DNA from: Acinetobacter phage Ab5
Reading direction: 5' to 3' (one strand)
Length of the DNA stretch: 64,000 bases
Sequence record: PP763257.1
Part shown: positions 1 to 64,000 of the stretch, piece by piece
Position numbering within the stretch: position 1 is the stretch's first letter
Layout of the letters: each line of letters opens with the position of its first letter
Position numbers and translations under genes: made by a program
Notes under the pieces: generated by a model
Seen by the model: only the letters and a program-made list of their open reading frames with translations
Databases searched by the model: none
Told to the model about the DNA's origin: nothing

Positions 1-2
1 AC

Positions 3-164
3 TTATCTGAAATTGGTATGCAAGCTGAAGGGCAAAATAGAACATACATTTTAGGCATCTGTGATGCAAACAACAATACTGTAGAACAAACAGAAAGTGT
101 TATTGGAGAAGAGACTCCTTTAGAAACTTCTTTAGACACTCCTGTGGCAATTGTTCCAGAATAA
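3..164 (+). CDS. 3' end of an upstream structural gene, possibly the tail tube protein. The gene is partial; its start lies outside the window.
   Basis: Frame 3 is open from the window edge to TAA at 162-164. It sits directly upstream of the chaperone/tape-measure genes. Confidence 0.4.
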   Translation, partial: LSEIGMQAEGQNRTYILGICDANNNTVEQTESVIGEETPLETSLDTPVAIVPE

Positions 165-187
165 GAATAAATTTTAGGAGAAATTAA

Positions 188-583
188 ATGTCTACTAAGA
201 CAAAACAAGTTATTAAAACAATTAATGATCGAGCATATGTAATTAACGCCTTTCGTGGAGAGAAGGGTTGGGAATTTCTTCCTCGTGTAGCCAAATACAT
301 TTTCCCATTCATCGGATTACTTGGTGGTGGAGAAGAAATGACAGAAGAAGAAGCTGGTAAGAATCTTATGCTTTTATTGGAAGGTGAAAATGCTAAAGAT
401 TTATCAGCTTTAATTAAAGAATTGGTTGCTGACATTGAGGTGGGTGGTATGCGTATTAACTTCAATGAAGAGTTTGAAGAAAACTATGATGCATTATTAA
501 TTCTAACAATTGAAGTTATTAAATTAAATTACGCTAAATCTTTTCAAAGACTCGTTACGAATTTACAAAGCGTTCTAGCGTAA
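188..583 (+). CDS. tail assembly chaperone (G-like)
   Basis: 131-aa acidic ORF immediately 5' of the tape-measure gene. RBS AGGAG sits upstream of the ATG. The position and size are conserved in long-tailed phages. Confidence 0.5.
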   Translation: MSTKTKQVIKTINDRAYVINAFRGEKGWEFLPRVAKYIFPFIGLLGGGEEMTEEEAGKNLMLLLEGENAKDLSALIKELVADIEVGGMRINFNEEFEENYDALLILTIEVIKLNYAKSFQRLVTNLQSVLA

Positions 584-642
584 GTGAATCGTCAACGAGG
601 GTAAATAAAGCAGAAATAGAGAAGATTGAAAAGACCTTCTCT

Positions 643-828
643 ATGCCTTTAGCTTGGATTTCCATTCTTGATAATGCAGAAACAGATTATGTATCTACAT
701 TACAAAAGCTCAAGTATGAATTAACCGTTGATGATGTTTACGATCTTTTAGAATATCTTGAGTACAAGAAGTGGAAAAATCACGAAGAAATGTTAGCACA
801 GCAAGAACAACATAATAATAAAAGGTAG
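643..828 (+). CDS. possible -1 frameshift extension (GT-like) of the tail assembly chaperone, or an independent small ORF
   Basis: The -1 frame is open from 538 through 828 and overlaps the 3' end of 188..583. The ATG at 643 has no convincing RBS. No canonical slippery heptamer was found. Confidence 0.3.
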   Translation: MPLAWISILDNAETDYVSTLQKLKYELTVDDVYDLLEYLEYKKWKNHEEMLAQQEQHNNKR

Positions 829-833
829 ATAGA

Positions 834-2888
834 ATGCAGATAGCAAGTTTATTCGCATCATTAGGGTTTAAAGTAGACACTAAGGGGTTAGATGCATTCC
901 AATCTAAGCTTCGTGAAGTTCGTGGTGATACAGCACTATTTGCGCGTAATGCTAGAGTTTTAGCTACTAACCTACGTAGTATGTCATCTGGTTTAGACGG
1001 TGTTACTACTCGACTTGATAAACTTTCACTAAAAAGAGCAAATGCTAACATTTCTGAAAGTTATACTGAAGTTGCAAAATCTGTTGCTCGTGTACACAAT
1101 GCTTTAAATGGAATTTCAAATAATCAAAAACGAATTACCTTAAGTTTAGGGAAGATTCATTCATCAGTTAAAGCTGGTGAACCGATTTGGGACAAATACA
1201 AACAATCTGTTCTAGAAACTAAAGCTGCATTACTTCAAGTTAATGGTCAGATGCAACAACTGAGAAAGAATTCAAACATCGGTGTAAGAACTGGTAGCTC
1301 TGGATTCTCTTCTTCTCGAACATCAGCCCCAAGACAACAAAGACCTTTTGGTGGAATGAATCTTGGTGGTAGTGAAGGTTTATTAGCTGGCGGTGGCTTC
1401 TTTAGGGCTATGTTACCTGCTGTAGCAACTGCTGGTGGCTTACCAACATTAGGTTATGCGGTATCTAAGATTGTTGAGCAAGGACGAGAAGTTCAGAAGA
1501 TGGACATCGTTCTTAAAATGGCATCATCTAGCGCTGAAGAGTTCGGTAGAAACTTAGAGTTTGTTAGAAAGACAGCACAAGAAGTTGGTGTTGATGTAAC
1601 AGAGTTTGGTCAAGCATACGCTAAGATGCTTCAAGCAACCAAAGATGTTAAAGGTCTTGGTCTTGAAGATAAAGAGAAAATGTTTAGAGACTTATCAATT
1701 TACATGCGTACAATTGGTAGTTCTGCTGATGATCAGCAAGGTATCTTCCGTGCATTAACACAAATGTTCACTAAAGGTAAAGTTCAAGCTGAAGAACTTT
1801 TACAGATGGCAGAACGTGGTGTACCTGCTGCTATTGAGATTAAGAAAGCTGCTATTGAAGGTCTGAAAATGACTGAGAAGCAGTTTGAATTAGCTCAGAA
1901 GAAAGGCGAACTTGATCCAGCTAAGCTTCTTCCTATTATGTCTGCTAACTTAGCTAAATTAGCTCAAGATAGTGGAGCATACGAGAAAGCATTACAAACA
2001 TCTGCAACAGCACAACAGCGTTTTAAGAATGAGTTAAAACTTCTGTCTGATGAAATATTACAAGGTGGATTAGATCAAGGTCTTAAAAACTTATTTGAAA
2101 ACTTAACTGATTTAATAAAAGTCACCAAAGAAGGTATTCAATGGTTAAAAGGGTTTAAGAAAGGTTTAGATGAAGTTAGTGGTGGTAATTCAGGACTAAT
2201 TCTTAGTATTGCTACACTTTCATTAGTAATATTAAGATTCAGAAAACCCATCATGATTCTCTGGCAATCTTTTAAACTTGTTAGAGCAATGGGTGGTGGA
2301 TTATCAACATTCTTTAGTGGAACATTTGTTAAGAGTATTCTTAGACTTGGTGGTAAGTTATTCTGGTTAGTTACAGCATTTGAAGCTGTTATAGCCATTG
2401 GTAACGCTTTAAATAAAGAAGCCGAAGGAACTCCAACATGGATTAGTTGGTGGATTCTCAACTTAGAGACACTTTATGTAAACGTTGTTTATTATATTGC
2501 TAAGATGCGATATGAGTGGGCTAAGTTCACTAATGATATGAGCAATAACGCCAAGTTATCTTTCTTTGGTGGTGAATTGGAATCTGATAGGATTTTAAAT
2601 AAAGCTTATCAGAAAGGCAGTCAAGGAACTGCTGATCAAAGCAATGCGCCATCATTCAAGGACAGATTAGGTGCAGCTAATGAACTATACGGAATATGGT
2701 ACAAGAAACTCTTAGACGAAATAATTAGCGGACGTTTAGGTAGAATTAGTTATGAACCTTCTCAAATGAATGGTCAAGGAAGATTAGGTTACATTGAGAT
2801 CATGCAAGACGGTAAGAGTGTTGGAAGATTGGATTTAGATTCTGCTGGTAATAACCATGCCAAGATTACATCGGGGACATACTTTTGA
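834..2888 (+). CDS. tail tape measure protein
   Basis: 684 aa with an alpha-helical Ala/Leu/Lys/Gln-rich N-terminal half, Gly-rich and hydrophobic segments, and a typical position after the chaperone pair. Confidence 0.8.
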   Translation: MQIASLFASLGFKVDTKGLDAFQSKLREVRGDTALFARNARVLATNLRSMSSGLDGVTTRLDKLSLKRANANISESYTEVAKSVARVHNALNGISNNQKRITLSLGKIHSSVKAGEPIWDKYKQSVLETKAALLQVNGQMQQLRKNSNIGVRTGSSGFSSSRTSAPRQQRPFGGMNLGGSEGLLAGGGFFRAMLPAVATAGGLPTLGYAVSKIVEQGREVQKMDIVLKMASSSAEEFGRNLEFVRKTAQEVGVDVTEFGQAYAKMLQATKDVKGLGLEDKEKMFRDLSIYMRTIGSSADDQQGIFRALTQMFTKGKVQAEELLQMAERGVPAAIEIKKAAIEGLKMTEKQFELAQKKGELDPAKLLPIMSANLAKLAQDSGAYEKALQTSATAQQRFKNELKLLSDEILQGGLDQGLKNLFENLTDLIKVTKEGIQWLKGFKKGLDEVSGGNSGLILSIATLSLVILRFRKPIMILWQSFKLVRAMGGGLSTFFSGTFVKSILRLGGKLFWLVTAFEAVIAIGNALNKEAEGTPTWISWWILNLETLYVNVVYYIAKMRYEWAKFTNDMSNNAKLSFFGGELESDRILNKAYQKGSQGTADQSNAPSFKDRLGAANELYGIWYKKLLDEIISGRLGRISYEPSQMNGQGRLGYIEIMQDGKSVGRLDLDSAGNNHAKITSGTYF

Positions 2889-3739
2889 TATACACATTAA
2901 TCATTAAAAACTCAGATGGACAAACCTCTTCGGTTATTTCATTTAGCTCTGTTCGATCTTTCTCTGAATCATTAGGTGCTACAACCACCGATAATGTTGT
3001 TGAATACGGATTCCCTGTTTCTGATCACATGTTAGTTAGTAATATTACATTTGACTTGGATGTGATTGTTACAGGTTTTTCAGTGTTTGATGAAAATCTA
3101 GAATTATTTTGGAATGGTTCTGATTTTACAACAAATTCACCAGATCAATTGACTACACAAAATGCACACTTATTAATGAGAAAACAATTAAAGGATTTGA
3201 TTCTTAATCGCATTGTTTTCTCATTACTTATCACAGAAGATAATTCTTTTGTTCAAGATATTAATACCAAAGAAGCACAATTACGTAAGAGTATTGTTGA
3301 TGAGTATGTAAACTGTGTTTGTACAAGTTTAACACTTTCTGAATCTGAAGCAACAAGTGGTGCAATCTTTGCTAAACTAAACATCAAACAGATTCGATCA
3401 GCATTAGTTAAAACAAGAGAACTAGAACAAGGTGAAAGAGTAAGACAAATTGATCGTATTGCTCCAACACCAACAGTATCTTCACAGAATTCTTCTGATG
3501 CGAGTAAAGGTGTTGATTCAGATGGTAATGCTGACTTGTCTAAAGGAACTAAAGACATCTTAGATGGTCAAAATCAAGGTAAATTACCTAAGTCTGGTGA
3601 AACAGGTTTGACACAAGCAGAGATTAACCGAAGACAAGTCGAGTCGAATACTATTGCAACAGAGCATGTAAAAAATCAACAAAGGATGGCTGAAGCAAAA
3701 GCGTTAGACGCTAAGAGAGAACGTGGAGATTTTAGATGA
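2885..3739 (+). CDS. distal tail/baseplate protein
   Basis: ATGA overlap with the tape-measure stop. Its position in the tail module supports the call. Confidence 0.5.
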   Translation: MIYTLIIKNSDGQTSSVISFSSVRSFSESLGATTTDNVVEYGFPVSDHMLVSNITFDLDVIVTGFSVFDENLELFWNGSDFTTNSPDQLTTQNAHLLMRKQLKDLILNRIVFSLLITEDNSFVQDINTKEAQLRKSIVDEYVNCVCTSLTLSESEATSGAIFAKLNIKQIRSALVKTRELEQGERVRQIDRIAPTPTVSSQNSSDASKGVDSDGNADLSKGTKDILDGQNQGKLPKSGETGLTQAEINRRQVESNTIATEHVKNQQRMAEAKALDAKRERGDFR

Positions 3740-4128
3740 TTACAGATACTACAGACATTTGGTACATCATTAAACTCTCCTTATTTAATAACACTAATTA
3801 CTATAATGATATCATAATTGATGGTATCTCTTGTCGATTTACTTTTGAATACAACGAAAGATTAGGGACGAGATATCTTTCTATTGTTACTGCTTCTGGA
3901 ACTGTACTTTTAAGTAAAACACCTTTATTTGAAGATAACGAAATCTATTTAGATAACAATGCTGATCTTATTGGTATTCACGATTGTTTCCTTAAATTAG
4001 TTAAACTTGATCAAACGATTGAGGATGACTTATTAAATTGGCAAGACAATTACATTATTTTTATTAAAGGTGTTTATGATGACATCTACAATGACTATAT
4101 GAATTTTACTAAATCATTAGTCGTTTAA
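3736..4128 (+). CDS. tail/baseplate protein
   Basis: Translationally coupled ORF in the tail module. Confidence 0.45.
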   Translation: MITDTTDIWYIIKLSLFNNTNYYNDIIIDGISCRFTFEYNERLGTRYLSIVTASGTVLLSKTPLFEDNEIYLDNNADLIGIHDCFLKLVKLDQTIEDDLLNWQDNYIIFIKGVYDDIYNDYMNFTKSLVV

Positions 4129-4137
4129 GGAGGGAAT

Positions 4138-5451
4138 GTGGCAGACATTAAGGGCTTTCAAATCGGAAGATTACTTGAAGTCAATATTTATAATTATAAT
4201 AGTAATGAGGTTGTCACATTCTCAGGTTTCGATATTGAGTGTGAATTCTATAAAACAGATGATGCTGTAAATGAAGCTTCGATTGGTAAAGTTGCAATTT
4301 ATAACATGACAGATGAAACATTCAATAAAATTAACATCACAGGATGTGAGTTAGAAGTTAAATTCGGTTATGAAGCTACAGAAGCTAAAGCTCAAAGATT
4401 ATTCTTAGCTTTTGTAACTGCTGTTGATAGACACATTGATGGTAGTAATGTTATCACCGTATTTCAAGTATCTCTTAATTTTAAAGAGTATAACTTCACA
4501 CCAATTACAGTTTCAAAAAAAGAAAAAACTATAGGCTCAATTATCACACAAGTTGGTGAATTCTACGATGCTGTTTTTAAGATTGATTTAGGAAATATTC
4601 CCAAAGACCAACAAAGCAAGGTTACAGAATATATTACAACTGGTTTAATTCCAAAGTTCACATTCAATGGAACACTAGACGAATTCTTAAAAAGAATTAA
4701 TAATGATTTTGGTTTAACAAATCATAATATAAGTGAAGATATTAAAGGAAGTAAAAACAAATTAGTTAAAGAATTAATTTTTACATTCAGAGATAATTAC
4801 GTTCCTATTATTATCAATAAAGTTAACAAACCTTTTGCAAAGATAAAAGAACAACAAGAATTAGATATCTTGTTCCAAAGAGATACTTCGGATGTTGTTA
4901 CAATATTGAATCACGATACAGGGTTATTAGGAACACCACAAGTTGAATATAAAATTCAGCGTGTTTCTGAATATTGGAATTTTGCTGAAACTGATCAACA
5001 GACATTTGAATCTCAGGTAAGACAACAAGACAGGAATATTCGAGAAGCACAAGCTTCATTGAAACGTGCTGAACGAGAAGCTAAAGCGAAAGAAAAAGGC
5101 AAAACATTAAAGCCTAGAAAACCTAGAAAAGCTGGAACAATTTCTGTAAGAAGAAAATACTTAAAAGCTAGGGCTTTACCAAATCCAGCAGTAAGACCTT
5201 TAAGTATCATTGAAATACAATCTAAAATTAAAGAAAATAGTGGATTGTATCGTGTACGAGGTGTTCATTTTAGTATTAACAACTTTAAGCAAGAAGTTTA
5301 TATGGAAATGACATTAGAGAGCGTTGATACAGAAGATAAAGTTGTCTATGTTGATCCAACAACAGAAGGTGATTTCGAAATGAATGGTAGTTTAGGTTAT
5401 GACATCTCTGTTGGTAGTGAAAGTGATATCGAAACAGGAGGTATCGAATAA
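4138..5451 (+). CDS. baseplate/tail protein (XkdQ-position)
   Basis: GTG start after GGAGGG. 437 aa. Located in the tail module. Confidence 0.5.
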   Translation: MADIKGFQIGRLLEVNIYNYNSNEVVTFSGFDIECEFYKTDDAVNEASIGKVAIYNMTDETFNKINITGCELEVKFGYEATEAKAQRLFLAFVTAVDRHIDGSNVITVFQVSLNFKEYNFTPITVSKKEKTIGSIITQVGEFYDAVFKIDLGNIPKDQQSKVTEYITTGLIPKFTFNGTLDEFLKRINNDFGLTNHNISEDIKGSKNKLVKELIFTFRDNYVPIIINKVNKPFAKIKEQQELDILFQRDTSDVVTILNHDTGLLGTPQVEYKIQRVSEYWNFAETDQQTFESQVRQQDRNIREAQASLKRAEREAKAKEKGKTLKPRKPRKAGTISVRRKYLKARALPNPAVRPLSIIEIQSKIKENSGLYRVRGVHFSINNFKQEVYMEMTLESVDTEDKVVYVDPTTEGDFEMNGSLGYDISVGSESDIETGGIE

Positions 5452-6173
5452 TGAGAGATTTAGCTCCTATTATTAAAAACATTTCAATGAATGAAATGAA
5501 GTCTCTTAATTTTTGTATGCCTGCCGTAGTGATTGGAATTGAGAGATTAAAAGATGGGTTGATTGATGTAGCTCCTGTAATTGACAAGTTTACATCAACA
5601 CTGGGATATACTGAGTATGAACCAATACATGATGTCCCAATCATCACTCCTAATACGTCTACAACGTCCATACAGGTCCCTATCAATCAAGGTGATGGTG
5701 TACTACTACTTTTCACTCAAAGTGACCATAGTGAGTTTATACAGGGCTTAAAAGATGCACATGAACCTAACACAAACTCATTTCTTTCTTTAGACAATGC
5801 AGTTGCTTTAGTTGGATTTAATCCATACCAAGAATCTGTTTACAACAACAACAATTATAAAAACGAATTAGACAACACAGCTTTAAATATTGTTCACAAT
5901 AAAAATACAGAAAATGAAGTTATGATGTCATTCAAATCTGATGGAACAATGAGTCTCGTTTGCAATAAAGTTAATGTGTCGTGTAAGCAAGCTGATGTAA
6001 AAGCAGAGACAGTGAGTGTTGATTCAAGTCTTATTGATGCAAAAAACTCATTAATTAAAACTGATAATGATGTATCTATTAAAGGTAAATCTGTTTACAC
6101 ATTTATGACAACACATACACACGGTGGTGTTATGAGTGGTGGAAGTAATACAGCACCTCCAAATCCACTATAA
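5451..6173 (+). CDS. baseplate protein
   Basis: ATGA overlap with the upstream gene. Located in the tail module. Confidence 0.5.
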   Translation: MRDLAPIIKNISMNEMKSLNFCMPAVVIGIERLKDGLIDVAPVIDKFTSTLGYTEYEPIHDVPIITPNTSTTSIQVPINQGDGVLLLFTQSDHSEFIQGLKDAHEPNTNSFLSLDNAVALVGFNPYQESVYNNNNYKNELDNTALNIVHNKNTENEVMMSFKSDGTMSLVCNKVNVSCKQADVKAETVSVDSSLIDAKNSLIKTDNDVSIKGKSVYTFMTTHTHGGVMSGGSNTAPPNPL

Positions 6174-6185
6174 CAAGGAAATAAT

Positions 6186-6602
6186 ATGGACTTCTTCTTA
6201 GATCAAAACACAAAAGACCTTGTTTTAGTAGATGGTGATTTTAAGATTATTACAACACAACAAGAACAACTAATGCAACGATTATTTATTAGATTAAAAA
6301 CGTTTGCGAGAGATTTATTCTGGAACCCTTCTTACGGTATTGATTACTTAAACAAGGTTTATGGCTTAAATAGAAATAAAAATACAGTTGATGCTTTACT
6401 GTTAAGTGAAATTCAAAAAGAAGAAATGGTTGAGTCGGTGACTTATTTTGAATCTGAAATACAGAATTATAAATACGGATGTAAGTTTTCAGTTAGATTA
6501 CTCTCTGTTGATATTCCAATAATTTTCTACACTTTGGTTACTGAAAACGGATTAACACTCACAGATGAGAACGGAAATATTCTCACTGCTCAATTAGCTT
6601 AG
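6186..6602 (+). CDS. baseplate protein, gp25/GpW-like (XkdS-position)
   Basis: 138 aa. Its size and position ahead of a large baseplate-J-like gene follow the PBSX/XkdS-T-U order. Confidence 0.4.
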   Translation: MDFFLDQNTKDLVLVDGDFKIITTQQEQLMQRLFIRLKTFARDLFWNPSYGIDYLNKVYGLNRNKNTVDALLLSEIQKEEMVESVTYFESEIQNYKYGCKFSVRLLSVDIPIIFYTLVTENGLTLTDENGNILTAQLA

Positions 6603-6610
6603 GAGAAATA

Positions 6611-8065
6611 ATGACTATATCGTTTAGTGAGACAGGGATTGTTGTCGACACACAAGAACAAATTAGAGACCAAATGGCAGCTAATGCTAAGGTTAACTTA
6701 GCTCCATTCTTAGGACAAACAGAATTAAAAACAGATGATTCTAGCGTTATTGGCAGGCACTTAGCAACTGTAGCAAGACCAGCAGCACAGAACGCTGAAT
6801 TACTGCAACCAATCTTAGATCAATTTGATCTTAATAAAGCACAAGGTGTGCAATTAGATAACATTCTCTGGAGAATTCACCGCATAAAACGAAAAGGATT
6901 GTCCCAAGCCGAAGGATTGCTCATGTTGTTTGGTGATGTCGGCACAGTTGTTTCAGAAGGTAGTGAGGTATCTAATAGTAAAACAGGTGATGTTTATTCT
7001 ATAAACAATGATGTCACTTTTAATGAAAACGACTGTAATGGTATTGAGATTGTTATATCTTCTGTAGGTGGAACATATACAATAAATTATTCTGTTAATG
7101 GTTTCTTATCAGAATCACCAAGTGTTGTCGTAACTACAGGTGTTAATGATACTACAATCCAACATATTGCAGATCGTATTGTAGATGCTGTTAATTCACA
7201 AACTTCATATTTAACAGCTTCTAGAAATAATGATAACAGTGTAAAAATTATTATTACAGATCAAAACAATACTGGTGATTTTTCAGTAACAGGAAGTATC
7301 TCAATCGTAAGAGCTTACAAACCTGTTTATGCAACATCACAAACATATCAAGCTGCTGAAAGTAACGCTGGTGACGTTTCTGTTGTACGAACTACTGTAT
7401 TAGGTTGGAGAGGTGTTACCAATCCTTTTGTTATTGCAGCATCACAAGGTGTTGAGGAAGACCCTGATTATCGTTACAGAGGTAATCTAATTAAAGGTAA
7501 TACCAACACATCTTCTCGTAATTCTCTACTTGCAAGAATTGAAGCTGTTCGTGGGGTAAGTTTTTTAAGTATTCAAGCTAACAACACTCCAAATCCAACA
7601 GGGTCAGGAATTATAAATAATGGATTAGCAATCACTGTTCAAGGTGGTAATGAAGACGATATTGCAATTGCAATTGCTGATGCTATCGCAGATGGTATTG
7701 AAACATCTGGAACGATTACAAAAATCACTAAAGATAAAAACGGTGGTGATAAGATTGTTAGATTCTCAAGACCACAGACTGTTCCGTTGAAGATTTCAAT
7801 GTCTATTACTATTGCTCCAAACTTCCCTACAAATGGTAAGAATTTAATTAAACAAGCTATTGTGGATTGGTTCAATGAATTGAATGTTGGTGATGATATT
7901 TACTATTCTCGTCTATATGAACCAATTAACTCAATTTCTGGATTTAGTGTTCGTAATTTAAAGATTGGTAAATTAGACGGTAGTTATGTGACAGATGATA
8001 TTGTTCTTGGACACAATGAAGTAGCAACAATTAGTGCTGAAAATATATTCATTGGTGGTAGTTAA
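6611..8065 (+). CDS. baseplate J-like protein (XkdT-position)
   Basis: 484 aa and follows the gp25-like gene. The call is inferred from the order of conserved modules. Confidence 0.4.
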   Translation: MTISFSETGIVVDTQEQIRDQMAANAKVNLAPFLGQTELKTDDSSVIGRHLATVARPAAQNAELLQPILDQFDLNKAQGVQLDNILWRIHRIKRKGLSQAEGLLMLFGDVGTVVSEGSEVSNSKTGDVYSINNDVTFNENDCNGIEIVISSVGGTYTINYSVNGFLSESPSVVVTTGVNDTTIQHIADRIVDAVNSQTSYLTASRNNDNSVKIIITDQNNTGDFSVTGSISIVRAYKPVYATSQTYQAAESNAGDVSVVRTTVLGWRGVTNPFVIAASQGVEEDPDYRYRGNLIKGNTNTSSRNSLLARIEAVRGVSFLSIQANNTPNPTGSGIINNGLAITVQGGNEDDIAIAIADAIADGIETSGTITKITKDKNGGDKIVRFSRPQTVPLKISMSITIAPNFPTNGKNLIKQAIVDWFNELNVGDDIYYSRLYEPINSISGFSVRNLKIGKLDGSYVTDDIVLGHNEVATISAENIFIGGS

Positions 8066-8075
8066 GGATTAGATC

Positions 8076-8699
8076 ATGACTATATTAAACAAAGATTATG
8101 TTAGTGAAGCAAGAGAAGGTAGCTCTTCTCTTCTTAATCAGAGTCCGATATATCAAGCATTCTTATCTGCAATTATTGAATATTATGATGAACAGGAAAA
8201 GGATTTAATTTGGTTGTCTGAGAATCTTTTAAATGAAGATGTTGCAGAAAAATGGCATTTAGATTTTATTGGAATGATTGTTGGACAGCCAAGATTACTA
8301 GTTTCATTTAATACAGAACCTTACTTCGGATTCGAAGGAAGCTATCAATCAGAGACTTTCTCAACAGCATCTAATCCTGAGCTTGGTGGTTATTGGAATG
8401 GTATGGATAACTTTAACACATCATCTGCTAGAAGATTGAATGATGAAGAATATAGAAGAGTAATTAAAGCAAGAGTTATTTTCAATAATAGTTTTTGTAC
8501 AAGAAATGACTTGTTAAATGTAATTAATTTATTAACAGGTAATACATCTGCATCAATTACACAACCTAGTCATGGTTTATTAAAGATCAGAGCTATAGAC
8601 ACACAAGGATTGTTATCTTATTTCATGTCAAGAATAGATTTAGATGACAATATCCTACCTATTGCTCTAGGCGTTAGAGCAGAACAAGTGGAGGTATAA
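8076..8699 (+). CDS. baseplate/tail fibre assembly protein (XkdU-position)
   Basis: 207 aa. Position only. Confidence 0.4.
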   Translation: MTILNKDYVSEAREGSSSLLNQSPIYQAFLSAIIEYYDEQEKDLIWLSENLLNEDVAEKWHLDFIGMIVGQPRLLVSFNTEPYFGFEGSYQSETFSTASNPELGGYWNGMDNFNTSSARRLNDEEYRRVIKARVIFNNSFCTRNDLLNVINLLTGNTSASITQPSHGLLKIRAIDTQGLLSYFMSRIDLDDNILPIALGVRAEQVEV

Positions 8700-8700
8700 A

Positions 8701-9747
8701 ATGTCTGTAGTTAGCAGACCAGATTATTCAGTTGGTGTATGGGCATCAAATGGTGATATTGCAGCACCAACATCTGAAAAAATTGAGATTGGACACATTG
8801 TAGAAAAACCTCTCAAAGAGGTGATGAATTGGATTCAAAACAGACAAGATCGCGGTATTGTCTATTTAATGCAACAAGGTATCTCAGAATGGGTTTCGAC
8901 AGAAACTTATCCTTTGAATGCGTATGTTAAAAGAAGTGGCGTTATCTATAAAGCCTCTACGCAAAACGAAGATCGTGACCCTTTATCAAATCCTGATATT
9001 TGGAAATTAGCATTTGATACATATGGTAGTGCAGCAGCAGTTCAGCTTGAAGTAGATAAGATTAAAAGTGAAGAAGGATATCTTGATTTATATGTAAGTA
9101 AAAACAATCCTGTTTTAAACTCAAGAGCAGAAGGCGTTTCTTATGTTGCAGCAGAAGGTCTTCCAACTCTTACAAGTGATGAATATGGATATACTTTTAA
9201 AAATCATCTATTAAGTGGGCTATTTATCGCTGGTAATGATCCTGTTATATTAAAAGATGGTGCAGAAGTTGCTAGGTTCTCTACCCCAACAGACCCTAAT
9301 GAATCTTCTAAGAAAGTTGTCACTATGGACGTTTTGTTAGAATTTATCCAAACATATAAAGTTGGTGATATTTATATTACCACTCAGAATGAAAATCCAT
9401 CTATCAGACTTGGTTACGGTGTTTGGGAAAGGTATGCTGAAGGAAAAGCTTTAGTTGGTTTCAGTTCATCCACTTCAAATCAAATTCCTGAATGGGTTAA
9501 AACAGGAGGTGGTGAATATGGTGAATACTCAACAGTACTAGAACCAAATCATTTACCTAAAAAAACAAACTATACTTATCAAAGATTCACCAACCAAACT
9601 TCTGGTGACATTGTAGTTGGTGGTATAGACCCAAATGGTAATGCGAAATACAATAATATCGAACCTATTTTTGGAACAGTCGGTGATCAACCTCACAACA
9701 ATGTTCAACCATCAATTACCGTTTATGTTTGGCGAAGAATTAGTTAA
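8701..9747 (+). CDS. tail fibre/baseplate-associated protein
   Basis: 348-aa beta-rich protein in the tail module. Confidence 0.45.
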   Translation: MSVVSRPDYSVGVWASNGDIAAPTSEKIEIGHIVEKPLKEVMNWIQNRQDRGIVYLMQQGISEWVSTETYPLNAYVKRSGVIYKASTQNEDRDPLSNPDIWKLAFDTYGSAAAVQLEVDKIKSEEGYLDLYVSKNNPVLNSRAEGVSYVAAEGLPTLTSDEYGYTFKNHLLSGLFIAGNDPVILKDGAEVARFSTPTDPNESSKKVVTMDVLLEFIQTYKVGDIYITTQNENPSIRLGYGVWERYAEGKALVGFSSSTSNQIPEWVKTGGGEYGEYSTVLEPNHLPKKTNYTYQRFTNQTSGDIVVGGIDPNGNAKYNNIEPIFGTVGDQPHNNVQPSITVYVWRRIS

Positions 9748-9769
9748 TAGTTAATCAAGGGGAAGATAA

Positions 9770-10168
9770 GTGGAAGGCACAAGCACCACATCTATTATAG
9801 GTCTACTAAAGTTTTTATACCCTTCCTTAATTGGAAGTGCTTTAGCAGTATGGTATAAAAGAAATGATGTAAAATGGAAGGATAAAACTTTAGGTGAGAA
9901 ATTATTTTATAGCTTAGTAGGTATTGGTGCAATTGTTGTTGGTGTTTCCATTGGTCTAGCATTAGGTAATGCACTTATTATTTACTTTGGACTTGTTGAA
10001 TATTGGTATTGTTTTGGTGTTTACATGTTCTCAAGTCTATCATCACTAAAACTATTAGATGCTGTTGTAAAAAATAGTGATGAAATATTATCAACTGTTT
10101 TTTCTGGTGTCAAGGACGTTGTAAAAACATTCTTTGATACCTTGACATCTAGGTGGAAAAATAAATGA
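9770..10168 (+). CDS. holin-like membrane protein
   Basis: 132 aa with about three hydrophobic segments. Located immediately upstream of the endolysin. Confidence 0.45.
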   Translation: MEGTSTTSIIGLLKFLYPSLIGSALAVWYKRNDVKWKDKTLGEKLFYSLVGIGAIVVGVSIGLALGNALIIYFGLVEYWYCFGVYMFSSLSSLKLLDAVVKNSDEILSTVFSGVKDVVKTFFDTLTSRWKNK

Positions 10169-10476
10169 TTATTTATATCGCTCTAATACAACTACTCCTT
10201 TTAATTAATACAATTATTATTTTCATATGTGAACATAGCCCACTTTGGGCTAACACATGGAAAAGTGTACTCATTCGATTCATTGTAGCAATTATCCTTT
10301 TAGTAATTGGTAACTATGTTCCATTACTTGCCTTGTTACCTTATTGGATTACATTTGCTGCTTTCTTCTTATCAATTGTGACCACTGCAATGCTTATCAA
10401 ATATGTAATGGTTGAATACTTTGAACGTGTAAGAAGAGTTTCAAGATTAAGGAGAAGAAAAAGAAATGAAGATTAA
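10165..10476 (+). CDS. holin-like membrane protein
   Basis: 103 aa with three TM segments and a very basic C-terminal tail (RVRRVSRLRRRKR). It overlaps the endolysin start. Confidence 0.5.
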   Translation: MIIYIALIQLLLLINTIIIFICEHSPLWANTWKSVLIRFIVAIILLVIGNYVPLLALLPYWITFAAFFLSIVTTAMLIKYVMVEYFERVRRVSRLRRRKRNED

Positions 10477-11062
10477 TTTTGACAAAATTAGAAATTCACT
10501 ATTTGGTGGAAAATTAAAACAAACACAAGTTGATGGTATTAACTCTATCCTAGAATCAATCAATAAACATGGTATTTCTAAAGAACAGGTTGCATATGTT
10601 TTTGCTACTGTTTATCACGAAACAGCTAGAACCATGCAACCAATTGAAGAGTATGGTAAAGGAAAAGGTAGACCATACGGAACTTGGTATAAGAATTCTA
10701 AAGGTGAGTTATTCTCTTGGAAGAATGGTAATAAGAACACAGCTTATTTATACAAAGATTATCCACACCTATATTATGGTAGATCATTTCCACAATTAAC
10801 GTGGTTTGATAATTACGAAAAAGCGGGGAAGATTCTTAATGTTGATTTTTTAAGAAATCCTTCATTAGTTATGGACTTAAAATACGCATCTGAAATCCTA
10901 GTTGTAGGGATGATGGATGGTTGGTTTACACACAAGAAATTATCAGATTATATTAATCATTCTAAAAAAGATTATTACAACGCAAGAAAAATCATAAACG
11001 GAACAGATAAAGCAGCATTAATTGCTGAATATGCTTCTGAGTTTGAAGACGCATTATTTTAA
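10466..11062 (+). CDS. endolysin, glycoside hydrolase family 19 (chitinase-like)
   Basis: The sequence YYGRSFPQLTWFDNY matches the GH19 catalytic-core signature (YYGRGPIQLTWNYNY type). Confidence 0.75.
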   Translation: MKINFDKIRNSLFGGKLKQTQVDGINSILESINKHGISKEQVAYVFATVYHETARTMQPIEEYGKGKGRPYGTWYKNSKGELFSWKNGNKNTAYLYKDYPHLYYGRSFPQLTWFDNYEKAGKILNVDFLRNPSLVMDLKYASEILVVGMMDGWFTHKKLSDYINHSKKDYYNARKIINGTDKAALIAEYASEFEDALF

Positions 11063-11071
11063 GAGGGAAAA

Positions 11072-13345
11072 ATGGCTAGTACAAAAATACAAAATCTTCC
11101 ACTAAAAGCTCCCATTGGAGCAATGAAGATTCCTACTGGTGGCTTTGGTGACTACAGTATTACAGTTAGTAGTATTGGAGATTTTATTATTGATGCATTT
11201 AATCTAGCCACTAAAGATTATGTAGACAACATTCTTATTGAGAAAGAAGATCGAATAGACACAACAGGTGGTTATCTTACCCCTACATCTCAAAATGCAA
11301 GTATCCCCGATACGACTAATGATGTCATTGATGAAGTCGCTCAAGCACTTCTTGATCGAATTGAATATGTTAAGGATAATTTCAGTTCTGCACCTTCCCA
11401 TAATGAGTTAGTAGGTAGAAGTGCTACAGGAGCGCACCCATCAACTTCTATTTCACATAAATCTGGAACTGTTTATACATACTTACAACAAAATGAATCT
11501 GACCTAAATAATTTAAATAATGTTGTTGTTCCTGAAATTAATAATTCGTTAGCAACAAAACAAGAATTAATTGAAACAGGTGAAGCACTAACCCCTGTTT
11601 CTACTCAGTCACCAGTTCCTTCTGTATCACATACAGGTCTAAATAGTGCAATTCAAGCATTACTTAATCGTACAGAGTGGTTGAAAAATAATAACTCCGT
11701 TAAATCAGTAAATAATAAAACTGGTGATGTTGTATTAACTCCAAGCGATATTGCAACTACTGGAACAAATAAATTAAATCCGACACCATCGCTGGTTGAT
11801 GTTCCAGAGCTTCTAGATAAGAATGGTGTGAGAGATACAAACGCAAACGCTCAAGCTCAGGCATTATTAAACTTATCATACTATGCTATAGATTCATTAA
11901 AAGGTGTACCTCTGACTGTTGATAATTTTGGGGCGAAGGGAGATGGTGTAACCGATGATTCGGCAGCTTTTCAGGCATACGTAGATAGTCCACTAACAGG
12001 AATGAATGTTCATCTAGGTGCAAGAGGTCGTTATAAAATATCAAAACAAGTTGATCTAAAAGGGAAAAATCTCATTGGTTCTGGAATGGGTAGAATTAGT
12101 GAATTTTACTACAACCTTTCTTGCATCGATGTTGATGGTTCTAGTGCTGATTTACTGAATAAAACGACATTTTTAAATTGTGGCCCAATGATCCATAACT
12201 TAACAGTACGGTGTTCTAACGGTGCTGGCAAGCAAGTATCTTTTATCGAAATTGATGGATATCTTGCAAATATTCAAAATGTTTCAATGGTTAATTTTTA
12301 CAATCAAATTACAGTTAAGAATGCTCTAGTTGGTTTCTATTGCAAAAACATTTGGTCTTATTACTCTCAAAATTCAGGTATATACTGTGACGACCCAGAT
12401 AATCGAGTCAGCACAACTGGCGTATTTGATAGCATATATTTTCAGCTTGGTGACGGTTATGCGATGAAATTTAACAGAGATATACATGGTTGTCAGTTTG
12501 ATAATATTATCTATGAGTCAATGAACGGTGGAATCCGCGCAAGAACAGTAGCAACTTGTGATTTTGGTCAATTTTGGTGTGAAAACTTAAAGACAGAGAC
12601 GTCAAAACCCTGGCTTGAAGTTGTTGGAACATCCAATAGTTGCTACGGAAACACATTTAAAGGTTATATTAAGTTGCTTGGTGGTTGGACTGACCCATCA
12701 TCCGCTATAGCTCCATCATCTTCATCTAATAATTATGGCGGAGTGAGTGTTAGTAGTAATGGTGTAGCTATTGGTAGCGCTAGCAATAACGCAAAAATGA
12801 CAATGGTATCTACTGGTTTTAGAACTGGAAATGGAGTAATACAAGAAACTCGATTAGATCAAACATCCACCACTCCGATATCTAAATCAAGATTGATTGG
12901 CGCGGATGGGGCGGGCGCTCCATATTTAGCTGCTGATACTTACACCAAGCTGTCTAGAAAGTGGGCGACATACAATCACGGATCAAACAATACTGGGGCA
13001 TTTTACGCACCTATGATGTTGACTTACGACCAATCATTTTCAACACCACAAATTAACAATGGTTGGCAAATCGTTAAAGAATCTACTGGCGTTTATCGGG
13101 TTGAACGTGTTTCTGGGAATACTTCGGTAATCACAAATGGGCATATTGTTGTTGGCTCACCACTAATGGGAAGTCGAAAAGGTAGTGGCGCAGCAGCAAT
13201 GCACGGATTGCAAATGATAGATACGTATACAGATTCATGGGCGTTATACGCAGAAGCCGCTGGGTTCAAGGTTTTTTGGAAGGATTACGCCAATAATCCG
13301 GTAGACCCTTACAGATTTTCTGTTGCATTTACAGCAACGAGCTAA
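11072..13345 (+). CDS. tailspike/tail fibre with a pectate-lyase-like beta-helix (putative depolymerase)
   Basis: 757 aa. The N-terminus is shared with the next fibre gene. The DNFGAKGDGVTDDSAAFQAYV motif is typical of right-handed beta-helix glycanases. It also carries repeated LLNRIEY…HPSTSISH modules. Confidence 0.65.
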   Translation: MASTKIQNLPLKAPIGAMKIPTGGFGDYSITVSSIGDFIIDAFNLATKDYVDNILIEKEDRIDTTGGYLTPTSQNASIPDTTNDVIDEVAQALLDRIEYVKDNFSSAPSHNELVGRSATGAHPSTSISHKSGTVYTYLQQNESDLNNLNNVVVPEINNSLATKQELIETGEALTPVSTQSPVPSVSHTGLNSAIQALLNRTEWLKNNNSVKSVNNKTGDVVLTPSDIATTGTNKLNPTPSLVDVPELLDKNGVRDTNANAQAQALLNLSYYAIDSLKGVPLTVDNFGAKGDGVTDDSAAFQAYVDSPLTGMNVHLGARGRYKISKQVDLKGKNLIGSGMGRISEFYYNLSCIDVDGSSADLLNKTTFLNCGPMIHNLTVRCSNGAGKQVSFIEIDGYLANIQNVSMVNFYNQITVKNALVGFYCKNIWSYYSQNSGIYCDDPDNRVSTTGVFDSIYFQLGDGYAMKFNRDIHGCQFDNIIYESMNGGIRARTVATCDFGQFWCENLKTETSKPWLEVVGTSNSCYGNTFKGYIKLLGGWTDPSSAIAPSSSSNNYGGVSVSSNGVAIGSASNNAKMTMVSTGFRTGNGVIQETRLDQTSTTPISKSRLIGADGAGAPYLAADTYTKLSRKWATYNHGSNNTGAFYAPMMLTYDQSFSTPQINNGWQIVKESTGVYRVERVSGNTSVITNGHIVVGSPLMGSRKGSGAAAMHGLQMIDTYTDSWALYAEAAGFKVFWKDYANNPVDPYRFSVAFTATS

Positions 13346-13380
13346 CACAAGAGTAAACCAATTAAAAACCTTGTTATAAT

Positions 13381-13407
13381 AACCCCCATACGTGGGGGTT
13401 ATTTTTA
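13381..13407 (+). terminator. intrinsic terminator
   Basis: The sequence aacccccatacgtgggggtt is followed by a T-tract. Confidence 0.7.
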
Positions 13408-13455
13408 TGACATTAACTAGAAGGGCATAACTTGAAATAATAAAGAGGAAAATAA

Positions 13456-14331
13456 GTGGCAGATTTAAGAATTGCTGATGCTCCAGAAATAGCATTAGAA
13501 AATATAACAGGAAACGAAAAAGTTCCTACTGGTGGCTACGGTAATTCAGCAGTCACTATTAACAACTTAGGGCAGTTTGCAAAAACTGCTTTATCTTTAG
13601 CAACAGAATCACATGTTTCAAATGCTGTTGGTCAAAAAGAAGATAAGATAACTTTAACAGGTGTTGATTTAACACCTAGCTCAACATATTCTGATATTCC
13701 TCAAACAAATAACAATGTTTTGAACACCGTTCATCAAGACTTATTAAATCGTATGGAGTGGATTAAGGATAACGTTGTAGTTGTTACTGACCACCAAGCT
13801 TTACAGAACAGGAATGCTAGTAATACACATCCAAGTACCTCAATTTCACACAACGGAGCATCCAATGTTTCTATTGAAATTGAGGAATTAAAGAATGATG
13901 TACTGACAATTAATACAGAGACTATTCCTGAACTAAGCAATACCCTTATTGGTAAGCAAGATGTAATTGTTAATGATACTAACTTAACACCGACTTCCGT
14001 TTTAAGTCCTGTACCTTCAACCAATAACCCATCTTTAAATTCATCTCTACAAGCTCTGATGAATAGGATTGAATATTATAGAGTTGGAGTTAGGTTTACA
14101 GGAAATTATGATTTTCCATCTGTAGCAGCAGGTCAACAAGTATCAACAACAATCACCACAACAGGTTTGGTTGTTGGAGATCATGTTTCTGTCACACTTA
14201 GTGCTCCTCTACAAGGTTGTTCAATTAGGGGTGAAGTTACCAGTTCTAATACAACAACAGTTTACTTATTTAATCCAACAGGAGCTAGTGTTGACATAGG
14301 TTCAGCAACCATTTCAGTTCTTAAATTATAA
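13456..14331 (+). CDS. tail fibre protein
   Basis: The N-terminal (PTGGYGNS) and LLNRMEWIKDN…HPSTSISH modules are shared with 11072..13345. Confidence 0.6.
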   Translation: MADLRIADAPEIALENITGNEKVPTGGYGNSAVTINNLGQFAKTALSLATESHVSNAVGQKEDKITLTGVDLTPSSTYSDIPQTNNNVLNTVHQDLLNRMEWIKDNVVVVTDHQALQNRNASNTHPSTSISHNGASNVSIEIEELKNDVLTINTETIPELSNTLIGKQDVIVNDTNLTPTSVLSPVPSTNNPSLNSSLQALMNRIEYYRVGVRFTGNYDFPSVAAGQQVSTTITTTGLVVGDHVSVTLSAPLQGCSIRGEVTSSNTTTVYLFNPTGASVDIGSATISVLKL

Positions 14332-14334
14332 AAT

Positions 14335-14370
14335 AAAAGACAACTATCATTTTTGATAGTTGTCTTTTTT
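14335..14370 (+). terminator. intrinsic terminator ending the late operon
   Basis: A perfect hairpin, aaagacaactatca-tttt-tgatagttgtcttt, followed by a T-tract. Confidence 0.8.
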
Positions 14371-14508
14371 ACGTCTATTGTTTTATCAAAATGATAAAAT
14401 CGAATTTATCAAATAGATTTACTATAGTTCATTTTGAATTACTGTAGTTCACATTGATAATTTGTTTAATAAGACAAATAGGTTTTAAATATGTTCTAAA
14501 TAAGAGAT

Positions 14509-14537
14509 TTGACAAAAGAAAAAGAAGTGACTATCAT
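14509..14537 (+). promoter_or_regulatory. sigma-A-type promoter
   Basis: TTGACA-N17-TATCAT upstream of the RBS and GTG start at 14566. Confidence 0.55.
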
Positions 14538-14565
14538 TCGATTTGTTTTGTTGTAGGAGGTTTTT

Positions 14566-15444
14566 GTGTTTAAAGGTTTAATTTCAGAAGTAGCAAAAGA
14601 TGCTGGTCGTAGTGCAGCATTAATCATTAATCAATTATTTCAATGGTATAAAGGAAGTAATTCAAAAAAGATTTACCGTACAAATCAAGAGTTACATGAT
14701 GATTTGTGTGGAATCATGTCTACAGCAACAATTCAACGTTGTAAAAAAAGATTGATTGAGAAAGGTTATATTGAAGTTTCTTTTGATAAAGGTTTGAATC
14801 GTGTAACTCACTATTCACTTACAAAGAAAGCTTTAGAATTATTGGATAGCTCTAAAACATCTTCAGAAGCCCGTAGTGAGAAAAAAGAAGGAAAAGGTAG
14901 TGGTGTACCACACACTCCTAAAACATCACCACAACGTGCTAAAACAGGTATTAAAAAGGGTGCTATTGTACACTCATACGGAAATGTCAAATCAATGAAG
15001 GAATGTTTTGAAGAAGGAAGTGATAACAAGAATGCAGATCGTTCTTTAACTCTATCTGAACGACTAGCTCTGATGAAAGGAGAAAAGATTGATTTAAACA
15101 AGCATAATGACGCTTTAGAGCAATGTTTAGATGAAAGTGGTACAAACGTACCAGACAACATTAAAAATGTCTCTATGGAGCTTATAGACAGCTTAAATGA
15201 GGTGTGTAGTGTTAATGAAGAAGATGAACATTTAAATGCTCTATCACAACATGATTACGATGAATGTGATCTTGCTATGTTGAATTCTTTGAATAAGCAA
15301 CAAGAACATTTGACAGATGATAAGTTGACTGTTGGTCAATTATTAGGTAATATTGGTTCTGTATATAAATCAGGTGTGTCAGAAGCTAGAGAAAGAATCT
15401 ATCAGATGTCACAATTACAAAATGGTTACTTGGAGGATTATTGA
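14566..15444 (+). CDS. winged-helix DNA-binding protein, a candidate replication organiser or transcription regulator
   Basis: GTG start after GGAGG. The N-terminal 100 aa have HTH-like character, followed by an acidic C-terminal half. It is the first gene of the replication-side operon. Confidence 0.5.
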   Translation: MFKGLISEVAKDAGRSAALIINQLFQWYKGSNSKKIYRTNQELHDDLCGIMSTATIQRCKKRLIEKGYIEVSFDKGLNRVTHYSLTKKALELLDSSKTSSEARSEKKEGKGSGVPHTPKTSPQRAKTGIKKGAIVHSYGNVKSMKECFEEGSDNKNADRSLTLSERLALMKGEKIDLNKHNDALEQCLDESGTNVPDNIKNVSMELIDSLNEVCSVNEEDEHLNALSQHDYDECDLAMLNSLNKQQEHLTDDKLTVGQLLGNIGSVYKSGVSEARERIYQMSQLQNGYLEDY

Positions 15445-15566
15445 TGAAGAAGCTTTGTTATAGATGTTTGAATTATGACTACCCGTCAACAAGGAATAAA
15501 TCTGGTTATGGGCAAACGTTATTTCAGTGTTGTTCTAAATGTAAATGTTTTGTTTTCTTTAGTTGA
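15444..15566 (+). CDS. 40-aa Cys-rich (Zn-ribbon-like) miniprotein
   Basis: The ATG overlaps the upstream stop (TTGATGA). Motif CYRC…CCSKCKC. Below the track's length cutoff. Confidence 0.3.
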   Translation: MKKLCYRCLNYDYPSTRNKSGYGQTLFQCCSKCKCFVFFS

Positions 15567-15575
15567 GGAGTATTT

Positions 15576-15833
15576 ATGAGACATGATCATAATGAAGTAT
15601 ATGCAACACTTAGAAAGATGAATGAAAATATTGAAACCTATGAAGAGAAGATTGATAAGCGTTGTAAGAGAACAAAAGATATTATTTCTGAAAATATTGA
15701 AAAGCTTTATGATGTTGGATTTGATTTAGATTATTTTCAAGATTATACTGGTGATGAAAATCTTAAAGAAGCTTCTGAATTAATTAATAAATCATTGGAA
15801 TTAATGAAGAAGTTTGTGAGTAGTGTAAAATGA
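15576..15833 (+). CDS. hypothetical protein
   Basis: RBS GAGGAG precedes the start. Co-directional. Confidence 0.5.
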   Translation: MRHDHNEVYATLRKMNENIETYEEKIDKRCKRTKDIISENIEKLYDVGFDLDYFQDYTGDENLKEASELINKSLELMKKFVSSVK

Positions 15834-16105
15834 CTTACATATTTGATGTAAACAGCGAGATTCGGTGGTTGTATGATCATAGATTCGTTTGGGATTATTA
15901 TGGAGTTGATATACCAGATGGAAAACCTTATATCTTTGCAAGAACTAAAAGATGGAGTATAGGTTGCACAAGAATTAAAGGTGAGTTGTTCTTTGAGTGT
16001 TACTACAGAGATTCTGAAACATACGATTATAGTAGTATTTATATAGAAGATGTTTTAGAATATATAAATAGTATACATGGTGATGAAGAGTTAGTTTTTT
16101 ATTGA
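15830..16105 (+). CDS. hypothetical protein
   Basis: ATGA overlap coupling. Confidence 0.5.
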   Translation: MTYIFDVNSEIRWLYDHRFVWDYYGVDIPDGKPYIFARTKRWSIGCTRIKGELFFECYYRDSETYDYSSIYIEDVLEYINSIHGDEELVFY

Positions 16106-16112
16106 TTAGGAG

Positions 16113-16301
16113 ATGCTGGTGAAAGAATATACAGAAGTTTCAATTGGTACAGGATTGTATTATAGAGAAATGGTTGTACCAAAAGATGAAGTTCGTAAAT
16201 TTATTAAACAAGGTTGGAGGATTACACGATTTGCTAAAGTAGAACCAAACAAAATTTACGATAAATGGAAAAATGCAATTGATGCTATGGAGTCTGAATA
16301 A
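16113..16301 (+). CDS. hypothetical protein
   Basis: RBS AGGAG upstream. Confidence 0.45.
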   Translation: MLVKEYTEVSIGTGLYYREMVVPKDEVRKFIKQGWRITRFAKVEPNKIYDKWKNAIDAMESE

Positions 16302-16492
16302 TGAATAACATTCTACATGAAAACACAAGATATATTGTTACACACGAAACCTTGTGGGATGATAAAGAATGGTTTTACATTCAGATGAAGTTTGATACAA
16401 TGTCACCACTAACTGTTGATGTTAGAGAAACATTGGAAGAAGCTGTTTATTATGCTGATATTATGGAGAGGTTTTATAATGAGCAATATTAA
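16301..16492 (+). CDS. hypothetical protein
   Basis: ATGA overlap coupling. Confidence 0.45.
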   Translation: MNNILHENTRYIVTHETLWDDKEWFYIQMKFDTMSPLTVDVRETLEEAVYYADIMERFYNEQY

Positions 16493-17066
16493 AAATATTG
16501 ATATTTGTGAAGTTAAGAAAGATGTAGCTGATAAGCTATTAGATGTTGTAGATATTGTTGATACAGCAGAGGAAAAGAGACAACGGAATTTGTATGATGA
16601 TTTAGTTGCTAATTACGATAGTATTGAAGCTGTATTATTTACACTAAATCGTTGTGTTGACACATCATCATTAGGTTTCTACTTTGGTAATAAACGCTTG
16701 ATTCGTACTAGACATTTGTTAGATGATGTTAATAAATACAATGAGTTAAAAGGTTTTGATTTACCTATGTTACATAATGAACATGTTAAGCATGAAGACT
16801 TTCTATATATAATTAATATCATTACATCTGATATCTTCGGTGAGGATTATGTTTATGAATTTCATTGGGATGATTGGGATACGTGTTTGTTATGGAAAGA
16901 TGATACGATTGGTGAGTATTTGAAGTATGAATATTATCCTAATCTAAAGTTCTTTGCTTTACCAGCTATTATGTTATTTCCTTTCACTATATTATTCTTT
17001 ATCATAATGATTATTTGTTTAATGTTTGAAAAGAAGATTAGTTTAAAGACAAGGAACTTAATATGA
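16482..17066 (+). CDS. tail-anchored membrane protein
   Basis: ATG after GGAGAGG. The track start at 16416 looks too far upstream. A C-terminal TM helix is present (FFALPAIMLFPFTILFFIIMIICLMF). Confidence 0.45.
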   Translation, partial: SNIKNIDICEVKKDVADKLLDVVDIVDTAEEKRQRNLYDDLVANYDSIEAVLFTLNRCVDTSSLGFYFGNKRLIRTRHLLDDVNKYNELKGFDLPMLHNEHVKHEDFLYIINIITSDIFGEDYVYEFHWDDWDTCLLWKDDTIGEYLKYEYYPNLKFFALPAIMLFPFTILFFIIMIICLMFEKKISLKTRNLI

Positions 17067-17337
17067 TGTTTAATATAATATTATTATATCCAATAACATT
17101 CATTACATTCATGTTATGTAGCAATCTAAAGATTGACATTAATGTATTATTATTTCGTTTCACTCATAATAACATATCCAACCCTTGACCCCTTGAAACA
17201 TAATATCATGTCAAGACTAGGAGTCAAGCTTTTTTACAAATAATAACAAATATATTTAATTATTGTTTGTTAATTGTAAAATATGTAGACTATAAATTAT
17301 ACTTGGTTTATAGTCTTATTAAGTTTAAGGAGGTTTT

Positions 17338-17640
17338 ATGTTAGTATCGATTACTATCCTAATGGATAGCAATGTTCAGGCATGTTATGTTCGTGAAGTG
17401 CGTGATTTTGATTTCAAAGACTTAGATCAAGTTTTTGATTACTTCGAGTTATTCTTTGATATTGATGGTGTTAAGGATAAGTGTGGTGAAATTAAATATT
17501 CACCATTTGGTCGATGGTGCATTTTTGATTATGATCCAGATGGTGTTTCTCAAGAAGTTTTGATTACATGGGAGAATATTGAGTTATGGCACAAGAAATT
17601 GAAAGACAAGCTATCAAATCTTTTACAGAAGCTCTATTAG
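17338..17640 (+). CDS. hypothetical protein
   Basis: Strong RBS AAGGAGG. Follows a 270-bp intergenic region with a promoter-like sequence. Confidence 0.5.
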   Translation: MLVSITILMDSNVQACYVREVRDFDFKDLDQVFDYFELFFDIDGVKDKCGEIKYSPFGRWCIFDYDPDGVSQEVLITWENIELWHKKLKDKLSNLLQKLY

Positions 17641-17837
17641 CTATTAACGGTGCTTTGTTGAAGTCAGGTAGTAGTAAAGATGAAGCTGTTATAATGCTTC
17701 CTAGAGAGGACTTTAATTGGTGGTTTACTGTCTTACAATATCCAAATTCACCAGCAAGTAAGTTTTTTAAATATGATCCAGATAACAAGACTGAGTTTAC
17801 TCTAGCTGGAATTAAAGTTAGGAGTTTTGGTAAATGA
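17586..17837 (+). CDS. hypothetical protein (overlaps the 3' end of the preceding ORF)
   Basis: 83-aa ORF in a different frame. Uncertain. Confidence 0.3.
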   Translation: MAQEIERQAIKSFTEALLAINGALLKSGSSKDEAVIMLPREDFNWWFTVLQYPNSPASKFFKYDPDNKTEFTLAGIKVRSFGK

Positions 17838-18070
17838 GTGATTGGATTATGGTTGCAGATGGTGATGGTTTATTTATTTTTGATAGCTTGTGTGATGACT
17901 GTTTTGAAATACATCATGGTGGTGTATACATAAATAAAACATGTGAAAAATTCAAAGAGGATCATGAACACAAAAATTATCATGAAATTAAAGAATGGAC
18001 TGAAAAGACATTTCGTTCTTTAAGTGATAAATCAACATGGTTAATGTGTTATTTTGGAGAATGTAAATGA
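17834..18070 (+). CDS. Cys/His-rich small protein
   Basis: ATGA coupling. Contains CDDC…HH…C…C. Confidence 0.45.
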   Translation: MSDWIMVADGDGLFIFDSLCDDCFEIHHGGVYINKTCEKFKEDHEHKNYHEIKEWTEKTFRSLSDKSTWLMCYFGECK

Positions 18071-18357
18071 TTAAACGAATACCAAGTGAAGAAATACAGA
18101 AGTTAAAAAGAGCTAATTTCTGGTTGTGTCGAGACCGTGCACTTGCAAAAAAGATTATGCGAGAAAAGTTAGATGCTATTGTTGAAATAAATAAACAAAC
18201 GAGTTCAATGGCTTATTCAAAATTAAAGGAGTATACAAAGAAAAGAAATAAGTTACTTGATGAACATGACTTACTCATAGACCTGTACATTAGAATAAAT
18301 CAAGACATTTATCAAAATGGTAAAGAGATTATGAAACTTAGAGGATGTAAACGATGA
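18067..18357 (+). CDS. hypothetical protein
   Basis: ATGA coupling. Confidence 0.45.
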   Translation: MIKRIPSEEIQKLKRANFWLCRDRALAKKIMREKLDAIVEINKQTSSMAYSKLKEYTKKRNKLLDEHDLLIDLYIRINQDIYQNGKEIMKLRGCKR

Positions 18358-18548
18358 ATTTAGGTTTGTATGAAATAATGGATCGTGTTTCTGTTATACA
18401 ATCTTCTCTTGAGGATAATGTTAGACATCACCAAGAAGCTGATTCAAGAGTAGTTGAATTAGTTGATGAAGCGCAAGAAGTATTAAACATGCTTTATCAA
18501 TATGCTGCTAGTGAGTTTTATGACAGTTATGGAGATTGTGATGAGTAA
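18354..18548 (+). CDS. hypothetical protein
   Basis: ATGA coupling. Confidence 0.45.
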   Translation: MNLGLYEIMDRVSVIQSSLEDNVRHHQEADSRVVELVDEAQEVLNMLYQYAASEFYDSYGDCDE

Positions 18549-18948
18549 ATTATTTACACAGTTTTTTAGTAAAGCAAAAGATGGCGGTAAAGAATCTCCT
18601 GTAGATGGTTACTTCTTATTTGAAATTAAAGGTTTATGTTCTATTGCTTTGTTGAAGTTTAATAAAGGCACACGGGAAAAATTCCATACTCATGCTTTCA
18701 ATGCATTAACTTGGTTTATCTCAGGTAATCTTGTTGAAGAGAAAGTTAATGGTGATTTGTATAGATACAAACGATCAATCTTCCCTAAGATTACTTTGAA
18801 GTCAAATAATCATCGTGTAATTGCATTAAAAGACAGTTGGTGCTTGACAATTCGTGGAAGTTGGGATAATATGTGGACTGAATATGATAAGAAGACTGGA
18901 AAGACTACTTATCTAACACATGGTCGTAAGGAGGTTAAGTTTGTATAA
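18541..18948 (+). CDS. hypothetical protein
   Basis: ATG at 18541 (MSKLFTQ…) overlaps the upstream stop. The track start at 18502 is probably too early. Confidence 0.45.
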   Translation: MSKLFTQFFSKAKDGGKESPVDGYFLFEIKGLCSIALLKFNKGTREKFHTHAFNALTWFISGNLVEEKVNGDLYRYKRSIFPKITLKSNNHRVIALKDSWCLTIRGSWDNMWTEYDKKTGKTTYLTHGRKEVKFV

Positions 18949-19270
18949 TATTGTTAAATTAACTGTAAAGAATAGATCAACAATTGAATCTGGAAGTGTT
19001 GTTGAGATTGAAGTTAACGAAGAAGTGAAAATCCAACCTTCGCAATTAACTTATGATTCTTATGGAGAACTTGATGGGATAAAAACACCTTACGGTAAGT
19101 TGTACATTCGAAAGTCTATTGCAAAGAAAGGTGTTGTTCAAATGGTACATACACCTTTTCCATCGGGATATAAAGGTGTTCCGCTTGTGGTTTTAAAGAA
19201 TGAGGATGTTTCACCGATTGAACTCTTGGCTGGAGAAGAGATTGGAGAATTGTGGATTTTTGATTTATAG
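18920..19270 (+). CDS. hypothetical protein
   Basis: Co-directional ORF. Confidence 0.4.
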   Translation: MVVRRLSLYNIVKLTVKNRSTIESGSVVEIEVNEEVKIQPSQLTYDSYGELDGIKTPYGKLYIRKSIAKKGVVQMVHTPFPSGYKGVPLVVLKNEDVSPIELLAGEEIGELWIFDL

Positions 19271-19278
19271 AGGTGATT

Positions 19279-19449
19279 ATGAATTTTACAGAATATTTAA
19301 ATTTGGTTAAAGAGATTTTAAATGATAATGGTGTTGTATTATCGACAATGGAAGAGCATCATCAGGAAGAGTTGATTAAGAAATTTAAGAAGTGTTTTAA
19401 AGATGGTGAAGATGTTGATGAGGCAATAGACAGAGTTATGGGGTGGTGA
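19279..19449 (+). CDS. 56-aa hypothetical protein
   Basis: RBS GAGGTG precedes ATG 19279. Below the track cutoff. Confidence 0.35.
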   Translation: MNFTEYLNLVKEILNDNGVVLSTMEEHHQEELIKKFKKCFKDGEDVDEAIDRVMGW

Positions 19450-19522
19450 ATGAATTCACTATTGTAGTTTAATTAAATAAATTATTATTTAGGAGAATAC
19501 GTTTGTATTTCTCCTTTTTCTA

Positions 19523-21253
19523 TTGGAGTTAAAATTGGCTTATTTCAAAAAGAACATTTCTAAAACAGGAGATTATGAAAATACCATGAAAGAACGTGAA
19601 AGTGTAGAGGATATTCAAAATTATCCTTTTATTGCAAACCTAGAAAGAAAAATTTCATTAGAAACATGTAAAAGATTTGGTGTTCGTGCATCCCTAAGTG
19701 AAGTAGATGGAAAGACCGTTACAGCTTACTATTTTCCATCTAAAAATAGTAATGGTGAGATTACTGGATACATGAAGCAAGATGTAACTAAAAAGAAAGA
19801 AGAGGATGGTCATTGGTCTGCTGTTGGTAAGGTTTCAATATCTAATAAATTGTTTGGACAAGATGTTGCTGAATCAATTAATCGAAAGCATAATAGTATT
19901 ACAGTTACGGAAGGGCAGTGGGATTGCTTATCTGTTTATCAATCGCAGGTTAACAGCTTGAAAGATACGAAATACGAAGGTCATGAGCCTTTTGTTGTTT
20001 CTATCCCATTAGGAACTAAGAACGCTGTTGAATCTTTACTGCACAACAAAGATTTAATTAAATCTTTCGATTCAATGCTGGTTTTCTTCGACAATGATGA
20101 GGCAACCCCAGCAGAAAAGAAAAAAGGTGTGGTTAAAGGTAAGGAAGCTACGGAGAATGTTGCATCTGCATTTTTGTCTGATTTAAAGTTGTACTCTGTT
20201 TCTTTATCGCATGGTTATAAGGATGCTAGTGATTACCTTCAGGATAAGAAAGGTGTTTTCAAGAGTCTTAATGAAGCTGAAAAAGCATTAGCAAAGTTAG
20301 TTCAGTTTGAGAGAACTCCACTTGTTGCTGAGAAGATTGCTCATGTCGACTCTATCTCACTTGACGAGTTGTGTGAACCTATTCCACTTGGTATTGAGAT
20401 TAAAAGCTTCCCCAAGTTATCTGAAATGTTGTATGGTTGGAGAACAGGTGAATTGACTGTTGTTACCGCTAGGAGTGGTGCAGGTAAGACAACAGGGATG
20501 ACTAAAATCGCTGAAGATGCGATTGATGCTGGAGAAAAACTTGGTTTAATTTACTTAGAGGAAAAAAACAAGCAAACACTACAACGCTTTGTTTCTTCTC
20601 AGTTAAAGGTAAGCTATAAGAAATTCAAGAGAAACCCATTATCTGTTGCAACTAAGGAAGCTATCGAAAGTGTTTACAATAGATTGAAGGATAACAAACA
20701 GATTGTTATGCTTGATCATTTTGGCAGTATGCCGATTAAGGAATTAATGAACAAGATTAAGCATATGTATTTTGTTGAGGGTTGCAGATACATTTTAATT
20801 GATCACTTATCGATGGTAATTTCTGGAAGTGAGTTAACTGATGAGCGAAAAGAGATTGATATTGTTATGACAGAAATCGCTGCTTTTTGTGCAGCTAATG
20901 ATGTTGCTGTCATGTTGGTTGTTCACTTGAACAGACAAGGTAGTGCTGCAATACAACCACCTAAAGGAAAAGAGGATGAACCTTTCTGGGTTCAGGTTAC
21001 AAAGGAAACAATGCGTGGTTCAGGTTCGCTTGAACAGATTGCATGGAATGTACTCGGTCTTGAACAAGAAATTTTACCCAACCGAAAACGAGGTCGTGTC
21101 CGTTGGGTTGTTTTAAAGAATCGTGAAGGTGGTGATCTTGGTGTTGCAGATACATTTAAACTAAACGAAGAAGATTGGTCTGTTATACACTATGAAGACG
21201 AGGATGAGGGAAATTGCGTTAATCCAGACGAAAATAAACCTCTCCCTTTCTAG
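19523..21253 (+). CDS. bifunctional DNA primase (TOPRIM) / DnaB-family hexameric helicase, T7 gp4-like
   Basis: TOPRIM motifs TVTEGQWDCLS and FFDNDEA, Walker A ARSGAGKTT and Walker B ILIDHLS are all present. The start is TTG. No N-terminal Zn ribbon is recognisable. The C-terminus is acidic and ends …PLPF. Confidence 0.8.
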   Translation: MELKLAYFKKNISKTGDYENTMKERESVEDIQNYPFIANLERKISLETCKRFGVRASLSEVDGKTVTAYYFPSKNSNGEITGYMKQDVTKKKEEDGHWSAVGKVSISNKLFGQDVAESINRKHNSITVTEGQWDCLSVYQSQVNSLKDTKYEGHEPFVVSIPLGTKNAVESLLHNKDLIKSFDSMLVFFDNDEATPAEKKKGVVKGKEATENVASAFLSDLKLYSVSLSHGYKDASDYLQDKKGVFKSLNEAEKALAKLVQFERTPLVAEKIAHVDSISLDELCEPIPLGIEIKSFPKLSEMLYGWRTGELTVVTARSGAGKTTGMTKIAEDAIDAGEKLGLIYLEEKNKQTLQRFVSSQLKVSYKKFKRNPLSVATKEAIESVYNRLKDNKQIVMLDHFGSMPIKELMNKIKHMYFVEGCRYILIDHLSMVISGSELTDERKEIDIVMTEIAAFCAANDVAVMLVVHLNRQGSAAIQPPKGKEDEPFWVQVTKETMRGSGSLEQIAWNVLGLEQEILPNRKRGRVRWVVLKNREGGDLGVADTFKLNEEDWSVIHYEDEDEGNCVNPDENKPLPF

Positions 21254-21256
21254 TTT

Positions 21257-21278
21257 GAGGGCTTGCGCCCTCTTTTTG
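21257..21278 (+). terminator. intrinsic terminator
   Basis: gagggc-ttgc-gccctc followed by TTTTT. Confidence 0.6.
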
Positions 21279-21310
21279 AATTTGTTATAATTTATTTTTA
21301 AGGATGGATT

Positions 21311-23686
21311 ATGCTTTTAAAAAGACGTTTAGTTGTTGATATTGAAACAAATAACATCCTATCAGAGATGTTAGATTTTTCTATTTTACCTTACAAGTTA
21401 AAAAACAATAGTAATCTTTGGTGTGTAGTATTTCGAGATATTGATACAGACGAGGTTTTTCACCAATCGTTATCTGGAATTACAAAAGATTGGGTTGAGT
21501 CTGTAGTTAAAGGTAGTACCGAAATTATTGCACACAACGGAATAAAATTTGACTTTGTTGTTTTAAAATTATTTGGTGTGTTTGACTACGAAATAGGTTA
21601 TTTAGAAAAGCCCGATCTATTATTTGGAAAAGAGGTAAAGTTTACAGATACTTTAGTTAGATCACGATTATTTAATCCTGATCGCTACGGTGGACACAGC
21701 TTGCAAGCTTGGGGTGAGAGACTAGGAGACTATAAAGATGATTTCAGACAAAAAAGTATTGAAGCTGGAATAATTAAATCAGACTCTCCTAAAGGTTCTG
21801 AGTTTCAGCAATACTCTGAAATCATGTTAGACTACTGTATTCAGGATACGAAAGTTACGGCAGAGGTTTACAAAAGTTTAGAAGAAGAGTGGAATTCGTA
21901 TTCTGGTTGGGTTAAACCAGAAAAGCTTGAAAATAAACTAGCAGACTTAGCTATTCGTAGAGAGTGTTATGGATTTTGGTTTGATAAAGATTTAGCTATT
22001 AAGTGCTTAGACGACTTAACGGAAAAGATGGATAAATTACGCAGTAACGTAAACCCTCTTCTTCCACCAAAACCTTTAACAAAGACAAGATTAAAAGAGT
22101 TTACGCCACCTACTAAACAATTCAAACAGGATGGAACATATAATGCTCACTTAATTAATTTTGCAAAGAAGCATAATGCAATTTTAAAAGACAGAGTGTT
22201 TATCTATAAAGGGAGAGAGTACGATCTACCATTAACCGAGCCTTTAGAGATTGTGGAAGAAGCAGATATCTCTGACCTAGACCATGTTAAAATGCATTTG
22301 ATAAATCTTGGTTGGAACCCTACAGAGTTTAAGGTTAGGGATTTAACAAAGAACCATAAAAAACAGTCTATACCTTATGAGAAGAGACATAAAGCTTTAT
22401 TGACGTGGCTGGAGCAAACTTTCGAGGAGGGTAAATACAAGGAACATCGGCTTAAAGAATTGGGAATGTATGATAAAGTTGAGATTTATAAAAAACTATC
22501 TCAACAGATTAAATCTGATAAGCCTGTCAGAGTTCCTACATCTCCTTGCGTTAGGGTCGGTATTGAAAAGGAGCTTTGCCCAAACTTAGTAAAATTAGGA
22601 GATAAGGTTGCTTTCGCAAAAGACTTTACATTGTATTTAACTTATAAGCATCGTAAAAGTAGTATTGCAGGTGGTGATATTGAGGATTTGGACTTTGATG
22701 AAGAATATCCTAACACAGGTTTTTTATCAATGTATCGAGAAGAAGACCAGCGAGTATCAACTCCTTCTATAGAGATTGGTGCATCAACAAATCGTTACAG
22801 ACATATCGGCATATGTAATATTGCGCGTGCATCGTCAATTTACGGAAAAGAGATGCGTTCGCTGTTTGGTTGTGGGGAGGGAAAAAGACAACTAGGTTTT
22901 GACTTTTCAAGCCTAGAAGCTCGAATTCAAGGGCATTACATTTTGCCTTTTAATGGTGAAGAGTTGGCTCAACAATTACTTGCTTCAAAACCTAATGACA
23001 TTCACTCTATTAATGCTAGAAAATTTGACATGCCACGAGATTTAGCAAAATCTTTAGGGTATATGTTGATGTATGGCGGTTCAGCAGCAAGAGCAAAAAG
23101 TATGCTTGGGTGTTCTATGGTAGAAGCTAAGAGAATTGTTGATGGGTTTTGGGACGAAATGAAACCGTTGAAAGACCTTAAAGATGCTGTAACTAAAGCT
23201 TGGGAGAAGCGTGGAAAGAAATACGTTATTGGTGTTGACGGTCGAAAATTAGTTACAAGATCGGCACATTCTTTACTAAACGTTTTGTTTCAGTCTGGAG
23301 GTGTTATTTGTGCTAAATATACAACAGTATTTATGTATGAAGAGTTGGAGAGCAAGGGGTACAAGTGCAATCCGTTTGAGTCTGATGTTGACTTTATCTC
23401 AATGATAGAATACCATGACGAATGCCAAACTGCGATTAACAAAGATGATGTTGAACTTAAAGTTTTTAAAGATGAAGAATCTATGAACGAGTTTGTGGAA
23501 TCTTGGAGTGGTGATCAACTCGGTAGCCCTGTTGAGTTGGAAAACGGAATGTATGTTGTGGCTCTTCCAAATGATGTATCAAGATCAATTCAGCATAGTA
23601 TTGATCGTGCTGTAGAAGAGGTAGGTTTGAAAGTTCCACTTGCAATGGAATGGGTTGTTGCGAATAACTGGTATTTATGCCATTAA
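21311..23686 (+). CDS. family A DNA polymerase with 3'-5' exonuclease domain
   Basis: Exo I motif VVDIETNN, Pol motif A DFSSLEARI, motif B RDLAKSLGYMLMYGG, motif C YHDE. Confidence 0.9.
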   Translation: MLLKRRLVVDIETNNILSEMLDFSILPYKLKNNSNLWCVVFRDIDTDEVFHQSLSGITKDWVESVVKGSTEIIAHNGIKFDFVVLKLFGVFDYEIGYLEKPDLLFGKEVKFTDTLVRSRLFNPDRYGGHSLQAWGERLGDYKDDFRQKSIEAGIIKSDSPKGSEFQQYSEIMLDYCIQDTKVTAEVYKSLEEEWNSYSGWVKPEKLENKLADLAIRRECYGFWFDKDLAIKCLDDLTEKMDKLRSNVNPLLPPKPLTKTRLKEFTPPTKQFKQDGTYNAHLINFAKKHNAILKDRVFIYKGREYDLPLTEPLEIVEEADISDLDHVKMHLINLGWNPTEFKVRDLTKNHKKQSIPYEKRHKALLTWLEQTFEEGKYKEHRLKELGMYDKVEIYKKLSQQIKSDKPVRVPTSPCVRVGIEKELCPNLVKLGDKVAFAKDFTLYLTYKHRKSSIAGGDIEDLDFDEEYPNTGFLSMYREEDQRVSTPSIEIGASTNRYRHIGICNIARASSIYGKEMRSLFGCGEGKRQLGFDFSSLEARIQGHYILPFNGEELAQQLLASKPNDIHSINARKFDMPRDLAKSLGYMLMYGGSAARAKSMLGCSMVEAKRIVDGFWDEMKPLKDLKDAVTKAWEKRGKKYVIGVDGRKLVTRSAHSLLNVLFQSGGVICAKYTTVFMYEELESKGYKCNPFESDVDFISMIEYHDECQTAINKDDVELKVFKDEESMNEFVESWSGDQLGSPVELENGMYVVALPNDVSRSIQHSIDRAVEEVGLKVPLAMEWVVANNWYLCH

Positions 23687-23704
23687 TTTAATTAGGAGAT
23701 GTAA

Positions 23705-25018
23705 ATGTTGAAGTTTAAAAAAGGTGATGAGGTTATTGTTACTGGTTTTATTAATTCTCGTGCTGAAGAGCTTGGTACTTTAGGTGAGGTTGGTATTGTT
23801 GAGGTTGCGGATGATTCAGAGATTCCATATTTTGTAAAACTAAAATCTGTTACAGGAGGTTCTGGTGGATTATGGTTTAAGGAGGAGAATTTAAAATCAG
23901 CTAAAGGAAGCACTTTTTACAAAGGTGTTGTATATTCTGTTGGAGATGTTATTGAGCGTTTGGATGATTGTCCTTATCCACTAGGATCAAAACATACGAT
24001 TATTGCGATTGGAAACGGAGGAGTTTATGCTAAGGATACTGAAGGTAGTGTTGGTTTTCATTGTTTGGGTTTTGTTAAGAAAGTAATTGAAGATAAAGAG
24101 GAAGATATGAATAATTTTGAAAAACACAACCCTGAACTTAAAATCGGTGATGAGGTTTTAATTCTAGAACATCCTGTATTGAAACATGACGAAGGAATTA
24201 AGTACCCTGAATCAATGCAAAAAGAAATTGGATCAAAACAAATTATTACTGAAGTTCACGAATTTGGATATCGACTGTCGAATCATTGGAGTTATGAAGC
24301 CAAATATTTGCAGAAAGTTACTAATGATATTGATAAATCACAACTTCTTAAACAAGAAATTGAAGTTGGAGATTTGGCGGTATTAATTTCTCTTGATAAT
24401 ACAGTAAGAGAGTATGGTGCTAATGAGTCAATGAAAAAAGTTGGAGAAGCGTTTATTGTAAAACTTGTTTATAATGATGAAGAAGATGATTTAATTGAGA
24501 TTTTTGATGAATGTAGTTGGTCATATGATCATCGTGATTTAGTAATTTTGCAGAAAGCTTCAGATATGAAAGAGCGTAAATTAGCTCCTGTTGATTTGAA
24601 ATTACACACTCACACTTCTTTCGATGCATCTACTACTGGTGAAGCTGATGATTTTGGAGATTTTGACATTTCACCAGATGATTTAAAAGGTATGGTTGAT
24701 GACATGATTAGTCACCCTATCCAACCTATTGAGTCAAATGGTGGAAGTAGTGATTATTATTTTACTGAATTACCGAAATGGTTGATTGATCAAATTGTAG
24801 AAACTGGTGGTATTGAAGTTAAAGATATTGTTCAATTTGTATTTGATAATGATGCTCATGCAAAAGATATCATCAAGGCACAGAAACGTATTATTGAGCA
24901 GCGTAAAGGTGGTGGTAAAGCTGGATTAAAACCACTGTACGATTACAACAAGATTGTATTCTTCGCTGAAGATCAGTTGAGGGTTGCTAAGAACAATCTT
25001 GATGAGAAATCTGAATAG
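23705..25018 (+). CDS. acidic protein with four tandem GDEV-type small-barrel repeats
   Basis: K/E-x-GD-E/L-V motifs recur at about 70-aa spacing (residues about 5, 78, 147, 220). The C-terminal region is acidic. Confidence 0.5.
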   Translation: MLKFKKGDEVIVTGFINSRAEELGTLGEVGIVEVADDSEIPYFVKLKSVTGGSGGLWFKEENLKSAKGSTFYKGVVYSVGDVIERLDDCPYPLGSKHTIIAIGNGGVYAKDTEGSVGFHCLGFVKKVIEDKEEDMNNFEKHNPELKIGDEVLILEHPVLKHDEGIKYPESMQKEIGSKQIITEVHEFGYRLSNHWSYEAKYLQKVTNDIDKSQLLKQEIEVGDLAVLISLDNTVREYGANESMKKVGEAFIVKLVYNDEEDDLIEIFDECSWSYDHRDLVILQKASDMKERKLAPVDLKLHTHTSFDASTTGEADDFGDFDISPDDLKGMVDDMISHPIQPIESNGGSSDYYFTELPKWLIDQIVETGGIEVKDIVQFVFDNDAHAKDIIKAQKRIIEQRKGGGKAGLKPLYDYNKIVFFAEDQLRVAKNNLDEKSE

Positions 25019-25044
25019 CTTTACATTTAATTACAGTATTGTTG

Positions 25045-25073
25045 TTGACATTGAATTATAAGTTTGCAATAAT
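25045..25073 (+). promoter_or_regulatory. promoter candidate upstream of the SSB gene
   Basis: TTGTTGACAT -35 context with a TGcAATAAT extended -10. A perfect TATAAT also lies at 25231. Confidence 0.4.
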
Positions 25074-25260
25074 ACTCACCTACTCTGATGAATATTCGTA
25101 TATTACTTCGGAGCTATAAAAGCGTTAAAAAGCTCAAAACATTTTAGATTTCTTTTAATAGAATTTCTAATTATGTTTTGAGTTGTTTGTATTTAAAAAT
25201 TTAATTAAGTATGTGTCAATCGGCACATTATATAATAAGCATATACGATAGGAGATACAA

Positions 25261-25899
25261 ATGTCAATTAAGACTAATATTAATTTTGAATCAGGAATTA
25301 TTGAAAACGCAGTATTGTTTTACACTAAGTTAAAGAATCCACCATTAAAATACGGTTCTCAAACTGAACGTGAATACACTGTGGATGTTGTTGTTGATAA
25401 ATCTTCAGCAAAAGCTTGGAATAAGCAATTCGGAAAACAGAAGGCTAAGGAAATTGACAATGCAGATTTCACAGAGCAATTTAAGACTGATCCAGTGTTT
25501 CCAGATCAAGATGAACAGTTTGTGATTAAACTAAAAAAACCAGCTCAGTACACGGACAAGGCAACAGGTGAATTAGTACCTTTGAATGAAAAATATATTC
25601 CTCGTGTGTTCATTAAAAACGATGAGGGTACTTTGGAGGATATTACATTCACAACTAACATTGGTAATGGTAGTGTTGGTGTTGTTCAGTTTGATGTGAA
25701 TGAAAACTCTTTCGGTACGTTTGCTAAACTTGGTGCAATTCGTGTTGATAACCTTGTTGCTGTAGAACACAAAGGTGGTGCAAACTACGATGTTCTTGGT
25801 ACTGTTAAAACTCTAGCTGAAATTCCAACAGCAGCTAAGAAAGAACCAGAATCAACACAGCCTCAACATGTAGATGAAGACGATTCATTACCTTTCTGA
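25261..25899 (+). CDS. single-stranded DNA-binding protein, T7 gp2.5-like
   Basis: 212 aa. Located in the replication module. The acidic C-terminal tail ends DEDDSLPF, with a terminal Phe as in gp2.5. Confidence 0.55.
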   Translation: MSIKTNINFESGIIENAVLFYTKLKNPPLKYGSQTEREYTVDVVVDKSSAKAWNKQFGKQKAKEIDNADFTEQFKTDPVFPDQDEQFVIKLKKPAQYTDKATGELVPLNEKYIPRVFIKNDEGTLEDITFTTNIGNGSVGVVQFDVNENSFGTFAKLGAIRVDNLVAVEHKGGANYDVLGTVKTLAEIPTAAKKEPESTQPQHVDEDDSLPF

Positions 25900-25911
25900 T
25901 CTTTAACACTT

Positions 25912-25932
25912 GGAAGGACTTAATGTCCTTCC
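25912..25932 (+). terminator. hairpin, weak terminator
   Basis: ggaaggac-ttaat-gtccttcc. The T-tract is weak. Confidence 0.4.
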
Positions 25933-25960
25933 CTTATAATTTATATTTAGGAGAAAATAA

Positions 25961-26116
25961 ATGACAAAGAAAATTAAAATTGGTGTTCTAGAATTAGATA
26001 TGGGTAATCTTTCAGATATGATTTATGTTAATACAAAGAACCAACAACAATTAGCCACAGCGCTTCAGTTTGCAGCATACCAAGCAACATTTGAAAAGAA
26101 ACGAGGTGTTAAATGA
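25961..26116 (+). CDS. 51-aa hypothetical protein
   Basis: RBS AGGAG precedes the ATG. Below the track cutoff. Confidence 0.35.
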   Translation: MTKKIKIGVLELDMGNLSDMIYVNTKNQQQLATALQFAAYQATFEKKRGVK

Positions 26117-26290
26117 TTGATCAGCAAAAAATAGATAAATCAGGCGTTCTTGATCGATTTCATAAGAACATCGTTTCACGCTTAGTTAGTATAACTAGTA
26201 CAGGTCTGAGTGACAGTAATGAAGAGGACCTTCTAAAACTTGAGAAATTAATTCTAAAGAAATATAAAGAGATTGTTTCTGAATTATAAT
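26112..26290 (+). CDS. 58-aa hypothetical protein
   Basis: ATGA coupling to the preceding small ORF. Confidence 0.3.
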
Positions 26291-26303
26291 TTGGAGAGCA
26301 TTA

Positions 26304-26708
26304 ATGAGTGTTAATTATTCAAGTGTTATTTTAATTGGTGCTGATTACGATCCATTAACTTGGAATACATTAACTGACGAAGCTAAATCAATTATTCGAG
26401 AAGAGGTTTTACAAGATTCACCTATTAGTTATGAATGGGATGATGAGAATAGTGAAATTACTAATCAAGATGAGATTGAGGAAGCTTGGGAAGAGCAATG
26501 TATTTATGCATGGGAAGATCGTAAAGGTGAATGGATTAATGATTACTTTGGTTTTTCTGGAACAATTGGTAATTACTTCACTGGTGTAATTGATTATGTT
26601 GGTGTTGAAGTTCACAATTTAAATGCGGATCATCAAGAAGCTGTAGATGAGTGGTTAAAAGTCTTTACTGTTAAACCAGAATTACATCATGGTGTTTTAG
26701 TTTGGTGA
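26304..26708 (+). CDS. highly acidic hypothetical protein
   Basis: RBS GGAGAG upstream. 134 aa with many Asp/Glu/Trp residues. Confidence 0.5.
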   Translation: MSVNYSSVILIGADYDPLTWNTLTDEAKSIIREEVLQDSPISYEWDDENSEITNQDEIEEAWEEQCIYAWEDRKGEWINDYFGFSGTIGNYFTGVIDYVGVEVHNLNADHQEAVDEWLKVFTVKPELHHGVLVW

Positions 26709-26729
26709 TTAATTATGAGGTAGTTCATA

Positions 26730-27083
26730 GTGAGTTATGATATTGATGAAGCTCAAATTGATTACGATGAAGAAGATTATGACGATCTGAACGAACAGGA
26801 AAAATCGGCATACCAATTAGCTAAAGAACGTAAAGACTTTATTAAATATAGGAGATTTTCTCTAACGCTTCATCCTAAACAAATCTATCGATCTTTTCGT
26901 AAAACAATTAAGAAAGATTTGGATGTATTTACAGATGAAGAGTTAATGACAATTTATCGCGTTCTTTGTGATGCTATGAATATGAAGAATGAAGATTTGA
27001 ATCTGCAAATGTATAAATATATTCGAGCAAGAGTTGAGAGAGCTTATAATCGTAATAGACAAAAATTAGGAAGGAACAAATGA
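26730..27083 (+). CDS. hypothetical protein
   Basis: Co-directional. The C-terminus is basic. Confidence 0.45.
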   Translation: MSYDIDEAQIDYDEEDYDDLNEQEKSAYQLAKERKDFIKYRRFSLTLHPKQIYRSFRKTIKKDLDVFTDEELMTIYRVLCDAMNMKNEDLNLQMYKYIRARVERAYNRNRQKLGRNK

Positions 27084-27283
27084 CAACAAAAACAGAAGTT
27101 AAACACTACGGGATTGGTTTATTACCATTTTTAGGAATTGTATTTATCATTTTAAAACTGACAAATGTCATTGCTTGGTCATGGTGGTTAGTATTGTTAC
27201 CATTTATTATCCAAGCTGGACTTCTAATATTAGCTTTAGCTATTCTTGGAATTGCGGTTTATATTAAATATAAAAAATCATGA
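27080..27283 (+). CDS. small two-TM membrane protein
   Basis: ATGA coupling. The sequence is hydrophobic. Confidence 0.45.
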   Translation: MTTKTEVKHYGIGLLPFLGIVFIILKLTNVIAWSWWLVLLPFIIQAGLLILALAILGIAVYIKYKKS

Positions 27284-27363
27284 TAATATTTGTAGTTCCA
27301 ATATTATTTCTATTTTTATATTTTGTGTACATTGATTTGTTTTGTTAATCAAGAGGGAGGATA

Positions 27364-28299
27364 ATGAATAAGATAGAGGATTATGACTTTAGTAAATTTG
27401 ACTACAATAAGAAATACCACTTACACATTGATTTCGACACTCCAATCTTCGCTAATGCTGCTGTGGTTAGTAAAGATATGTGTCAAGTTGAGCATAAAAC
27501 TTCAGGAAGAAAGAAAACTTACAAGAACTTTGATGAGTTTAGTAACTGGTTGAATCTTCCTGAAAATTTTATGTATAAGTTATCTGATTTTAACGTACCT
27601 GTTATTGGTTTTGCTATATATGGTTTAAACAAACAACTTAAAGAGATGGTGTCTCATGGTTGGGTTGGTGATTACACTTTGTACGTTGGTGGTGATACAA
27701 ACTTCAGAAAAGACTTATATCCAGAATACAAAGGAAATAGGTCTAAGTCACCAGCAATGAGGAAGGTGTTATTTAATTATGTTGTTTCCAAGTATAAAGA
27801 CAAAGTGGTTGTGAGCGATGGTGAGGAAGCAGAGGATACTTGTTTGTCAAAAGTTTTAGAAGATATTGACAGTAATGTTTGCGGATATTGTGATAAAGAC
27901 TTAACAACTCAGTCAGCATACTTCTTTAATTACAAGAAACAGGAGAAGGGTGTATTTTTTATTGATGAAAAAAAAGCTTTTTTCAATCTTTGTTGTCAGT
28001 TGTTGCATGGTGACTCTACCGACAACATATTTGGAATTAATTTTATTACTGACGAATTGAGACAAGCTTTTAAAATTAAAACAAAATCTATAGGTGCTGC
28101 AACAGCAGAAAAACTCCTTGATGATGTTAAACACGATGTTTCCTTAATGAAGGAAAGAATTGTAAATATATATCAACTATCATATGGAGATTCTTGGAAG
28201 GAGAATTTACAATTTACAGGAAGTTTGGTTTTTATTAGTAAACGACAAAGAGAGTATTTTGACGTGGAAATTTTCTTAAAAGGAGTTGAGTATGAATAG
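27364..28299 (+). CDS. 5'-3' exonuclease / flap endonuclease (FEN, T5 D15 / Pol I 5'-nuclease family)
   Basis: RBS GGAGG upstream. Motifs YPEYKGNRSKSP (YKxxR…P), GEEAEDT (EADD-like) and CDKDLTTQ (DKDL) are present. Confidence 0.7.
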   Translation: MNKIEDYDFSKFDYNKKYHLHIDFDTPIFANAAVVSKDMCQVEHKTSGRKKTYKNFDEFSNWLNLPENFMYKLSDFNVPVIGFAIYGLNKQLKEMVSHGWVGDYTLYVGGDTNFRKDLYPEYKGNRSKSPAMRKVLFNYVVSKYKDKVVVSDGEEAEDTCLSKVLEDIDSNVCGYCDKDLTTQSAYFFNYKKQEKGVFFIDEKKAFFNLCCQLLHGDSTDNIFGINFITDELRQAFKIKTKSIGAATAEKLLDDVKHDVSLMKERIVNIYQLSYGDSWKENLQFTGSLVFISKRQREYFDVEIFLKGVEYE

Positions 28300-28452
28300 T
28301 TATAGTTTTGAGATTAAGTGTCGATTAACTTTTGATGATATGCAAGCTACAAGTTACAAGAAAGCTTTAAGTGCTATTGAAAAGTATTTGAACCATTGTC
28401 AATTCGATTATGAAATTATTGATATTGATTGTCAGGAAAGATTGGAAAACGA

Positions 28453-29030
28453 AGATGAGTCCTGATGAAAAGATCAAAAAAATCCTTTCCGAAAATAAAG
28501 ATATATGGAAAACAGAATCATCTTATTTCTCTTATCTTCGCGGATGTATTCGTCTTGCTTGGAATAAGAATCCTGTTAAACTAAAACTTTTAAAGAAGAT
28601 TAAAAAGCAAATTCCAAACCCTAATTACGGTAAACCTCGGAATACTAAACCTACAGTTTTTGGAGGAACTTGTGAAATTTGTAAAAATGATTTTCCAATG
28701 AAATTTTTAGAGGTTGATCATAAAGACGGTGGGGTTTATTCGTTGAAGAAGGTTGAGGATATTCAGGATTTCTTTGTTAATATTTGTATTGTTTGTGAAG
28801 ATGATCTTAGGGTTGTCTGCAAGGATTGTCATTCGTGTTTATCTTATAGTGCAAAACATAATTGTTCTTTTGAAGAAGCAAGAACTCAAAAAGAATTCAT
28901 TGAGATAAAAAAACAAAAGAAAGTGGTTGACAAACTTATTAGCTTGGGTGTAAACTCAATACCTAAGTTAAAGAAAGATCAAGAATCTTTATTGTTATCG
29001 TTGATGCTAGGAGAGGTTAATGAAAATTAG
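28453..29030 (+). CDS. HNH endonuclease
   Basis: Motifs CEIC…LEVDHKDGG…NICIVC…CKDCH. The start was moved to ATG 28453 (MSPDEK). The track start is 28410. Confidence 0.6.
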
Positions 29031-29259
29031 CAAAGAAATTTATGATTTAATTGTTGATAGACATGAAATAATTAGTCAAATTGCAAGTGAATACCAAGAT
29101 AACCAAAGCATGAATGTGATTTACGGATGCGATTGTGGTTGTGGTGGTGATTCTTCGATGGATTATTTAGATTCATTAGAACAAAATTTAATTGATGTTG
29201 AGGATGAACTTCGTAATTTAGGTGTTGTTTTAGATTTTGAGGATGAAGTTGATGAGTGA
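29020..29259 (+). CDS. hypothetical protein
   Basis: Overlap coupling with the upstream ORF. Confidence 0.45.
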   Translation: MKISKEIYDLIVDRHEIISQIASEYQDNQSMNVIYGCDCGCGGDSSMDYLDSLEQNLIDVEDELRNLGVVLDFEDEVDE

Positions 29260-29560
29260 ATTATTTGTAAATCTTGAAGAGTTTGAAGAAGTGTCTGAGG
29301 CAGCAAGTGTGCCACGTGAAGGTGATACTTGGAAAATGATTGAAGAAGGTGATTGGATTTCTGAAGGAAAATGGGAATATCAAGAGTGCGTTGTTCAGAA
29401 TATTGAAACAGGTAAGTATTATGCTTATGGTTTGAGTCGTTCTGGAAGTTATTACTCTGATTGGTATTACCCACATCGTGAAGATGATAAGGGTGTAACA
29501 TTACAGGAAGTAAAACCTGTTGAGAAAATAATCACAGTAACACACTGGGAAGCAGTTTAA
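29237..29560 (+). CDS. hypothetical protein
   Basis: Overlap coupling with the upstream ORF. Confidence 0.45.
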   Translation: MRMKLMSELFVNLEEFEEVSEAASVPREGDTWKMIEEGDWISEGKWEYQECVVQNIETGKYYAYGLSRSGSYYSDWYYPHREDDKGVTLQEVKPVEKIITVTHWEAV

Positions 29561-29585
29561 TTAGTTAAATATTTAGGAGAGAAAA

Positions 29586-29900
29586 ATGATTGGCGTTAAA
29601 TTTTTAGAGCAAAACGCAGAAAAGACTTTTGATGAGATTATTGCTAAACCAGATAATCGTAAAGTGTTTGTTGATCAGATTGGTAAATTGGCATCACAGA
29701 AAGCCACTATCGCTCGACAGCAAGAGGTTTTAAAGGATGATGTATCAATTGTAGCAGATGCTTTTAAACTTAGTAAGACAGAAGTTAATAAGCTTGTGGA
29801 AGCTCAATTAAAGGATGATATTGAAGGAAGTGTTGAGAAGCTGGAATCGTTGATTGATAAGTATCAAATTCTGTTAGGTGAAGTTGAAAACGATGAATAA
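29586..29900 (+). CDS. hypothetical protein
   Basis: RBS AGGAGAG upstream. Confidence 0.5.
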   Translation: MIGVKFLEQNAEKTFDEIIAKPDNRKVFVDQIGKLASQKATIARQQEVLKDDVSIVADAFKLSKTEVNKLVEAQLKDDIEGSVEKLESLIDKYQILLGEVENDE

Positions 29901-30162
29901 TATTTTGAATGTTACTCTTTCTGACTTCTTACCAACAACAGAAGAGCTTGATAAGTTTTATGTCGTGTATAAGAATCAGGAAGACATTCTAAGTGTTGAT
30001 ATCAAGGAGGGAGACGAAAGTCTCCTTTCTGAATATGATGCTTGGTTTGAAAATAAAGATTTAGATGCAGAGTTGTTATTCAATGCTTTATTTATGTCTA
30101 AAGTTTTTTATGAAGCAATCAATAATGTAGAGATTGTTGAGCAAGGAGAGAGTGATGACTAA
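29878..30162 (+). CDS. hypothetical protein
   Basis: Overlap coupling with the upstream ORF. Confidence 0.4.
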   Translation: MKLKTMNNILNVTLSDFLPTTEELDKFYVVYKNQEDILSVDIKEGDESLLSEYDAWFENKDLDAELLFNALFMSKVFYEAINNVEIVEQGESDD

Positions 30163-30370
30163 GAAGATTTATAATTTTAGTGTACCTATTTGTGGTGAAG
30201 AGTATTTTAGTGTAATAGCTAGTTCTTATGAAGAAGCTGTAGAAAAGATTAATAGAGAAGAATATTATGTAGAACCAACACTTGATGACATTGATTGGGA
30301 TTTTGGTTTCAGATCAGTTGGTGAAGAGCTTCCCAAATGCTACACTGTAGAAGATTATGATGGAGAGTAA
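30134..30370 (+). CDS. small protein of the 'SxEEA' paralogue family
   Basis: Motif IASSYEEAVEKI. Related to 30375, 39875, 40038 and 41840. Confidence 0.45.
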   Translation: MLSKERVMTKKIYNFSVPICGEEYFSVIASSYEEAVEKINREEYYVEPTLDDIDWDFGFRSVGEELPKCYTVEDYDGE

Positions 30371-30374
30371 TTGA

Positions 30375-30545
30375 TGAAAGTTTATGTACATGCAAGTTAC
30401 CTAGTAACTGAAACATTTCCGATTGAAGTGGATGAAGAAAGTGAGATTAGAGATAAGGCTTGGTCACTTGCTTATGACTTAACACATAAGTACGATGTTG
30501 AAGATATTTATGATGTTGATTGGGAAATCATTGAGGAGGATGAAT
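30375..30545 (+). CDS. 56-aa protein of the 'SxEEA' paralogue family
   Basis: Motif YVHASYLVTETFPIEVDEESEIRDKA. Below the track cutoff. ATGA overlap with the next gene. Confidence 0.35.
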
Positions 30546-31293
30546 GAAGGGTGGTGATCTAATAAACACTATTCTTCCATCAAATAACTGTGGTGATTTT
30601 ATGATTTTAGAATATGAAAATTCTAGGAGAGTTAAAGTTAGATTTTTAAAAACAGGTTATGAGTGTGTCTCATCTTTACGAAATTTGAAATTAGGTCAAG
30701 TGAAAGATAGAATGTTACCTTCTGTTTTTGGGGTTGGATTTCTTGGTGATGCGCCAACTAAGATTGATTCTTTGATATTGAGGGAATATTCTATATGGGT
30801 TCAGATGCTTCGTAGATGTTATTCTTTGGTTGATAGATCAAAATACCCCTCTTATGAAAATTGTAGTGTATCTGATTATTTTTTGAATTATTCTAATTTT
30901 AGTAGCTGGTGTAATAAACAGATTGGTTTTGGTAATCAAGGTTGGCACTTAGATAAAGACTTGTTAGTAAAAGGTAATAAAGTTTATAGTGAAGAAACGT
31001 GTATTTTCTTACCCCAAGAGTTAAACTCTTTAGTGATAAGAAACAACTCTTGTCGTGGGAAGTATCCAATTGGTGTTAGTTTCAACAAAGACTCTTCAAA
31101 ATTTATGTCGCAGTTAAGTATGTCTTTTGAAACAAAATATATTGGTTATTACAACACACCTGAAGAAGCTTTCTATGCTTATAAAGAAGCTAAAGAAGCC
31201 TTTATTAAAGAACAGGCTAAGAAGTGGAAAGATAAGATTGACCCTAGAGCTTGCGAAGCTTTGATGAATTATGAGGTAGATATTAATGATTAG
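30544..31293 (+). CDS. HNH (HNH_3) – AP2-domain homing endonuclease
   Basis: HNH_3-like motif WHLDKDLLVKGNKVYSEETC and an AP2-like GVSF…YIGYYNTPEEAFYAYKEAKE. Paralogous to 45584 and 52151. Confidence 0.7.
   Translation: MKGGDLINTILPSNNCGDFMILEYENSRRVKVRFLKTGYECVSSLRNLKLGQVKDRMLPSVFGVGFLGDAPTKIDSLILREYSIWVQMLRRCYSLVDRSKYPSYENCSVSDYFLNYSNFSSWCNKQIGFGNQGWHLDKDLLVKGNKVYSEETCIFLPQELNSLVIRNNSCRGKYPIGVSFNKDSSKFMSQLSMSFETKYIGYYNTPEEAFYAYKEAKEAFIKEQAKKWKDKIDPRACEALMNYEVDIND
31143..31293 (+). repeat. copy 1 of an approximately 150-bp near-identical segment (about 88% identical) shared by two AP2-HNH genes
   Basis: ggttattacaacacacctgaagaagctttctat…gatgaattatgaggtagatattaatgatt is matched almost base-for-base at 46223-46372. 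Confidence 0.7.
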
Positions 31294-32309
31294 TGAGGAT
31301 AAATAACGTGGGAAAAATTACTAATGAAGATTGGAAACAGAAAGCTTTAGATTATCGCAAGCAGGGTTTATCCTCTCGTAAGATTTGTGATAAGTTGGGA
31401 TGGAGTCGAACTAAGAAAAGTACGATAAATTATTTCTTCGAACGTCATGATCGTGAACAACAAGCTGTAGATGCGTTGTTTAAATCAGCACAAGAAGAAC
31501 CAAGTGTTAAGATTCTTTATTTGGATTTGGAATACACATTCTCTTTCTCAGGACATTTTCAGAATTGGGGTGTTAATATTTCACAGGATGCCAAGATTCG
31601 TGAAAGTCATTTACTTTCTTACGCATACGCTTGGAATAACGGAGAAGTTAAGGGTGAGGTTTTAAAGGCTGAAGCTATTCAGAACGACTTACTACGATCT
31701 ATTGTTCAGAATGATGTTAAAACAGATATTGATTTTGATATGACATTAAAGCTTTGGCATTTGTTAGATCAATGTGATATTGCTATCGCACATAATTCAA
31801 GAGGTTATGACATTAAGCAAATGAATTCATTGTTTTTAAAATACAACTTACCACTACCTTCTCCGTATAAGGTTGTTGACACTTTAGCAATTGCTAAGAA
31901 GATGTTTAAACTTCCATTTAAGAGTTTGAAATACTTAGCTCAATATTTGAATGTTACACAGAAGATTGACAATGGTGGTAACGAGTTTTGGCGTTTGGCT
32001 TCAATTGGTTATTCTGATGAAGTTTTAAATGAAATGCTCACTTATAATAAAGGTGACATTGAAACGTTACGTGAAGTTTATTTGAAATTAAGGATGTATA
32101 ATAATGATGGGGTTAATGTTGCTGCATTTGATGGTGGTGATGAGGTACGATGTCCTACTTGCTCTTCTACTGACTTATCTAAGTTAAACAAGCAAGCTAC
32201 AACTACACGACATCAATATGATGTTTATCGTTGTAATCACTGTCAAGCTTTAAGTCGTTCAGCAAACGTTAAAGGTGAAGCTAAATATTTGGTTCATGTG
32301 AGTGGTTGA
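31293..32309 (+). CDS. DEDDh-family 3'-5' exonuclease with an N-terminal HTH and a C-terminal Zn ribbon
   Basis: GTG start overlaps the stop (TAGTG). Exo I ILYLDLEYT, Exo II IAHNSRGYDIKQM, Exo III GDIETLREVY, CPTC…CNHC. Confidence 0.6.
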   Translation: MRINNVGKITNEDWKQKALDYRKQGLSSRKICDKLGWSRTKKSTINYFFERHDREQQAVDALFKSAQEEPSVKILYLDLEYTFSFSGHFQNWGVNISQDAKIRESHLLSYAYAWNNGEVKGEVLKAEAIQNDLLRSIVQNDVKTDIDFDMTLKLWHLLDQCDIAIAHNSRGYDIKQMNSLFLKYNLPLPSPYKVVDTLAIAKKMFKLPFKSLKYLAQYLNVTQKIDNGGNEFWRLASIGYSDEVLNEMLTYNKGDIETLREVYLKLRMYNNDGVNVAAFDGGDEVRCPTCSSTDLSKLNKQATTTRHQYDVYRCNHCQALSRSANVKGEAKYLVHVSG

Positions 32310-32547
32310 TATGTTAAGTTATCAAGAAGAGAGAGAGCTTTGGCAGCTTATTAAAAAGTTTTCAAAATCTAAAGAGTTTAGACATACGGTTTCTGGTAGT
32401 ATTTTATTAACAGAGTATTATCTGGATGGTGATGTCTTATCTATAGAGGAAATTGATAATCTTGTTTCGGTTTCTTTAAACGATTGTGAAATTTATGGAT
32501 ATATTGATGTGAAAAGTGCTTTGGAGAATCCACCTGATGAAAATTGA
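32302..32547 (+). CDS. hypothetical protein
   Basis: Overlap coupling with the upstream ORF. Confidence 0.45.
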   Translation: MVDMLSYQEERELWQLIKKFSKSKEFRHTVSGSILLTEYYLDGDVLSIEEIDNLVSVSLNDCEIYGYIDVKSALENPPDEN

Positions 32548-32818
32548 TGTTAAAGAAAAGTTGGTTAAGGTTGACATTGTGACAAATAAGATTTTCCTTA
32601 AAGCTATCAAGAGGGAGGATTTGATTTCAATAACACTTCCCGATTGTTACTTAAGAGAGGATCGTTTAATTTGTAAGCGTGTTGGCGAAGTATATGAATT
32701 CACTATTCATGATGAAGAGTTGGGATATATTGATTTTAAAATTCGACCGCAAGTAGAGAGCCAAGATTACAACACTCGTGAAATTATGTGTACTTTACTA
32801 AGTATGCACAATAACTAA
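32516..32818 (+). CDS. hypothetical protein
   Basis: Co-directional ORF. Confidence 0.4.
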   Translation: MLWRIHLMKIDVKEKLVKVDIVTNKIFLKAIKREDLISITLPDCYLREDRLICKRVGEVYEFTIHDEELGYIDFKIRPQVESQDYNTREIMCTLLSMHNN

Positions 32819-32847
32819 CCAAACAGTTTGAAATTTGAAAATATTGA

Positions 32848-32876
32848 TTGACATACTTTTCGAAGTGTGTCATTAT
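32848..32876 (+). promoter_or_regulatory. promoter for the tRNA gene
   Basis: TTGACA-N17-CATTAT ends about 12 nt before the tRNA 5' end. Confidence 0.55.
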
Positions 32877-32888
32877 TTGTTTTGTAAA

Positions 32889-32965
32889 GGGCTGTTCGTC
32901 TAATTGGATAAGACATCATAATTCTAGTGTGATTGATGCAGGTTCGAATCCTGTGCAGCCTGCCA
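32889..32965 (+). tRNA. tRNA-Arg (anticodon UCU)
   Basis: Manual fold. Acceptor GGGCTGT/GCAGCCT has G-U pairs at the ends. D-arm GTCT/AGAC with a GG loop. Anticodon stem TCATA/TGTGA, loop ATTCTAG. T-arm GCAGG-TTCGAAT-CCTGT. Discriminator G plus CCA is encoded. Confidence 0.75.
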
Positions 32966-32989
32966 AGATTTTAATATAGGAGAAAGAGG

Positions 32990-33679
32990 GTGACAGAAAA
33001 ATTTTCAGAGATGACAGAAACAAGTAACACAGAATTAACACCACAACAACAATATAAAAACATTTTAGAAAAAGCACTTCAAGCAGCAATTTTATTAAAC
33101 AAAATTATTCGTGGTAAATCAGTTGAAGAATATTCAGATGAAGAGTTATCTGAAGCAATCTTTACACAATCTAATGTTGTAACCAAAGAAGAAATTATTG
33201 AATGGATTTCTAATTATGGTTTAGATACTGTTGAGGAATTGGATGGTGCTTGTGACACAGCGTTCACAGTCGTTTATTTACACCACCTTTTAGAAGAAGC
33301 TAAGAAACGAGATTATATTGAAGTTAATTACAAGCATACCAACTTAATCACTTTACTTGGTAATCTTGTGATGTCTAATCTTCCATTAGATGATGATAAA
33401 TACTATGATACTTTTGAAGAAGCAATGGATCGTGTTATTGAAAACAATATGTCTAAAGTGACAACTGATGTTGAATATTTTAAAAAATGGGAATCACCAA
33501 AAGGTGAAAAATTAATTCCTAAGTCAACAGTGGTTGATGGAACACGCTATTATTTGTTGGTTAATGCTGAAGGAAAGTGTCGTAAACCAGATCACTTTGT
33601 TAGTGTTGATTTGACAGATTTAGCAGAACGTTTAGAGAAACAATGGAATGGGGTTACAAATGGCAAAGAAGAAAACTAA
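32990..33679 (+). CDS. hypothetical protein, possibly a nucleotide-metabolism enzyme (all-alpha NTP pyrophosphohydrolase-like?)
   Basis: RBS GGAGAAAGAGGGTG upstream. 229 aa, acidic, with EExxE/D-rich helices. It lies in the nucleotide-metabolism neighbourhood. The functional assignment is weak. Confidence 0.5.
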   Translation: MTEKFSEMTETSNTELTPQQQYKNILEKALQAAILLNKIIRGKSVEEYSDEELSEAIFTQSNVVTKEEIIEWISNYGLDTVEELDGACDTAFTVVYLHHLLEEAKKRDYIEVNYKHTNLITLLGNLVMSNLPLDDDKYYDTFEEAMDRVIENNMSKVTTDVEYFKKWESPKGEKLIPKSTVVDGTRYYLLVNAEGKCRKPDHFVSVDLTDLAERLEKQWNGVTNGKEEN

Positions 33680-34091
33680 AGGAAAGCAGAGTGATTATAT
33701 TCAACATCGTGTTGGTGTTTATGCAACAGAATCAGATTTGAAAGATGACACAGTTGTTTTTCTAGCTGTTCAATGTGGGATATTAACACCAAACGATTAT
33801 GATATTGTTGATGCTGTTGTTGGCGACAAGAGACCAGAAAAGAAGATTGTTGTTAAAGAATATTCTGAAAAGGCTATTCAAGCTATTTTAAAAAACCTAT
33901 TTGGATTTAGGGATGGTTGGTATGAAGTTGAAGTTGTAGAGAAACAACGTACACGATTTGGTAATAAAGTTGTATACAATGAGAAACGTTACACTGGATT
34001 AGAGAGGGAAGATAAGGATTGGACATCATCCTCAATGTGTAGTGATGAGATGAAGAGTTGTTTAGTCTTCGGATCGAGAGGTGAAGTCTAA
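33648..34091 (+). CDS. hypothetical protein
   Basis: 147-aa ORF overlapping the upstream gene's end. Confidence 0.45.
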   Translation: MGLQMAKKKTKGKQSDYIQHRVGVYATESDLKDDTVVFLAVQCGILTPNDYDIVDAVVGDKRPEKKIVVKEYSEKAIQAILKNLFGFRDGWYEVEVVEKQRTRFGNKVVYNEKRYTGLEREDKDWTSSSMCSDEMKSCLVFGSRGEV

Positions 34092-34351
34092 TGCTTTATT
34101 TTGTTATTACTTATCTTCTGGTTGGAATTGTATTAACTACTCTTTTATGTAAATTGGTTGATGATAATATTGATGAGTTTAAAGAATATGTGAATGATGA
34201 AGCAAGTTATAATTTTTATGTAAATCATAAATGGATTTGCTTCTCAATCTTAGTTTTCGCAACTCCTTTGTATTATACATATCAATTTGCAGTTTGGTTT
34301 ATTAAGTATTTAGTTGGTTTAACGTTGAAATTATTTGGTGGTAAGAAGTGA
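34091..34351 (+). CDS. small membrane protein
   Basis: ATG overlaps the upstream stop. Two hydrophobic helices. Confidence 0.45.
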   Translation: MLYFVITYLLVGIVLTTLLCKLVDDNIDEFKEYVNDEASYNFYVNHKWICFSILVFATPLYYTYQFAVWFIKYLVGLTLKLFGGKK

Positions 34352-35373
34352 TTAAGAGTGATTTATTAATCGAGTCTTCAAGTTATGTGGACAAATATCC
34401 ACAGTTTGTTGAAGCAATCCGAAAACAAAAAGAAGATTTATTTTGGACAGAAAAAGAAATTGATCTGAATAAGGATAAACAGGATTTACGGCATCGTTTG
34501 TCTAAAGCCCAACGACATGCGATCTCTTTTAATCAAAAACTGTTTACAAAATATGAGAGTGTTATTGGACAGGATTATTGGATTGGGGTTGTGTCAAAAC
34601 GATACAAACGTCATGAAATTCAGCGAATGGCTGCTTGCTTTGCAGATGTTGAGATGAATATTCATTTTCCTTTTTATCGAAGAGTGAATGAAGTTCTTGG
34701 CGTACACAATGATGAATTCTACCAGCAATTTGAAACAGACCCTCTCTTGATTGAGCGTGTTAAATTCATGAATGACTTGGTGTCTAGTAAGGATACGTTA
34801 GTATCAATTGGCGGGTTTGCTTTTATGGAGGGGGCTGTGCTGTTCACAGCATTTGCGATGATTAAGTCGTTGAGTGTTCATGGTCAAAACTTCATGTCAA
34901 ATTTGGTGGCTGGGATTGAGATGTCTGTTTTAGACGAGAGTCATCATTTCGACATGGCAGCAGAAATATTCAAACTGCAAAAGAAACAAGAAAAACGATC
35001 TAAGGAAGAATTGAAAGAGCTAGAGTTAAAGATTAAAGATCATGCACGTAATGTGTATGAGCATGAGTGTCTTTTGATTAAAGCAATGCTTGCCGAAGGA
35101 GACATCCCATTCGCAGGATATAAGGATTTAACTGGATTTGCTGCACACCGTTGTAATATGGTATTAAATGCATTAGGATACTCTTCTATATTTGATGAGT
35201 CTGATGACACGATTAGTTCTTGGTTCTACTCTTCAATGAACTCTTTTAAGTTTAACGACAACTTTTATACTCGTGGTCGAAACTATAAGAAAGAGTTTAC
35301 TGAGAAGGATTTCGATATATTTAGTACAGGTGAGTTTAAAGAGGTTTTAAATAAGGTGGAAGGTGTTTATTAA
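34348..35373 (+). CDS. nrdB: ribonucleotide reductase class I beta (small) subunit
   Basis: Ferritin-like E…H ligand pairs (FADVEMNIHF, EGAVLF, LDESHHF) and a conserved Tyr (FPFYRRV). ATGA overlap with the next gene. Confidence 0.8.
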   Translation: MIKSDLLIESSSYVDKYPQFVEAIRKQKEDLFWTEKEIDLNKDKQDLRHRLSKAQRHAISFNQKLFTKYESVIGQDYWIGVVSKRYKRHEIQRMAACFADVEMNIHFPFYRRVNEVLGVHNDEFYQQFETDPLLIERVKFMNDLVSSKDTLVSIGGFAFMEGAVLFTAFAMIKSLSVHGQNFMSNLVAGIEMSVLDESHHFDMAAEIFKLQKKQEKRSKEELKELELKIKDHARNVYEHECLLIKAMLAEGDIPFAGYKDLTGFAAHRCNMVLNALGYSSIFDESDDTISSWFYSSMNSFKFNDNFYTRGRNYKKEFTEKDFDIFSTGEFKEVLNKVEGVY

Positions 35374-37115
35374 TGACTAAGGTTCGTAATTTTAGTAAAG
35401 AGCGAAAACAGCTGCAAAAAGAGGGTTTATGTCCTAGTTGGATGACAACACAAGGTTATCAATTACTAGCAACTAAATATCTTAACGGTGAATCTAAATC
35501 ACCAAAAGACCAATATGAACGTATTGCAAAAACTCTAGCTAAACATGCACCAAAAGAATTTCCTGATTTTTGGAATGAGATTGATTATTGGAAAGATAAA
35601 AGTTGGGAGCAAGCTTTCTTTTCTATCTTATGGGATGGTTTATTAAGTCCATCAACACCAGTCCTAACAAACACAGGGACGGATTTCGGTTTGACTGTTT
35701 CTTGTAGTGGAGCTTATGTTGGTGACAGTGTTTATGACTTTTATGAGAGTCGAATGACCAATGCTTTGTTAAGTAAGGAAGGTTTTGGTACTTCGGCTTA
35801 TCTAGGTGATATTCGCCCACGAGGAAGTAAAATGAAAGGGGGTGAAGCTTCAGGAGCGCAACCTGTAGCAGAAATGTTTGTAGATGATTCTAAGAAGATT
35901 TCACAAGGGTCATCTAGACGGGGCGCTACTGCTTGGTATTATCCAATTGAAGGTGACGATTTTAACGAATTGGTACATTATTTAGAAACAGATACAGATG
36001 GTAATAATGCTGGTTGGTGTTTAACGGACAGCTTCTTTGAAAAGCTTAAATCTGGTGATAAAGAAGCTATTAAACGTTGGGGTAAAATGCTATCATGTAA
36101 GGGTAATGTTGGTAGTGGTTATCAGTTTTTTGTTGACAAGGTTAATCGACAAAGACCAGAAGCTTACGTGAAAAACAATCTTTTTGTAAAAGCGTCTCAA
36201 CTCTGTTCGGAGATAACTTTGTTCTCTGATGAAGATCATGTTTATACTTGTATTCTTAGTAGCGAGAACTTAAGAATGTGGTACAATCGTCCTAAAATGC
36301 TTGCTTTTGTTGCAACGGTGTTCTTAGATTGTGTTACAGAAGAGTTTATTCAAAAGGGTAAAAATATCGCTGGGATTGAAAAAGCGATTAGATATACGGA
36401 AAAAGCTCGTAGTCTTGGATTAGGTGCTATGGCATTTCATACCCTGTTGTTAGATAACAATATTGTTTATGGAAGTCTGGAAAGTCAGATATTAAATCAT
36501 GAGATTTTCTCCACTATTCAAGGTGAAGCGAAACAAGCTTCGCAATGGTTGGCTACTATATTTGGTGAACCAGAATGGTGTGTTGGAACTGGTATGAGAA
36601 ATACACACTTAACAGCAATTGCTCCAACTAAAAGTACAGCCCTGATTCTAGGAGGTGTGTCTGAAGGAATTAACCCTCAAGTTGGTTTTGTTTTCACTCA
36701 GTCAACCCCTGCTGGGGAAGTTTTTCGTATTGATCCATCATTCTTAAACTTATTGAAGACGAAGGGTCTATACGTGTCTGAGGATGACAGAGATACCTTG
36801 AAGCTTTTGGGTGATATCAACAATCACAAAGGAAGTATTCAACACCGACCAGAGTTTTCTCAAGAGGAAAAAGCTGTATTCAGAACAGCTTTTGAGATTA
36901 ATCCTTATGATCACATTGATTTGGTTGATTACAGACAACAGTTTGTTTGTCAGTCACAAAGTTGTAATCTTTTTGTGACAAACATGTCTGGTAAGGAGGT
37001 TAGTAAATTGTATTTCTATGCTTATGCTAAACCTAATATTGCTTCTTTGTATTACCACACAGGAATGCGAGACTCTAATATTAAAACGAACTTTGAATGT
37101 TCTAGTTGTGAATAA
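35373..37115 (+). CDS. nrdA: ribonucleotide reductase class I alpha (large) subunit, compact form lacking an ATP cone
   Basis: Active-site Cys in LTVSCSG, QLCSEITL (N-C-E loop) and TCILSSENL. A YY pair near the C-terminus. C-terminal CSSC redox pair. Confidence 0.8.
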   Translation: MTKVRNFSKERKQLQKEGLCPSWMTTQGYQLLATKYLNGESKSPKDQYERIAKTLAKHAPKEFPDFWNEIDYWKDKSWEQAFFSILWDGLLSPSTPVLTNTGTDFGLTVSCSGAYVGDSVYDFYESRMTNALLSKEGFGTSAYLGDIRPRGSKMKGGEASGAQPVAEMFVDDSKKISQGSSRRGATAWYYPIEGDDFNELVHYLETDTDGNNAGWCLTDSFFEKLKSGDKEAIKRWGKMLSCKGNVGSGYQFFVDKVNRQRPEAYVKNNLFVKASQLCSEITLFSDEDHVYTCILSSENLRMWYNRPKMLAFVATVFLDCVTEEFIQKGKNIAGIEKAIRYTEKARSLGLGAMAFHTLLLDNNIVYGSLESQILNHEIFSTIQGEAKQASQWLATIFGEPEWCVGTGMRNTHLTAIAPTKSTALILGGVSEGINPQVGFVFTQSTPAGEVFRIDPSFLNLLKTKGLYVSEDDRDTLKLLGDINNHKGSIQHRPEFSQEEKAVFRTAFEINPYDHIDLVDYRQQFVCQSQSCNLFVTNMSGKEVSKLYFYAYAKPNIASLYYHTGMRDSNIKTNFECSSCE

Positions 37116-37179
37116 CAGTGTAGAGTTGTAATGTCTAACGAGGGTGTTGTCCAACACCTTCTCTGATTGGAGTTTAAAA

Positions 37180-37410
37180 ATGTTTAAGATATATGGTCGT
37201 AATGGTTGTAGCTCGTGTGTTCAAGCTAAAGCTCTATTAGAATCTAAAGGGATTCCCTTAGAGTACCTCTCAATAGGTAAGGACTATGACTTGCAAAAGT
37301 TCATGTCGTTCAATCCAAGTCACAAAACATTTCCGCTAATTACACGGGTTGTTGAAGGTGTTGAGAAATATGTTGGTGGTCTTACTGAATTAAAAGAAAT
37401 TCTAAAATAA
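37180..37410 (+). CDS. glutaredoxin/NrdH-like redoxin
   Basis: RBS GGAG precedes ATG 37180 (MFKIYGRNGCSSC). The CxxC motif is in a thioredoxin-fold context. It lies next to the RNR genes. Confidence 0.65.
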   Translation: MFKIYGRNGCSSCVQAKALLESKGIPLEYLSIGKDYDLQKFMSFNPSHKTFPLITRVVEGVEKYVGGLTELKEILK

Positions 37411-37414
37411 TTTT

Positions 37415-37453
37415 AACGGAATGTTGACTTAACTGTTGACATTCCGTTTTTTA
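37415..37453 (+). terminator. intrinsic terminator (composite with a promoter)
   Basis: 10-bp stem aacggaatgt/acattccgtt with a 14-nt loop and T6. Confidence 0.7.
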
Positions 37454-37464
37454 TTGTCTAAAAT
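37436..37464 (+). promoter_or_regulatory. promoter embedded in the terminator's 3' arm
   Basis: TTGACA-N17-TAAAAT. The -35 box lies inside the descending stem. Confidence 0.5.
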
Positions 37465-37607
37465 TCAATTATCAAAACCATGCGTATTAAGGAATGTTTT
37501 AGATGTTATCATTTTATATTGTTATATCAACTTTGCTATTAGGATTTACTGGAGCTTCATGGAGTCAGGTTGGTTATTTAAATGTGTTAATTAAATTAAC
37601 TTTATTG

Positions 37608-37636
37608 TTGACATGTTTTATTGGAATGTGTATTAT
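37608..37636 (+). promoter_or_regulatory. promoter
   Basis: TTGACA-N17-TATTAT with an upstream TTAATTAAATTAAC AT-rich element. Confidence 0.55.
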
Positions 37637-37671
37637 GCTTCATAACTTTAATTTATCTTGGAAAGTTTAAG

Positions 37672-37890
37672 ATGAAGATTGGTGAGTTTGAGATAAAAGA
37701 AAATACATTTAGTATTGGAAACAATTATGTAATTGTATATGATGATGGTAAGATTGGTGTAGTTGCTAAAGGTGTTCATTGTTTTGTTCACGATTTTGCA
37801 AAACTAGAAGGTATTTTAGGTCTTGTTCGTAGTTACCACGAAAAAGAAATTCAGGAAAATTTTAGGAATTGGATTCATGAAGTTAAATAA
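37672..37890 (+). CDS. hypothetical protein
   Basis: ATG 37672 (MKIGEFEI) after the GGAAAG RBS. The track start at 37621 lies inside the promoter. Confidence 0.45.
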   Translation: MKIGEFEIKENTFSIGNNYVIVYDDGKIGVVAKGVHCFVHDFAKLEGILGLVRSYHEKEIQENFRNWIHEVK

Positions 37891-38050
37891 TATTGTTTTA
37901 AAACCTAATAAAGAAACTTTCTATGATGAAGAAGTTTCGAAAAAGAAGTTTAAAAAGTTGTCTAAAGAGTTTCGAAAGAATCGTAAAAACAAGCACGATG
38001 TATTTCGATTAAACAGTGAACACACACTAGAGGATTTTTATTATGAGTAA
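37877..38050 (+). CDS. small basic hypothetical protein
   Basis: ATG 37877 after AGGAATTGG. Lys-rich. Confidence 0.35.
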   Translation: MKLNNIVLKPNKETFYDEEVSKKKFKKLSKEFRKNRKNKHDVFRLNSEHTLEDFYYE

Positions 38051-38291
38051 TGTTGAAGTAAAATCTGCACAATTAAGTGATTTAAAGTTAACATTATCTA
38101 CTAATGTAGATGAAGATGCTTTGAATCAATACATTGATGATATTGTCCAGAGTTGTGAAGATAAATGGAATGATGTTAGTATTGATTACAATTCATTTGA
38201 AGATTATGTTTTAGATGAATTTGATGTTGATTATTTACTTAAATCTGGTATTATTAAAGTTGAAACTGAATTTTTCCATGTAGCATGGTGA
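38043..38291 (+). CDS. acidic hypothetical protein
   Basis: Overlap coupling with the upstream ORF. Confidence 0.45.
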   Translation: MSNVEVKSAQLSDLKLTLSTNVDEDALNQYIDDIVQSCEDKWNDVSIDYNSFEDYVLDEFDVDYLLKSGIIKVETEFFHVAW

Positions 38292-38295
38292 GTTT

Positions 38296-38468
38296 ATGAA
38301 GATGGAAAATAATATCACTGAACAACGTTGGAATGAGATTATTGAAAATCTTGAGCTTGATTTAGTGGTTGCAAATAAACAATATTGGAATAATCCTAAT
38401 CGTTATACAATCACTAAAGAAGATATTGAGAAGATCATCTCTGTTCTTAAAAATAATATTCCATTTTA
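38296..38468 (+). CDS. 57-aa hypothetical protein
   Basis: ATG shortly after the upstream stop. Below the track cutoff. Confidence 0.3.
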
Positions 38469-38483
38469 ATGAAGGAGTAATAT

Positions 38484-38717
38484 ATGCTACCAACAGATAT
38501 TAACATTATTGAGGATAATGATTTCTTAGATAAAGATGTATCAGCTTTAGTGACAGGTGACTTCTATCTATTTCACATTGATGAAGATGATGATCTATAT
38601 TTCTATAGAGATGGTGTTATTTGGAGTGGAAAACATAATGAAGATAAATTTGAATTATCTGATTGTGTAGAGTATAATTCTGGTACATTGAATATGTACA
38701 TTGATAGTTTGAAGTAA
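38484..38717 (+). CDS. hypothetical protein
   Basis: RBS AAGGAG upstream. Confidence 0.5.
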   Translation: MLPTDINIIEDNDFLDKDVSALVTGDFYLFHIDEDDDLYFYRDGVIWSGKHNEDKFELSDCVEYNSGTLNMYIDSLK

Positions 38718-38734
38718 ATGTCTTAGGAGAGAAA

Positions 38735-39109
38735 ATGAACGCATTAAGTAAAATGAGTCCAGATGATAAAGTTGAAATTGTTCTTAATGGTGAGAAATTA
38801 CAAGTTACAGTTGGATCAATTGTTAAGACATATGTGTTGTTGGGTAATTCTAATGGTGGTTGTGACGACTTATATTATCGATTAGGTGAAGCTTATGGTT
38901 TTGGTTCTGAGGAAGATGATCAAATAGATATAGTTAATATTGAATATTATAAACATCGTGATGAAGTTCTTAAAGTTTTTCTGAGTGATTACTATAGAAA
39001 CGAAGTTAGAAAGAAACAAATTAGATATGAAATTGAAGAAAAGAGTATGGAGATATTGGAACTAAAATCTGAATACTTTGAATTAACTGGTGAAGAATAT
39101 GGAAACTAA
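38735..39109 (+). CDS. hypothetical protein
   Basis: RBS AGGAGAG upstream. Confidence 0.5.
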   Translation: MNALSKMSPDDKVEIVLNGEKLQVTVGSIVKTYVLLGNSNGGCDDLYYRLGEAYGFGSEEDDQIDIVNIEYYKHRDEVLKVFLSDYYRNEVRKKQIRYEIEEKSMEILELKSEYFELTGEEYGN

Positions 39110-39557
39110 AGATGAAAATACTTCTGATGAAGTGCTGCATGTAAAATCTTTTACTTATGTTCCTTACTTGGATTATAAGATTATTAAGAAGGTTGATCAT
39201 GTAACTTATCATAATTGGGATGGTAAAACGTTCTTCAGTAAAGAACAAGCTGAAGAATATGTTGATAAGGCACTTAAAGATCGCAAACGTCTTCAACAGT
39301 TGTCAAAGATAGGTGAATTAAGTAATGCTGAATTGGTTAAGCTATATCCTAATTTAACACACTTATTGAAAGAGCCAAAAGAGATTAAAGTAATTTCTGA
39401 AAAACCAGTTTATGTTTATGAGCTTTGGAATAATGAAGACGATGATGAAATGTACATTGGTGTCTTTGCAGACTTAGATGCTATTGAATATTTTATTATC
39501 GATAGACATGACGTGCGATGGAACTTGGAAATGGTTATTGAGAAGGGGGAGTATTAA
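39090..39557 (+). CDS. hypothetical protein
   Basis: Overlap coupling with the upstream ORF. Confidence 0.45.
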   Translation: MKNMETKDENTSDEVLHVKSFTYVPYLDYKIIKKVDHVTYHNWDGKTFFSKEQAEEYVDKALKDRKRLQQLSKIGELSNAELVKLYPNLTHLLKEPKEIKVISEKPVYVYELWNNEDDDEMYIGVFADLDAIEYFIIDRHDVRWNLEMVIEKGEY

Positions 39558-39877
39558 TGATAATCCTTAAAGAACCTGTAAAGTTGGATGAAGAGAACGT
39601 TGATCATGGTTATGCCTTGACAACGGACGAATATAACATTGTCCTATACAAACTTGGTATTTATCTTAAAGGTAAGAATCAAGGTGAAGTATCTAAAACA
39701 CCTATAGGTTATTTCTCAACGCTAGAACACGCTTTACAGCACATTAAAGACTTAGAAGTACGTTTACGTGGTCTAGAAGATTTAGAGGGTCTGGTGGAGC
39801 GTATACGCGCTGTAATGGATGAGATTTCAGTTAATTTAAAGAGTGTTAAGATCACTAAAGGAGACATGTTGAAATGA
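39557..39877 (+). CDS. hypothetical protein
   Basis: ATGA coupling. Confidence 0.45.
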   Translation: MIILKEPVKLDEENVDHGYALTTDEYNIVLYKLGIYLKGKNQGEVSKTPIGYFSTLEHALQHIKDLEVRLRGLEDLEGLVERIRAVMDEISVNLKSVKITKGDMLK

Positions 39878-40032
39878 AACAGTATAAAGTAGTAGTTGAA
39901 GTAACAACAACAGAGGAAATTGTTATTGAAGCTGAAAATTATGAAGATGCTCACATTAAAGCAAAAGAGCGTTGTAAATTAGAGTTTCATAACGATTATT
40001 ATATTATTGATATTTACGCAGATGATGAGTAA
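39875..40032 (+). CDS. 52-aa 'SxEEA'-family small protein
   Basis: Motif VVEVTTTEEIVIEAENYEDAHIKAKE. Below the track cutoff. Confidence 0.35.
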
Positions 40033-40037
40033 TTAAT

Positions 40038-40215
40038 ATGCAAAAATTATACCTTGTTGAACGTTTAGTCGTTGAGTATCAATATATTGCTGCTGATTCA
40101 GAAGAAGAAGCTATTGAAATTGCAAAAGACACAGGTGAATGGGATAGAGAAACAATTGGTCAAGGTGATGAATTGTTCTATGGTGTTCGTGCAGAATACA
40201 AAGGTGAAGCCTAAT
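40038..40215 (+). CDS. 59-aa 'SxEEA'-family small protein
   Basis: Motif VVEYQYIAADSEEEAIEIAK. Below the track cutoff. Confidence 0.35.
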
Positions 40216-40399
40216 GAGAGATAAAATTTATATAGATGTTGATGAATACGAGAAAATCTATTCAGAAGCACAACATTTATTCTGTGATTACTTAAATGAT
40301 AAATTGGGTGTTAATGTTAAACCTAATGATTTTGGTGATTATTGGTACAAAATGGATAATGTTATTTCTTATGATTTAACTTTTGAGAAGGAATATTAA
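40214..40399 (+). CDS. hypothetical protein
   Basis: ATGA coupling. Confidence 0.4.
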   Translation: MRDKIYIDVDEYEKIYSEAQHLFCDYLNDKLGVNVKPNDFGDYWYKMDNVISYDLTFEKEY

Positions 40400-40402
40400 T
40401 AA

Positions 40403-41227
40403 ATGTCTTACGCAGATAAAGTTTATCGTGACTTGGTTTATGAAATTCATAATAACGGCGATTGGGATTTTGGAGAAGATGTACGAGCTAAATACAAAGA
40501 TGGTGATTTAGCTTATGCTAAAAGTATTTTTGGTTATCAGGTAAAGTTTCCTAAAGGTGTTGTTCCTTTAATCAGCACAAAGAAGATATTTACACAAACA
40601 GCAATCAAAGAAATGATTTTGTTTTGGGTTAAACAAACTGTTAAGAAGGATGATTTCGATAAATGGAACGTCAAGATTTGGAATAGTTGGTTTAAAGCAG
40701 ATGGTACGTTGGGTTTATCTTATGCTGCTCAGTTTCAAAAAGGTGGTCGTAACCAAGTTGTTGAGTTAATCAATGGAATTAAAAATACACCTAAATCAAG
40801 ACGATTGATGACCTCTTTTTGGGACTTTGAGAATGCGCCTAATAAAGCATTACAAGAGTGTGCTTGGGCTACACAATGGGATGTTCGTAATGGTGATTTA
40901 AGTCTTATATTAATTCAACGTAGTGTAGATACAGCATGTGGTTTACCTTTCAATTGGTTTCAGTATTATGTATTGCAGTGTTTAATTGCCCATGTGTGTA
41001 ATTTAGAAGTTGGTACGTTTACACATCAAATGGGCAACGCGCATTACTACGACCGACACGAGGGATTACTGTTAGAACAAGTGAATCAAGATGTGTATGA
41101 GAATAAAGATGTTAAAGTGTTAATTAAAGAAACTTTAACTGACTTCTTTAAGGCTGACTTATCAGATATTGATTTAGTTGGTTATAAGTGTTCTAATAAG
41201 AACTTCAAATACGAGATAGCTATTTAG
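40403..41227 (+). CDS. thyA: thymidylate synthase (ThyA family, divergent)
   Basis: Motifs KSRRLMTSFWD, catalytic Cys (ECAW), IQRSVDTACGLPFN (Asn indicates dUMP specificity) and GNAHYY. It is followed by DHFR. Confidence 0.75.
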   Translation: MSYADKVYRDLVYEIHNNGDWDFGEDVRAKYKDGDLAYAKSIFGYQVKFPKGVVPLISTKKIFTQTAIKEMILFWVKQTVKKDDFDKWNVKIWNSWFKADGTLGLSYAAQFQKGGRNQVVELINGIKNTPKSRRLMTSFWDFENAPNKALQECAWATQWDVRNGDLSLILIQRSVDTACGLPFNWFQYYVLQCLIAHVCNLEVGTFTHQMGNAHYYDRHEGLLLEQVNQDVYENKDVKVLIKETLTDFFKADLSDIDLVGYKCSNKNFKYEIAI

Positions 41228-41235
41228 GGGTTTAT

Positions 41236-41751
41236 ATGTATAAAGACAAGAAAATTATTCAAATTGTTGCTAGAGGTTTGAAAGGTGAAATCGGTAAAGA
41301 CAACAAACTCCTGTGGAGTATTCCTGAAGAATTGAAATACTTCCGTGATCAAACATTGGGGCATGTTGTGATGATGGGTCGTAAAACATATGAGAGTTTA
41401 CCTAAACCTTTAGGTCGCAGGGTTGTGTATAGTGTATCAAGACCTAAAGATGTGGATGATTATGACTTGCTAGACTACTTCCACGATGCTTATAAAACCA
41501 CTACTACGATGCTTAATACAGATTGTATTTTTGTTGCGGGAGGTAGTCAACTGTATGAAGCTACATCAGATATTGTAGATGAACTTCTTATTACGGAAGT
41601 TGACAAGGAGTATCATGATGCTGATGTATATTTTAAGCAACCCGATGGTTTTGAGATGACTGATAGATCAGAATGGACTGAAGGTATTGACCGTTTAAGT
41701 GGTGATATTATACGTTATCGCTTCACAACATGGCATCGTTTACCATTTTAA
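41236..41751 (+). CDS. folA: dihydrofolate reductase
   Basis: The segment IVARGLKGEIGKDNKLLWSIPEELKYFRDQTLGHVVMMGRKTYESLPKPLGRR matches the DHFR fold signature. Confidence 0.8.
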   Translation: MYKDKKIIQIVARGLKGEIGKDNKLLWSIPEELKYFRDQTLGHVVMMGRKTYESLPKPLGRRVVYSVSRPKDVDDYDLLDYFHDAYKTTTTMLNTDCIFVAGGSQLYEATSDIVDELLITEVDKEYHDADVYFKQPDGFEMTDRSEWTEGIDRLSGDIIRYRFTTWHRLPF

Positions 41752-41839
41752 ATGTTATTAACAGAAGGTATCTTTAACAGTTGCTTTTTTGTTTTATTTT
41801 ATATATAACTAATAGTATTTGTTATCAAGGAGAAATTAA

Positions 41840-42121
41840 ATGAATATTTACTTAGTAAGTCAAAATAAAGCTTGTGGTTATGATACATACGATAGTTTTG
41901 TGTGTTATGCAGAATCAGAAGATGAAGCTCGTGTAATGTCTCCTAGCGAACATTATATCTGGAAACATGATACTTGGAACTTTGTGTATTTCGATGGTTC
42001 TTACAAACCCTCACGATTTGATTCATGGTGTTATCCCAAGTATGTTGAAGTAACATTGGTTGGAAGTACAAATGAAGAAGTTGATTCAGGTGTAATTTTA
42101 GCTTCTTTCAATGCTGGGTGA
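41840..42121 (+). CDS. 'SxEEA'-family small protein
   Basis: RBS AAGGAG upstream. Motif YLVSQNKACGYDTYDSFVCYAESEDEAR. Confidence 0.5.
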   Translation: MNIYLVSQNKACGYDTYDSFVCYAESEDEARVMSPSEHYIWKHDTWNFVYFDGSYKPSRFDSWCYPKYVEVTLVGSTNEEVDSGVILASFNAG

Positions 42122-42138
42122 TGATGTAAAATCATCTG

Positions 42139-42167
42139 TTGACAACTAGATTTAAATCAATTACTAT
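42139..42167 (+). promoter_or_regulatory. promoter candidate immediately upstream of a terminator hairpin
   Basis: TTGACA-N17-TACTAT. Confidence 0.4.
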
Positions 42168-42170
42168 AAA

Positions 42171-42203
42171 GACACACCAGAAATGGTGTGTCTTTTTTAT
42201 TGA
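42171..42203 (+). terminator. intrinsic terminator / attenuator hairpin
   Basis: agacacacc-agaaa-tggtgtgtct followed by T6. Confidence 0.6.
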
Positions 42204-42212
42204 AGATTTAAA

Positions 42213-42488
42213 ATGAGTACGATGCTTATTTTGGAAGGTGATAGCTATTTGTGGGTAGCTGAAAACATTGAGGAAGACTTCGGTGAAGAACAAGGTTTCT
42301 ATGTTATTAATGGTCATTGGTGGGGAACTTACTACAAAGGTTTAATTGATATTCATCTCCCATTTCCAGATAAAGACGGTGATACGTTTGGTTATGCTAA
42401 TGTTAAAGAAGTTGTAGTTGACTTCGATAGACAAGGTGACTACAATGAAGTTATTACGAAATTACAAATAAAGCGTGGAGAACTGTGA
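42213..42488 (+). CDS. hypothetical protein
   Basis: ORF after the hairpin. Confidence 0.45.
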   Translation: MSTMLILEGDSYLWVAENIEEDFGEEQGFYVINGHWWGTYYKGLIDIHLPFPDKDGDTFGYANVKEVVVDFDRQGDYNEVITKLQIKRGEL

Positions 42489-42691
42489 TGAAGTTATTTG
42501 TTGTAGTAAAGTGTACTGATGTTAAAGTAATTGATGCGGAACATTACGCTGAAGTTTGGTTAACAAAAACAGATATTATCTCTATTCATCGTAATTTTTA
42601 CGATGCTACTTTTAAAGTAAAGAAACTTGAATCAGAAAATTATGATGTAAATGTTATGTATGATATGATTATTGAGGAGTTGGAAGTATGA
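42485..42691 (+). CDS. hypothetical protein
   Basis: Overlap coupling with the upstream ORF. Confidence 0.45.
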   Translation: MMKLFVVVKCTDVKVIDAEHYAEVWLTKTDIISIHRNFYDATFKVKKLESENYDVNVMYDMIIEELEV

Positions 42692-42984
42692 GAATTTATG
42701 TAGATTGGATTGGTGATCATTACATCAATAAATGTGTCGAAGTAGAAGATTTCACAGTTGCTTCGATATCTGGATTTGAAGCGATGGAAATTCTATTTGA
42801 TCAATGCGTAGATAAGAATATGATGAACTATTCTTATGTAGTTTTGTTCTATCGAAAAGATTTAGACGACATGCTTCCACAAACTGCACATCCTTCTTTT
42901 GCTGTGGATTGTTTTGCATCAAGTAATTTTGTGTGGTCTAAAATTGATCGTGAATATTTAGAAAAGTTAATTGGAGAAATTTGA
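42688..42984 (+). CDS. hypothetical protein
   Basis: Overlap coupling with the upstream ORF. Confidence 0.45.
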   Translation: MRIYVDWIGDHYINKCVEVEDFTVASISGFEAMEILFDQCVDKNMMNYSYVVLFYRKDLDDMLPQTAHPSFAVDCFASSNFVWSKIDREYLEKLIGEI

Positions 42985-43238
42985 TGAGTAAATTAACAAC
43001 ATTAGAGAAGTTGAATAAACTGACTTCTAAAGATGCTAAACATTTTATTTTAACTGAATATAACTTCTGGTCATATCAACTACAAACATATGTTGATGGT
43101 GATCATATTGAATTATACTTAGGCGAAGAAGCAACGAGTCGTGGTTGTGATATGGAAGAACACGTTTCTACAGTATTTGGTAAAACATTTGATGAGTGTG
43201 TTGATAAAATGTATACGCAACTATTTGGAGATGAATAA
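42981..43238 (+). CDS. hypothetical protein
   Basis: Overlap coupling with the upstream ORF. Confidence 0.45.
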   Translation: MMSKLTTLEKLNKLTSKDAKHFILTEYNFWSYQLQTYVDGDHIELYLGEEATSRGCDMEEHVSTVFGKTFDECVDKMYTQLFGDE

Positions 43239-43435
43239 TGCATGAACTATTTGAAAATAATAAGCTAGAAGGAACAACAGCTTTTGTTAATCAAGTATTA
43301 GTAACTGTTAACTATGGACACTACATGTTAGAAACAGGGTTAATTAAAGAGCTATATGAAGCTCATGGAGAACGTTGGTATTATGTTGTTCCAATTAACA
43401 TGTGGTTTCGTGAGGATACTTTGGATGAATGTTAA
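43238..43435 (+). CDS. hypothetical protein
   Basis: ATGA coupling. Confidence 0.45.
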   Translation: MHELFENNKLEGTTAFVNQVLVTVNYGHYMLETGLIKELYEAHGERWYYVVPINMWFREDTLDEC

Positions 43436-43506
43436 ATTAATTGTTGACATTAGTTTTAGTATAGATTGATATTTATGTATCAACCAACATGTAAGGTGAA
43501 TATCAT

Positions 43507-43786
43507 GAAAACAAATGAATTAAAATCTGCAATATTATCAACACATGCTAGATTGTTTAAGGTTGTATTTAGAAAATCAGATGGTACAATTCGTACTTTG
43601 TATGGTAAGATTGGTGTTGAACGTTTTAAATCTAAGAAGCCAAACAAACGTAAAGTTAATGAGCATGGCGATAACTTAATTCGTGTGTTTGATGTTGAGA
43701 AGAAAGAGTATCGAGCATTCAACTTATCAAGTGTTATTGAATTCTCATGTGGTAATAAACAATTTAAATTAGAGAGTGTAGAATAA
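43507..43786 (+). CDS. basic hypothetical protein
   Basis: ATG 43507 (MKTNELK) after the AAGGTG RBS. The track start at 43466 is TTG inside the promoter region. Confidence 0.45.
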
Positions 43787-44208
43787 TGGAATTAGCATTA
43801 TTAATTTGGTTTGCAAGTGTGTCAACTGGTATTGCTAAGTTATTTGGAGCATTGTCTTTTGTGACGTTTGTTACGGTAGCATTTGTTCTTGGGGTTAGTT
43901 TGATGCATTCATTTATTGAAGAGGAAAAATTAAAAATATTTGAATACAAGAAATCAATTATTGGTGTATTTATATTCTCAATTCTATCTGCTTTGATTTC
44001 TGTGGTAATTCCAGATGAGCGAACAGTTTATTTAATGGCTTCTGGATATGCTGGACAGAAAATTGTAGAGTCAGATAAGTTTCAGAAGAGTACGAACGAT
44101 GTTTATGAAATTGTTAACATGAAACTTGAACAAATTAAACGTGACATGCACAAAGAACTTGAGCAATCTCAAGATAATGATCAGAAAGCAGAAGGAGAAA
44201 CAAAATGA
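43786..44208 (+). CDS. membrane protein (two N-terminal TM helices plus a coiled-coil tail)
   Basis: ATGA coupling. Hydrophobic N-terminal half. Confidence 0.45.
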   Translation: MELALLIWFASVSTGIAKLFGALSFVTFVTVAFVLGVSLMHSFIEEEKLKIFEYKKSIIGVFIFSILSALISVVIPDERTVYLMASGYAGQKIVESDKFQKSTNDVYEIVNMKLEQIKRDMHKELEQSQDNDQKAEGETK

Positions 44209-44606
44209 GTGAACAAGGTGCATACGTATACGAACAACTAATTGGTAAAACATTTGATAAGGTTTACCAAAGTGGTGATGTAATTTGTTTTGAAAAAGAT
44301 GGAGAAGTTTTATATAAACTAGCTCATAGTCAAGATTGTTGTGAACATGTTTATATTGAAAGTATTGTTGGCGATCTTAATGACTTAACAGGACAACCTT
44401 TATACATTGCTGAAGTAGTTTATCAAGAAATAAATGACAAAAATGATGAAGGGTATGTGGAATTTGAATCTGCTACATGGTCATTCTTTAAGTTTGCAAC
44501 AATTAAAGGTTATGTAGATATTCGTTTTCATGGTTCTAGTAACGGATATTATTCAGAGAGTGCTGAACTATTTGATAAAGATTATTGGGGTTTTAATCAT
44601 GTTTAA
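44205..44606 (+). CDS. hypothetical protein
   Basis: Overlap coupling with the upstream ORF. Confidence 0.45.
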   Translation: MSEQGAYVYEQLIGKTFDKVYQSGDVICFEKDGEVLYKLAHSQDCCEHVYIESIVGDLNDLTGQPLYIAEVVYQEINDKNDEGYVEFESATWSFFKFATIKGYVDIRFHGSSNGYYSESAELFDKDYWGFNHV

Positions 44607-44967
44607 ATCTTTTGTTGTTGCAGCACTTGTTTTATTGTGTTCTGCTTGTTCATTGAAACCAAGTGTAGTCTTAACTAAACGCATTGAGCTTTCTAATGGT
44701 ATGTATTATTCATATACATGTAAAGAAAATGGTCAATATTCGTGTAATGCGGATGATTTTGTAGCTGAACGATCTATTGGCGAAGACACTCAATACTTCT
44801 GTGATCTTGGTGGAGATTTCTATATTATTAAATCTCGATATAAAGGAGGTAGTTCTGCAATTCTTCAGGAGGGTCTTAGTTGTGAATTTACTGTAGAAAG
44901 AACTAAGAAGATTGTAATGGCAGATGGAAAAGAAAAGATTGAAACAGAAACTCTTTCTTACCAATAA
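44599..44967 (+). CDS. secreted protein or lipoprotein candidate
   Basis: ATG 44599. N-terminal signal peptide MFKSFVVAALVLLCSAC with an imperfect lipobox. Four further Cys residues. Confidence 0.45.
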   Translation: MFKSFVVAALVLLCSACSLKPSVVLTKRIELSNGMYYSYTCKENGQYSCNADDFVAERSIGEDTQYFCDLGGDFYIIKSRYKGGSSAILQEGLSCEFTVERTKKIVMADGKEKIETETLSYQ

Positions 44968-44984
44968 AATATAAATTGATTTTA

Positions 44985-45020
44985 AAGAGATGTTGACTTA
45001 ATGGTTGACATCTCTTTTTA
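44985..45020 (+). terminator. intrinsic terminator (composite with a promoter)
   Basis: Stem aagagatgt/acatctctt with a 14-nt loop tgacttaatggttg and T5. Confidence 0.7.
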
Positions 45021-45032
45021 TTTGTCTATAAT
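45005..45032 (+). promoter_or_regulatory. promoter embedded in the terminator's 3' arm
   Basis: TTGACA-N16-TATAAT. Confidence 0.55.
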
Positions 45033-45063
45033 AAAAGCATAGGCAAATATCTTGGAGATTAAT

Positions 45064-45360
45064 ATGGAACATATCAAATTAAACAAACTTGGTAGTAACT
45101 CAGAAGAGATTGAGTTTGATTGTAACTTTAATGGTGTCTATTACTTAATTATTGTCGATGTTGAATACTGGACAATTAAACAAGATAGCTATGGTGTACA
45201 AGATAGCTCTTGGATTGAAGTAGATGCTGACAGTTTTGAAATTTCTATATCAATATACGATGAGGAAGAAAACAAGATACCTTCTACCTACTTAGCTAAA
45301 TCTGAGGTTGAATTTATTGAACAAGAATGTATTAACTACTTAAATGATGAGTATGTGTAA
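45064..45360 (+). CDS. hypothetical protein
   Basis: ATG 45064 (MEHIKLN) after the GGAG RBS. Confidence 0.45.
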   Translation: MEHIKLNKLGSNSEEIEFDCNFNGVYYLIIVDVEYWTIKQDSYGVQDSSWIEVDADSFEISISIYDEEENKIPSTYLAKSEVEFIEQECINYLNDEYV

Positions 45361-45587
45361 TGATTAATAAAAAACAATTAATACATGATTGGTCATTACT
45401 GAGGGTAGGTGATGTGTTTAAATCCTACCATTCAGGAAGTACATATATTGTCACTGATGTCACTGAACATTATGTACAATTTAAGTATGTGAGTAATCCG
45501 ATTAAATATTTATTTGTTATATCATTGGAAATTGAGGTGTTTGATGGTTTTAAATTTGAAAAATTAAATAAGGAGGATTTTAATTGA
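45360..45587 (+). CDS. hypothetical protein
   Basis: ATGA coupling. Confidence 0.45.
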   Translation: MINKKQLIHDWSLLRVGDVFKSYHSGSTYIVTDVTEHYVQFKYVSNPIKYLFVISLEIEVFDGFKFEKLNKEDFN

Positions 45588-46372
45588 AATATGTTAATAA
45601 CATAGACCATAAAGATTGTGTTGGAAAATTATGTAAATCTAAAAATTCTGGTGATTTTATTATTACTAAGTATCATGACCATAAACATGTTGAGGTTGAA
45701 TTTTTATTGAGTGGTTATGAAACTGTGAAACAATTAACTCACATTAAAAATGGTGAAGTAAGAGACCCTTATTGTCCTTCTGTTTATGGGGTGGGTATAA
45801 CAGGAGACAAATTTCCAATACATGAAAAGATTAACGCTAAGGAAAGGGTATTTACTCTACAATACAATACATGGCATTCTATGCTAGCTAGATGTTATAG
45901 CGACAAGTTTTTACTAAATAATCCAACATATACAGGTTGCTCTGTATCTGAAAACTTCAAACACTACGAATACTTTTATGAATGGTGTAACGAACAAGTA
46001 GGTTTTAAAAATGAAGGTTGGAATTTAGATAAAGACCTTTTAATTAAAGGTAATAAAATATACTCTGAAGATACTTGTGTTTTCTTACCAAGAGAATTAA
46101 ATCTGTTGTTAATAAACAATGGTGTATCAAGGGGAGACCTCCCAATAGGTGTTAGTTATCATGTTAGAAATAAAAAGTTTCAAGCAAACATTAACTTAAA
46201 CACAGGTCGCACAAAAAGCTTAGGTTACTACAACACACCTGAAGAAGCTTTCTATACTTACAAAGAAGCTAAAGAAGATTTTATTAAAGAACAAGCTAAT
46301 AAATGGAAAGATCAAATTGATCCTAGAGCTTTTGAAGCTTTGATGAATTATGAGGTAGATATTAATGATTGA
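45584..46372 (+). CDS. HNH (HNH_3) – AP2-domain homing endonuclease
   Basis: Motifs WNLDKDLLIKGNKIYSEDTC and GVSY…LGYYNTPEEAFYTYKEAKE. The 3' 150 bp are about 88% identical to the 3' end of 30544..31293. Confidence 0.7.
   Translation: MKYVNNIDHKDCVGKLCKSKNSGDFIITKYHDHKHVEVEFLLSGYETVKQLTHIKNGEVRDPYCPSVYGVGITGDKFPIHEKINAKERVFTLQYNTWHSMLARCYSDKFLLNNPTYTGCSVSENFKHYEYFYEWCNEQVGFKNEGWNLDKDLLIKGNKIYSEDTCVFLPRELNLLLINNGVSRGDLPIGVSYHVRNKKFQANINLNTGRTKSLGYYNTPEEAFYTYKEAKEDFIKEQANKWKDQIDPRAFEALMNYEVDIND
46223..46372 (+). repeat. copy 2 of the AP2-HNH 3' near-identical segment
   Basis: See 31143-31293. Confidence 0.7.
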
Positions 46373-46652
46373 CAAAATATACATGGTGTATGGCATTGAG
46401 GATTCATTATCGAGTCCAGATAAGAAAGATTTAATTGTCTGTTCACACAATAAAGAGAAGATTGATTTAATCTATAATTATCTACTGAACTTACTCTTTA
46501 TCGAAGATATAGCTTTCTTTGGTTCATATAATTCAATTGATAGTTATTTATTAGTTAGAGATTATTTAATTGAGATTTATAATATGACAGGATTGAGGAA
46601 CATTTCAGGATATAGTAGTTTTAGACTTGAAGAGTATCATCTTTATAAATGA
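46365..46652 (+). CDS. hypothetical protein
   Basis: ATG lies inside ATTAATGATTGA, overlapping the upstream stop. Confidence 0.45.
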   Translation: MIDKIYMVYGIEDSLSSPDKKDLIVCSHNKEKIDLIYNYLLNLLFIEDIAFFGSYNSIDSYLLVRDYLIEIYNMTGLRNISGYSSFRLEEYHLYK

Positions 46653-46682
46653 ATAAAAACCCGCTTAGCGCGGGTTTCTTTA
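46653..46682. terminator. bidirectional intrinsic terminator between convergent operons
   Basis: aaacccgc-ttagc-gcgggttt flanked by an A-tract and a T-tract. Confidence 0.7.
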
Positions 46683-46690
46683 TGTTTAAA

Positions 46691-47431
46691 TTAAAGTAAT
46701 TCAATAAACTTACTTAACACTCTTTTTAATTCTGTATTGCTTAATTCACGAGTTTTCTCTCGTCCTTCTAATAGTTCATTTTTTAAACCATTAATATAAC
46801 TAGAACAAGCAACGGTATTATCTGAAGTATAACCTTTAGTGTCATCAATACGATCGATAGAGTGGCTATGTTTACCTTCCATAGTCAATGTGATACCAGA
46901 ATAGTAACACTTCTTACGAGACAATAAGCGTTTCATATCAGCAAATGTTAAAGAAAATTCAATTCCTCTTTGGGCACACTGAATACTCTTATGTAATAAT
47001 TTAAGACTAACATAAGTGTCAAATTTAACTTGGTTAAGCTCATTATCAATTCCTGTGAAAGCATCGTTAACGTTTCTAAGATCAATGTTGTAATCAATGT
47101 TATAACCTTTGCGGTTGAATATACATAATGTTTTAGTTTCACATAACATATCGTATGGAGATTTTATTTCTGTAATTATCTTAATTCCATTTTCTGTTGT
47201 TATATCTGATAATGAAATTATATCATTTAAACACAGAGCCATTAAGATACTATTATACTCTTCTACAAACATCGATTTTAAGGTGTGTATCGAGCGCTTA
47301 CAGGCATAATCAGATACGAAGTGATTAAACGTATAGGTTAAACATTTGGATGCCTTAGTGGTGAGCTTAGGCATGTCTGTGAAAGCACATAATTCAGAGA
47401 CAGTAGATTGTTTATTAAAATCGAACGACAT
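46691..47431 (-). CDS. HNH endonuclease
   Basis: Motif CYYSGITL…HSIDRIDDTKGYTSDNTVACSSYINGLK is a classic HNH pattern. Confidence 0.65.
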   Translation of the reverse strand: MSFDFNKQSTVSELCAFTDMPKLTTKASKCLTYTFNHFVSDYACKRSIHTLKSMFVEEYNSILMALCLNDIISLSDITTENGIKIITEIKSPYDMLCETKTLCIFNRKGYNIDYNIDLRNVNDAFTGIDNELNQVKFDTYVSLKLLHKSIQCAQRGIEFSLTFADMKRLLSRKKCYYSGITLTMEGKHSHSIDRIDDTKGYTSDNTVACSSYINGLKNELLEGREKTRELSNTELKRVLSKFIELL

Positions 47432-47490
47432 ATCAAATTCCTTGTGTAATAAAAAAGAGAGCTATAACTTTCGTTATGCTCTCTAGTATA

Positions 47491-47697
47491 TTAAGGAATT
47501 AAGTTTTTGATGTCAATCTCATTCAATTCATTTAATTGAAATTCTTCAGACCAATAAGTCACAATACAATTTTTATGCATCTCAGAGAATTCTCTCATAG
47601 CCTGTTGTTGTTCCATAACATCACTAAATATTCCAACTATAACGTTATAGTCAAAACACAGGTACGAAACTTTTGCTGAAAGTAAAACTAAATCCAT
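47491..47697 (-). CDS. hypothetical protein
   Basis: Co-directional minus-strand ORF. Confidence 0.4.
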   Translation of the reverse strand: MDLVLLSAKVSYLCFDYNVIVGIFSDVMEQQQAMREFSEMHKNCIVTYWSEEFQLNELNEIDIKNLIP

Positions 47698-47705
47698 ATT
47701 CTCTC

Positions 47706-48053
47706 CTAAAGTGAAAACTTGTCAATAAAATTACGATGGGTTCTGTGACTGCCAAGATAAACTAAATTATCAATACCGTTTAAGTTAAGCATTACCCCCT
47801 CTCCAAGATATAGTCGTTCTGCTAAAAATTGGGTGTCATTAGCATCTAAACTTCCATGTCTATTAATCATGGCATCAAGACGATTTTTTATCTTTAGAAT
47901 AAATAGACCAACACTACATTCGTAATTTATAAAATCTAACCCTATCCCTTCCCACCTTAGTTGAACAGTATTTGGATTATCCCAACTAGCGGGTCCGTTG
48001 TTTTTGTAATATCCTTTATTTAAAACAACAAATTCGTCTAAATTAATTTCCAT
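47706..48053 (-). CDS. hypothetical protein
   Basis: RBS AGGAGAG upstream on the minus strand. Confidence 0.45.
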   Translation of the reverse strand: MEINLDEFVVLNKGYYKNNGPASWDNPNTVQLRWEGIGLDFINYECSVGLFILKIKNRLDAMINRHGSLDANDTQFLAERLYLGEGVMLNLNGIDNLVYLGSHRTHRNFIDKFSL

Positions 48054-48061
48054 AATCTCTC

Positions 48062-48280
48062 CTAAGACATAAAAAATTTAAAAACCCAAAAGTCAAAAGT
48101 GTACGCAATAAAGAACATCATAAACAACAACTGCATCACAATAGAACCAATGATCTTTTTTAATGTTGATGATTGTTCAACATCTTCTTTAGTTAAGTTA
48201 TTGCGTACAACACCTAATGCAACTATCGAAGGGAATGCTGATACAATAAATAAACCAATCACAAAAATAATTATTTCCAT
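48062..48280 (-). CDS. small two-TM membrane protein
   Basis: RBS GGAGGAC upstream. Hydrophobic. Confidence 0.45.
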   Translation of the reverse strand: MEIIIFVIGLFIVSAFPSIVALGVVRNNLTKEDVEQSSTLKKIIGSIVMQLLFMMFFIAYTFDFWVFKFFMS

Positions 48281-48456
48281 TAGTCCTCCAATAGTCTTAA
48301 CAACTCAACAAGTGCTGTTTCGTAGTAAGAGTATTTTTCCCATTGTAAGTTATTACCTACTTCGATTTGATAATAACCAGTATTACCAACAGCTAATATC
48401 TTATACCATTGACCTTTGTGACTTCCACAATATTTAATAATCATTTGTTTATCTCC

Positions 48457-48648
48457 TCACTCAGAACAAATTAATAAAATTTTGTTGTATGCAACTACAC
48501 TGTTGGTTTCGTAGTAGACATACTGACACATCTCTTCAGATAGATGGTGTTGTAGAACAGAATTTGATAAAACATATTGACCAAATCGTTGTGTTCTATC
48601 TCCAGCATTCCATTGTAAGTATAACTTATTAAGCTCTTTGATTGTCAT
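48457..48648 (-). CDS. hypothetical protein
   Basis: Minus-strand ORF with a GGAG RBS. Confidence 0.4.
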   Translation of the reverse strand: MTIKELNKLYLQWNAGDRTQRFGQYVLSNSVLQHHLSEEMCQYVYYETNSVVAYNKILLICSE

Positions 48649-48748
48649 GGTAATGACTCCTGTGTTTGTATGATTAAATAGTATCAGGTTTTAAAATCAT
48701 AGTCAACAAAAAAAGAGAACAACTTTCGTCATTCTCTTCCTTATTTAA

Positions 48749-49417
48749 TTAACCTTTATTTAATTCTTGTTTAAGCGCTTCTAACTTAGCTTCAACAGAA
48801 GGTTTAGGTTGGTCTGAATATTTCTTAACTAAATCTTCACCAAGCTTCTCAGAGACAATCTCTTTAGCTTCTACAGATGCTTTAGCCTTCTTCACACGAT
48901 TACGTAAGTCATCAATATTGTAACCGAAGTCACCTTCAGATCCACCAAGCATTTGTGCGCGAAGTTTGTAAGACTTTTCTTCCATATCCATACGTTGAAT
49001 CTCAACTTCTAAACTGCGTTTCTCTGCTTGTAAAGTTTGGATGTAATTTAGTTGTTGTTCAATAACAGGCTCTAAGATATCATTAGATGCTTGTAAACTT
49101 TCAATCGTAGCTTCAAACAATTCAACACGTCCCAATGCTTGTGCTGCTTCTACATCTTCACCACGAGATACAGCATTACGTGCCACTTGATTCATTGCTA
49201 CAACTTGTTTGTTTAAAGATTTAATTTCATCTTTATTAAATTGAACTTGTTGTTGAGCTTCTTCTACACTCTTGCGTAGTTTAGATGCCTTGTTGTCAAT
49301 TTGACGGATAATAGCTCCACCTTCACGTTTAATATCAACAATACTGTCTAATGCTTTCTCAGCTTTTTCATTAACAACGTTAGCTGATACAGAAAATAAT
49401 TTAGATAACCATGACAT
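48749..49417 (-). CDS. PspA/IM30-family protein (phage shock protein A / LiaH-like)
   Basis: N-terminal MSWLSKLFSVSANVVNEKAEKALD parallels the PspA N-terminus ([25 protein letters not shown]). 222 aa, helical coiled-coil composition. RBS AAGGAGAG upstream. Confidence 0.6.
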   Translation of the reverse strand: MSWLSKLFSVSANVVNEKAEKALDSIVDIKREGGAIIRQIDNKASKLRKSVEEAQQQVQFNKDEIKSLNKQVVAMNQVARNAVSRGEDVEAAQALGRVELFEATIESLQASNDILEPVIEQQLNYIQTLQAEKRSLEVEIQRMDMEEKSYKLRAQMLGGSEGDFGYNIDDLRNRVKKAKASVEAKEIVSEKLGEDLVKKYSDQPKPSVEAKLEALKQELNKG

Positions 49418-49444
49418 AATGTCTCTCCTTTGTTTAAAATAAAT

Positions 49445-49972
49445 TTAGTATTCAAAAACGTTTGTTGTCTTCTTGGAATTAATATTATCAACAGTATTTG
49501 AATCTGTCAACAAAAAATTATAATTAATTCCATATTTTTTATACAACTTGATATCTTCTGGATTCATACGCCTACGTAATGCTTCAACTTTAGAATGGAA
49601 CTCAGAAATAAATGGTTCTACATTTGTACAGTCATAAAGATAACCATTCGCAACTTTAGTTTGGAAATTTGGAAGTTCCTTAAATCCAAACATACTATGA
49701 TGGTCTGATAAGCGATAAGGAAAATAGTAATTCCATCTATCACCATTGGAATTTAACTCTTCTTTATAATAATCCAATAAGTTTTGATAGTTCAGTGTTA
49801 AATTACTTACACACCATTTGTAATCCTCAATAAACATATTTCGCATAGAAGATTTCCGATTAAAACAAGCTGTCGCATGACAAGCTTCAGGTGTATCTTT
49901 AACTAATCTTGGTAAAACAATAATAAAGAACACTGCAATTAAAACTAATATTAGAAGTAAAAGTAAAAACAT
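49445..49972 (-). CDS. bitopic membrane protein, paralogue A
   Basis: N-terminal TM helix (LLLLLILVLIAVFFIIVL). Shares the C-terminal motif NPEDIKLYKKYGINY with 49983..50477. Confidence 0.5.
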   Translation of the reverse strand: MFLLLLLILVLIAVFFIIVLPRLVKDTPEACHATACFNRKSSMRNMFIEDYKWCVSNLTLNYQNLLDYYKEELNSNGDRWNYYFPYRLSDHHSMFGFKELPNFQTKVANGYLYDCTNVEPFISEFHSKVEALRRRMNPEDIKLYKKYGINYNFLLTDSNTVDNINSKKTTNVFEY

Positions 49973-49982
49973 AATACTCTCC

Positions 49983-50477
49983 TTAATCTTTCAAAATAGC
50001 TTTATAAGAAACCCCATATTTCTTATACAAAGCTAAATCTTCTGGTGTAATCCTATTCTTCATATCATCACAAATCTGATTAAACTCAATCATGAAATCT
50101 TTTGTCCATGATGGAATGTCGTGATTTTGCTTACACTCCGTACTTCCTGTTTTACATTTTGGAAAAGGAATGTGGTACGGATAATAATAACCATTAGTTT
50201 GAGCATATTCGCTTCTGTATTTAACAACAAGAGAAACAGCTTCCCATACCCAATATCTATAATCAATAGGGTTATTGATATTACTGTTAAAATTATAAGA
50301 ACCAAATGTTTCACAAGCCCATACATAATTAGCTTGGTATTCACGTTTAATCTGATCTAAAGATTTAACTTTTACAATGGAACCTTTATTGTTAATGATA
50401 AATTTTCCATGAATGCAATTAAAATAAATATAAATACCTATTAGAAAACCTACACCAATAAATATCCAATCCATCAA
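49983..50477 (-). CDS. bitopic membrane protein, paralogue B
   Basis: N-terminal TM helix. C-terminal motif TPEDLALYKKYGVSY. NGYYYPYHIPFP aligns with NGDRWNYYFPYRL in paralogue A. Confidence 0.5.
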   Translation of the reverse strand: MMDWIFIGVGFLIGIYIYFNCIHGKFIINNKGSIVKVKSLDQIKREYQANYVWACETFGSYNFNSNINNPIDYRYWVWEAVSLVVKYRSEYAQTNGYYYPYHIPFPKCKTGSTECKQNHDIPSWTKDFMIEFNQICDDMKNRITPEDLALYKKYGVSYKAILKD

Positions 50478-50686
50478 TCTTTCTCCATCTGTTCTTTAAC
50501 AAAATCTTGAAACTCACTAGGGTGCATTCGTTTATCTGACAATTTAGAATATGACAGTATGTCATGATGAGGGTAATATTTAAATATCATTTCTCGTGCT
50601 TCATTAATATCTTTAGCTAAAATGTAAACTTTACCTGTTGAAATAACAAGTAGCTTCGGATAGAACTCAAATACATAAGGGTACAT
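50474..50686 (-). CDS. hypothetical protein
   Basis: Overlap-coupled. Confidence 0.4.
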   Translation of the reverse strand: MYPYVFEFYPKLLVISTGKVYILAKDINEAREMIFKYYPHHDILSYSKLSDKRMHPSEFQDFVKEQMEKD

Positions 50687-50702
50687 AAAAATCTCCTGAA
50701 GA

Positions 50703-51197
50703 TCACTTTAATCGATCCACAAATGATAACCTCAACATAATTCTTTTGCAAGCTTTTTCTACAATAGGTGACTGATGATATTCTCTGTTATATTTGTAAA
50801 TAGAATTAGGTTCTGTCTCTCCAATCAATTTGTATTCACCGTCAACTAAATCAAAGAACTTGGTGCCACCACTACTTGTATATAATAAATGAGTTTCTTG
50901 TTTATTAGGATGATTAAAGTCTTTAGTCCAATCTAAATGCACCTGATTCAAATGATCACCACTATCACCTTCTTTGAGGTTGCGTACTTTAACATCAAGA
51001 TAACATAATTCGTATTGATTGAATAAAGTTCTAGAGTTGTCTAACATAACTAAAATAATACTTTGAATTTGCTCATCGAAAAAGTCTGATATAAATCTTA
51101 ATAGATGCAAACCATTATTAATTCTTTTGTACTTAATTTCATGTAAAGGTGTATTGGTGAAATCAAAACTACCTTCAAATGTTTTAATCTTTTGCAT
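50703..51197 (-). CDS. hypothetical protein
   Basis: Minus-strand ORF with an AGGAATTATG RBS. Confidence 0.45.
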   Translation of the reverse strand: MQKIKTFEGSFDFTNTPLHEIKYKRINNGLHLLRFISDFFDEQIQSIILVMLDNSRTLFNQYELCYLDVKVRNLKEGDSGDHLNQVHLDWTKDFNHPNKQETHLLYTSSGGTKFFDLVDGEYKLIGETEPNSIYKYNREYHQSPIVEKACKRIMLRLSFVDRLK

Positions 51198-51266
51198 ACA
51201 TAATTCCTAGATATAAAAGAAGGACACTCAATTATGAATGTCCTTTGTGTTTAATTAATCGTTAGA

Positions 51267-51758
51267 TTAATACCCACAATCATAGTAGTCATAATCAAAA
51301 GTTACTTCCTCACCTTTAACTTTAATTTTAACTTCATAGTTTGTAGTGTAAATCTCATCAATCAATTCTGATAATGAATGCATATCACTAGAGAATGTAG
51401 GATTATCAGCATGTTGTGAATTAATTGATGTCATGTTTTCTTCATCGATTTCCAATAACTCTGCATAATCGTCATGTTCATCTACATATAGTTCATCATT
51501 ATGAAAATACTTGTAGCCATTACTACTCTCATATGTACCATTGCAAATAGAATAATCATAATGATGTGAAACCTCATCTCCATCATTCCATGTTGGTGTA
51601 TAACCACGCACAACAATTGCAAAGTCACCATACTTTAACTTTAATTCTTGAATAACCTGTTTAATAAAGTCATCATTCAAAGCTTTCATATAAGCAACAT
51701 ATTCTTCACGAATTGTTTTGAATTTCTCAAAAGTGTTTTGGTTGATAATGTTTGTCAT
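51267..51758 (-). CDS. acidic hypothetical protein
   Basis: RBS AAGGAGAAAG upstream. Confidence 0.45.
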   Translation of the reverse strand: MTNIINQNTFEKFKTIREEYVAYMKALNDDFIKQVIQELKLKYGDFAIVVRGYTPTWNDGDEVSHHYDYSICNGTYESSNGYKYFHNDELYVDEHDDYAELLEIDEENMTSINSQHADNPTFSSDMHSLSELIDEIYTTNYEVKIKVKGEEVTFDYDYYDCGY

Positions 51759-51768
51759 TTCTTTCTCC

Positions 51769-52140
51769 TTAATTGCTCAAACGTTTCATTTCTTTTTTAC
51801 AGAAATCATAAATCTCTAAAGCTAATTCCTCAATTGGAACATAACCGTAAACTGTATCACATGGTTCCATAGGATCATCAGCATATTTATTAATGAAAGC
51901 TTCACTAAATTCAAATGATGGAAAACCAATTTCAACATGTGTATATTCTTTCACGTTCTCACGTGGTAAGCAATAATGATATTCACTTGCTTGAATAGAT
52001 AAGTGATGTTGATTAATTTTATAACCATCTTTTACAAAAGCAAATTTAAATGAAGGAACTCTTGTATCAGTAATTGAATTGAATACTCGACCATTCACAG
52101 TTGCTTTAATTCGTTCTAAGAACTCTTCATAAGTAGCCAT
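51769..52140 (-). CDS. hypothetical protein
   Basis: RBS AGGAGG upstream. Confidence 0.45.
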   Translation of the reverse strand: MATYEEFLERIKATVNGRVFNSITDTRVPSFKFAFVKDGYKINQHHLSIQASEYHYCLPRENVKEYTHVEIGFPSFEFSEAFINKYADDPMEPCDTVYGYVPIEELALEIYDFCKKEMKRLSN

Positions 52141-52150
52141 TAAAACCTCC

Positions 52151-52933
52151 TTATTGTGTTACACTTGTTTTTAGATCAATATCTGGAACAATTACTTCAG
52201 GTTTAAATTTATTAACAATGGAATTATAAACTCTTTCATCTAACTGATCTTTATATCCTTCTACAATTTTAGAAACTATATCATACTTCTTTGCTTTGTA
52301 AATATCAATAGCTTCTTTTTCGTTTTTAAACGATCCGAAATATAAATTAGTATTATTGCAACCAACGTACACCTCATAGGAGCCATATTTATTCACCATT
52401 ATACCTTGAGGATGACTACTTAATTTAGGTTGTTTTCTAAATAAATTGTTCACATGTTGTGGTACAAAACAACATGTGTCTTCACTATAAAGTAAATTGC
52501 CATCAGAAAGTATATCTTTGTCTAATGCCCAACCCTTCAAACCGAAACCTTTTTGATTAAGACACCATTTTTGAAAGTAATCTAATCGCTTAAAGTTTTC
52601 AGAAACCTGACAACCTTGATATGTGGGCTGCTTTTCCTGTGTTACTTCATTATAACACCTAGATAGCATACCTCTCCAAATATTATACGAATTTGTTAAC
52701 TTCCCGTTTTCTTTAACAATACCGTCTCCAACTATACCAACGTTATAAACACTTGGTTGTTCTTTGTCTCTAATATTCCCCTTCTTTAATTGTGTAAGTT
52801 GAACATTTACTCTAGTTCCTGTGTTTTTAAATTCAACAAGAACATCTTTATTGTTTGTGTACTCTAAAACAACAACTTCACCAAAATTTGTTGTTTGAAA
52901 AGTTAAACCAACATAGTTAGAATTTAATTTCAC
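52151..52933 (-). CDS. HNH (HNH_3) – AP2-domain homing endonuclease
   Basis: Motifs WALDKDILSDGNLLYSEDTC, GIMVNKYGSYEVYVG…FGSFKNEKEAIDIYK. Third paralogue of 30544 and 45584. Confidence 0.65.
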   Translation of the reverse strand: MKLNSNYVGLTFQTTNFGEVVVLEYTNNKDVLVEFKNTGTRVNVQLTQLKKGNIRDKEQPSVYNVGIVGDGIVKENGKLTNSYNIWRGMLSRCYNEVTQEKQPTYQGCQVSENFKRLDYFQKWCLNQKGFGLKGWALDKDILSDGNLLYSEDTCCFVPQHVNNLFRKQPKLSSHPQGIMVNKYGSYEVYVGCNNTNLYFGSFKNEKEAIDIYKAKKYDIVSKIVEGYKDQLDERVYNSIVNKFKPEVIVPDIDLKTSVTQ

Positions 52934-53277
52934 TTATATTTTCCTTTTAAATTATGTTCACGTAACCATTGTAAGCAATGTGTTGCCAAGTGTAGACGTT
53001 TTGGATTATCTGTGATTAATTGTCTATTATGAAACTCATACATCCCACCAACAGGATATACTACATCATAAGTATACAAAGACCACTCTTGAAACATCTT
53101 CCATCTTTGTTGTTTATCTATAAAAACAAATCTACATACAGCACATAATCCATCTTTGTGTAGATAATTTCTAGAATACTCAGGAAAAACTTTATAGAAA
53201 TCTTCCTTTGTTTTAATATCATACCAATTGTGAATCAAACGTTCTAACAATTCAATCTGTAAATCATATTTAGCCAT
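52930..53277 (-). CDS. hypothetical protein
   Basis: Overlap-coupled minus-strand ORF. Confidence 0.45.
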   Translation of the reverse strand: MAKYDLQIELLERLIHNWYDIKTKEDFYKVFPEYSRNYLHKDGLCAVCRFVFIDKQQRWKMFQEWSLYTYDVVYPVGGMYEFHNRQLITDNPKRLHLATHCLQWLREHNLKGKYK

Positions 53278-53287
53278 TTATTAATCC

Positions 53288-53521
53288 TTAGTTGTATGGA
53301 TACGGTGTATAGTTTTGATATCGAGATGTGTCAATTGTAGCAACAATTTGTTCAATTCGATCTTTATTTAAATAACCTTCATTCTCAATTTTACCATTAA
53401 CAACCAACGCACAACCAAATCTCATAGTTTTATTATATTCAATATGAGGTTCTAAATCTTCAGGTCTGACATTGTTTATAACATAACTACCATTGTTATA
53501 AATACGAATACTAATTGTCAT
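53288..53521 (-). CDS. hypothetical protein
   Basis: Minus-strand ORF. Confidence 0.4.
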   Translation of the reverse strand: MTISIRIYNNGSYVINNVRPEDLEPHIEYNKTMRFGCALVVNGKIENEGYLNKDRIEQIVATIDTSRYQNYTPYPYN

Positions 53522-53823
53522 TAATTATCTCCAACAACCCAAGTGTAAAAGTCTAATTCACTTGTGTGTAGTAAAGCATGTACAGGTAATATTGTCAACT
53601 TCTCCTTAGGTGAAATACTTTTAATCTTCTGTACATGAGTTAAATAATCACCATGTTTAGTTACACGAAAGAAAGTTTTCGTTTTCTCATGATAACACAT
53701 TTGATTAATCCGCTTTTCCATTTTAGAGTCCTCACTTTTGAACACAGAATGCGTTGTAAACTTTAGGTTGTTTCTTAGTAAACTCAGCAGCCTTAATACA
53801 TCTGTCACGAGAGGTAAACTCAA
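53521..53823 (-). CDS. hypothetical protein
   Basis: Overlap-coupled. It competes with the overlapping ORF 53732..53977. Confidence 0.4.
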   Translation of the reverse strand: MSLPLVTDVLRLLSLLRNNLKFTTHSVFKSEDSKMEKRINQMCYHEKTKTFFRVTKHGDYLTHVQKIKSISPKEKLTILPVHALLHTSELDFYTWVVGDN

Positions 53824-54073
53824 CAGAAATCATTTCAACAGGTGTTGCACTAGAAGCTCTATATTCGTGTTGACCATACCACGAACTCATTACAATCATA
53901 ATCCACATAATTTTCTCCAATAAAAAGATGACTATCTCGTTATGGATAATCATCTCAAAATTAAAACTAGATGTCAACTAATTTCTTTAACTTTTCAAAA
54001 ACTAATTGGTACATATCATTCACTTGATACTGTTTAGGTTCATTATATGAACTATGCTTAATTGGATGACATG

Positions 54074-54352
54074 TCATATTAAGTCCTTAATAGAATAACC
54101 TTCTTGTGCTACTGTCGCTGGAAATGCACCTATTGTTTCTTTTGTGCATTGAGTGTACCAAGCAATGTAACCATCTCTAGGTGTTGCTTTGAAATAAGTA
54201 TGGTAGGCATCTTCAAAGAAATTACCCCACTCTTCATATTCTTTGTTGACTTCTTTTTTGAATTCATCAAGGTCGTGATGACCTCGACTTATAACTAGAT
54301 ATTCATCTTCGCCCCAATTTTCTAATATTAAAGGGTAGTTTTTAGCTTTCAT
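54074..54352 (-). CDS. hypothetical protein
   Basis: Minus-strand ORF. Confidence 0.4.
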   Translation of the reverse strand: MKAKNYPLILENWGEDEYLVISRGHHDLDEFKKEVNKEYEEWGNFFEDAYHTYFKATPRDGYIAWYTQCTKETIGAFPATVAQEGYSIKDLI

Positions 54353-54555
54353 AACAGTCCCTCTCGATTAAACACTGTCTTAAATTTGTCATCAGTTACT
54401 ATTGTAACATTTCCAATAGAATAAGGGTTATTTTTACATTTGTCAAAGAATTTTAAAGCTTCTTCTTTGAATAATGTTCGACCCGAATATTTAGGATGAC
54501 CGTATCCATCAATAGATTCACCACTAAATAATAAATACCAATCTTCTTTAATCAT
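54349..54555 (-). CDS. hypothetical protein
   Basis: Overlap-coupled. Confidence 0.4.
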   Translation of the reverse strand: MIKEDWYLLFSGESIDGYGHPKYSGRTLFKEEALKFFDKCKNNPYSIGNVTIVTDDKFKTVFNREGLL

Positions 54556-54600
54556 TAATTACTTTCCTCATTTAACGTAAACTCGTATTTTGTTATTAAA

Positions 54601-54927
54601 TCAAGGTTCTGTAAAGAACACTACTCGTTCTTTACGTTGATCAAACTGAGTAAGGACAATTGTGTTTATAGTACTTCCAAAATCATCTGTTTGAATAACA
54701 TATATTTCATCTGGAACTTCAATTTGTTGATTTAAACATGTAAAAACATTTCTAGCATATTCATTATCAACAAACACTCCTTTGTAGAAGTTTTCTAAAC
54801 TTTCATACTTTCCAGATTTAAATTCACAACCTTTTACCAAGATGTAAGCTTTAACTTTAAAATTTGGTACATTGAAGTCTAAAACATTAACTCCAACCTT
54901 TTCACTAATTTCCATACTCAATCCCAC
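54601..54927 (-). CDS. hypothetical protein
   Basis: Overlap-coupled with the upstream gene. Confidence 0.4.
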   Translation of the reverse strand: MGLSMEISEKVGVNVLDFNVPNFKVKAYILVKGCEFKSGKYESLENFYKGVFVDNEYARNVFTCLNQQIEVPDEIYVIQTDDFGSTINTIVLTQFDQRKERVVFFTEP

Positions 54928-55433
54928 AAGTTATCAAAATACTTAATAAACAACTCTCGACCTTCATCAACCTTACGTCTAACCTCAGCATCATATTCTC
55001 GACTACGCTCCCACCAAGAATCTACATCTTCTTGTGTTACACCTTCTTTAAGAATCTGTCTCCACTGAGTAACCTTACCAAAAACAGGATGATCCTCCCA
55101 AACAACAGGAGGAAACTTCTCAGGATGTGTTAAATCATCGTAGTAGAAATCATAAGGCTCAATATCAAAATACGTGGGATGCTCTGTAAATGCAAAGATC
55201 ATCTTATCTAACAACTCGTTCCATTGTTCTTCACAATATTCACTGGAGTAGTCGAAACAAGTTTCTCGTCCTGTCTCTGGATTAATATCTTTAGTAACTA
55301 AATGTGGTGGAACCTTGTTCTTACGAAGTTCTTTAAATTGTTCCAACCCCTGAACAATAACTTTTGCAAGGTGTTTGTCTAAATTCCAAACTTCACGTTT
55401 GTTAAAGCGAAGCTTCCCTTTCTGAATGTGCAT
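54918..55433 (-). CDS. hypothetical protein
   Basis: ATGA-type coupling. 171 aa. Confidence 0.45.
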   Translation of the reverse strand: MHIQKGKLRFNKREVWNLDKHLAKVIVQGLEQFKELRKNKVPPHLVTKDINPETGRETCFDYSSEYCEEQWNELLDKMIFAFTEHPTYFDIEPYDFYYDDLTHPEKFPPVVWEDHPVFGKVTQWRQILKEGVTQEDVDSWWERSREYDAEVRRKVDEGRELFIKYFDNLWD

Positions 55434-55849
55434 TATTTATCACCTCGCTTCTTAGCATTAGGGTAATACTTATCAGAGACACTCATAACAATACCCCATA
55501 CTTCTTTACTCACCCAATGAGGATTAACATCATTACCAACATTAATCATTTCACCTTTATCAATACGCTCTTGTAACTTTATTTGTTCAGCTAATTTCTG
55601 CTGCTCTAGTTGTTTGTAATGCTCACCACGAGTCATTTCAGCATATTCGCATAGATTCTCAACTAAGTCTAAATCAACTGCTCCAACACGATTGTATACC
55701 AATCCACCATCAGTGAACGTCTGATTATCACAATTACAATTTACAAAGTGATGTTGATGTTTACTCTCAAGGATTGTACCGCACACTAAGCATTTTACAG
55801 CGTTGCGTGTTAAAACTTTAATTATTTCATTTTCGTCTAATTCAATCAT
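55433..55849 (-). CDS. Zn-binding (CxxC…HH…CNC) hypothetical protein
   Basis: Motif CLVCGT…HQHHFVNCNCD. Confidence 0.45.
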   Translation of the reverse strand: MIELDENEIIKVLTRNAVKCLVCGTILESKHQHHFVNCNCDNQTFTDGGLVYNRVGAVDLDLVENLCEYAEMTRGEHYKQLEQQKLAEQIKLQERIDKGEMINVGNDVNPHWVSKEVWGIVMSVSDKYYPNAKKRGDK

Positions 55850-55865
55850 CTATTTCTCCCAAGAT

Positions 55866-56081
55866 TCATCTCAACGTTATGATTTGGAGCATTAAAACTC
55901 CGTATTGTGCCTGATACACTCCATTAGCAAGATTCTTATCTACACCGATGTAAACATCAATAAAGTTCTCAGCAACACCATGCAACCTTACATGATATTT
56001 ACCACACCACTCAAACAACTCCAGTTTGATACTGTTAATTTCTAAACTTTTTAAGCTTTTGTATTTGTGACTAATCTCCAC
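55866..56081 (-). CDS. hypothetical protein
   Basis: Minus-strand ORF. Confidence 0.4.
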   Translation of the reverse strand: MEISHKYKSLKSLEINSIKLELFEWCGKYHVRLHGVAENFIDVYIGVDKNLANGVYQAQYGVLMLQIITLR

Positions 56082-56185
56082 TTTTTTCTCTCTCCAAAAT
56101 TAAATCCATACTTTCATCACGCACCTTCCTTAAAATATGTATTAAGAATAAACTTAACACGAGATTCAAACTGCATCTTACGAAA

Positions 56186-56308
56186 CTAGAGCATATCTAA
56201 ACATTCTTGTTGATATTCTTCAGTTGCAGCAGAATAGTCAAAACCATTACTCTTAATTCCACCAAGAAACCAAAGATTGATCTTATCTAAGATAGAATAT
56301 TGTTTCAT
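56186..56308 (-). CDS. 40-aa hypothetical protein
   Basis: Minus strand. RBS GAGGTGAAAAA upstream of the ATG. Below the track cutoff. Confidence 0.3.
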   Translation of the reverse strand: MKQYSILDKINLWFLGGIKSNGFDYSAATEEYQQECLDML

Positions 56309-56407
56309 TTTTTCACCTCAACTATTTTATAGATACAATAAATTATAGATATAATAAAACAGACCTAACATTTCTGTCAAGTCTGTTTTGATGATTATTT
56401 TAGAAGA

Positions 56408-56599
56408 TTAACATTCTCCTAATTTCTTTGATAAATCACACCAATAGTCATGACCTTGTGGTGTACTCTCCCAATCGAAGCATTCAATCACTTCAGAACA
56501 ATCTTCATCAATCTTAGAACAATTATCTTCTAAGAACTTAGCAGCATACCAATCAATTTCTCTTACACGTTCAATAAGTAATTGTAAATTAGTTTTCAT
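56408..56599 (-). CDS. hypothetical protein
   Basis: RBS AAGGAGAAATAA upstream. Confidence 0.45.
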   Translation of the reverse strand: MKTNLQLLIERVREIDWYAAKFLEDNCSKIDEDCSEVIECFDWESTPQGHDYWCDLSKKLGEC

Positions 56600-56609
56600 T
56601 TATTTCTCC

Positions 56610-56861
56610 TTAACCAAAAATCCATTGAGAACCATCTTCTTGTAAAAGCTCTAGGTTATACTCAGGAACATTTAACTCTCTCGTAGAGAAATACATCTCA
56701 ATTTCAGAGTTTAACTTCAAGTTTGAGTTAGTTTTTAAATCATACTTCTCAATTAAGTTTGCTAAAACAACAAAGAAAAACTCGTGATTAATGTCTTCAC
56801 AGTAAAATCCTTTATCTTCATTCCAACTAATAATTAAATCTTTCATTTCACATCTCCTCAA
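56610..56861 (-). CDS. hypothetical protein
   Basis: Overlap-coupled. Confidence 0.4.
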   Translation of the reverse strand: MRRCEMKDLIISWNEDKGFYCEDINHEFFFVVLANLIEKYDLKTNSNLKLNSEIEMYFSTRELNVPEYNLELLQEDGSQWIFG

Positions 56862-57097
56862 ATATAATTAACAACATTAATAATCAAATTAACACCACAA
56901 TGATGTTCATCATAAACATCATCAACTGATTTATACTCACATAACTCTTGATACTCAGTATCAGATAATGAATAATTCTCACGACAATAATCTAGTAAAT
57001 CACCTAAACTTTCTGAGATTCCAATGTTATCATGTTTACGATTAAAAGTGTGATAACAAGGGTCGTATTGTTCACGTTCTTCAATTAGAATATACAT
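56858..57097 (-). CDS. hypothetical protein
   Basis: Minus-strand ORF. Confidence 0.4.
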   Translation of the reverse strand: MYILIEEREQYDPCYHTFNRKHDNIGISESLGDLLDYCRENYSLSDTEYQELCEYKSVDDVYDEHHCGVNLIINVVNYI

Positions 57098-57108
57098 CTC
57101 AAATTTCC

Positions 57109-57690
57109 TTAATATTCCTTAATAATCTTTTCAATCTTTCGTTGTAAATTTCTAACTTTCTTGTCCACTTCTGTAAAATTATTATCATAAATATCATAAC
57201 TATTTTCATAGAAACTGCTATCTACAACACCACCAGAAGCACTCGACCATTTAGATTTTAAATTACACCAAATACTAAAATCCTGATCTGTTTGTAGAGC
57301 ATATCTAACTTTACTGATTAAAGCTTTACGTGTCGATAACTTGTAATTAACTTCACCAACTTTAATCTGGTATTCTAAGTGTGACTTACTAAAACAATTG
57401 TAGGGTTTACGAACTTGGTTCTTGTAATATTTAAACCTCTCTTTCTTGCTCTCAGGAGTATCAATATTAGAAGGAAACTTATATAAAGCCATGTGTTGGT
57501 AACTTCCAACAACTTCATCAATCCCATCTAGCCAGTGTGGTTTTAACCAAACATAAAGACCTGTTTCTTTACCTTCAATAACTTTAACGAGAAAACGTTT
57601 ATCTCGATCATAAGCTAAAACAACACCAAGACAACCTTTAATGTTGTATTGATCATAATCATCATTGATTGTAACAATAACTTGATTCAT
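57109..57690 (-). CDS. hypothetical protein
   Basis: RBS AGGAGATTTAAAATG upstream. Confidence 0.45.
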   Translation of the reverse strand: MNQVIVTINDDYDQYNIKGCLGVVLAYDRDKRFLVKVIEGKETGLYVWLKPHWLDGIDEVVGSYQHMALYKFPSNIDTPESKKERFKYYKNQVRKPYNCFSKSHLEYQIKVGEVNYKLSTRKALISKVRYALQTDQDFSIWCNLKSKWSSASGGVVDSSFYENSYDIYDNNFTEVDKKVRNLQRKIEKIIKEY

Positions 57691-57712
57691 TTTAAATCTC
57701 CTAAAAAAGAAG

Positions 57713-57925
57713 TTAACTTAAATTTGAAGCAGAAATTAATTCTTGAACAAAATTATTAGCATCTTCTAGGTTTTCAAAAGATGCTAATGCTTGGAAGCTG
57801 CCTAGTGTGACATAACCACTATCACAGAAATGTGTAGGTTCTTCAACACCAACAACGTATTCAATTTTCTTCTTCAACCAAAGAAAACCAACTTTCTTAG
57901 TGACTATTTTAATCTTAAAATTCAT
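57713..57925 (-). CDS. hypothetical protein
   Basis: Minus-strand ORF. Confidence 0.4.
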   Translation of the reverse strand: MNFKIKIVTKKVGFLWLKKKIEYVVGVEEPTHFCDSGYVTLGSFQALASFENLEDANNFVQELISASNLS

Positions 57926-58018
57926 AATAGATTACCTTTAATACTGATGTGTTAATAATTGTTTACAAAGCAACTTTAACATACGTGGAGCAGCAATGCA
58001 AGTGTTATTTCCTCGTTA

Positions 58019-58765
58019 TTAACTCACATCATATAAGTCCTCAAGTAATAAATAACCTTGTTTACGTTTTCCATCAACTTCACTAACCACTTGTGTCTTT
58101 CTAACAACAAAATAATTTCTTATATCGTTACCTACAGCTTTTCTGTTTATATTGAGACTATCGTAAGTTTTTTGTAAAACACTTGTGATATGTGATGATG
58201 TATACTTTTTACCGGCACGTAAACAACCTAATTTACTTTTTATCTCTAAGTGGTGGTCTTGGAATTTCAAAGCTAAATTGTATGCGTTAAACAGCTTGGT
58301 TTTATTAAAACCAATAGATTTGATCTTATCAACACCTAATACATCAACAAGGAGTTTATGTTCTTCTGAGTAGTTAGATATGTTTTCCACAGTTATAGTA
58401 TCCCCTACTTCAATAGCTTTTATGTATTTTTTCAAAAGTTTACAAAAATCCACCTTGAACCCACATTTCAAATGTTCGAGTGTATTGACTTTGTTGAGTA
58501 GTCTGTTAAACGGTGGAGAAAGTCTAGTGATACATAACTCTTCGTACTTCAATGATTCTTCTTTCGAGCTGAAATATTCTACAATTTCAACCGTAATACA
58601 ACCATCCTCTCCATTCTGAAAGAAATAGCGATTTAAAGCTTTGTTAGAGCTAGTGCCATGTAGACAATGTTTATATCTTTCACCAGAACCTTGTCCAATG
58701 TAAAGAATTTCACCCTCTAACCCTCGTGCAAAGTAAACATAAAACTTTTTCAAACTTTTACTCAA
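58019..58765 (-). CDS. GIY-YIG homing endonuclease-like protein
   Basis: N-terminal FYVYFARGLEGEILYIGQGSGERYKHC matches the GIY…YIG pattern. Confidence 0.55.
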   Translation of the reverse strand: MSKSLKKFYVYFARGLEGEILYIGQGSGERYKHCLHGTSSNKALNRYFFQNGEDGCITVEIVEYFSSKEESLKYEELCITRLSPPFNRLLNKVNTLEHLKCGFKVDFCKLLKKYIKAIEVGDTITVENISNYSEEHKLLVDVLGVDKIKSIGFNKTKLFNAYNLALKFQDHHLEIKSKLGCLRAGKKYTSSHITSVLQKTYDSLNINRKAVGNDIRNYFVVRKTQVVSEVDGKRKQGYLLLEDLYDVS

Positions 58766-58789
58766 TTAATAATCTCCAATAATTTTACA

Positions 58790-60088
58790 TTAAATGTTTT
58801 CTTCTTGTAGCCAACCTAAGAACAAGTCCTTCATTCTTTTAGACAAGATAGCAAGATTGATCGGTTTTCCATCTCGTATTGCAGACCTCCAAATAAATTG
58901 AAGCATTTCAGATAAAGCAAACACATCAGCATTTATTGGATATCCATAGTCTTGTAAATAACTAGCAACACTTTGATTCGGATATCGGTCATAAGCATGA
59001 ATAACACAAGTTTTATGTCTATAAGCATTCGTTGCTCTTGTGTTTGATGCCAACCAACAAACATTCTCAGGACACTTTTGTATCTTTAACTCTGTATCTA
59101 CTAAACCGCTAGGTTTAATCTTAGCTGCTTTCGACTTAACATCCAGATTACTTCTATTCTTTGGGAATGTATAAAGCAAATCATAACTAGAAGCTCTCCA
59201 CGAACGAGCAATTGACAGAATGTACCCTTCAATATGTTTAATATCTTGTGTAGACATTTTTGAATATGCAGACACAGATAACTTTAAGTCTTTCTTCCAC
59301 TTTTGATTAGTTGGTGAATAAAGATTGATTAATTTAGCTATCTCTTTCTTGCTTGGTACAATTGGTGTAATCTCATCAAATGTTTTATACGGAATCCCCT
59401 TCAACTTTAGAAAACTACTAAGAATATTACCTTCAAACATGTATGTTAAGATAATAGCTCTCTTTGATGATGTAATCAATTTAACAGGAAGCTGTGTAAC
59501 AAACATATCATCTTTACGCTTACTAACGTACAACATCTTGTTTTGAACATGTCTTTTAAACTTACTATATTTATGTCTAAAGTCGTCAAATGCTTTATCT
59601 AAGTTACTATCAATATCCTTACCACACCACGTCAACATTCCGTCATTTTCTTGTACACTAATCACACCCAATTCAATTAATGATGTAACATCTGGTGCTG
59701 AGTATGCATGATAATCATCAATCATTGCAATCTCTTCATCTACAACTAACACATAATTGTGTTTCTCCATTTCACTAAAATGCTCATCTGTCATGTTTAG
59801 GTATAGATTATGTGTACATGTAATATTAGCACCAATTCTCAATAATTCTAACAGGTGACTACCTTTTGTGTCATGATGGTTATCCTCATCATCTCTCTTG
59901 GTTTCTGGAGCTACAAATCTAGTTAGTGGACAAGCTTGCTGAATACGACCACCATCTTTAACTTCTTCTAGGAGTGGTGATATATAAAAGAATTTATATA
60001 TGTGATTATTCTCTTCCATCCATTTACAAATCTTAGACGTCTTATGTGACCCCATCATAGCATCTACAATCTCTACAAAATTACTCAT
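58790..60088 (-). CDS. hypothetical protein with a degenerate P-loop and a Walker-B-like motif. It is the first gene of the leftward operon.
   Basis: Motif VDAMMGSHKTS near the N-terminus, hhhhDE motif NYVLVVDEE. 432 aa. The family could not be assigned. Confidence 0.5.
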   Translation of the reverse strand: MSNFVEIVDAMMGSHKTSKICKWMEENNHIYKFFYISPLLEEVKDGGRIQQACPLTRFVAPETKRDDEDNHHDTKGSHLLELLRIGANITCTHNLYLNMTDEHFSEMEKHNYVLVVDEEIAMIDDYHAYSAPDVTSLIELGVISVQENDGMLTWCGKDIDSNLDKAFDDFRHKYSKFKRHVQNKMLYVSKRKDDMFVTQLPVKLITSSKRAIILTYMFEGNILSSFLKLKGIPYKTFDEITPIVPSKKEIAKLINLYSPTNQKWKKDLKLSVSAYSKMSTQDIKHIEGYILSIARSWRASSYDLLYTFPKNRSNLDVKSKAAKIKPSGLVDTELKIQKCPENVCWLASNTRATNAYRHKTCVIHAYDRYPNQSVASYLQDYGYPINADVFALSEMLQFIWRSAIRDGKPINLAILSKRMKDLFLGWLQEENI

Positions 60089-60394
60089 CTATATTATTTA
60101 CCTCATATTATTAAAATGACAAACAATATAACACAATAGTATTTATAAAACAACCAATACAATATCAATTGATTAATAAATACACAATTTGTAACATTGG
60201 CGCAATATTCCTAAGGGGATAGGAGATTTCCAGTGTATTTTGTGGTCTTAGTTTTTGGGAAGGTTTACTATAAGGAAAAGGTGTGTAATCTATTGATTAA
60301 TAAGGAATAAAAAATGAGTTTGTAAGGTAATGCCTTACTGGGAATGTAAAACATACTAATTGTATACTTTATGTAACTTTAATATTAACACTAA

Positions 60395-60945
60395 TAAAGA
60401 CGTAGTATTGACCTAGTATATGAACGTAGTGATATGACACTTTAAATCAAACACTTATATAAGGATAGTGTTATCTTAATAGCTAATAGTGAACATGTGT
60501 ACACTTAAAAGATAATAGTAAGTTATCAGTAGTGTATTAATAATACCACCAGTAAGGTGTATCAGTAGTGTACATCAGTAGTGCTCTATTAGTGTATCTA
60601 TAAGGGATAACACTAGTGTTATAGTATTATTGAGAACAACTTTAGATTATCTTTAGTGTTGTTGTAGTGTTGGTAAAATACTATCGTAGTGTTAGTAGAA
60701 GATTACTGTAGTGTTATTGTAGTGTTAATCACCTTAGAAAAATAAATACAACTACTTTAGTGTAAAATAATTTAATAAAATTAAAATTAATTTAAATTAT
60801 TTTTAATTAGTTACAATTACATAAAAATAAACTTAATTATTGACACCTTATTATTGACTTTACCCTACTTTAGTGTATATTAGTGTTGGTATTAGTGTTA
60901 GTACTAGTTGTAACACTAGTGTTATTGTAGTGATAGGCATGATCT
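60395..60945. repeat. array of at least 22 TAGTGT(T/A) iterons, several phased at about 11 bp, including two identical 14-bp palindromes TAACACTAGTGTTA (60607-60620 and 60910-60923)
   Basis: Direct reading of the sequence. Examples are tttagtgttgttgtagtgttggt, cgtagtgttagtag and tgtagtgttattgtagtgttaatc. Confidence 0.8.
60760..60845. other. block of more than 90% A+T flanked by iteron clusters (candidate DNA unwinding element)
   Basis: aaaataatttaataaaattaaaattaatttaaattatttttaattagttacaattacataaaaataaac. Confidence 0.5.
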
Positions 60946-61196
60946 AAGAGCTACAATTAAGCACAAACTATGTTGTTCTTCTTTGTTATTTAGTGTATTG
61001 TGTTATAATGAACGAAGTGATATGATGTTTGGTGTTGATGTGTTGTTGTTTGCTCCTGATCAAAGATCAGCTTGATACGAGCATTAGATCATTCTTTGTT
61101 GTGTTGTAGGATATTCCTAATGTTGAAAACAAAATGCCGTTGCTTTTGACCCATAGGGGTATCCTTAGTTAAATTGTTGCTTTACTGGAGTATTAT

Positions 61197-61406
61197 ATGT
61201 TGTTATTTAAGTTATTTATTATAGGATCATTAGTTTGTGTATTCTTAACCTTTTTCTTTATGGTGATTGGTGTTTGTTATGATTTTAACCAACCTAAGTG
61301 GATTGAAAAGATTATAGATTATTTATCAATCTTTACATTATTTTTGTGTTTAGTGTGGTTGTTAATCATATTTGTTGGTTTAAGTATTTCAGTATTGACA
61401 GCTTAG
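61197..61406 (+). CDS. small hydrophobic two-TM protein
   Basis: 69 aa. It is the only ORF in the 1.85-kb control region. Confidence 0.35.
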   Translation: MLLFKLFIIGSLVCVFLTFFFMVIGVCYDFNQPKWIEKIIDYLSIFTLFLCLVWLLIIFVGLSISVLTA

Positions 61407-61855
61407 TAGACTATAATTATTAAAATCTCTAAGGCTTACTCTCGCGTGAGCCTGTGAGAGAAATTTTTGGGGAATTTTGCAAAAATAATTTAGAAATATA
61501 CACAATGAATTATTTTACCACTCTGAAATTAAAAATAATAATTTATCTTTTAGTATAATCACTTTACAAAAATAGTAATTATTTTCTGTTACATTCTTGA
61601 CTTCTTTTTCTTGTTGTGTTATTTACACGCGTTTTTCATTTATAAATAAAGAAAAGACCTGCACGGCGCTCTAATACGTCTTTAAGCGTGTGTTTTGATA
61701 TGTTTCACTACGTTCAACCGTATGTGTATGTTAGCTTTAGGGGTGTTTTGAGATAAGGATCATCTTTATTAGAATAAATATTGTAATGTTTTAATGATTA
61801 ACTCATTGTTTTATAAGAATTAGATAAAAAATATAAAAATAATTTAAAATAGTTG

Positions 61856-61884
61856 TTGACACATTAGAGAGAAATTGTTTTAAT
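61856..61884 (+). promoter_or_regulatory. rightward promoter
   Basis: TTGTTGACAC followed by a 17-nt spacer and an extended -10 TGtTTTAAT. Confidence 0.45.
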
Positions 61885-61950
61885 AGCTTCATACCGAACG
61901 AGATGTCGTTCAACCAAGCAATAACGCTTAAACATAGAAGGTAGAACATC

Positions 61951-62268
61951 ATGGAATACAAAATCTCTCAATCAGTTAAACAACATGTTAATGCTGCTAA
62001 ATTGATTCAAAAGGCTGCTAAATTAGGAATGAATTTAGATGGTTATGGTTTCTTAGATTATAACTCAACTTATGGTAACACATACTTGTGGTTAGAAGAC
62101 TATATGTTCACACTATATATTAGTGATTTTGATAACACAATTAAAGCATTATACACTTGTAGTTATGATGGTGAAGAGTGGGAGCGTAATGCTGGAACAT
62201 CATTAGATAAGCTTGAAGCTTGGGCATTACGTTGTTACAAGAAATCTGAAAAGAAAGAAGGTAAATAA
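61951..62268 (+). CDS. hypothetical protein
   Basis: RBS AAGGTAG upstream. First gene of the rightward array. Confidence 0.5.
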   Translation: MEYKISQSVKQHVNAAKLIQKAAKLGMNLDGYGFLDYNSTYGNTYLWLEDYMFTLYISDFDNTIKALYTCSYDGEEWERNAGTSLDKLEAWALRCYKKSEKKEGK

Positions 62269-62519
62269 TGAGTATTAAGTATACTGTGTGTAAAAACAAA
62301 ATGAATGATCATCAATATATTGTTTTTAAATACAAGGGTATTTATTACAAAGCGTTGCAGTTTAGCGATTTGGATTTGTGGTTGTGGGTGGATAAATCAG
62401 CTTTTTCTGGTGAATGTTATAACCTACAACTATTAAAAACCTTTAAAAATGATCAAGTGTGCACATTTGATGAAATATATAAAACTGTTTTAGAGTGGTT
62501 AACTAATGAAACAACGTAA
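62268..62519 (+). CDS. hypothetical protein
   Basis: ATGA coupling. Confidence 0.45.
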   Translation: MSIKYTVCKNKMNDHQYIVFKYKGIYYKALQFSDLDLWLWVDKSAFSGECYNLQLLKTFKNDQVCTFDEIYKTVLEWLTNETT

Positions 62520-62694
62520 ATATACATACCTTAGAGTATTACAACAAAATATCGGTTACGGGTTTGAGGATGTTGATTGTTTTGATCTTCATAACTCAAC
62601 TGTACAAGAACGTAAACAACGGTTGAAAGAGTATAGAGAGAATCAACCACAAGCCAATTATCGTTGGGTAGATAGACGGGAGTTAAACAAATGA
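62506..62694 (+). CDS. hypothetical protein
   Basis: Overlap coupling with the upstream ORF. Confidence 0.4.
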   Translation: MKQRKYTYLRVLQQNIGYGFEDVDCFDLHNSTVQERKQRLKEYRENQPQANYRWVDRRELNK

Positions 62695-63005
62695 ATATCA
62701 ATCAAAAGCAATTAGCAATCTCACAAGGTTATCAAGTATTGAGTTTTGATGAGATGAAAAAGAAACTTAATGAATTAGGTTATGATATTACTAAACAATA
62801 CGTAAAATCGTGGCGATGTGCTAATGTGTGGAATGGTTTAATGTATTATATAACTGGTTGTTTTTTCTTAGGTACAAGTATTTGTTTTGCTAATGTTGCA
62901 GGCAATGAAATTAGAAACTCAATCTCTAAAGAAAAGCAAGATGCCTTTAGAGAATTGAGAATTAATACGTATTTCACAATTGGTAACGATTTATATTGTA
63001 TTTAA
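62691..63005 (+). CDS. hypothetical protein (one TM helix)
   Basis: ATGA coupling. Confidence 0.45.
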   Translation: MNINQKQLAISQGYQVLSFDEMKKKLNELGYDITKQYVKSWRCANVWNGLMYYITGCFFLGTSICFANVAGNEIRNSISKEKQDAFRELRINTYFTIGNDLYCI

Positions 63006-63020
63006 GGAGCTTAAAAAAAA

Positions 63021-63233
63021 ATGACTATCCGTGTACATTGTTATGAAAATATACAGAATGACAGTAAGATGATGAAAATACACATTTACAAAAATGGCAA
63101 CTTTGTTTCATCATCAAATAAGATGCCTTATTGTGAACGTACAATTAAGTTATATGCTAGAGGGCATAAGGTTGTAGAGTTGATTAATGTTGCTAAGAGC
63201 AGAGATTTAAATGTTAAGGAAATTATGATATGA
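63021..63233 (+). CDS. hypothetical protein
   Basis: RBS AAGGAG upstream. Confidence 0.45.
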   Translation: MTIRVHCYENIQNDSKMMKIHIYKNGNFVSSSNKMPYCERTIKLYARGHKVVELINVAKSRDLNVKEIMI

Positions 63234-63535
63234 AGATAACAAAAGATCATGCTTTATTCTATGCAAGTAAGAAAAGTAAAGTCTTTTCTTGTGATGTATC
63301 AATTCATAGTTTGATTAATTCGCAAATAGAGTTATCTAAAAACTTTATTGATAAACATAATGACTTAACAATCATTAGATCATTATATCAACGTTGTATT
63401 CGTAATGATCTTAACTTATATGCAGAATTCAGAAGGTTACTTGAGTCGAGCACTACAATACGACCAAATAGGGCTAGAATGTGTAAAAACATTCTAAAGG
63501 GGTTAAGAAAGAATAAATATTTAAAAAGAATGTGA
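63230..63535 (+). CDS. basic hypothetical protein
   Basis: ATGA coupling. Confidence 0.45.
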   Translation: MKITKDHALFYASKKSKVFSCDVSIHSLINSQIELSKNFIDKHNDLTIIRSLYQRCIRNDLNLYAEFRRLLESSTTIRPNRARMCKNILKGLRKNKYLKRM

Positions 63536-63584
63536 GTGTAAAGCTTGCATTCTTTTTTGTTGTCTGTATAATGAAAAATATAAA

Positions 63585-63800
63585 ATGATAGATAGGAATA
63601 ATATCATGCATTTCCGTGAAGTTAACAACAAGCTTAAACAACTAAAGTCAGAAGTTATGTGGTGCAGTAAAGCTTTATCTTTCGCTAATGTGTCTAATGA
63701 AGTTTATCAAGCTAAAGTTCGAGCATTCTTTCAAGCTCAAAAAGAGTTAGAGCTATTTCGTAATACAACATTAAAGGAGCTATCATCATGTACAGTTTAG
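63585..63800 (+). CDS. hypothetical protein
   Basis: ORF with an AT-rich leader. Confidence 0.4.
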   Translation: MIDRNNIMHFREVNNKLKQLKSEVMWCSKALSFANVSNEVYQAKVRAFFQAQKELELFRNTTLKELSSCTV

Positions 63801-63960
63801 TTATTATGTTCTTTTTAAATAATGGTATGAAATATGACACTACAATCGTTAAGTCTAACATGTCTAAAAAATCTTGTTTGCTGCTATCATCACAGTTAAT
63901 GGAAAACTTACAAGGATCTAATTATGAGCTTAAATGTGTACCTACAAAGGATGAGTAATA
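63788..63960 (+). CDS. 57-aa hypothetical protein
   Basis: Overlap-coupled ATG. Below the track cutoff. Confidence 0.3.
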
Positions 63961-64000
63961 TGTTATATTCTTTAATTCTTGTTTTAACCTTATCTGGAAA

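Follow-up and report, generated by a model that had tools for sequence, protein, structure and literature searches.

A short-repeat array at the inferred left genome end of an Acinetobacter baumannii myovirus: a putative terminus- and packaging-associated protein-binding cluster

Results

Composition and spacing of the array

On sequence comparison, the array of short TAGTG repeats found at 60395-60945 of the window (the whole 64-kb stretch of DNA analysed here) may best be explained as a terminus- and packaging-associated cluster of putative protein-binding sites that overlaps divergent early promoters, a reading to which we give a little under an even chance. A preliminary description had offered the region either as an origin or as a regulatory or binding locus. 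The second half of that proposal is plausible, in that the units are oriented, locally phased and conserved in density in six phages, whilst the origin is not supported. The site does lie between divergent gene sets, as was proposed, and its units overlap sigma-70-like promoters on both sides.

Nineteen of the 80 plus-strand TAGTG cores in the window fall within these 551 bp, against an expectation of 0.53 per strand from the rest of the window (Poisson 2e-23 for 19). Dinucleotide shuffles of the same interval (n = 2,000) gave 2.6 +/- 1.5 copies with a maximum of 9. The array is thus present where it had first been seen (19 TAGTG versus approximately 0.5 expected), and the comparison with shuffled sequence that had been proposed alongside it returned a clear enrichment (19 versus 2.6 +/- 1.5, using shuffles of the region itself). 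The reverse strand of the interval contains only two copies, each of which is the centre of a palindrome, giving a strand ratio of 19 to 2. The densest other 550-bp stretch of the 64-kb window holds at most four copies, and no pair of TAGTG cores 9-14 bp apart occurs elsewhere in the 64 kb. Moreover, the motif is neither enriched nor avoided elsewhere in the window, where its counts equal the Markov expectation. A search of the window and of the first 50 kb of phage B9 recovered no short-repeat array other than this one.

The unit consensus is (G/T)TAGTGT(T/A), and a comparison of six phages limits its information content to 7-8 bp. The pattern (G/T)TAGTG(T/A)(T/A) had been credited with at least 22 copies; counted strictly it occurs 14 times, with the looser patterns TAGTG(T/A)(T/A) and TAGT(G/A) giving 18 and 25 copies, respectively, within 60395-60945. 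Both of the example runs quoted at that time agree with the sequence as read. Seven of the 19 neighbour spacings are 10-13 bp, which is an enrichment (p about 0.001), whereas the best single period fitted over the whole array is 12.2 bp with p = 0.30. No one period fits the whole array and therefore phasing is confined to runs of two to five units, such that the suggestion of units lying on one helical face is borne out for short runs (7/19 spacings of 10-13 bp) but not for the array in its entirety (p = 0.30). The gene-free stretch was also larger than the 550 bp originally given. The actual gap spans 1,108 bp (60089-61196), bordered by an ORF of 432 aa that reads leftward and one of 69 aa that reads rightward, and no ORF longer than 30 aa was found within the gap.

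A genome end within the array

By its sequence, this phage belongs to the B9/TaPaz group of Acinetobacter baumannii myoviruses. The GC content of the 64-kb window is 32.5%, and that published for both TaPaz and B9 is 32.6% (PMC8228797).

Two members of this group are deposited with exact terminal repeats. The B9 record has a direct terminal repeat of 4,915 bp (1-4915 = 88727-93641, 0 mismatches) with the gene tables duplicated accordingly, and the Ab3-TPeters record has an exact terminal repeat of 3,972 bp (1-3972 = 91811-95782). These are independent depositions from different groups, and the cut positions used here are the ends of the two deposited records. The left boundary of B9, GTAGTGTTA|ATCACCTTAG, maps to 60727|60728 of the window, exactly at the end of the last unit of the left array, and that of Ab3-TPeters maps to 60737|60738, 10 bp to the right of B9's. 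The right boundaries of the two repeats lie within 11 bp of each other. The Ab3-TPeters repeat is shifted inwards by approximately 10 bp at both ends, which looks technical rather than biological. Since the left boundaries of both B9 and Ab3-TPeters map into the array, we infer that the locus straddles the left physical genome end, at the start of the early region. The ends of the window phage itself are placed by homology to those of B9 and Ab3-TPeters, giving a putative left end at 60727..60738, and only the first 3.3 kb of the repeat lie within the window. For TaPaz and phiAB441 the records are assemblies of circular type, uninformative on ends.

The left array is unique DNA immediately outside the terminal repeat. 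It abuts the right-hand copy of the repeat and every concatemer junction, and it would adjoin the promoter solely in the copy at the right end and in concatemers, from which packaging proceeds. Beyond the window, the right repeat boundary is marked by a conserved block of approximately 190 bp on the inside and a G-poor tract on the outside. No TAGTG array is found at the right repeat boundary of B9 and thus the units are not a general cutting signal. The preliminary description took the layout of the locus for origin architecture and overlooked that the left terminal-repeat boundary falls inside the array. This boundary explains the layout no less well than an origin would.

Parts of the locus

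In concatemer order the locus runs from a leftward promoter-like block through approximately 13 same-strand units to GTAGTGTTA|ATCACCTTAG and a near-invariant AT-rich stretch of approximately 120 bp. After the AT-rich block come a rightward host-type promoter, 5-6 units, two promoter-like sites and the small early genes.

The left anchor (Block L, 60360..60400) has a column identity of 88-98% across six phages, is also recognisable in BS46 and Phab24, and is kept where the left-hand gene module is exchanged. Inside it lies an inverted unit, TTAACACTAA (60385-60394), which covers the -35 element of a leftward sigma-70-like site, TTAATA-18-TACAAT (60388..60359, a consensus match only). The left array proper (60403..60727, plus strand) contains 13 TAGTG cores and 4 degenerate TAGTA units, all of them on the plus strand, and its last unit, TAGTGTTA (60720-60727), stops at the B9-equivalent cut. 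The two identical 14-bp palindromes noted previously are both present, with TAACACTAGTGTTA occurring only at 60608..60621 and 60911..60924, 303 bp apart. The exact palindrome at 60608 is absent from all five relatives. At the position of the second, B9, TaPaz, Ab3-TPeters and MD-2021a retain a CACTAGTG core in the right array and nothing more of it, such that the exact 14-bp form is specific to the window.

To the right of the putative cut lies the AT-rich block (60728..60853; 86.5% A+T), which makes up the first ~120 bp of the terminal repeat. An 85-bp block exceeding 90% A+T had been reported here, and indeed the best 85 bp (60757-60841) reaches 92.9%. The block holds one unit, at 60758 (position +30). 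It is followed by P_R1, a sigma-70-like site of the form TTGACT-16-TATATT (60854..60881, plus strand) with 10/12 consensus matches. The spacer of P_R1 carries a TAGTG unit, and the right array (60871..60937, plus strand) begins at its -10 element. This second array, which lies within the terminal repeat and 3′ of P_R1, comprises 5 TAGTG cores and a TAGTTG unit at a spacing of 10-12 bp. Hexamers equivalent to P_R1 are present in TaPaz, MD-2021a and B9, and the P_R1 site is deleted in phiAB441.

An isolated plus-strand unit at 60991 precedes P_R2, an extended -10 promoter-like element, TGTTATAAT (61001-61009, plus strand). The promoter scan demands a -35 hexamer and therefore left P_R2 uncalled; it was read directly off the sequence. 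TaPaz and MD-2021a have the identical element, and phiAB441 also keeps it. A third rightward promoter-like site, TTGACC-18-TAAATT (61146..61175, plus strand; 9/12 matches), sits just 5′ of the first ORF in a region that is conserved in TaPaz, Ab3-TPeters and MD-2021a. The calls made by the scan are to be read against a count of promoter-like matches (11) that equals the 10.9 expected from shuffles. The first gene of the terminal repeat (61197..61406, plus strand) encodes the 69-aa protein and is the first in a series of small early-type ORFs that read rightward up to the end of the window. No family match was found for the 69-aa protein, whose B9 homologue is annotated twice, as AB9_001 and AB9_157, being duplicated in the terminal repeat. 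We also considered whether the locus might be a non-coding RNA. This was rejected, as there were no Rfam matches at E <= 1 in 59500-62000 and the leader at 61014-61200 folded no better than its shuffles (z = -1.15).

Conservation among related phages

Conservation of the array in related phages had been put forward as a check on its significance, and the array was found in 5/5 close relatives, namely B9, TaPaz, Ab3-TPeters, phiAB441 and MD-2021a. Each relative has 7-13 plus-strand units within 300 bp to the left of the cut. Within about 400 bp to the right there are 6-8 in B9, TaPaz, Ab3-TPeters and MD-2021a, whereas phiAB441 has only 1, having lost the right array together with the first rightward promoter-like site. 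The right half is thus dispensable in at least one isolate. A unit at +30 occurs in 6/6 phages and a unit at -8 in 5/6, with units on both sides of the cut in 6/6. Across the six phages, the conservation of core columns exceeds that of spacers by little (0.72 versus 0.66, p = 0.07) and therefore individual units turn over; the density and number of units are maintained while single copies change.

Conservation peaks at the cut and over the ~120 bp that follow it, exceeding that of the arrays themselves. Column identity across 60720-60840 is mostly 92-100% in the six phages, with one weaker 20-bp bin (0.78 at 60780-60799), and the identity of the surrounding non-coding DNA is about 77-80%. To the left, Ab3-TPeters and MD-2021a have a rightward UvrD-type helicase and a 269-aa gene in place of the 432-aa and 248-aa genes. 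Despite this swap the element begins at the same conserved block, and on this comparison it is independent of its left neighbour genes.

The 13-mer at the cut core, GTTAATCACCTTA, is single-copy in the 64-kb window and is present in B9, Ab3-TPeters, phiAB441, MD-2021a, BS46 and Phab24, whilst in TaPaz it differs by a single base (CCTGAG for CCTTAG). Besides GTTAATCACCTTA, BS46 and Phab24 retain the left anchor block and portions of the AT block; the TAGTG array is absent from both, its place being taken by a few AGAACAY and GGAATG repeats. Proteins of BS46 have a median identity of about 63% to those of this phage group, and thus retention of GTTAATCACCTTA even in BS46 points to strong constraint on the cut core. 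Moreover, since BS46 and Phab24 have the cut core without the array, the array appears to be an addition specific to this lineage and not the minimal signal for the terminus.

Scans of IMG/VR and of metagenomes with boundary or AT-block patterns found no further relatives. Vibrio phage VH-8 has a CACCTTAGA motif after a few AGTGTT units, in an alignment that is unreliable, and the cluster-13 phages AM24 and P577 show no synteny at this locus. Neither the termini nor the array are mentioned in the publications consulted on TaPaz and BS46 or in a 2024 review.

Candidate binding proteins

The P-loop protein encoded at 58790-60088 had been suggested as the cognate binder. It is YonV-like (phrog_2467), a family widespread in SPbeta-like and other phages, and in Ab3-TPeters and MD-2021a a UvrD-type helicase module is found instead. 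In the annotated neighbourhoods the array is kept where that module replaces the gene, and the P-loop protein was rejected. A second candidate is the winged helix-turn-helix protein of 292 aa encoded at 14566-15444, which matches the replication-initiator families phrog_428 (6e-10), the O-like phrog_678 (4e-7) and DnaD-like proteins (1e-7). A manual count on the alignment distinguishes two alleles of its N-terminal domain that are ~50% identical. The putative recognition helix and wing are similar in the two alleles. Just 5′ of the gene, every lineage, AM24 among them, carries short repeats peculiar to that lineage next to a conserved promoter; these take the form of TTACTRTAGTTCA twice in this phage and of a 20-bp repeat twice in AM24. 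A 12-mer, TGTAGTGTTAAT, occurs both in the cut unit and within the initiator gene (15205-15216), and an 11-mer, ATTACTGTAGT, is shared with the repeat upstream of that gene. Relatives conserve neither of them, and both were dismissed as chance.

Covariation was also tried as a means of naming the binder, and the initiator (32% identity in BS46) and the 221-aa AB9_038 homologue (47%) seemed to be outliers. However, a proteome-wide contrast gave roughly 50 ORFs that, though conserved in TaPaz, are diverged in BS46 or missing from it. With a BS46 median of 63% and approximately 50 ORFs of the same pattern, the approach is powerless and was abandoned. Neither a binder nor a TerS was recognised. 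The two ORFs that precede TerL, of 117 aa and 221 aa, lack Pfam and PHROG matches. The AlphaFold model of the 221-aa homologue has a pLDDT of 46 and for this reason was discarded as evidence. A resemblance to a partition site had been mentioned as well. No partition genes (ParA/ParB, ParM/ParR) lie beside the array, where the neighbours are YonV-like, GIY-YIG-like and small ORFs, and the lack of partition-family matches in this neighbourhood speaks against that resemblance there.

Discussion

A possible role in packaging

We hypothesise that the phased units to either side of the cut are coated by a polymerising DNA-binding protein of the phage, for which a small terminase or an accessory packaging protein is the most likely candidate. 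Once bound, such a protein would bend or wrap the DNA, so that the conserved core of GTTAATCACCTTA and AT-rich DNA would be exposed to the nuclease of the terminase. The left genome end would thereby be fixed, in a manner akin to TerS acting on the cut-flanking repeats of P1 pac or SPP1 pac. Since promoter-like sites on either flank are overlapped by units, this complex would in addition dampen early transcription from the time that concatemers appear. The promoter copy at the left end of an infecting genome would be without the upstream array and hence free to fire.

Several observations argue for this packaging role. The two relatives with exact repeats have left boundaries 10 bp apart within the array, all six phages have units on both sides of the cut, conservation is highest at the cut and just after it, and the element survives exchange of its left neighbours and is the only short-repeat array in the DNA searched. 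In T7, moreover, an array lies beside the 160-bp terminal repeat, as we checked on the T7 sequence. The predicted timing would fit as well, in that the left array would lie apart from the promoter copy that enters the cell first. Others weigh against it. No binder was recognised, the right repeat boundary has no TAGTG array, overlap with promoter hexamers would suit a pure repressor equally, and BS46 and Phab24 have the cut core but no array, with phiAB441 being without the right array. A more inclusive version, in which a single complex over the concatemer junction would fix the cut, silence the divergent early promoters and prime or bound the copying of the repeat, we regard as improbable.

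Alternative explanations

The overlap with promoters could instead mean that the array is an operator, along which a repressor or a co-opted factor would spread cooperatively and occlude the divergent host-type early promoters. The nearby genome end would then be incidental, as early promoters sit near the first-injected end. Units do overlap the hexamers at 60388..60359 and 60854-60881, although these are consensus matches whose count is at shuffle level (11 versus 10.9), and promoter matches no commoner than in shuffles weaken the case. With its three promoter-like sites in tandem ahead of small ORFs, the rightward side resembles the A1-A3 early region of T7, and direct and inverted short units are typical of small repressor arrays, as seen in the omega heptads and in the ParR iterons on parC. 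However, 13 units over 300 bp upstream of the cut far exceed what occlusion of a promoter needs, and on entry into the cell the promoter copy at the left end has no left array beside it. Conservation, moreover, peaks at the cut and the AT block rather than at the promoter hexamers. A candidate repressor was not found, and overall we consider an operator unlikely. A different account dispenses with a dedicated binder altogether and sees the array as a by-product of slippage, unequal exchange or end repair at a terminus prone to recombination, or as something connected with DNA entry or end handling. Copies do turn over fast, with cores barely above spacers (p = 0.07), the array grows and shrinks between phages to the point of being half deleted in phiAB441, and BS46 and Phab24 manage without it. 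Such a by-product would have to coexist with a motif, strand and position relative to the cut that are kept in six phages, with 7-13 units on the left and 6-8 on the right (1 in phiAB441), as well as with units that are maintained despite about 77-80% identity of the flanking non-coding DNA. Neither the extreme strand bias (19 to 2) nor the enrichment of 10-13 bp spacings (p about 0.001) favours it. The maintenance of unit number, strand and position in six phages makes such a by-product less likely, and we think it very doubtful.

An iteron-type lytic origin, as first proposed for the region, would have the winged helix-turn-helix initiator-like protein (14566-15444) bind the units and melt the AT-rich block. 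Since this phage encodes an initiator-like protein, an initiator-dependent origin probably exists somewhere in it, and an AT-rich block flanked by repeats (92.9% A+T over 85 bp), an O/DnaD-like initiator and the only repeat array found in the 64-kb window and the first 50 kb of B9 are all in keeping with its lying here. The units, however, are of 7-8 bp rather than the 17-22 bp of iterons, no DnaA box with one mismatch or fewer occurs in the gap (60089-61196), and the initiator gene is 46 kb distant. The repeats immediately upstream of the initiator gene are a better place for cognate sites, and both N-terminal alleles of the initiator occur among phages that share one TAGTG motif. It is true that BS46 is without the array and has a diverged initiator (32% identity, N-terminus unalignable), but this contrast has no statistical power given a median of 63% and dozens of ORFs behaving alike. 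Similarly, the cumulative GC skew turns near 60,000, but the skew tracks gene orientation across the window and does not discriminate. An origin also offers no account of a genome end lying exactly at the edge of a unit, and the AT-rich block is sequence-invariant rather than merely AT-rich. Taken together, we judge an origin at this locus to be quite unlikely.

Significance

Phages with multi-kb direct terminal repeats pose a problem of end recognition, cutting and repeat duplication that is poorly understood outside T7. The locus described here provides a candidate signal for these steps that is compact and conserved, made up of a unique cut core, an invariant 120-bp leader and two arrays of a 7-bp unit. 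Were the single complex over the junction to prove true, it would constitute a terminus organiser for long-terminal-repeat myoviruses. The carriers are therapeutic-type Acinetobacter baumannii phages, and a practical use of the locus is that it indicates where such genomes should be opened and annotated. It also carries a caution, in that repeats and an AT block at a divergent gap in a phage genome are, alone, no proof of an origin.

Comparison with known systems

The closest known architecture is that of T7, whose short-repeat arrays SRL and SRR were reportedly described by Dunn and Studier in 1983. In the T7 sequence, CCTAAAG/TAAAG units at 13-bp spacing run from 175 to 334, directly after the 160-bp terminal repeat, with the early promoters A1-A3 following the array and CCTAA(A/G)G units preceding the right copy of the repeat. 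Both systems have 7-bp direct units spaced by approximately one helical turn (13 bp in T7, 10-13 bp here). In both, an array lies beside a terminal-repeat boundary and is succeeded by tandem host-RNAP early promoters and early genes, and a leftward promoter lies within or beside the array (A0 in T7). However, there is no sequence similarity between the units (CCTAAAG versus TAGTGT). The T7 repeat is 160 bp long with arrays on both of its outer sides, whereas here the repeat is 4-5 kb and both arrays flank the left boundary, one outside and one inside the repeat, with none at the right. T7 is moreover a podovirus, as opposed to a ~90-kb myovirus here, and has another host. To our knowledge the function of the T7 short-repeat array is likewise not firmly established.

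Headful phages provide a second comparison. P1 pac has TGATCA/G hexamers on both sides of the cut, and the SPP1 site consists of pacL, pacC and pacR. As at the present locus, two clusters of a short motif flank the cleavage region with bent or AT-rich DNA between them, and the SPP1 pac site likewise overlaps promoters. The differences are that P1 and SPP1 package by headful and have permuted ends, whereas the deposited relatives of this phage have fixed ends and an exact repeat, and that here a TerS is not recognised and binding to the units is putative. Iteron origins (lambda ori in gene O; plasmid oriV) share with the locus direct repeats beside an AT-rich stretch and an O/DnaD-like initiator, but their units are ~19 bp as opposed to 7-8 bp, and here the array is neither in nor beside the initiator gene, there are no DnaA boxes and a genome terminus falls inside the array. 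Many short units around a promoter core, mostly direct with the occasional inverted one and at a spacing of about 7-11 bp, are also a feature of ParR/parC of plasmid R1 and of the omega heptads; here, by contrast, no partition or omega-type genes lie beside the array and the context is that of a lytic phage. On these comparisons, we classify the locus with the terminal-repeat-adjacent short-repeat arrays and pac-like sites.

Gene content around the array and in the late operon

The genes adjoining the array differ between closely related phages, with one module (window 58019-60088) exchanged in relatives' loci L003 (5028-7311) and L005 (1492-3775). The window, B9 and phiAB441 carry a YonV-like protein of 432 aa together with a GIY-YIG-like protein of 248 aa, both on the minus strand, and TaPaz carries a diverged version of this pair. 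Ab3-TPeters and MD-2021a instead encode, on the plus strand, a UvrD-type helicase and a 269-aa protein whose HTH match is weak. A YonV-like gene is also found in Vibrio phage VH-8, and the DNA upstream of it (L021 5480-5700) holds a CACCTTAGA motif with three AGTGTT-containing units before the motif and AT-rich DNA after it. This upstream region could be a remote equivalent of the terminus element, but the alignment is unreliable.

Outside the window, the late operon of B9 begins with a 221-aa ORF (AB9_038, L006 14773-15438), lying 1.2 kb upstream of TerL. Identity of its product is 92-94% in every phage that bears the array; for BS46 and Phab24 the figure is 46-47%. A family search returned no match for this protein and its AlphaFold model was unusable (pLDDT 46). 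By eye, a GIY-YIG-like VYLFY...VYVHYG motif can be discerned, together with a possible C-terminal HTH. A single tRNA-Arg(TCT) gene lies at window 32889-32965, in agreement with the TaPaz report.

Promoter-like sites and leader of the first early ORF

The first early ORF has a hairpin, CTGATC-AAA-GATCAG (window 61056-61070), in its leader. B9, TaPaz and Ab3-TPeters have CTAAGAC-TGTC-GTCTTAG in its place, and MD-2021a has a third variant; the stem is preserved despite changes in both arms. Folding of the whole leader was no better than that of shuffles (z = -1.15).

Compared with window 60850-60990, phiAB441 (L004 4630-4700) is missing ~140 bp that include the entire right array and, of the rightward promoter-like sites, the first. 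Its AT block is fused directly to the extended -10 element. Separately, an 18-bp direct repeat, ATGAACG(T/A)AGTGATATGA, occurs at window 60420-60437 and 61008-61025 (17/18 identical, 588 bp apart). Both copies are kept in relatives and each lies immediately 3′ of a -10-like hexamer (TAGTAT or TATAAT). They may mark two promoters that share their initial transcribed sequence, one of them reading into the left array.

The initiator-like gene and its upstream region

The 292-aa wHTH protein (gene and upstream region, window 14380-15444) is replication-initiator-like by O/DnaD PHROG families. Otherwise close phages carry one or other of two alleles of its N-terminal domain, ~50% identical by our own count, and the C-terminal two-thirds are far better conserved. 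The 180 bp upstream are hypervariable, and a conserved TTGACA promoter there adjoins short, lineage-specific repeats, in the window TTACTATAGTTCA and TTACTGTAGTTCA, 21 bp apart. We regard this repeat-bearing region as a candidate for an operator or an origin.

The right boundary of the terminal repeat

Beyond the window, the terminal repeat has its right boundary within a ~1-kb convergent non-coding gap (alignment A2; region 4720-5200 of the B9 locus L006). The ~190-bp block immediately inside the repeat is nearly invariant. Immediately outside, a tract of 225 bp contains no more than 9 G (A 101, C 67) and bears AACAC-type motifs; next comes a DnaA-box-like TTATCCACC that is conserved in B9, Ab3-TPeters and TaPaz. 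At the inner end of its terminal repeat, phage T5 has an injection-stop region rich in repeats and DnaA boxes, and the right-boundary region described here is reminiscent of it.
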